Under the pieces are notes generated by a model. It saw nothing but the letters and a program-made list of their open reading frames with translations. It did not search any database and had not been told where the DNA came from. The translations under genes were made by a program, and so were the position numbers. A DNA stretch of 11,016 nt from Candidatus Heimdallarchaeota archaeon. GTDB lineage: Archaea > Asgardarchaeota > Heimdallarchaeia > JABLTI01. Where the stretch lies: contig JAUWKS010000091.1 in the NCBI GenBank assembly GCA_030614005.1, positions 1 to 11,016 of the forward strand. The letters are read 5' to 3'. This document shows positions 1 through 11,016 of this stretch, piece by piece; position 1 is the stretch's first letter; every line of letters begins with the position of its first letter.

Positions 1-201
1 GCTTCCTCGCTCTGCTAGCACTATCACAGAAACGCCTTGTGGTCAGGCAACGACTCTTGAAAGAATTTCGAGAGAAGTTTTTTAGCGATATACAGCCAAT
101 CGTCAAACGAAAGTTCCTCCCTCACGGGAGTTGGGCGGACTCGCAGAAAGTCAAAAGTTAACACCAACTCTTTAAGAGTGCGTTAACCAAGATAGACCAT
201 G
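1..201 (+). ncRNA. Putative structured RNA (TnpB omegaRNA/right-end-like or intron-like 3' domain)
   Basis: 46% GC by manual count (92/200), higher than the visibly AT-rich flanks. Nested stems: 1-9 with 69-78 (one bulged A), 34-37 with 45-48, 85-88 with 141-144. GNRA loop in both copies and cUUCGg loop in copy B read on this strand. Loop 38-44 can pair with 195-201. The family assignment is inference only. Confidence 0.45.
78..201 (+). repeat. Dispersed structured repeat, copy A (3' end of a probable mobile element; probably extends to base 1 and beyond)
   Basis: Matches the reverse complement of 10892-11016 at 113 of 125 alignment columns (11 mismatches, 1 gap, manual alignment). Similarity stops abruptly after ...GATAGACCATG at 201. 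Contains hairpins AAC-GAAA-GTT (106-115), CTCCC-TCAC-GGGAG (117-130) and GTTAAC...GTTAAC (157-187). Confidence 0.95.
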
Positions 202-266
202 CTGATAGCAATCCTCGGGATATAAGAAAATTAACCGTAGAAGATGTTACTATCTGGCATGAATAA
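202..266 (+). pseudogene. Possible orphan 3' tail of a gene interrupted by repeat copy A (...ADSNPRDIRKLTVEDVTIWHE*)
   Basis: A frame stays open from the element junction to TAA at 264-266, 1 bp from the convergent stop of the DinB gene. It has no start codon of its own. Too short to assign a family and could be chance. Confidence 0.3.
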
Positions 267-267
267 C

Positions 268-759
268 TTATTGCCATTTCATTCTTTTACAATCCCATTC
301 TCGAAGCATTCGACCAAGCTCACCTAGATGATGTGCATTGTGTCTAAGTAAATACAATAACTTTTCAAAAATAGAACTGAACCATTTGAAATCATCTTTC
401 TGCAATAGGTTTTCAAATTCAATTCTCTTAAGATATTTTGTTATTTGTTTATTTATCTCTTCAAGGGAACCAATTAAAATGCCTTTTGAAGGGTATACTG
501 TTTCAACCGATAGATCTTTGTTATCTATATCTCCAAGAAGCTTACCCCAAACCATACCTTCAGGAGAATTTCGCATATAGAACTCTTGCGTTTCAATAAT
601 GTGGTATACGGTCCGGGAGAAATTCCAATCTTTATCTGTACCATACCAATACTCATCGGGGCAATTTTCTATGGCTAGTTTGAGCATTGCCCATGAACTA
701 GAAAATTGTGATAATAAACCGTTGGTGACCCAGATGCCTTTTTTCTCCTTGTTTGCCAT
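268..759 (-). CDS. DinB/YfiT-like (DinB_2) four-helix bundle protein, putative metal-dependent
   Basis: 163 aa. N-terminal helix His (VYHIIET) and C-terminal HxxHH (LRHNAHHLGEL) are typical of the DinB superfamily. SD-like GAGGT at 767-771 on the minus strand. Confidence 0.85.
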   Translation of the reverse strand: MANKEKKGIWVTNGLLSQFSSSWAMLKLAIENCPDEYWYGTDKDWNFSRTVYHIIETQEFYMRNSPEGMVWGKLLGDIDNKDLSVETVYPSKGILIGSLEEINKQITKYLKRIEFENLLQKDDFKWFSSIFEKLLYLLRHNAHHLGELGRMLREWDCKRMKWQ

Positions 760-778
760 TTTATTTACCTCATATTAA

Positions 779-798
779 TTAGTAGCATATGCTATTAA
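779..798. promoter_or_regulatory. Near-perfect 20-bp palindrome (candidate operator) overlapping the TATA-like box of the DinB gene
   Basis: TTAGTAGCATATGCTATTAA: 9 of 10 pairs complementary, with a perfect 12-bp core TAGCATATGCTA (783-794). On the minus strand, TTTTAATA (800-793) follows an A-rich BRE-like stretch. Confidence 0.5.
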
Positions 799-948
799 AA
801 GACTTTTTTTCATTTATTCAGATTATTCTTCTAGTAACTTGTCTAGCTGTTCTTTTTAATAAAAATGAACATGCTATTCATTATTAAATTAAAAATGAAA
901 TACTTTTATATTTTTTTAATTATTATAGGATCAAGGAAGGTGAATCTC

Positions 949-1428
949 TTGAAAGTAAGAGAAGATAAGCTGATTAAACAACTCTTAGAATCTAGTGAAC
1001 CCGCTGTTAGATTGAAAACATATTTGCGTTTGTTAGACCACGATTATGAAACAAGTGAAGTTAAGAGTGTAATTTCTGAAATAAGAACAAAATCATCTAT
1101 TACCTCTCAGCTATTTTCTTACCTCCCAAAAGATGAACAAAGTAAAATTGTTAATGTTTATACAAAATGGCAAGGAATCCATTGGATTCTTCCTAGTTTA
1201 GCTGATATTGGATATCCGCCTAAAGAGGATTTTTTACAATTAAGCATTGATCATGAATTAAAATGGTTATTAAGTGAAAAACACTGGAAGAAACGTCCTA
1301 TAATTAATGGACGAAGACGCTTTTGTGCATCACAGGAAAGTAATGGTCTTTATTCAATTCTCTCTCTAGGTTTTTCTGATGAGAGGAGCGATATCTTTGC
1401 GGAACGATTGATGCTTTGTATATACTAA
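949..1428 (+). pseudogene. 3'-truncated terpenoid-cyclase/prenyltransferase-like alpha/alpha-toroid family protein
   Basis: Likely start is TTG at 949 after SD-like GGTGA (939-943). Motifs YTKWQGIHWILPSLADIGYP and RRFCASQESNGLYSILSLG...ERSDIFAERL resemble the N-terminal half of this family. The QW-like (WQxxDGGW) repeat expected next is absent; the frame runs into AT-rich sequence and stops at 1428. Confidence 0.65.
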
Positions 1429-1446
1429 AAAAAGCAAAGAGAATAG
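1426..1446 (-). terminator. Oligo-T archaeal-type terminator candidate downstream of the GH20 gene
   Basis: Minus strand reads ...TTCTCTTTGCTTTTTTTA, about 30-50 nt after the GH20 stop codon. Confidence 0.35.
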
Positions 1447-1474
1447 ATATTGATTATTAATGCAGTTGTTGTAT

Positions 1475-2992
1475 TTAGTTAATTTTTTCAACAGCAACGT
1501 TAACATCTAAGAATTCCAACCGCTTAGTGAATTCTACCAATCTGTGTTTGAATTTCTTATAATTCTTCTTTTTCTTAGGTGTCCAAGCTGTTTCTGCGTA
1601 AGCAGTCAATCTTGGAAAAGTTTGCCATTCTAATCGTTTTAGGTTTGGTACACGTTCTGTCCATAATGGAGCTTCTAATCCCAGTAATTTTGATTTGAAT
1701 TTGGATTCCACTTTCGGAAATTTAGGTTCAAATTTGTAAGCTTTTCTAAGTGAAATTATTTTGTACGAATGATCAAGGTAGGTTTGTAGATAATTTGTAG
1801 CAATAACTTCTCCTCCCTTCCTCATGTGTTCAGCTGCTTTCCTTTTATTTCCTAACCAAAACTGACATATAGCCTCTTTTGAGAGCGTTGGATCTAATAT
1901 CTCGTTCCAACCCATCAATCTTTTTCCATGTGTTTCAAGGAATTTAGCAAAATAGTTTGTCAAGTAAACTTGTAATTCTTCTTCTTTATCGAATCCTAAT
2001 TCCTTCATTTTTTGTTGGCAATTTGGGCACGATTTCCATCTTTTTTTTGGGGTTTCATCACCACCAATATGAATAATTTTTGTAGGAAATATTTCCATTA
2101 CTTCTATAAGCACATCTTCCAGGAATTTGTATACATTCTCTTTTCCTAAACAATAAACATCGGAAAATATCCCCCATTTTGTAGGAACTTCAAAAGGTCC
2201 TCCTGTACAGCTTAATTCAGGATAGGCAGCTAATGCTGCGGTGCAATGACCCGGCATTTCAATTTCAGGAATTACTTCAATAAACCTTTCATCTGCGTAA
2301 TCAATAATTTCTTTTAATTCCTCTTGATTATAGTATCCTCCAATAAAATCTGGATCCTTAAGATTGGACTCTTCACCTCTGTTGGTTTTTATCTTCCTTT
2401 TTGAACCAATCTCTATTAATTTAGGATATTTCTTAATCTCAATTCTCCATCCTTGATCATCGACTAAATGCCAATGAAATTTATTCAGCTTATGTAGAGC
2501 CATCAAATCAAGGATTTTCTTCACAATCTCTTTCCCCATAAAATGCCTTGCTTCATCTAGCATAAACCCCCGCCATTTGAATCGAGGATAATCTATGATT
2601 TCAACACAAGAAATAAACCATTCATTGTTCTTTATCATTTTTTGACTTTCTATCTCAGGTGGTAACAATTGTCGTAATGTTTGAATGCCATAAAAAATAC
2701 CCGCCGAATTCTTAGCTGAAATCTCTACTCCTTCGTTTTTAACTTTTAAAATATAACCTTCATCAGAAAGATTCCAATTGGATTTTGCTAGTTTGAGTTG
2801 AATTTGGTTGTTTTTTTGCAAATCTTTTTCCTTAAATTTAAAACCCGTTGAGGGGGTTAATTTTTCTCTCAGATAGTTACCTAACTCATTAAGTTCTTTA
2901 TCAGCATAAACACTAGTATCTTGATCGAGTTTAAAAGAACCATTTTTAATTATAAATTCAACAGATTCAGGAATGATTGCTATCATTAGCAC
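1475..2992 (-). CDS. Beta-N-acetylhexosaminidase, glycoside hydrolase family 20 (GH20b + catalytic domain), no signal peptide
   Basis: Motifs DYPRFKWRGFMLDEARHF, HWHLVDDQGWR, PEIEMPGH, catalytic HIGGDE and GLEAPLWTE. Start is GTG 2992 or ATG 2986. Confidence 0.95.
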   Translation of the reverse strand: MLMIAIIPESVEFIIKNGSFKLDQDTSVYADKELNELGNYLREKLTPSTGFKFKEKDLQKNNQIQLKLAKSNWNLSDEGYILKVKNEGVEISAKNSAGIFYGIQTLRQLLPPEIESQKMIKNNEWFISCVEIIDYPRFKWRGFMLDEARHFMGKEIVKKILDLMALHKLNKFHWHLVDDQGWRIEIKKYPKLIEIGSKRKIKTNRGEESNLKDPDFIGGYYNQEELKEIIDYADERFIEVIPEIEMPGHCTAALAAYPELSCTGGPFEVPTKWGIFSDVYCLGKENVYKFLEDVLIEVMEIFPTKIIHIGGDETPKKRWKSCPNCQQKMKELGFDKEEELQVYLTNYFAKFLETHGKRLMGWNEILDPTLSKEAICQFWLGNKRKAAEHMRKGGEVIATNYLQTYLDHSYKIISLRKAYKFEPKFPKVESKFKSKLLGLEAPLWTERVPNLKRLEWQTFPRLTAYAETAWTPKKKKNYKKFKHRLVEFTKRLEFLDVNVAVEKIN

Positions 2993-3122
2993 AACACAAA
3001 AAAGAATAAGTTTCTCAATAAAAAAACATTTTCTACTTTAAATGAAATCATCTTAAAATTTAAACTCAATATCCTTAATATACCAATAAAACCAAGTAAT
3101 TTCTGTTAAAGAGGTAGTCATC

Positions 3123-4100
3123 TTGACGGATCAGAAAATAAATGAAGAAGAAGCTCATTGGCGAGATATAGTTAGTAGAGAATCTGAAAACGTTGAAGCG
3201 TGGGCTAATCTTGGAAAAGTCTTGAACATCAAAAATGATTTTATTGGTGCTGTAGAAGCATTAAGCACTGCTTTAGAGTTTAAACCAGATGATGAATGGA
3301 TTCTGTTCGAATATGGGTATGCTCTAAGCATGCAAGATAATTATGATGAAGCAGAGAAGATTTATCGTAAACTTCTCACAACAAAACCAAACCAAATCAG
3401 TATCTGGTACAATCTCGCTTTGATATTGAATAAAAAAGAAGATTGGGAAGCAACGAGAGAGGCATATTTGAAAATTTTAGAGCTTGAACCAAACGATAAA
3501 CATTCCTGGGTAAATTATGGCGCTCTATTAAATAGATTAAGAGAGTTAGAGGAAGCCGAACAAGCTTTCAGAAAAGCATTAGCAATTGACTCAAAATACA
3601 CAAAAGCGGCTCTAAATCTTGGGCTCTTATTAGAGGAGGACCTTAGTAATGTAAGTGCTGCTGCAGAAGTATACAAACAATCTTTCGCAGAAAATCCCTA
3701 CTGTATTCTCTTACTAGCCTATTATTACAGAACGATAGAAAATAATCGATATCTTCCATCAATTGTTGATGCACAACCAAAGAAAGATTTTACTTTTGAA
3801 GGATTCAAAGCAGTTGTAGTAGATGAGATTTACAGTATCGGTAAAATTGAATATGACTACCTTTTGTTTCTATATGATGATAAATCGAATGAACCTCTCT
3901 TTTATGTTTCATTGGAACGAAACACTCTCTTCAATGATTTAGGTCCACCTTCCCATTTTCTATGTGGATTTGACGAATCCGGACATTTGAATTATGGAGG
4001 GTTTGAAGAAGAAGTCAATTTAGCTAATTTTACAAAGAAAGCTTTAGAAATTGTTGGAAATAAATATGAAATACCAAAAGAGAAGTTACCTCTCGAATAA
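3123..4100 (+). CDS. Tetratricopeptide-repeat protein with an unassigned ~105-aa C-terminal alpha/beta domain
   Basis: About 5-6 TPR units (AWANLG, ILFEYG, IWYNLA, SWVNYG, AALNLG) spaced about 34 aa apart. TTG start with GAGGT upstream. Confidence 0.85.
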   Translation: MTDQKINEEEAHWRDIVSRESENVEAWANLGKVLNIKNDFIGAVEALSTALEFKPDDEWILFEYGYALSMQDNYDEAEKIYRKLLTTKPNQISIWYNLALILNKKEDWEATREAYLKILELEPNDKHSWVNYGALLNRLRELEEAEQAFRKALAIDSKYTKAALNLGLLLEEDLSNVSAAAEVYKQSFAENPYCILLLAYYYRTIENNRYLPSIVDAQPKKDFTFEGFKAVVVDEIYSIGKIEYDYLLFLYDDKSNEPLFYVSLERNTLFNDLGPPSHFLCGFDESGHLNYGGFEEEVNLANFTKKALEIVGNKYEIPKEKLPLE

Positions 4101-4210
4101 TAAATTACTAGCTTTATCTAATAGTTGTAAAAGAATGGAATATGGTCTAGATTTGGTTTTGGAATTACCAAATTTGAGTTTGTAATAGCAATCTAACCCA
4201 TTCTACTTTT

Positions 4211-5179
4211 TCATTCCAATCTATTCAATATTCTATAAACTAGAAAAGTTATCCATGGAGAGGGTTCTTTTTTCTGCCCAAAATCCCAGCCTTTTGCTGC
4301 TCTCCAAACGGATTCTGCTGAAAAGAATCCATTAGTATCAGCTTTTCTCTTAATAATGGATATCATTTCTAAAAATCGTTCATCTTTGTGTAAATTTGAT
4401 AGCTGACTAAGAACATCTGTCAGATGAATTATGTCGTACCAAATCATTGGTGCCTTTAATTTTTTAAAATCAGTACCCATTCCAAACAAATACGGTTTGC
4501 GTTCTTTCCGTTGAGTCCATAAACTAAGCAGTACTTCTGCTCCTTCGTATGCGATTTTATCTTTCTTCCATTTCGGATGTTGGATTAGAGCTTTCAAAGT
4601 GATTAGATTAGCATAAGGGCAAGGATCTCCTTTTCTTCCTGGGCCTCTGAACTTGCCTAATTTCTCAGAAACTGTGCAATGCCAACCGTTCTCTTTCTTC
4701 AAACTGATTAAATGATCATATGCTCTTTCAAGTTTGTCAGTTCGGTCCAAACCCAATTTCATCAGTGAGTACAAAACTGTCGGAGCATCACATAGCATCC
4801 ATGTGGAATCATCCTCTCCTGAACCACCAAAATGAGTTGGTATATTCATAATAATCTCAAAAGATCCTTCTGATGATTGTGTTTTGAGTATTCGCTCGAT
4901 AACTTTTCCGATTTTAGCGTCTTCTTTTCTCAATCCAATATCAGCTAGAAATGACAATTTATGGATTGAATGTTTAGCATCATTGTGCCTTTTCAAAGCT
5001 GCACCTGGCCATAGCAATAATTCTTCAATAATAGTCGTTACTCTCTGATCTGCTATAATTTTTGATTTAATTTCTATAATTTGTTCATTCATGTTCTTAG
5101 TTTTCAAGAATTCAATCCTTGAATTGTATTCAACAAAGTGTTCTGATTGTAAAAGCCAGTCTAGTACTACTTGTTCCAT
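4211..5179 (-). CDS. Terpenoid-cyclase/protein-prenyltransferase-like alpha/alpha-toroid fold protein of unknown function
   Basis: QW-like repeats (KTQSSEGSF, LKKENGW, KADTNGFF) plus GDPCPYAN and APMIWYDIIHLTDVL segments. Likely start is ATG 5179 after GGTGGGG, rather than 5191. Confidence 0.7.
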   Translation of the reverse strand: MEQVVLDWLLQSEHFVEYNSRIEFLKTKNMNEQIIEIKSKIIADQRVTTIIEELLLWPGAALKRHNDAKHSIHKLSFLADIGLRKEDAKIGKVIERILKTQSSEGSFEIIMNIPTHFGGSGEDDSTWMLCDAPTVLYSLMKLGLDRTDKLERAYDHLISLKKENGWHCTVSEKLGKFRGPGRKGDPCPYANLITLKALIQHPKWKKDKIAYEGAEVLLSLWTQRKERKPYLFGMGTDFKKLKAPMIWYDIIHLTDVLSQLSNLHKDERFLEMISIIKRKADTNGFFSAESVWRAAKGWDFGQKKEPSPWITFLVYRILNRLE

Positions 5180-5281
5180 AATCCCCACCAATCAATTATC
5201 ATTAGTTTCATTATAATTTATAAGTATTGTAGATAATAAGGTCAGCTATGCAAAAACAAATATTCACCCAATATTAGTTAG

Positions 5282-5304
5282 AATAAAAAAATAAAAAGTA
5301 AAGA
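5282..5304 (-). terminator. Oligo-T terminator candidate downstream of the SDR gene
   Basis: Minus strand reads TTCTTTACTTTTTATTTTTTTATT immediately after the TAG at 5311. Confidence 0.4.
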
Positions 5305-5310
5305 ATTATA

Positions 5311-6150
5311 CTATTTCTTTCTTTTTGCTTCTTTTTTCATCATTCGATTCATTTTCATTGCGCCGCGGATGAGTTTGAAAAGTGAGAAACCTCTGAAATT
5401 TTCACCGTTTTTGTTGTTCTCTGGCAAAACATAAGGAATAACTGTTAAGCAACTTTTACGAATATCACCAGACATATACTCAAAAGCCAGTTCTATGTTA
5501 GTTTCCATTTCTTCGTTAGATTTCCAACCAGAAACTATTTTCACATCTTTAGAAAGATTCGTTTTCAACATACCTGGTTGGTAGATGTTGATTTTAATGT
5601 CCTCCTCTCTTTCAGAGAGTTCAAGAGCTAAACATTTCGAGAAAGTAACTACTCCTCCTTTTGAAGCAGAATAGAGAGTCATATTACCAAGTGGTCTATC
5701 AGCGCCACCGCCTGAAAGAGTAACTATTCGACCATACTTTTGTTTGATCATCTCAGGCAAAACTGCAGAAATGGCATTCATTGTTCCGATTAAATTAGTA
5801 CCGATAATTATTTTCGCATCTTCAGCTACTTCTTCTGAAGTTAAGTAATTAAATGGTCCATATCTGCGGTTTAAACCTGCATTTGCCACTAGAATTCTAA
5901 CAGATCCAAATTTCTCAACTGTTTTCTGAACTGCATTTTTTAGTGCTTTTGGATTAGAAACATCACAAGGAAAACCAATAACAGAATCACCGAATTTAGT
6001 TTTAAATTCCTCAACTGTTTTCATTACTTTCTCCGGATTTCTCGAACAGATCGATACTTTACATCCTTCTTCAAGAAAAGTTTTTGCTAATTCTTTTCCA
6101 ATCCCGCTTGTTGCTCCTGTAATTATTGCTGTTTCATTTTTCATCGTCAT
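5311..6150 (-). CDS. Classical short-chain dehydrogenase/reductase (SDR), substrate unknown
   Basis: TGATSGIG Rossmann motif, ANAG motif and catalytic YSASK (YxxxK); 279 aa. Confidence 0.93.
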   Translation of the reverse strand: MTMKNETAIITGATSGIGKELAKTFLEEGCKVSICSRNPEKVMKTVEEFKTKFGDSVIGFPCDVSNPKALKNAVQKTVEKFGSVRILVANAGLNRRYGPFNYLTSEEVAEDAKIIIGTNLIGTMNAISAVLPEMIKQKYGRIVTLSGGGADRPLGNMTLYSASKGGVVTFSKCLALELSEREEDIKINIYQPGMLKTNLSKDVKIVSGWKSNEEMETNIELAFEYMSGDIRKSCLTVIPYVLPENNKNGENFRGFSLFKLIRGAMKMNRMMKKEAKRKK

Positions 6151-6306
6151 TTTTATCGGTCTTACTTTCCTATGAAAGGATATAAACTGTCCGATTTATT
6201 AATTCATTTTTTTTCAGTCCCTAATTTTAAGGACAAAAGTTTCTTTTTCAACAAGTCTTTACTTAAGATTAAAAAAACAAAATGTTGTTTGATTAATTTG
6301 ATAAAA

Positions 6307-7509
6307 ATGACTGCTCTGATTCTTAAGACAAATGATTTTGAACCAATCCTTCTCACTAAAGCTCTTGATTCTTGGGTTTGGGATACTGATGGGAAGAAAT
6401 ATTTGGATTGTGTGTCGGGAACGTGGACATGTAATTTAGGGCACAAACACCCAAAAATCATCCAAGCAATGAAGGAACAAATAGATGCGATAATACATCG
6501 CTGTATGAGATTCCACACACCTATTACACTTGAAGCTGCAGAGCAAGTGTTAAGTTTCCTACCAGCTAAATATGATAAAATTACGTTTCTAAATAGCGGC
6601 AGTGAAGCAATGGAATTTGCAATTTCATTTGCAAGAAATGTAACTGGCAAAACAAAGATATTATCACTGAAGGATTCATATTTAGGAGCTTTCGGTGTTG
6701 CTAAGGAGTCCTCTTATACATCCACAAAAGCATCAAAATTAAAAATACCCTATCCTGAGTGTAATTCAACAAATTGTAATTGTTTAGACGATTTTGATAC
6801 ATTGATTGACCACGTAATGGAAAATTACTCTTCAGAACTTGCGTGTTTTGTACTTGAACCAATAATGGTTTCAGGTGGAGTTCATAAAGCATGTAACAAA
6901 TTCATTTCTATATTGTGCCAGCAATTACAAAGCGCAGGAGTTCTTGTTATTGCAAACGAAGTAACTACAGGATTTGGGCGATCCGGTTTTAGATTTGGTC
7001 ATCAATATTTCGATATTAATCCTGATGTTGTGGTTATGGGTAAAGCTTTAGGAAATGGTTATCCTGTTAGTGCAATAGCCACTCGTTCAGATTTAGAATC
7101 AAAACTTGGTCAATCAAATTATTATTATGCTCAATCTCATCAATTGGATCCTTTAGGAACAGCAGTAGCAAATTCTGTTGTAGATGTATTCAAGAATGAA
7201 CAAATCATCGAAAAAAGTCAAGATAAGATTAAGCAATTTAATACCTTTTTCAAATCATTATCGTATCCTTTTATCAAAGAAGTTAGATCATTTGGTATGA
7301 TTTTTGGTGTTCAAATTCAACCTATAGAAGGTAAGACTTGCAAGGAATTAATACTCGAGATAAAAGATGCTCTACTAGAAGAAGGTGTACTTGTTGGCAT
7401 TAGCTTAGGGAAAGAATTGCTGCGTTTATTACCATCACTCACGATAACAGATGATGATCTTGAATTCTTTATGAAGAAATTTGTGAAAGTACTGGATAAA
7501 GTTGAATGA
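6307..7509 (+). CDS. Class-III PLP-dependent aminotransferase-fold protein with a divergent active site
   Basis: YLDCVSG..CNLGH, FLNSGSEA, FVLEP, NEVTTGFGR and Schiff-base Lys in MGKALGNG. True start is probably ATG 6307; the 6172-6306 extension is low-complexity intergenic sequence. Confidence 0.9.
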   Translation: MTALILKTNDFEPILLTKALDSWVWDTDGKKYLDCVSGTWTCNLGHKHPKIIQAMKEQIDAIIHRCMRFHTPITLEAAEQVLSFLPAKYDKITFLNSGSEAMEFAISFARNVTGKTKILSLKDSYLGAFGVAKESSYTSTKASKLKIPYPECNSTNCNCLDDFDTLIDHVMENYSSELACFVLEPIMVSGGVHKACNKFISILCQQLQSAGVLVIANEVTTGFGRSGFRFGHQYFDINPDVVVMGKALGNGYPVSAIATRSDLESKLGQSNYYYAQSHQLDPLGTAVANSVVDVFKNEQIIEKSQDKIKQFNTFFKSLSYPFIKEVRSFGMIFGVQIQPIEGKTCKELILEIKDALLEEGVLVGISLGKELLRLLPSLTITDDDLEFFMKKFVKVLDKVE

Positions 7510-7612
7510 TTTAATATTCATTAATAACATCGGAGAATTATATCAAGACACTTCTCTGATTTCTTCTCTTTTCGTAATAAAACTTTAGAACCGTCAAACC
7601 CAATATCTCATT

Positions 7613-8437
7613 ATGTCTGTAACAATAGGTTTGATCTACTTTTCAGCAACTGGAAATACTAGAACAATTGCTGCTACCATAAAAAATGAATTAGAAGCAA
7701 AAGAAGTCATTGTGAAAGAATTTGATATTACTTCACTGACAGACAGAGAAAAAGAAATTCCATTATCAAAACTCGATTACATTATTTTTGGATTTCCAAT
7801 TTATGGGCGGAAAATTCCTAGTGTAGTAAAAAAGTGGCTTGAAACTATTTCCGGAAACAATCAAAGGTGTGGTATGTTTTTCACCTATGGTGGACCAATG
7901 CGAGGGGACATCCATAATGAAACAAAGGTTTTGCTAGAAGCACGAAACTTTATTGTTATCGGTTCAGCGGAAATGTTAGGTAAACATTCATTCAATGTAG
8001 TAAAAGGGTGGGAGCTTTTGAAAGATCATCCTAACGTAGATGATTTCAATATTACAAAAGAATATACACATAAATTATTAGAGAAATTTAGAAGAGCAAA
8101 AATTGACCCAATTGAGTTTCCCCTTGCTGAAGATAATTTACTGCCACCCGATCCAAATAGAAAGAGCAAAAGGATGATAACTCAATATCCTTCTAGAAAC
8201 GATAAAGATTGTTGTATGTGTCGCGATTGTGAAGAATTGTGTTCTACTGGAGCATTTAATGCAGATTTAGGAAAAGCGGAAGCTGAAAAGTGCATTCTTT
8301 GCATGCGATGTTTAGCTATCTGCCCCGATCAAGTAATTGAGATCAATGATATGACAGAAGCATTTCAGGATTTTGTTGAAAGATTGGGATTAACTCCAGA
8401 ATTACTTGCAAGTAGAAAGAGTCAGTATTTCATCTGA
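7613..8437 (+). CDS. EFR1-family protein: N-terminal flavodoxin-like domain fused to a 2x[4Fe-4S] ferredoxin
   Basis: YFSATGNT flavodoxin loop and GFPIYG. Two CxxCxxCxxxC motifs: CCMCRDCEELC and CILCMRCLAICP. Confidence 0.88.
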   Translation: MSVTIGLIYFSATGNTRTIAATIKNELEAKEVIVKEFDITSLTDREKEIPLSKLDYIIFGFPIYGRKIPSVVKKWLETISGNNQRCGMFFTYGGPMRGDIHNETKVLLEARNFIVIGSAEMLGKHSFNVVKGWELLKDHPNVDDFNITKEYTHKLLEKFRRAKIDPIEFPLAEDNLLPPDPNRKSKRMITQYPSRNDKDCCMCRDCEELCSTGAFNADLGKAEAEKCILCMRCLAICPDQVIEINDMTEAFQDFVERLGLTPELLASRKSQYFI

Positions 8438-8446
8438 ATTATACAG

Positions 8447-8460
8447 AAAAATAAAAAAAG
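8447..8460 (-). terminator. Oligo-T terminator candidate downstream of the DAG-kinase-like gene
   Basis: Minus strand reads CTTTTTTTATTTTT about 25 nt past the stop at 8485. Confidence 0.35.
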
Positions 8461-8484
8461 AATAAGCATTTTTGTGGAAAAAGC

Positions 8485-9458
8485 TCATTGTTTAGGAATA
8501 TTGGTTGAGAAAGCATTGGCATTTAGCCATCCTTCGCGTTCGAGGACTTTGTCCGACATCTTAAGAATTTTCAAAACTTTATGACGGCAAATGTACGTAT
8601 GTGGTACTGGACCTAAGTATTCGCCCATTGCATGTCCATATACTGGCTTTTTGGAGTTTGAACTAATGGTGACTTTTTTCCCTTGAAGGACTTCGACTTT
8701 TTTACGGTGTATATGTGTGCCATTTCCTAGTTTCGAAGAGGTGATTAATGAATCTATTAATGAGGTATCTCCAACAATCATAATATCCAATAATCCATCA
8801 TCAATGATAGCATCTGGAGTAACCATCATTCCGCCACCTATCCTTTGACCATTGCCAACCTTGTTGTTAACGATTTTATATCTTTAACAATTCTACCATC
8901 ATCGATATCAATATGAAAATGTCTTGGACGATATCTGAATATTGAGTTAACTAAAGCGAAATAATAAACCATTCTTGTATTTTTATCAGTAACTTGCGAA
9001 GAGACATCTGCATCTAATCCTGCACCTGCTACTCCCATACAAAATCGTTCTCCATCGTTAATTTCAATACAATCGATTTTACGTTCCTCTCTTTTTTGGA
9101 GCATTTCAATGAGATCATCTAAGTCATGTGTCTGACGAATATTGAATGCATTATCATTTCCGCGTCCAACTGGAAGAATTGCTAGCGTGCTCTTAAAACC
9201 GGCTTGACCAATTCCTGTTACAGTTTCAGTAACTGTGCCATCTCCACCAAAAACAACAATAAGCTTATGATCATCGCTTGCTTTTTTAGCAATTTCTGTA
9301 GCGTCATGTCTTTCTTTTGTCCATTCAACGTCAAAATCAAAACCAGCATTTTTCAATGCTTCTTCGTACTTTGGCCATTTCTTTTTTGCTTTACCACCAT
9401 GTGAGGTTGGGTTACATATAATTTTCATTTGCCATTTCTCCTGTTTATTTGACGACAT
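8485..9458 (-). pseudogene. YegS/Rv2252/BmrU-family (diacylglycerol kinase-like) lipid kinase split by a 1-nt frameshift at 8860/8861
   Basis: ORF 8838-9458 has NPTSHGG, GGDGT and GRGND. The minus strand at the break reads TCG TTA ACA ACA AG|GTT GGC AAT GGT CAA AGG ATA GGT GGC GGA ATG. The family motif VGNGQRIGGG therefore continues in the -1 frame into ORF 8485-8829 (TPDAIIDDGLLD). Start is 9458, or 9428 with AGGAG upstream. Confidence 0.88.
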
Positions 9459-9682
9459 AAATAAATTTAATTTTACATTATCTTATCATTTGCTTTTTTA
9501 GTTCTTTCGGTTTAGAGAGTACTTGTAATGAATAAATGAACAGAAAAGCAATTGTTTTCCAAATTTCATCTTTTTTCTTTTAAAGTTAAATTTTAGAGCA
9601 AAGTTTGAGAGAATAACATTAGTTCTAGCTAATTCCACAAGTATCAACTTATATATTGGAGATTCCCTTTCAAAATTAGCAA

Positions 9683-10600
9683 TTGTTGTCCGTTCTAAAA
9701 CAAATACAGGATGCGGAATTTAAATTGAAGAATGCCAAACTAAAAAAACAAGAACAAGAAATTGCAAAAGTTCTGAAAAAAAGGTTCAATAAAATAACTG
9801 ATCCGAATTATTCATTGTTTGATGAAGAATACAAACGCTTTTCATTCATGAATCGTATTTTTTGGGTGTTCTTGCTTGGAGGATTACCTCTATTTGTTCT
9901 AGGACTCGTTTTACTTATTTTAGGAAATATTTTTGGAATTATACCCATTACTTTTGGTGGTATGGGAATAATGATGCTAATGTACTTACCTATCTTGATA
10001 ATAGATCACCGGAAATTTAAGCCCATAATGGAATTGAAAGAAAAGAAGCAAATAGATAGATTATTGGAAATAGCCAAGAAATACAGTTTATCCAATAGTA
10101 CCACGGATCAAGAACGAGCAAGAATAGCAACCTATCTTTTGATTGATTTTAAATCCAAAGAAGTAGCCAACATTTTGAAAACTCGTTTGCAACAGAGAAA
10201 ACCTGGAAGTATTCGACTCTTACTAAGAGCATATTATCTTTTAGCAATTAAGTTAGGATATAATGATCATATAGAGATGTTTTATGATGAAGATTTATTC
10301 AAAGGAAGAGTAAAAGAACAGAAGAAATTCGTAGATGATGTTGATAACGAAATTGTTGTTCCAATAAGCAAGATTTACTATATTGATGAAATACCCAACG
10401 AGGCAAAATGTATGATTACAGGCTTAACATTTGACTTTAGTACAGATGAAATTGTTGTTTGCCCTTATTGTTCTGCATGGGCAAAAAGAGAATTGTTAGC
10501 TTCTTGGTTAGGTGAAAATGATTTCTGTCCTGTTTGTCGTCGAGAATTGCATCTATCAGATTGTCCTACTGTACAATATTCTCCTAAAAAGAAACGTTAG
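9683..10600 (+). CDS. Two-TM membrane protein with a C-terminal degenerate RING-like zinc domain
   Basis: Hydrophobic hairpin IFWVFLLGGLPLFVLGLVLLILG / IFGIIPITFGGMGIMMLMYLPILII. C-terminal CMIT-x13-CPYC-x11-W-x6-CPVCR motif at 10409-10540. Confidence 0.75.
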   Translation: MLSVLKQIQDAEFKLKNAKLKKQEQEIAKVLKKRFNKITDPNYSLFDEEYKRFSFMNRIFWVFLLGGLPLFVLGLVLLILGNIFGIIPITFGGMGIMMLMYLPILIIDHRKFKPIMELKEKKQIDRLLEIAKKYSLSNSTTDQERARIATYLLIDFKSKEVANILKTRLQQRKPGSIRLLLRAYYLLAIKLGYNDHIEMFYDEDLFKGRVKEQKKFVDDVDNEIVVPISKIYYIDEIPNEAKCMITGLTFDFSTDEIVVCPYCSAWAKRELLASWLGENDFCPVCRRELHLSDCPTVQYSPKKKR

Positions 10601-10894
10601 TTAGCTAGTAAATTTCTTCCTTTCTTTGCTAGCTTTACTTTGAACTTTTTTAATGAATTTTGCTTTTCCTTCTGTGTAAGCAATTCGATCGTTTTTGTAT
10701 TTTTTAGCTAATCCCATCTTGAGGTTATTGTATTCTTTTGCAGTTTCCGGATGAGTGCGCAAATACTCTCTGAAAAGGATATTCTTTTCCCAATTCTCCG
10801 TGTTAACTTCAACTAAGTAAAGGTGGATTTTTATTCCATTTATAGATTTATCAAGTGCCTTTCTTTCTGAAATACCCTCTATACTTTTCGTCAT
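10601..10894 (-). pseudogene. C-terminal half of a GrpB (UPF0157) family protein, 5' half missing at the repeat junction
   Basis: IHLYLV...W..NILFREYLRTHPETAKEYNNLKMGLA...DRIAYTEGKAKFI matches the GrpB C-terminal pattern (HLHV..W..LLFRDYLR.HP..Y..LK..LA..DR..YT..K..FI). The N-terminal HIGST/PIIDI motifs are absent. The apparent ATG is the last 3 nt of repeat copy B. Confidence 0.8.
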
Positions 10895-11016
10895 GGTCTA
10901 TCTTGGTTAACGAGCTCTAATAAGAGTTAGAGTTAACTTTTGACTTTCTGCGAGTCCGCCCAACTCCCCGAAGGGAGGAACTTTCGTTTGACGTTTGGCT
11001 GTATGTCGCTAAAAAA
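10892..11016 (-). repeat. Dispersed structured repeat, copy B (cut off by the window end)
   Basis: Reverse complement is about 90% identical to 78-201. The hairpin loop here is cTTCGg. Same terminal ...CAAGATAGACCATG. Similarity runs to the last base of the window. Confidence 0.95.

What the first reader, a model, noticed from the sequence alone, without database searches (positions are those of the whole stretch)
78..201. Unannotated structured repeat present twice, inverted, at both ends of the window, with loop-biased divergence
Seen: 78-201 (+) and 10892-11016 (-) agree at 113 of 125 columns. Of the 12 differences, 3 are in the tetraloop of the CTCCC/GGGAG hairpin (TCAC vs TTCG). Seven are in the distal part of the GTTAAC...GTTAAC hairpin, which can still fold in both copies (ACTCTT/AAGAGT in A; CTCTAA/TTAGAG or CTCT/AGAG in B). 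Only 2 lie elsewhere. The basal stems, the AAC-GAAA-GTT hairpin and the last 21 nt are invariant, and the 3' boundary is sharp. Established: GNRA and cUUCGg are extra-stable RNA tetraloops, which points to A+/B- as the functional RNA strand. Inference: this is a multicopy element under selection for structure, and the window ends may be assembly breaks inside it. It does not match tRNA, rRNA, CRISPR or classical TIR-type IS ends.
Basis: partly seen in the sequence, partly recalled or inferred. Interest (0 to 1): 0.85.

Follow-up and report, generated by a model that had tools for sequence, protein, structure and literature searches.

The report
TnpB guide-RNA scaffold at transposon end
The structured repeat at both ends of the window is the right end of a multicopy TnpB insertion sequence in a Heimdall (Asgard) archaeon, most likely the scaffold of the transposon's guide RNA (omega-RNA), so it is a new example of a known kind of element.

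Summary
Positions 78-201 (+) and 10892-11016 (-) match at 114 of 125 columns, and the differences sit mainly in one hairpin loop and one distal stem. The window is a whole contig of a Heimdallarchaeota metagenome genome that breaks inside a repeat at both ends.

The repeat has 17 copies in this genome. It occurs in 9 of 10 sister genomes of the genus, and diverged forms occur in two further genera.

It always lies at the 3' end of a tnpB gene, overlapping the reading frame. It always stops at ...GATAGACCAT (window 200; 10893 on the minus strand), after which the flanks are unrelated.

Five hairpins, plus a pseudoknot between a hairpin loop (39-44) and the last six bases (195-200), are supported by compensatory changes.

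The left end follows a TTAT target. Intact orthologues in sister genomes show clean insertion into an aldo-keto reductase gene. They carry TTAT at the matching place for GrpB (window right end) and a nitroreductase-like gene (window left end), though GrpB lacks about 23 residues between its halves.

This is the anatomy of a TnpB omega-RNA with flank-derived guides. The RNA itself was not observed. Other readers of this scan noted the same stretch and the same TnpB family.

Two oddities remain. No Y1 or serine transposase was found in this genome, and all 7 gene-disrupting copies lie in sense orientation.

The parts
3..161 (+). 3' end of a tnpB reading frame (52 codons plus stop), cut by the contig start. 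After ...REKFF (about 83) the frame is not conserved between copies.
   Evidence: P0002. tblastn with the full-length copy P0001. P0001 is TnpB: NCBIfam NF040570 at 1.8e-50, and Pfam OrfB_IS605 plus Cas12f1-like_TNB plus HTH_OrfB. There are 1-nt and 19-20-nt indels after the T-run in alignment A1.
14..200 (+). Copy A of the predicted omega-RNA scaffold, which is the right end of the insertion sequence. The 5' limit is approximate.
   Evidence: The high-conservation block starts near CTAGCACTATCAC. The covariance model hits 52-200 at 177.5 bits.
34..48 (+). Hairpin H0 (GCCT / AGGC). Its loop 39-44 (GTGGTC) pairs with 195-200 (GACCAT) to form a pseudoknot next to the guide.
   Evidence: The stem shows a U-A to C-G change in 3 sequences. 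For the pseudoknot, all six pairs form in 32 of 35 sequences, with a U-A/A-U swap and G-C/G-U/A-U variation. Among the 9 distinct loop/tail combinations, 52 of 54 cells pair, and only 24 of 5000 shuffles do as well.
54..74 (+). Hairpin H1 (CTCTTGAAA / TTTCGAGAG). Six of the ten genome copies in alignment A1, and one sister-genome copy, carry a 9-nt insertion in its loop.
   Evidence: 9 pairs, 97% of cells paired, 2 pairs with compensatory change, and a nearly invariant U-G.
106..115 (+). Hairpin H2, AAC-GAAA-GTT, with a conserved GNRA loop.
   Evidence: 97-100% paired, with C-G to U-G and to U-A changes.
117..130 (+). Hairpin H3 (CTCCC / GGGAG), with a loop that is free in sequence and length.
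   Evidence: all 5 pairs show compensatory change in A3, and loops range from 4 to 11 nt.
135..144 (+). Hairpin H4 (GCG-GACT-CGC).
   Evidence: 91-96% paired, 2 of 3 pairs with compensatory change in A3.
157..187 (+). Hairpin H5: basal stem GTTAAC/GTTAAC (157-162 / 182-187) and distal stem (167-171 / 175-179). The tnpB stop codon TAA (159-161) lies in its 5' arm.
   Evidence: ACTCTT/AAGAGT changes to ACGCTT/AAGCGT and to ATGCTT/AAGCAT. Ten of the 11 pairs show compensatory change in A3.
188..200 (+). Invariant 3' tail CAAGATAGACCAT; the right-end boundary lies after 200. GATAG (191-195) can also pair with CTATC (21-25).
   Evidence: Every genome and sister-genome copy examined ends in this tail, with at most one substitution in the last ten bases, and then diverges. 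Contigs from other copies part from the window at 200. The CTATC/GATAG pairing is compatible but shows no covariation.
201..216 (+). Predicted 16-nt guide of copy A (flank DNA).
   Evidence: Inferred from the position just after the scaffold, by analogy with ISDra2 (PMC8612924). No RNA data.
201..266 (+). Remnant of a nitroreductase-like gene cut by copy A: the last 21 codons plus the stop.
   Evidence: The orthologue in sister genome G010 (L115:1015-1563) is intact and reads GGTTAT|ACAGATAGC at the homologous place. The N-terminal part was not found in this assembly.
10893..11016 (-). Copy B of the omega-RNA scaffold (the 3' 124 nt), cut by the contig end.
   Evidence: Covariance model hit 10893-11016 at 132 bits.
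10877..10892 (-). Predicted 16-nt guide of copy B (flank DNA).
   Evidence: Inferred from position, as for copy A.
10601..10894 (-). C-terminal half of a GrpB gene cut by copy B. The ORF's ATG is made of the last two bases of the element plus the flank G.
   Evidence: Pfam GrpB positions 77-158 of 159. The N-terminal half lies at the end of contig C43 and runs into the left end of the element. The orthologue in G010 is intact.

Best explanation
The repeat is the right end of a roughly 1.8-kb, tnpB-only insertion sequence (length estimated from the diverged full copy on contig C8) of the IS200/IS605 superfamily (IS1341-like) that recently multiplied in this Heimdallarchaeota genome. On the tnpB sense strand it most likely encodes the scaffold of the TnpB guide RNA (omega-RNA, also called reRNA).

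Shown here:
- The repeat overlaps the last 50 or so codons of tnpB.
- It forms five conserved hairpins, plus a pseudoknot that ties a 5' hairpin loop to the six bases just before the boundary.
- It ends exactly at ...GATAGACCAT, after which every copy has different host DNA.
- The left end always follows TTAT (GTAT in two copies). Sister genomes give a clean empty site at one insertion and carry TTAT at the matching place at two more.

Inferred:
- Transcription runs through tnpB and across the right end.
- The transcript is trimmed to scaffold plus about 16 nt of flank, so each copy carries its own guide.
- TnpB loaded with this RNA cuts the vacated site (TTAT followed by the flank sequence) after the element is excised. 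Repair from the sister copy then restores the element.
- TnpB is probably active. Its RuvC-II glutamate is replaced by glycine and a substitute glutamate lies 54 residues downstream, and both features are conserved throughout the lineage.

The two window ends are two separate copies facing inwards. The assembler could not pass them, so the contig breaks there.
For: Copy number and spread: 16 BLAST copies; 17 covariance-model copies in the genome, matches in 9 of 10 genomes of the genus, and diverged hits in 2 other genera. Depth over the window ends is 5-10x the interior.

The gene upstream is TnpB: NF040570 at 1.8e-50, plus OrfB_IS605, Cas12f1-like_TNB and HTH_OrfB. It is homologous to ISDra2 TnpB structures. 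Where upstream DNA is held, a TnpB ends at the RNA hit in 10 of 15 diverged or intermediate loci.

The boundary is sharp in every genome and sister-genome copy examined.

Structure: 95.2% of cells paired against 35-43% when partners are slid. Eleven pairs carry compensatory change, and 0 of 500 shuffles reach that. With diverged copies, 19 of 22 pairs are compensatory. In the pseudoknot all six pairs form in 32 of 35 sequences, with covariation. ISDra2 omega-RNA has the same kind of guide-adjacent pseudoknot (PMC10097598).

After the T-run the reading frame is not kept between copies, yet the bases are conserved.

Target: TTAT precedes all 13 left ends, with variants in 3 copies (GTAT twice, TTAC once). 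Five orthologues show the aldo-keto reductase empty site as GGTATGGG with a single ATG. The nitroreductase orthologue has GGTTAT at the homologous place, and the GrpB orthologue has ATTATG.

Catalytic residues D250, E395 and D429 and the zinc finger are conserved in 15 lineage members. The Glu-to-Gly rearrangement with a substitute Glu is a described class of TnpB (PMC10691335).

The model of omega-RNA, TAM and homing comes from PMC8612924 and bioRxiv 10.1101/2023.03.14.532601.
Against: No RNA evidence was available, so expression, processing and guide length are inferred.

No Rfam family matches. Single-sequence folding energy does not separate the two strands: z is -2.2 against -1.9.

Hairpin covariation could also reflect DNA hairpins read by a transposase on single-stranded DNA.

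No Y1 transposase was found in this genome or in 10 sister genomes, and a serine recombinase in only one. What moves the element is therefore unknown.

The junction carries a 2-3-nt ambiguity (AT or ATG at both ends), so the exact cut sites are not fixed.

No full copy of the most abundant subfamily is assembled, so the intactness of its tnpB is shown only in pieces.
Confidence: 0.9

Rival explanations
1. The repeat acts only as DNA. It would be the transposon's right end, with hairpins that form on single-stranded DNA and are read by a transposase, and no guide RNA would be made from it.
For: IS200/IS605 ends do carry subterminal hairpins that TnpA recognises (PMC8612924). The left and right ends share the direct motif CGTTAACCAA(T/G)AT. 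Hairpin covariation alone cannot tell RNA from single-stranded DNA, and G-T pairs are tolerated in DNA too.
Against: Five hairpins and a long-range pseudoknot spread over about 190 nt, overlapping the tnpB 3' end, are far more than the single subterminal hairpin that known transposases need, and they match omega-RNA anatomy (PMC10097598). No transposase that would read such hairpins was found in the genus. The two roles do not exclude each other.
Confidence: 0.05
2. The element behaves like an IStron or an archaeal intron. It would be removed from host transcripts at the RNA level, so that sense-oriented insertions in genes are tolerated, and the conserved structure would serve splicing.
For: All 7 gene-interrupting copies lie in the sense orientation of the host gene, which has a chance of about 1 in 128 if orientation were random. 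ATG is present at both junctions in 4 of them. IStrons that combine a group I intron with TnpB exist in bacteria (bioRxiv 10.1101/2023.11.20.567912). Another reader of this window raised the same idea (note e1-5394683).
Against: Rfam finds no group I or group II intron in the left end, the right end or a full copy. The left end is a decayed remnant of a neighbouring gene's start and promoter rather than a ribozyme. The last base of the element is T and the following G is not constant, so there is no omega-G. No exon-independent bulge-helix-bulge motif could be drawn by eye. The only housekeeping-type gene hit is a triosephosphate isomerase paralogue, and a second, intact copy exists. The orientation bias has simpler causes: strand-specific insertion at replication forks, or dependence of each copy's guide RNA on host read-through.
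Confidence: 0.04
3. The repeat is the 3' untranslated region or terminator of an ordinary gene that was recently duplicated, or an assembly artefact.
For: The repeat does include the 3' end of a gene, and only two copies are visible inside the window.
Against: There are 17 copies with unrelated flanks, present across a genus and beyond. The gene is TnpB. Independent sequencing runs from several studies hold the same junctions.
Confidence: 0.01

Closest known systems
ISDra2 TnpB omega-RNA / reRNA (Deinococcus radiodurans; Karvelis 2021, PMC8612924; Nakagawa 2023, PMC10097598)
   Same: The RNA is encoded on the tnpB sense strand and overlaps the 3' end of the gene. Its scaffold ends at the transposon's right end, with the guide taken from the flank. 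The bases just before the guide pair with a region far upstream to form a pseudoknot. The TAM equals the 4-5-nt target next to the left end.
   Different: There is no sequence similarity and no Rfam match. The scaffold is longer (about 150-190 nt against 116 nt) with a different set of stems. The TAM is TTAT rather than TTGAT. The protein is 499 aa with a rearranged RuvC-II site. No tnpA lies in the element or the genome. The host is an archaeon. Activity is untested.
TnpB clades with a rearranged RuvC-II site (RIIr groups) and the Asgard-linked TnpB groups of Altae-Tran et al. 2023 (PMC10691335)
   Same: The catalytic Glu of RuvC-II is replaced by Gly, and a conserved substitute Glu lies before the zinc finger. 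The host is an Asgard archaeon. The gene is linked to a WhiA/meganuclease-like LAGLIDADG-HTH gene, which that paper lists as a cargo of some TnpB transposons. In this genome relatives sit in a larger element that another note of this scan says carries a Cas1-like gene (not checked here).
   Different: The branch of that tree to which this protein belongs was not determined. The conserved GTTCACTCA motif that the paper describes downstream of a hypervariable region in aCas1-TnpB loci is not present after these right ends. Diverged homologues in another genus do end in ...GGTAGTTCAC.
IS1341-type (tnpB-only) members of the IS200/IS605 family
   Same: The element is short, with tnpB as its only gene and asymmetric ends. 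It inserts next to a short specific target without a clear target duplication, and it is multicopy.
   Different: Such elements are thought to be moved in trans by a Y1 TnpA, and none was found in 11 genomes of this genus. The left end holds a decayed piece of a LAGLIDADG-HTH gene.
IStrons (group I intron plus TnpB; bioRxiv 10.1101/2023.11.20.567912)
   Same: It is a TnpB-bearing element found inside genes in sense orientation, with structured RNA at its ends.
   Different: No group I intron core was detected, and the 3' terminal base is not a constant G.

Membership tests
TnpB omega-RNA (reRNA) | Encoded on the sense strand at, and overlapping, the 3' end of a tnpB gene | tested here: met
   Window 3-161 is the tnpB 3' end. 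The full copy on contig C8 is TnpB. A TnpB ends at the RNA hit in 10 of 15 diverged loci.
TnpB omega-RNA (reRNA) | The scaffold ends exactly at the transposon's right end, and the following 16-20 nt (the guide) differ in every copy | tested here: met
   Every genome and sister-genome copy examined ends ...GATAGACCAT (with at most one substitution) and then diverges. Contigs of other copies part from the window at 200 and 10890/1 in independent runs.
TnpB omega-RNA (reRNA) | Conserved secondary structure supported by covariation | tested here: met
   95% and 92% of cells paired, 11 of 39 and 19 of 22 pairs with compensatory change, and 0 of 500 shuffles as high. A3 was fitted to the model and so leans towards it.
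TnpB omega-RNA (reRNA) | Pseudoknot between the bases just 5' of the guide and a distant 5' segment (conserved in TnpB and Cas12 guide RNAs, PMC10097598) | tested here: met
   Loop 39-44 pairs with 195-200. All six pairs form in 32 of 35 sequences. There is a U-A/A-U swap at one pair, G-C/G-U/A-U at another, and no A-C at the third. Only 24 of 5000 shuffles of the distinct combinations do as well.
TnpB omega-RNA (reRNA) | A stable RNA is made, bound by TnpB, and guides TAM-dependent DNA cleavage | not testable with these tools
IS200/IS605 family insertion sequence | Inserts 3' of a fixed 4-5-nt target, with no target duplication and no terminal inverted repeats | tested here: met
   TTAT precedes the 13 left ends, with variants in 3. 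Empty or homologous sites are seen in orthologues. Caveat: AT or ATG stands at both junctions, so the cut site is ambiguous by 2-3 nt, and the palindromic GTTAAC gives the ends a weak inverted likeness as well as a direct one.
IS200/IS605 family insertion sequence | A Y1 (HUH) TnpA in the element, or at least in the genome | tested here: not met
   PF01797 gave no match in this genome (90% complete) and none above cut-off in 10 sister genomes, while the controls rang.
IS607 family | A serine recombinase TnpA | tested here: not met
   PF00239 gave no match in this genome and matched only 1 of 10 sister genomes.
TnpB with rearranged RuvC-II site (RIIr, PMC10691335) | The RuvC-II Glu is replaced (here by Gly) and a conserved substitute Glu lies elsewhere; the RuvC-I and RuvC-III Asp are kept | tested here: met
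   IIIGDL (G341), RISERD (E395), D250 and D429 are conserved in 15 lineage members. No structural check was made that E395 reaches the active site.
IStron | A group I intron core within the element | tested here: not met
   Rfam scans of the window, a full copy and the left end at E up to 1 found no intron family.
Any curated Rfam family | Match to a covariance model | tested here: not met
   No match at E up to 1 in the window.

The most novel reading that the evidence does not exclude
This TnpB-only element has multiplied to about 17 copies in a lineage where no Y1 or serine transposase can be found, and every copy inside a gene lies in sense orientation. It might therefore be moved by something other than TnpA, for example the Asgard Cas1-like enzyme of the larger elements in this genome, or a TnpB-dependent route. 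Its sense-only survival might reflect an RNA-level trick, either splicing or dependence of each copy's guide on host read-through.
Probability: 0.1. Interest if true: 0.75.

Novelty: new member of a known kind. Interest (0 to 1): 0.35.

Why it matters
The finding explains why this contig, and roughly 27 contig ends of the assembly, break where they do. It also identifies disrupted genes at both window ends.

It supplies a well-bounded guide-RNA scaffold with hairpins and pseudoknot supported by covariation, a candidate TAM (TTAT), and natural guide/target pairs. These belong to an Asgard-archaeal TnpB with a rearranged active site, which is useful raw material for work on small RNA-guided nucleases and on the history of TnpB, Cas12 and Fanzor.

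The lack of any known transposase in the genus, and the strict sense orientation, bear on the old question of how tnpB-only elements spread.

Tried and rejected
- Rfam at E up to 1 on the window, on two full copies and on the left end gave nothing relevant.
- No RNA holder is listed among public runs, so expression could not be examined.
- Single-sequence folding gave modest z-scores on both strands and does not decide the strand.
- RNAalifold on the first alignment missed the GTTAAC hairpin because of alignment shifts, so I supplied the structure by hand.
- The alternative long-range pairing CTATC (21-25) with GATAG (191-195) is compatible but never covaries.
- The loop/tail pseudoknot showed no covariation among close copies alone and needed the diverged homologues.
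- The GTTCACTCA motif described for aCas1-TnpB loci is not found after these right ends.
- A bulge-helix-bulge intron was considered; I could draw no exon-independent motif by eye, and no tool was run on it.
- The triosephosphate isomerase hit by one copy is a paralogue, and an intact one exists, so there is no essential-gene argument for splicing.
- The N-terminal part of the nitroreductase-like gene cut by copy A was not found in the assembly.
- GrpB is not a clean restoration. The orthologue has about 23 more residues between the two halves. The cause may be a lineage difference, a deletion, or two insertions.
- In one search I entered the commonest loop/tail combination as 19 rows instead of 17. 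The test on distinct combinations is unaffected, and only that test and the counts are cited.

Full report
WHAT IS THERE

The two arms exist as described. The repeat finder reports inverted arms 78-172 / 10922-11016 (93%) and a continuation to 229 / 10864. A global alignment of 78-201 with the reverse complement of 10892-11016 gives 114 identical of 125 columns. Three differences fall in the loop of the CTCCC/GGGAG hairpin, six in the distal part of the GTTAAC hairpin, and two elsewhere. The window is the whole of contig C93 in a 126-contig, 3.6-Mb, 90%-complete genome. Relatives of its proteins come from Candidatus Heimdallarchaeota genomes assembled from metagenomes, and the DNA occurs in marine sediment and cold-seep metagenomes.

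COPY NUMBER AND BOUNDARIES

BLAST finds 16 copies in the genome, most at contig ends. A covariance model finds 17. Every genome and sister-genome copy examined ends in ...GTTAACCAAGATAGACCAT, with at most one substitution in the last ten bases, and then has unrelated sequence. The element therefore ends at window 200, and at 10893 on the minus strand. The shared G at 201/10892 is flank: it is G in 10 copies, A in 5 and T in 1. Contigs of four public runs give 5-10 times the interior depth over both window ends, and contigs from other copies part from the window at 200 and at 10890/10891. Copy A continues upstream to base 1, and copy B is cut by the contig end at a length (124 nt) shared by three other contig-end copies (124-127 nt). 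The window ends are therefore assembly breaks inside a repeat.

THE GENE IT BELONGS TO

In copies that lie inside contigs, an ORF runs into the repeat. The one on contig C8 (P0001, 499 aa) is TnpB. It matches NCBIfam guided_TnpB at 1.8e-50, above the cut-off, and Pfam OrfB_IS605, Cas12f1-like_TNB and HTH_OrfB_IS605. It also matches the solved ISDra2 TnpB chains. Window 3-161 is the last 52 codons of such a gene. After ...REKFF the copies differ by 1-nt and 19-20-nt indels, so the protein tail changes frame while the bases stay conserved. This part is kept as nucleic acid rather than as protein. Conservation along eight full copies peaks 85-175 nt before the end.

STRUCTURE

I aligned 24 copies from this genome and sister genomes (A1) and scored a hand-drawn structure of six hairpins.
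- 95.2% of cells form pairs, against 35-43% when partners are slid.
- Eleven pairs carry compensatory changes, where shuffles give 4.1 on average and none of 500 reach 11.
- Visible examples are ACTCTT/AAGAGT, ACGCTT/AAGCGT and ATGCTT/AAGCAT in the distal GTTAAC stem, and CTCC/GGAG with loops of 4 to 11 nt.

A covariance model built from the last 150 nt finds diverged homologues in two other genera. With these added (A3, fitted to the model), 19 of 22 pairs show compensatory change and 92% of cells pair.

The loop of the first hairpin (39-44, GTGGTC) is complementary to the last six bases (195-200, GACCAT).
- Close copies do not vary enough to test this pairing.
- The diverged ones have GTGGAC, GTGAAC or ATGGAC with GTTCAC or GTTCAT.
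- All six pairs form in 32 of 35 sequences, with a U-A to A-U swap at one position, G-C/G-U/A-U at another, and never A opposite C at a third.
- Among the nine distinct loop/tail combinations, 52 of 54 cells pair, and 24 of 5000 shuffles do as well.

In the ISDra2 complex the bases -6 to -2 before the guide pair with -102 to -106. Its authors call this pseudoknot conserved among TnpB and Cas12 guide RNAs (PMC10097598).

G-U exceeds A-C in paired columns by 49 to 16, or 26 to 16 once the one pair that is nearly always U-G is left out, which favours the tnpB sense strand.

LEFT END AND TARGET

Thirteen left-end junctions share (T/G)TAT GAT (ATC|TCT) ATTTCGTTAAC... about 265 nt before the tnpB start codon. 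Three insertions can be checked against sister genomes.
- Aldo-keto reductase. The left flank on C14 reads ...CATGGTATG ATATC... and the right flank on C108 reads ...GACCATG GGCTTT.... Five orthologues read CAT GGT ATG GGN with one ATG. This is a clean insertion after (G)TAT, with AT/ATG present at both junctions, so the cut is ambiguous by 2-3 nt.
- GrpB (window right end). The N-terminal half ends contig C43 at ...GATATTAT GATTCT..., and the orthologue has GATATTATGGTT. The orthologue also has about 23 more residues between the two halves, so this is not a simple restoration.
- Nitroreductase-like gene (window left end). The orthologue reads GGTTAT|ACAGATAGC where the window has ...GACCAT|GCTGATAGC.

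The target, and thus the expected TAM, is TTAT. The left and right ends share the direct motif CGTTAACCAA(T/G)AT.

MECHANISM

The anatomy is that of the system worked out for ISDra2. There the RNA is derived from the tnpB 3' end and the right end. Its last 16 or so nt come from the flank. The TAM equals the transposase target next to the left end. TnpB cuts the donor joint left after excision, so that repair restores the element (PMC8612924; bioRxiv 10.1101/2023.03.14.532601).

I infer the same here. The guides would be window 201-216 and 10892-10877. The nuclease is probably active. In 15 lineage members the RuvC-I Asp (D250), the RuvC-III Asp (D429) and the zinc finger are kept. The RuvC-II Glu is always Gly (IIIGDL), and a Glu in (I/R)I(S/D)E(R/K) before the zinc finger is always present. 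This rearrangement is described for large TnpB groups (PMC10691335). None of the RNA steps was observed.

WHAT DOES NOT FIT NEATLY

- No Y1 transposase domain was found in this genome or in 10 sister genomes, and a serine recombinase was found in one sister only. What moves the element is open.
- All seven copies that interrupt genes lie in the sense orientation of the gene. The genes are GrpB, an aldo-keto reductase, a thiamine-diphosphate oxidoreductase split between C97 and C99, a gene on C110, a metallo-beta-lactamase-fold gene on C103, a triosephosphate isomerase paralogue on C29, and the nitroreductase-like gene.
- An intron-like reading was raised by another note of this scan. It finds no ribozyme and no constant terminal G, so I rate it low. 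Strand-specific insertion, or dependence on host read-through, are simpler causes.

ORIGIN OF THE LEFT END

In more diverged copies (C8, C15, C86), and in 6 of 9 loci from other Heimdall genomes, tnpB lies back to back with a LAGLIDADG-plus-HTH (WhiA-like) gene. The abundant subfamily keeps only that gene's start codon, about 25 decayed codons and the shared promoter region inside its left end. It is therefore a trimmed derivative of such a pair.

VERDICT

The finding is real, well bounded and explained. It is a new member of a known kind. No Rfam family covers it, but the class (TnpB omega-RNA at an IS right end) is established. Other readers of this scan noted the same stretch and the same TnpB family.

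Noticed in passing
G000 contigs C8:4614-6239(-), C15, C86:3576-5195(-); loci L064-L066, L068, L069, L071: A LAGLIDADG-plus-HTH (WhiA/meganuclease-like) gene lies back to back with this tnpB lineage in three loci of this genome and in 6 of 9 loci from other Heimdall genomes. The genome holds 13 paralogues. The abundant insertion-sequence subfamily carries a decayed remnant of the gene's first 25 or so codons in its left end.
   Followed up: partly
G000 C8 about 4400-4610, and the same place after the LAGLIDADG-HTH gene on C86, C9, C48 and C63: A conserved GC-rich stretch of about 75 nt follows the LAGLIDADG-HTH gene in five loci. In four of them the similarity runs on into a further gene, apparently the 11-kb Cas1-like/helicase element noted elsewhere in this scan. 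It has no Rfam match.
   Followed up: partly
window 8485-9458 (-): One diacylglycerol-kinase/YegS-like gene is split into two ORFs, DAGK_cat at 8838-9458 and YegS_C at 8485-8829. A contig of run X1 has an extra A behind 8860, so this is a frameshift polymorphism or an assembly error.
   Followed up: no
G000, all left and right ends of the element: All 7 gene-interrupting insertions are in the sense orientation of the host gene, and in 4 of them the junction ATG is an in-frame Met codon.
   Followed up: partly
Loci L092, L103, L105, L050: The RNA model hits these loci, but no TnpB is detectable upstream although upstream DNA is held. They may be TnpB-less derivatives of the element.
   Followed up: no
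G000 C29:3189-3797 (-): A triosephosphate isomerase paralogue lacks its first 54 or so profile positions and abuts a 5'-truncated copy of the element. An intact gene is at C67:14646-15272.
   Followed up: yes
genus-wide (11 genomes): No Y1 transposase domain was found in any genome, and a serine recombinase in only one, although the tnpB element is present in 9 of 10 sister genomes.
   Followed up: partly

Follow-up and report, generated by a model that had tools for sequence, protein, structure and literature searches.

Gene Content of the Contig and its Repeated Ends

The analyzed stretch of DNA (hereafter the window; 11,016 nt) is a whole contig (C93) from a Heimdall-group Asgard archaeon, whose 3.62-Mb assembly is composed of 126 contigs, with a G+C content of 33.5%. 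With a completeness of 90%, this MAG is incomplete. Both ends of the window are inverted copies of one repeat, located at positions 1–200 (+) and 10893–11016 (-). BLAST detected this repeat 16 times in the genome, chiefly at the ends of contigs. At both ends of the window the assembly evidently stopped within the repeated element, and the tnpB genes belonging to the window's two copies are situated past the contig ends. Some copies are identical across the 104–127 nt assembled at contig ends, an identity to which the behavior of the assembler at repeats could contribute. Truncated copies were also present, including the one on contig C29, whose ORF encodes 188 aa, as well as AT-rich, decayed copies.

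Both copies in the window lie in sense orientation inside host genes. The left copy interrupts a nitroreductase gene, leaving the last 21 codons plus the stop codon at positions 201–266. The intact nitroreductase of a congener (genome G001) has 182 aa, and a search for the 5′ half of the split gene in the window's assembly returned only paralogs (27–30%). The right copy truncates a GrpB gene, the N-terminal half of which is missing; its ortholog in another congener (G010; 181 aa) continues further upstream. The apparent ATG start of this GrpB gene is composed of the last AT of the element and the first flank base (G). The coordinates of all distinguished features are presented in Table 1.

TABLE 1. 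Features distinguished at the two ends of the window (positions and strand as in the window).
Feature	Position	Strand	Details
3′ end of tnpB	1–161	+	cut by contig edge; frame +3, codons 3–158, stop TAA 159–161
Putative omegaRNA (reRNA) scaffold, about 180 nt	21–200	+	overlaps the tnpB tail and reaches the right end; 5′ end putative
Pseudoknot hairpin	34–48	+	stem 34–37/45–48 (GCCT/AGGC), loop 38–44 (UGUGGUC)
Pseudoknot 5′ strand, GUGGUC	39–44	+	partner 195–200; 3 of 6 pairs compensatory
Stem-loop	49–79	+	49–51/77–79 and 54–62/66–74; 98.3% paired, both-sided changes in 2 pairs
Branched domain	96–144	+	96–99/131–134 around 106–108/113–115 and 117–121/126–130; hairpin 135–137/142–144; from pair counts
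Subterminal right-end hairpin	157–187	+	GTTAAC arms 157–162/182–187, inner stem 167–171/175–179
Pseudoknot 3′ strand, GACCAU	195–200	+	last six bases of the element, directly ahead of the guide; from covariation
Predicted 16-nt guide, left copy	201–216	+	GCTGATAGCAATCCTC; start set by the G001 empty site
GrpB gene, C-terminal half	10601–10894	-	truncated by the right copy; only positions 77–158 of 159 of the Pfam GrpB profile
Predicted 16-nt guide, right copy	10892–10877	-	GACGAAAAGTATAGAG; repeat ends at 10893; flank unique in the genome
Partial second right end, inverted	10893–11016	-	equals bases 77–200, cut by contig edge; inverted repeat 93%, BLAST 91%

The TnpB Protein and its Active Site

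The window contains only the last 52 codons of tnpB. Their translation in frame +3, beginning with FLALLALSQKRLVVRQRLLKEFREKFF..., is identical in 27 of 28 positions to residues 440–467 of the 499-aa TnpB encoded by the copy on contig C8. An earlier note on this DNA, made from the window alone, had read the gene tail in frame +2; this frame is indeed open to the TAG at 83–85 and yields the peptide quoted there, but it is open by accident, the true TnpB frame being +3.

Where a copy is located inside a contig, the sequence directly upstream of the repeat holds an ORF of about 500 aa that encodes a zinc finger and a DRD motif. The C8 TnpB (i) scores 172 bits against the NCBIfam model guided_TnpB (NF040570; cut-off 100), (ii) exceeds the Pfam cut-offs for HTH_OrfB_IS605 (PF12323), OrfB_IS605 (PF01385) and the Cas12f1-like TNB zinc ribbon (PF07282), and (iii) matches PDB chains of TnpB and Fanzor2 by sequence. 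The earlier note had taken the beginning of the window for the right end of an RNA-guided nuclease element and had named the upstream sequence of complete copies as the place to check this; full copies do encode TnpB there, which bears the proposal out. Many relatives carry intact TnpB ORFs of 430–510 aa.

In the C8 TnpB the position of the canonical RuvC-II glutamate is occupied by a glycine (IIIGDLN), and an alternative glutamate is placed six residues ahead of the first CxxC (ISERDTTKLCTYC; ExxxxxxCxxC). Across 16 homologs (40–83% identity) there is no variation at D250, G341, E395, the four cysteines or D429. The surroundings of RuvC-III in the host genus read DRDTSS and not DRDxN, the NAAxN part having been lost, so the DRDxNAxxNI motif expected in the earlier note does not occur here; the C8 copy, the one fully assembled, reads GRD at this site. 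Judged by these residues, the TnpB is of the known rearranged RuvC-II or alternative-glutamate type, with D250, E395 and D429 as the predicted catalytic triad. Such proteins have been described as the Ealt clade (PMC10711439) and as the RuvC-II-rearranged class (PMC10691335), and the rearranged site was predicted to be active (PMC10691335).

The glycine at the canonical RuvC-II position and the loss of NAAxN in the genus could also be read as signs of a domesticated, non-cutting TnpB of the TldR kind, or of a decaying, dead element, in either case with a 3′ RNA that no longer guides cleavage. The lack of a detected transposase (see below) and the presence of several truncated or AT-rich, decayed copies would agree with this. 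However, none of the 16 homologs departs from the alternative glutamate or from either aspartate, at a site predicted to be active (PMC10691335), and intact ORFs of 490–510 aa are found in many relatives. Moreover, the 16 copies occupy unique sites, some of them being identical over 104–127 nt, and insertions are polymorphic between congeners. Finally, the RNA loop and the 3′ end of the element still co-vary, which implies continued selection on the RNA. Loss of function of either sort is, in our view, highly improbable.

Element Boundaries, Target Site and Predicted Guides

In an alignment of the 16 copies with their flanks, similarity stops after ...GATAGACCAT, i.e., at base 200 (...GACCAT). 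Ten copies continue with G, five with A and one with T; since base 201 varies among the copies, it belongs to the flank, and the element ends at 200 and not at 201, where the earlier note had placed its end. All 16 right-end flanks are single-copy, mutually unrelated host DNA.

Left ends were found for 13 copies, and they share the start GAT(A/T)(T/C)(C/T)ATTTCGTTAAC...; the left end of the element reads GATATCATTTCGTTAACC.... The four nucleotides preceding the left ends are TTAT (10 copies), GTAT (two) or TTAC (one), and a purine stands before them in 12 of the 13. A right-end partner for the left end present on contig C110 was searched for and none was found.

Two empty sites were recognized. 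For the left copy of the window, the corresponding locus of congener G001 reads ...GGTTAT|GCTGATAGC..., and the window reads ...GACCAT|GCTGATAGC.... In the second case, joining the left flank on contig C97 (ending with TTAT) to the right flank on contig C99 (starting with GGATAAT) gives the G010 gene uninterrupted across the junction, with a 40-residue peptide identical to that of G010 and zero bases duplicated or lost. These two sites indicate that insertion is precise, occurs 3′ of TTAT without target duplication, and leaves the element end at base 200. The element is about 1.8 kb in length and is of the TnpB-only form. Taken from the 13 left-end flanks and the two empty sites, TTAT is a candidate TAM. 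As the TAM and the element both end with AT (the left-end flank in 12 of 13 copies, the element in all 16 of its own copies), a shift of the junction by up to 2 nt is possible.

With unique host DNA behind every right end, the guides would be derived from the flanks, as the earlier note had proposed, although they would start one base earlier than it stated, at 201 (+) and 10892 (-). The guide length of 16 nt given in Table 1 is an assumption made by analogy with ISDra2.

The sense orientation of both window copies inside host genes and the ATG created at the element end might point to an element resembling an intron or an IStron, or to a 5′ leader belonging to the downstream genes, and a long ORF does start from the junction ATG in four of the 16 copies. 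This ATG is, however, explained by the target TTAT|G and the element-final AT, the ATG having been present within the target before insertion. The ORFs behind the junctions are internal, truncated pieces of GrpB, aldo-keto-reductase-like and 2-oxoacid oxidoreductase genes rather than native starts, and base 201 is not conserved. In addition, no group I or group II intron or other Rfam match was obtained for the window, the left end or the complete element at permissive thresholds. The probability of an intron or leader is next to negligible. An interpretation as a riboswitch or leader, with the element ending in ATG ahead of genes, was likewise rejected, base 201 being flank and the downstream ORFs being truncated host genes.

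Structure of the Putative omegaRNA Scaffold

Variation among 24 copies differs along the tnpB tail: the entropy by codon position is 0.56/0.00/0.87 for bases 1–20, and flat (0.24/0.21/0.25) for bases 21–85, which are still within the ORF. The loss of the codon pattern from about base 21 indicates that constraint shifts there from the protein to the nucleic acid.

A ten-helix model of the scaffold is 95% paired in the 24 copies, with 10 pairs altered on both sides. The hairpin with the 7-nt loop at 34–48, pointed out in the earlier note, was confirmed: each of the four pairs of its stem (34–37/45–48) has changed on both sides in a compensatory manner, with 99% of cells paired across 51 sequences. 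The minimum-free-energy fold of the single sequence pairs the loop with bases 23–29, but the covariation of the stem favors the hairpin. A closing helix proposed in the same note, 1–9/69–78, did not hold, being paired in 65% of cells (24 copies), with four of its nine pairs mostly broken. This helix was also rejected as it clashes with the hairpin 54–62/66–74, which is 98% paired and shows compensatory changes. In some copies the loop of the 49–79 stem-loop contains a 9-nt insertion.

Conservation of the RNA is highest in the core formed by the branched domain (96–144), and a plain DNA search in other families of the class detects the core (86–149) alone. The inner stem of the hairpin at 157–187 carries compensatory changes, and the ssDNA fold of this hairpin has a z-score of -2.06. 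It probably doubles as the last stem of the omegaRNA and as a right-end hairpin that a transposase would recognize. RNAalifold suggested a further long-range helix, 21–25:191–195, in which G195 clashes with the pseudoknot described below; the compatible part (22–25:191–194) is 92% paired, with one-sided changes only, and A23 is broken in 11 sequences.

The earlier note had also proposed that the hairpin loop pairs with bases 195–201 and had suggested covariation as a check. The complementarity is real (five Watson-Crick and two G-U pairs), but it is conserved over 6 bp only (39–44:195–200); as the element ends at base 200, the pair U38:G201 lies outside the conserved pseudoknot. Among 51 copies drawn from three archaeal families and cut to their true ends before counting, these 6 bp are paired in 97.7% of cells, with compensatory changes. 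The changes are as follows: (i) pair 39:200 is G-U in 22 sequences, G-C in 12, A-U in 10 and U-A in four, and is unpaired in three; (ii) pair 42:197 is G-C in 24, G-U in 23 and A-U in one, and is unpaired in three; and (iii) pair 43:196 is U-A in 29 and A-U in 22, with none unpaired. When the 3′ partner is shifted by 1–3 columns, pairing drops from 96.6% (counted structure, 14 pairs) to 32–40%. Related sequences are not independent, and separate events are fewer than these pair counts. Four pair types at 39:200 and a full U-A/A-U swap at 43:196 are hard to explain otherwise than by this pseudoknot, and the agreement of hairpin and loop pairing goes far beyond chance. Its geometry agrees with that of the pseudoknots of ISDra2, where bases -6 to -2 of the omegaRNA pair with -102 to -106 (PMC10097598), and of an IS607 TnpB, in which the pseudoknot next to the guide is required (PMC10711439).

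A covariance model made from the nested helices gave full-length matches for nine of 10 congeners and for two further families of the class, as well as diverged copies in the window's genome. Searches of Rfam gave no match for the whole window (gathering thresholds), for bases 1–260 (E up to 10) or for the left-end and whole-element loci (E up to 1). The sole Rfam hit was a chance sRNA match far under the threshold. The motif ACGCC(T)TGTGG, which the earlier note likened to one common in tnpB tails, proved real for archaea: the pattern AAYGCCYTGTGGWCRGGCWA is present in many Methanosarcina, Methanoculleus, Bathyarchaeota and Asgard genomes. In Methanosarcina hadiensis the hairpin motif lies about 170 nt ahead of a common end, ...GTAGTTCAC, in seven copies, which are then followed by unique flanks. 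Judging by these patterns, a scaffold family with the loop UGUGGWC, predicted to pair with terminal GWYCAY, is widespread in archaea. As this family has no Rfam model, the alignment could seed one.

Family Placement and Mobility of the Element

On this evidence, we consider it very likely (probability of about 0.88) that 1–200 and 10893–11016 are the right ends of an approximately 1.8-kb, TnpB-only element of the IS200/IS605 type (IS1341-like) carrying an omegaRNA scaffold. The insertion behavior, as read from the flanks and empty sites, fits IS200/IS605, and the polymorphism of the insertions between congeners indicates that the element has moved within the genus. A search for a Y1 TnpA (PF01797) found none in the window's genome (90% complete) or in 10 congeners, and no serine recombinase (Pfam Resolvase, PF00239) was found in the window's genome, so a defining component of IS200/IS605 is missing. 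In genome G032 a related tnpB adjoins a decayed Y1 TnpA gene, linking the lineage to Y1 elements, and intact Y1 TnpA genes are present in other families of the class. The two ends of the element are asymmetric. The right-end hairpin at 157–187 is supported and the left-end hairpin is not significant (z = 0.4), although CGTTAACCAA is common to both ends.

The AT shared by flank and element, with its 2-nt ambiguity, is also what would be expected of an IS607-type or other double-strand recombinase element crossing over at an AT dinucleotide, the final AT being the core within the guide-RNA scaffold, as in ISXfa1. In line with this, A199 and U200 belong to the pseudoknot, and alternative-glutamate TnpBs include the IS607 lineage ancestral to Fanzors (PMC10711439). 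A conserved four-base target (TTAT), preceded by a purine in 12 of 13 copies, nevertheless suits Y1-type recognition better than crossover at a dinucleotide, one left flank reads TTAC, and the base after the common end is variable (G, A or T). Besides the missing serine recombinase, the related TnpB of G032 adjoins a decayed Y1 TnpA and not a serine recombinase, and the C8 TnpB scores 99 bits with IS200_TnpB vs. 56 bits with IS607_TnpB (NCBIfam), both being under the cut-off. We thus regard an IS607-type origin as improbable.

A different mover was considered for the IS200/IS605-type element itself. In five places in the genome, a related tnpB is arranged head-to-head with a gene encoding a 542-aa LAGLIDADG-HTH (WhiA/meganuclease-like) protein, and the left end of the short element keeps 24 nt identical to the start region of this gene. 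That we are dealing with a recently spread element moved by an unrecognized agent (an Asgard Cas1-type integrase or the LAGLIDADG partner), or mainly by TnpB-guided homing, appears unlikely.

For the IS200/IS605-type element, analogy with ISDra2 and other TnpBs (PMC10097598, PMC10055086) suggests that the tnpB transcript would be processed into an omegaRNA consisting of the scaffold and about 16 nt of the DNA that follows the right end. TnpB loaded with this omegaRNA may recognize TTAT together with a sequence matching the guide, which would be found in the empty donor site after excision or in an unoccupied allele. A TnpB cut there, followed by repair from the occupied copy, would restore the element and favor its retention or homing.

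TnpB, omegaRNA, the pseudoknot and flank-derived guides are established biology, of which the Heimdall element is a new, well-delimited example. It provides a fully delimited Asgard TnpB/omegaRNA unit with a candidate TAM, an exact boundary between scaffold and guide, two empty sites that were verified and a structure backed by covariation. It opens a TnpB with a rearranged active site, from the archaea most closely related to eukaryotes, to direct testing. For the two broken host genes and for both ends of the contig, the annotation was corrected as well.

Comparison with Known Systems

The element resembles ISDra2 of Deinococcus radiodurans (PDB 8H1J, 8EXA; PMC10097598) in that the 3′ end of tnpB overlaps a structured guide RNA reaching the right end, the pre-guide bases are pseudoknotted with an upstream loop, and the guide comes from the flank. 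The scaffold is longer (about 180 vs. 116 nt), with pseudoknot partners about 155 nt apart vs. about 100. In both cases the target motif is a tetra- or pentanucleotide located 5′ of the left end, TTAT here and TTGAT in ISDra2. The two proteins differ in size (about 500 vs. 408 aa) and show weak sequence similarity (E = 1e-7); ISDra2 TnpB has the canonical RuvC-II glutamate, whereas the Heimdall protein has a glycine and the alternative glutamate. ISDra2 also has a Y1 TnpA, of which none was found in the Heimdall genome.

Sense-overlapping ncRNAs at the 3′ end of TnpB-only elements are known as the sotRNAs of archaeal IS1341-type tnpB genes (Gomes-Filho et al., 2015; PMC4615843). The sotRNAs were observed in experiments on haloarchaea and other archaea, whereas the Heimdall RNA is predicted from covariation only; its scaffold family is common to Methanosarcina and Asgard elements. 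The TnpB loci associated with aCas1 (Cas1H-Asgard-1/-2; PMC10691335) occur in the same host group. In contrast to them, the copies at the window ends belong to the short TnpB-only form or are similar to it; this form has a left end of its own and a TTAT target. The conserved motif downstream of the variable region of the aCas1 loci (PMC10691335) was not seen, and all the Heimdall right-end flanks are unique.

The TnpB of ISXfa1 (IS607) and the reRNAs of Fanzor2 (PMC10711439) share with the Heimdall element the alternative-glutamate site (Fanzor2, "pro-Fanzor") and a guide-adjacent pseudoknot. IS607 elements have a fixed right-flanking base in the scaffold and a serine recombinase, whereas here this base is variable and no such enzyme was found. 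As for the protein, its active-site layout resembles that of the RIIr branches (Altae-Tran et al., 2023; PMC10691335) and the Ealt clade (2023 NAR; PMC10711439), with which the Heimdall TnpB shares a glycine at the canonical glutamate position, ExxxxxxCxxC just ahead of the zinc finger and D-L-G at RuvC-I. Some of the rearranged RuvC-II branches were reported to be nearly archaea-specific, and the activity of these clades was predicted from models (PMC10691335, PMC10711439).

Possible origin of the short element, and decayed copies

The short, TnpB-only form carries in its left end 24 nt identical to the ribosome-binding and start region of a 542-aa LAGLIDADG-HTH gene, with which five diverged tnpB copies of the Heimdallarchaeota genome (G000; contigs C8, C48, C15, C9 and C86) lie head-to-head. 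This match suggests that the short form derived from a longer element by deletion.

Several further G000 copies are partial (see table). A second scaffold subfamily (contigs C67 and C124) has no branched core and carries the loop UUUGGUC and the 3' end GACCAA, U39-A200 replacing the G-U pair at pseudoknot position 39:200; upstream, only tnpB remnants of 129-140 aa are found. The copy on C29 has a complete guide-RNA scaffold and a tnpB reduced to its last ~150 codons, joined to unrelated sequence in a 188-aa open frame, and may represent a nuclease-less guide cassette. The solitary left-end fragment in the interior of the 17-kb contig C42 has no tnpB or right end nearby.

Features of the window and of related loci (Cn, contig; Ln, extracted locus)
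Feature	Location	Strand	Remark
ORF, 187 aa	window 865-1428	+	no Pfam match
ORF, 326 aa	window 4211-5191	-	no Pfam match
ORF, 305 aa	window 9683-10600	+	no Pfam match
LAGLIDADG plus HTH (WhiA/meganuclease-like) gene, 542 aa	G000 C8:4611-6239 = L017:4611-6239	-	
Decayed scaffold subfamily copy	G000 C67:19864-20022	-	L088/L089 pair of loci
Decayed scaffold subfamily copy	G000 C124:3238-3394	+	L088/L089 pair of loci
Scaffold copy with shortened tnpB	G000 C29:3796-4272 = L002	-	
Solitary left-end fragment	G000 C42:5414-5522 = L102:615-723		GTAT directly before
Methanosarcina hadiensis TnpB right ends	chromosome; L118, L126, L135, L141, L150, L161, L162		
TnpB, 446 aa	L030:1524-2861	-	genome G032, contig C104, other Heimdall-class family
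Y1 TnpA fragments	G032 C104:6917-7278		stop codons inside, decayed

Flanks and other genes of the window

The first flank base (window 201 and equivalents) is G in 10 of the 16 G000 copies, versus a genomic G share of ~17%, and also in most copies of the congeners, so the junction frequently reads ATG. This bias, which may stem from target preference or from selection, is not seen in the other families; their elements terminate in GTTCAC or GTTCAT. The ordinary genes of the window encode DinB-like, GH20 hexosaminidase, TPR, SDR, class-III aminotransferase, flavodoxin/ferredoxin and diacylglycerol-kinase-like proteins; the 305-aa ORF ends in a Cys-rich motif (CPVCRREL...C).

Relatives of the scaffold and of TnpB

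The seven TnpB right ends of M. hadiensis are near-identical and share the window-type hairpin, with the loop UGUGGAC and the terminal GTAGTTCAC. The guide-RNA scaffold belongs to an archaeal family common to Euryarchaeota and Asgard archaea, for which Rfam holds no model. In genome G032, the 446-aa TnpB gene adjoins the decayed Y1 TnpA head-to-head, and its product combines the RuvC-I D-P-G with the alternative glutamate, a combination described as a rare, mostly cyanobacterial "Fanzor fingerprint" (PMC10711439).
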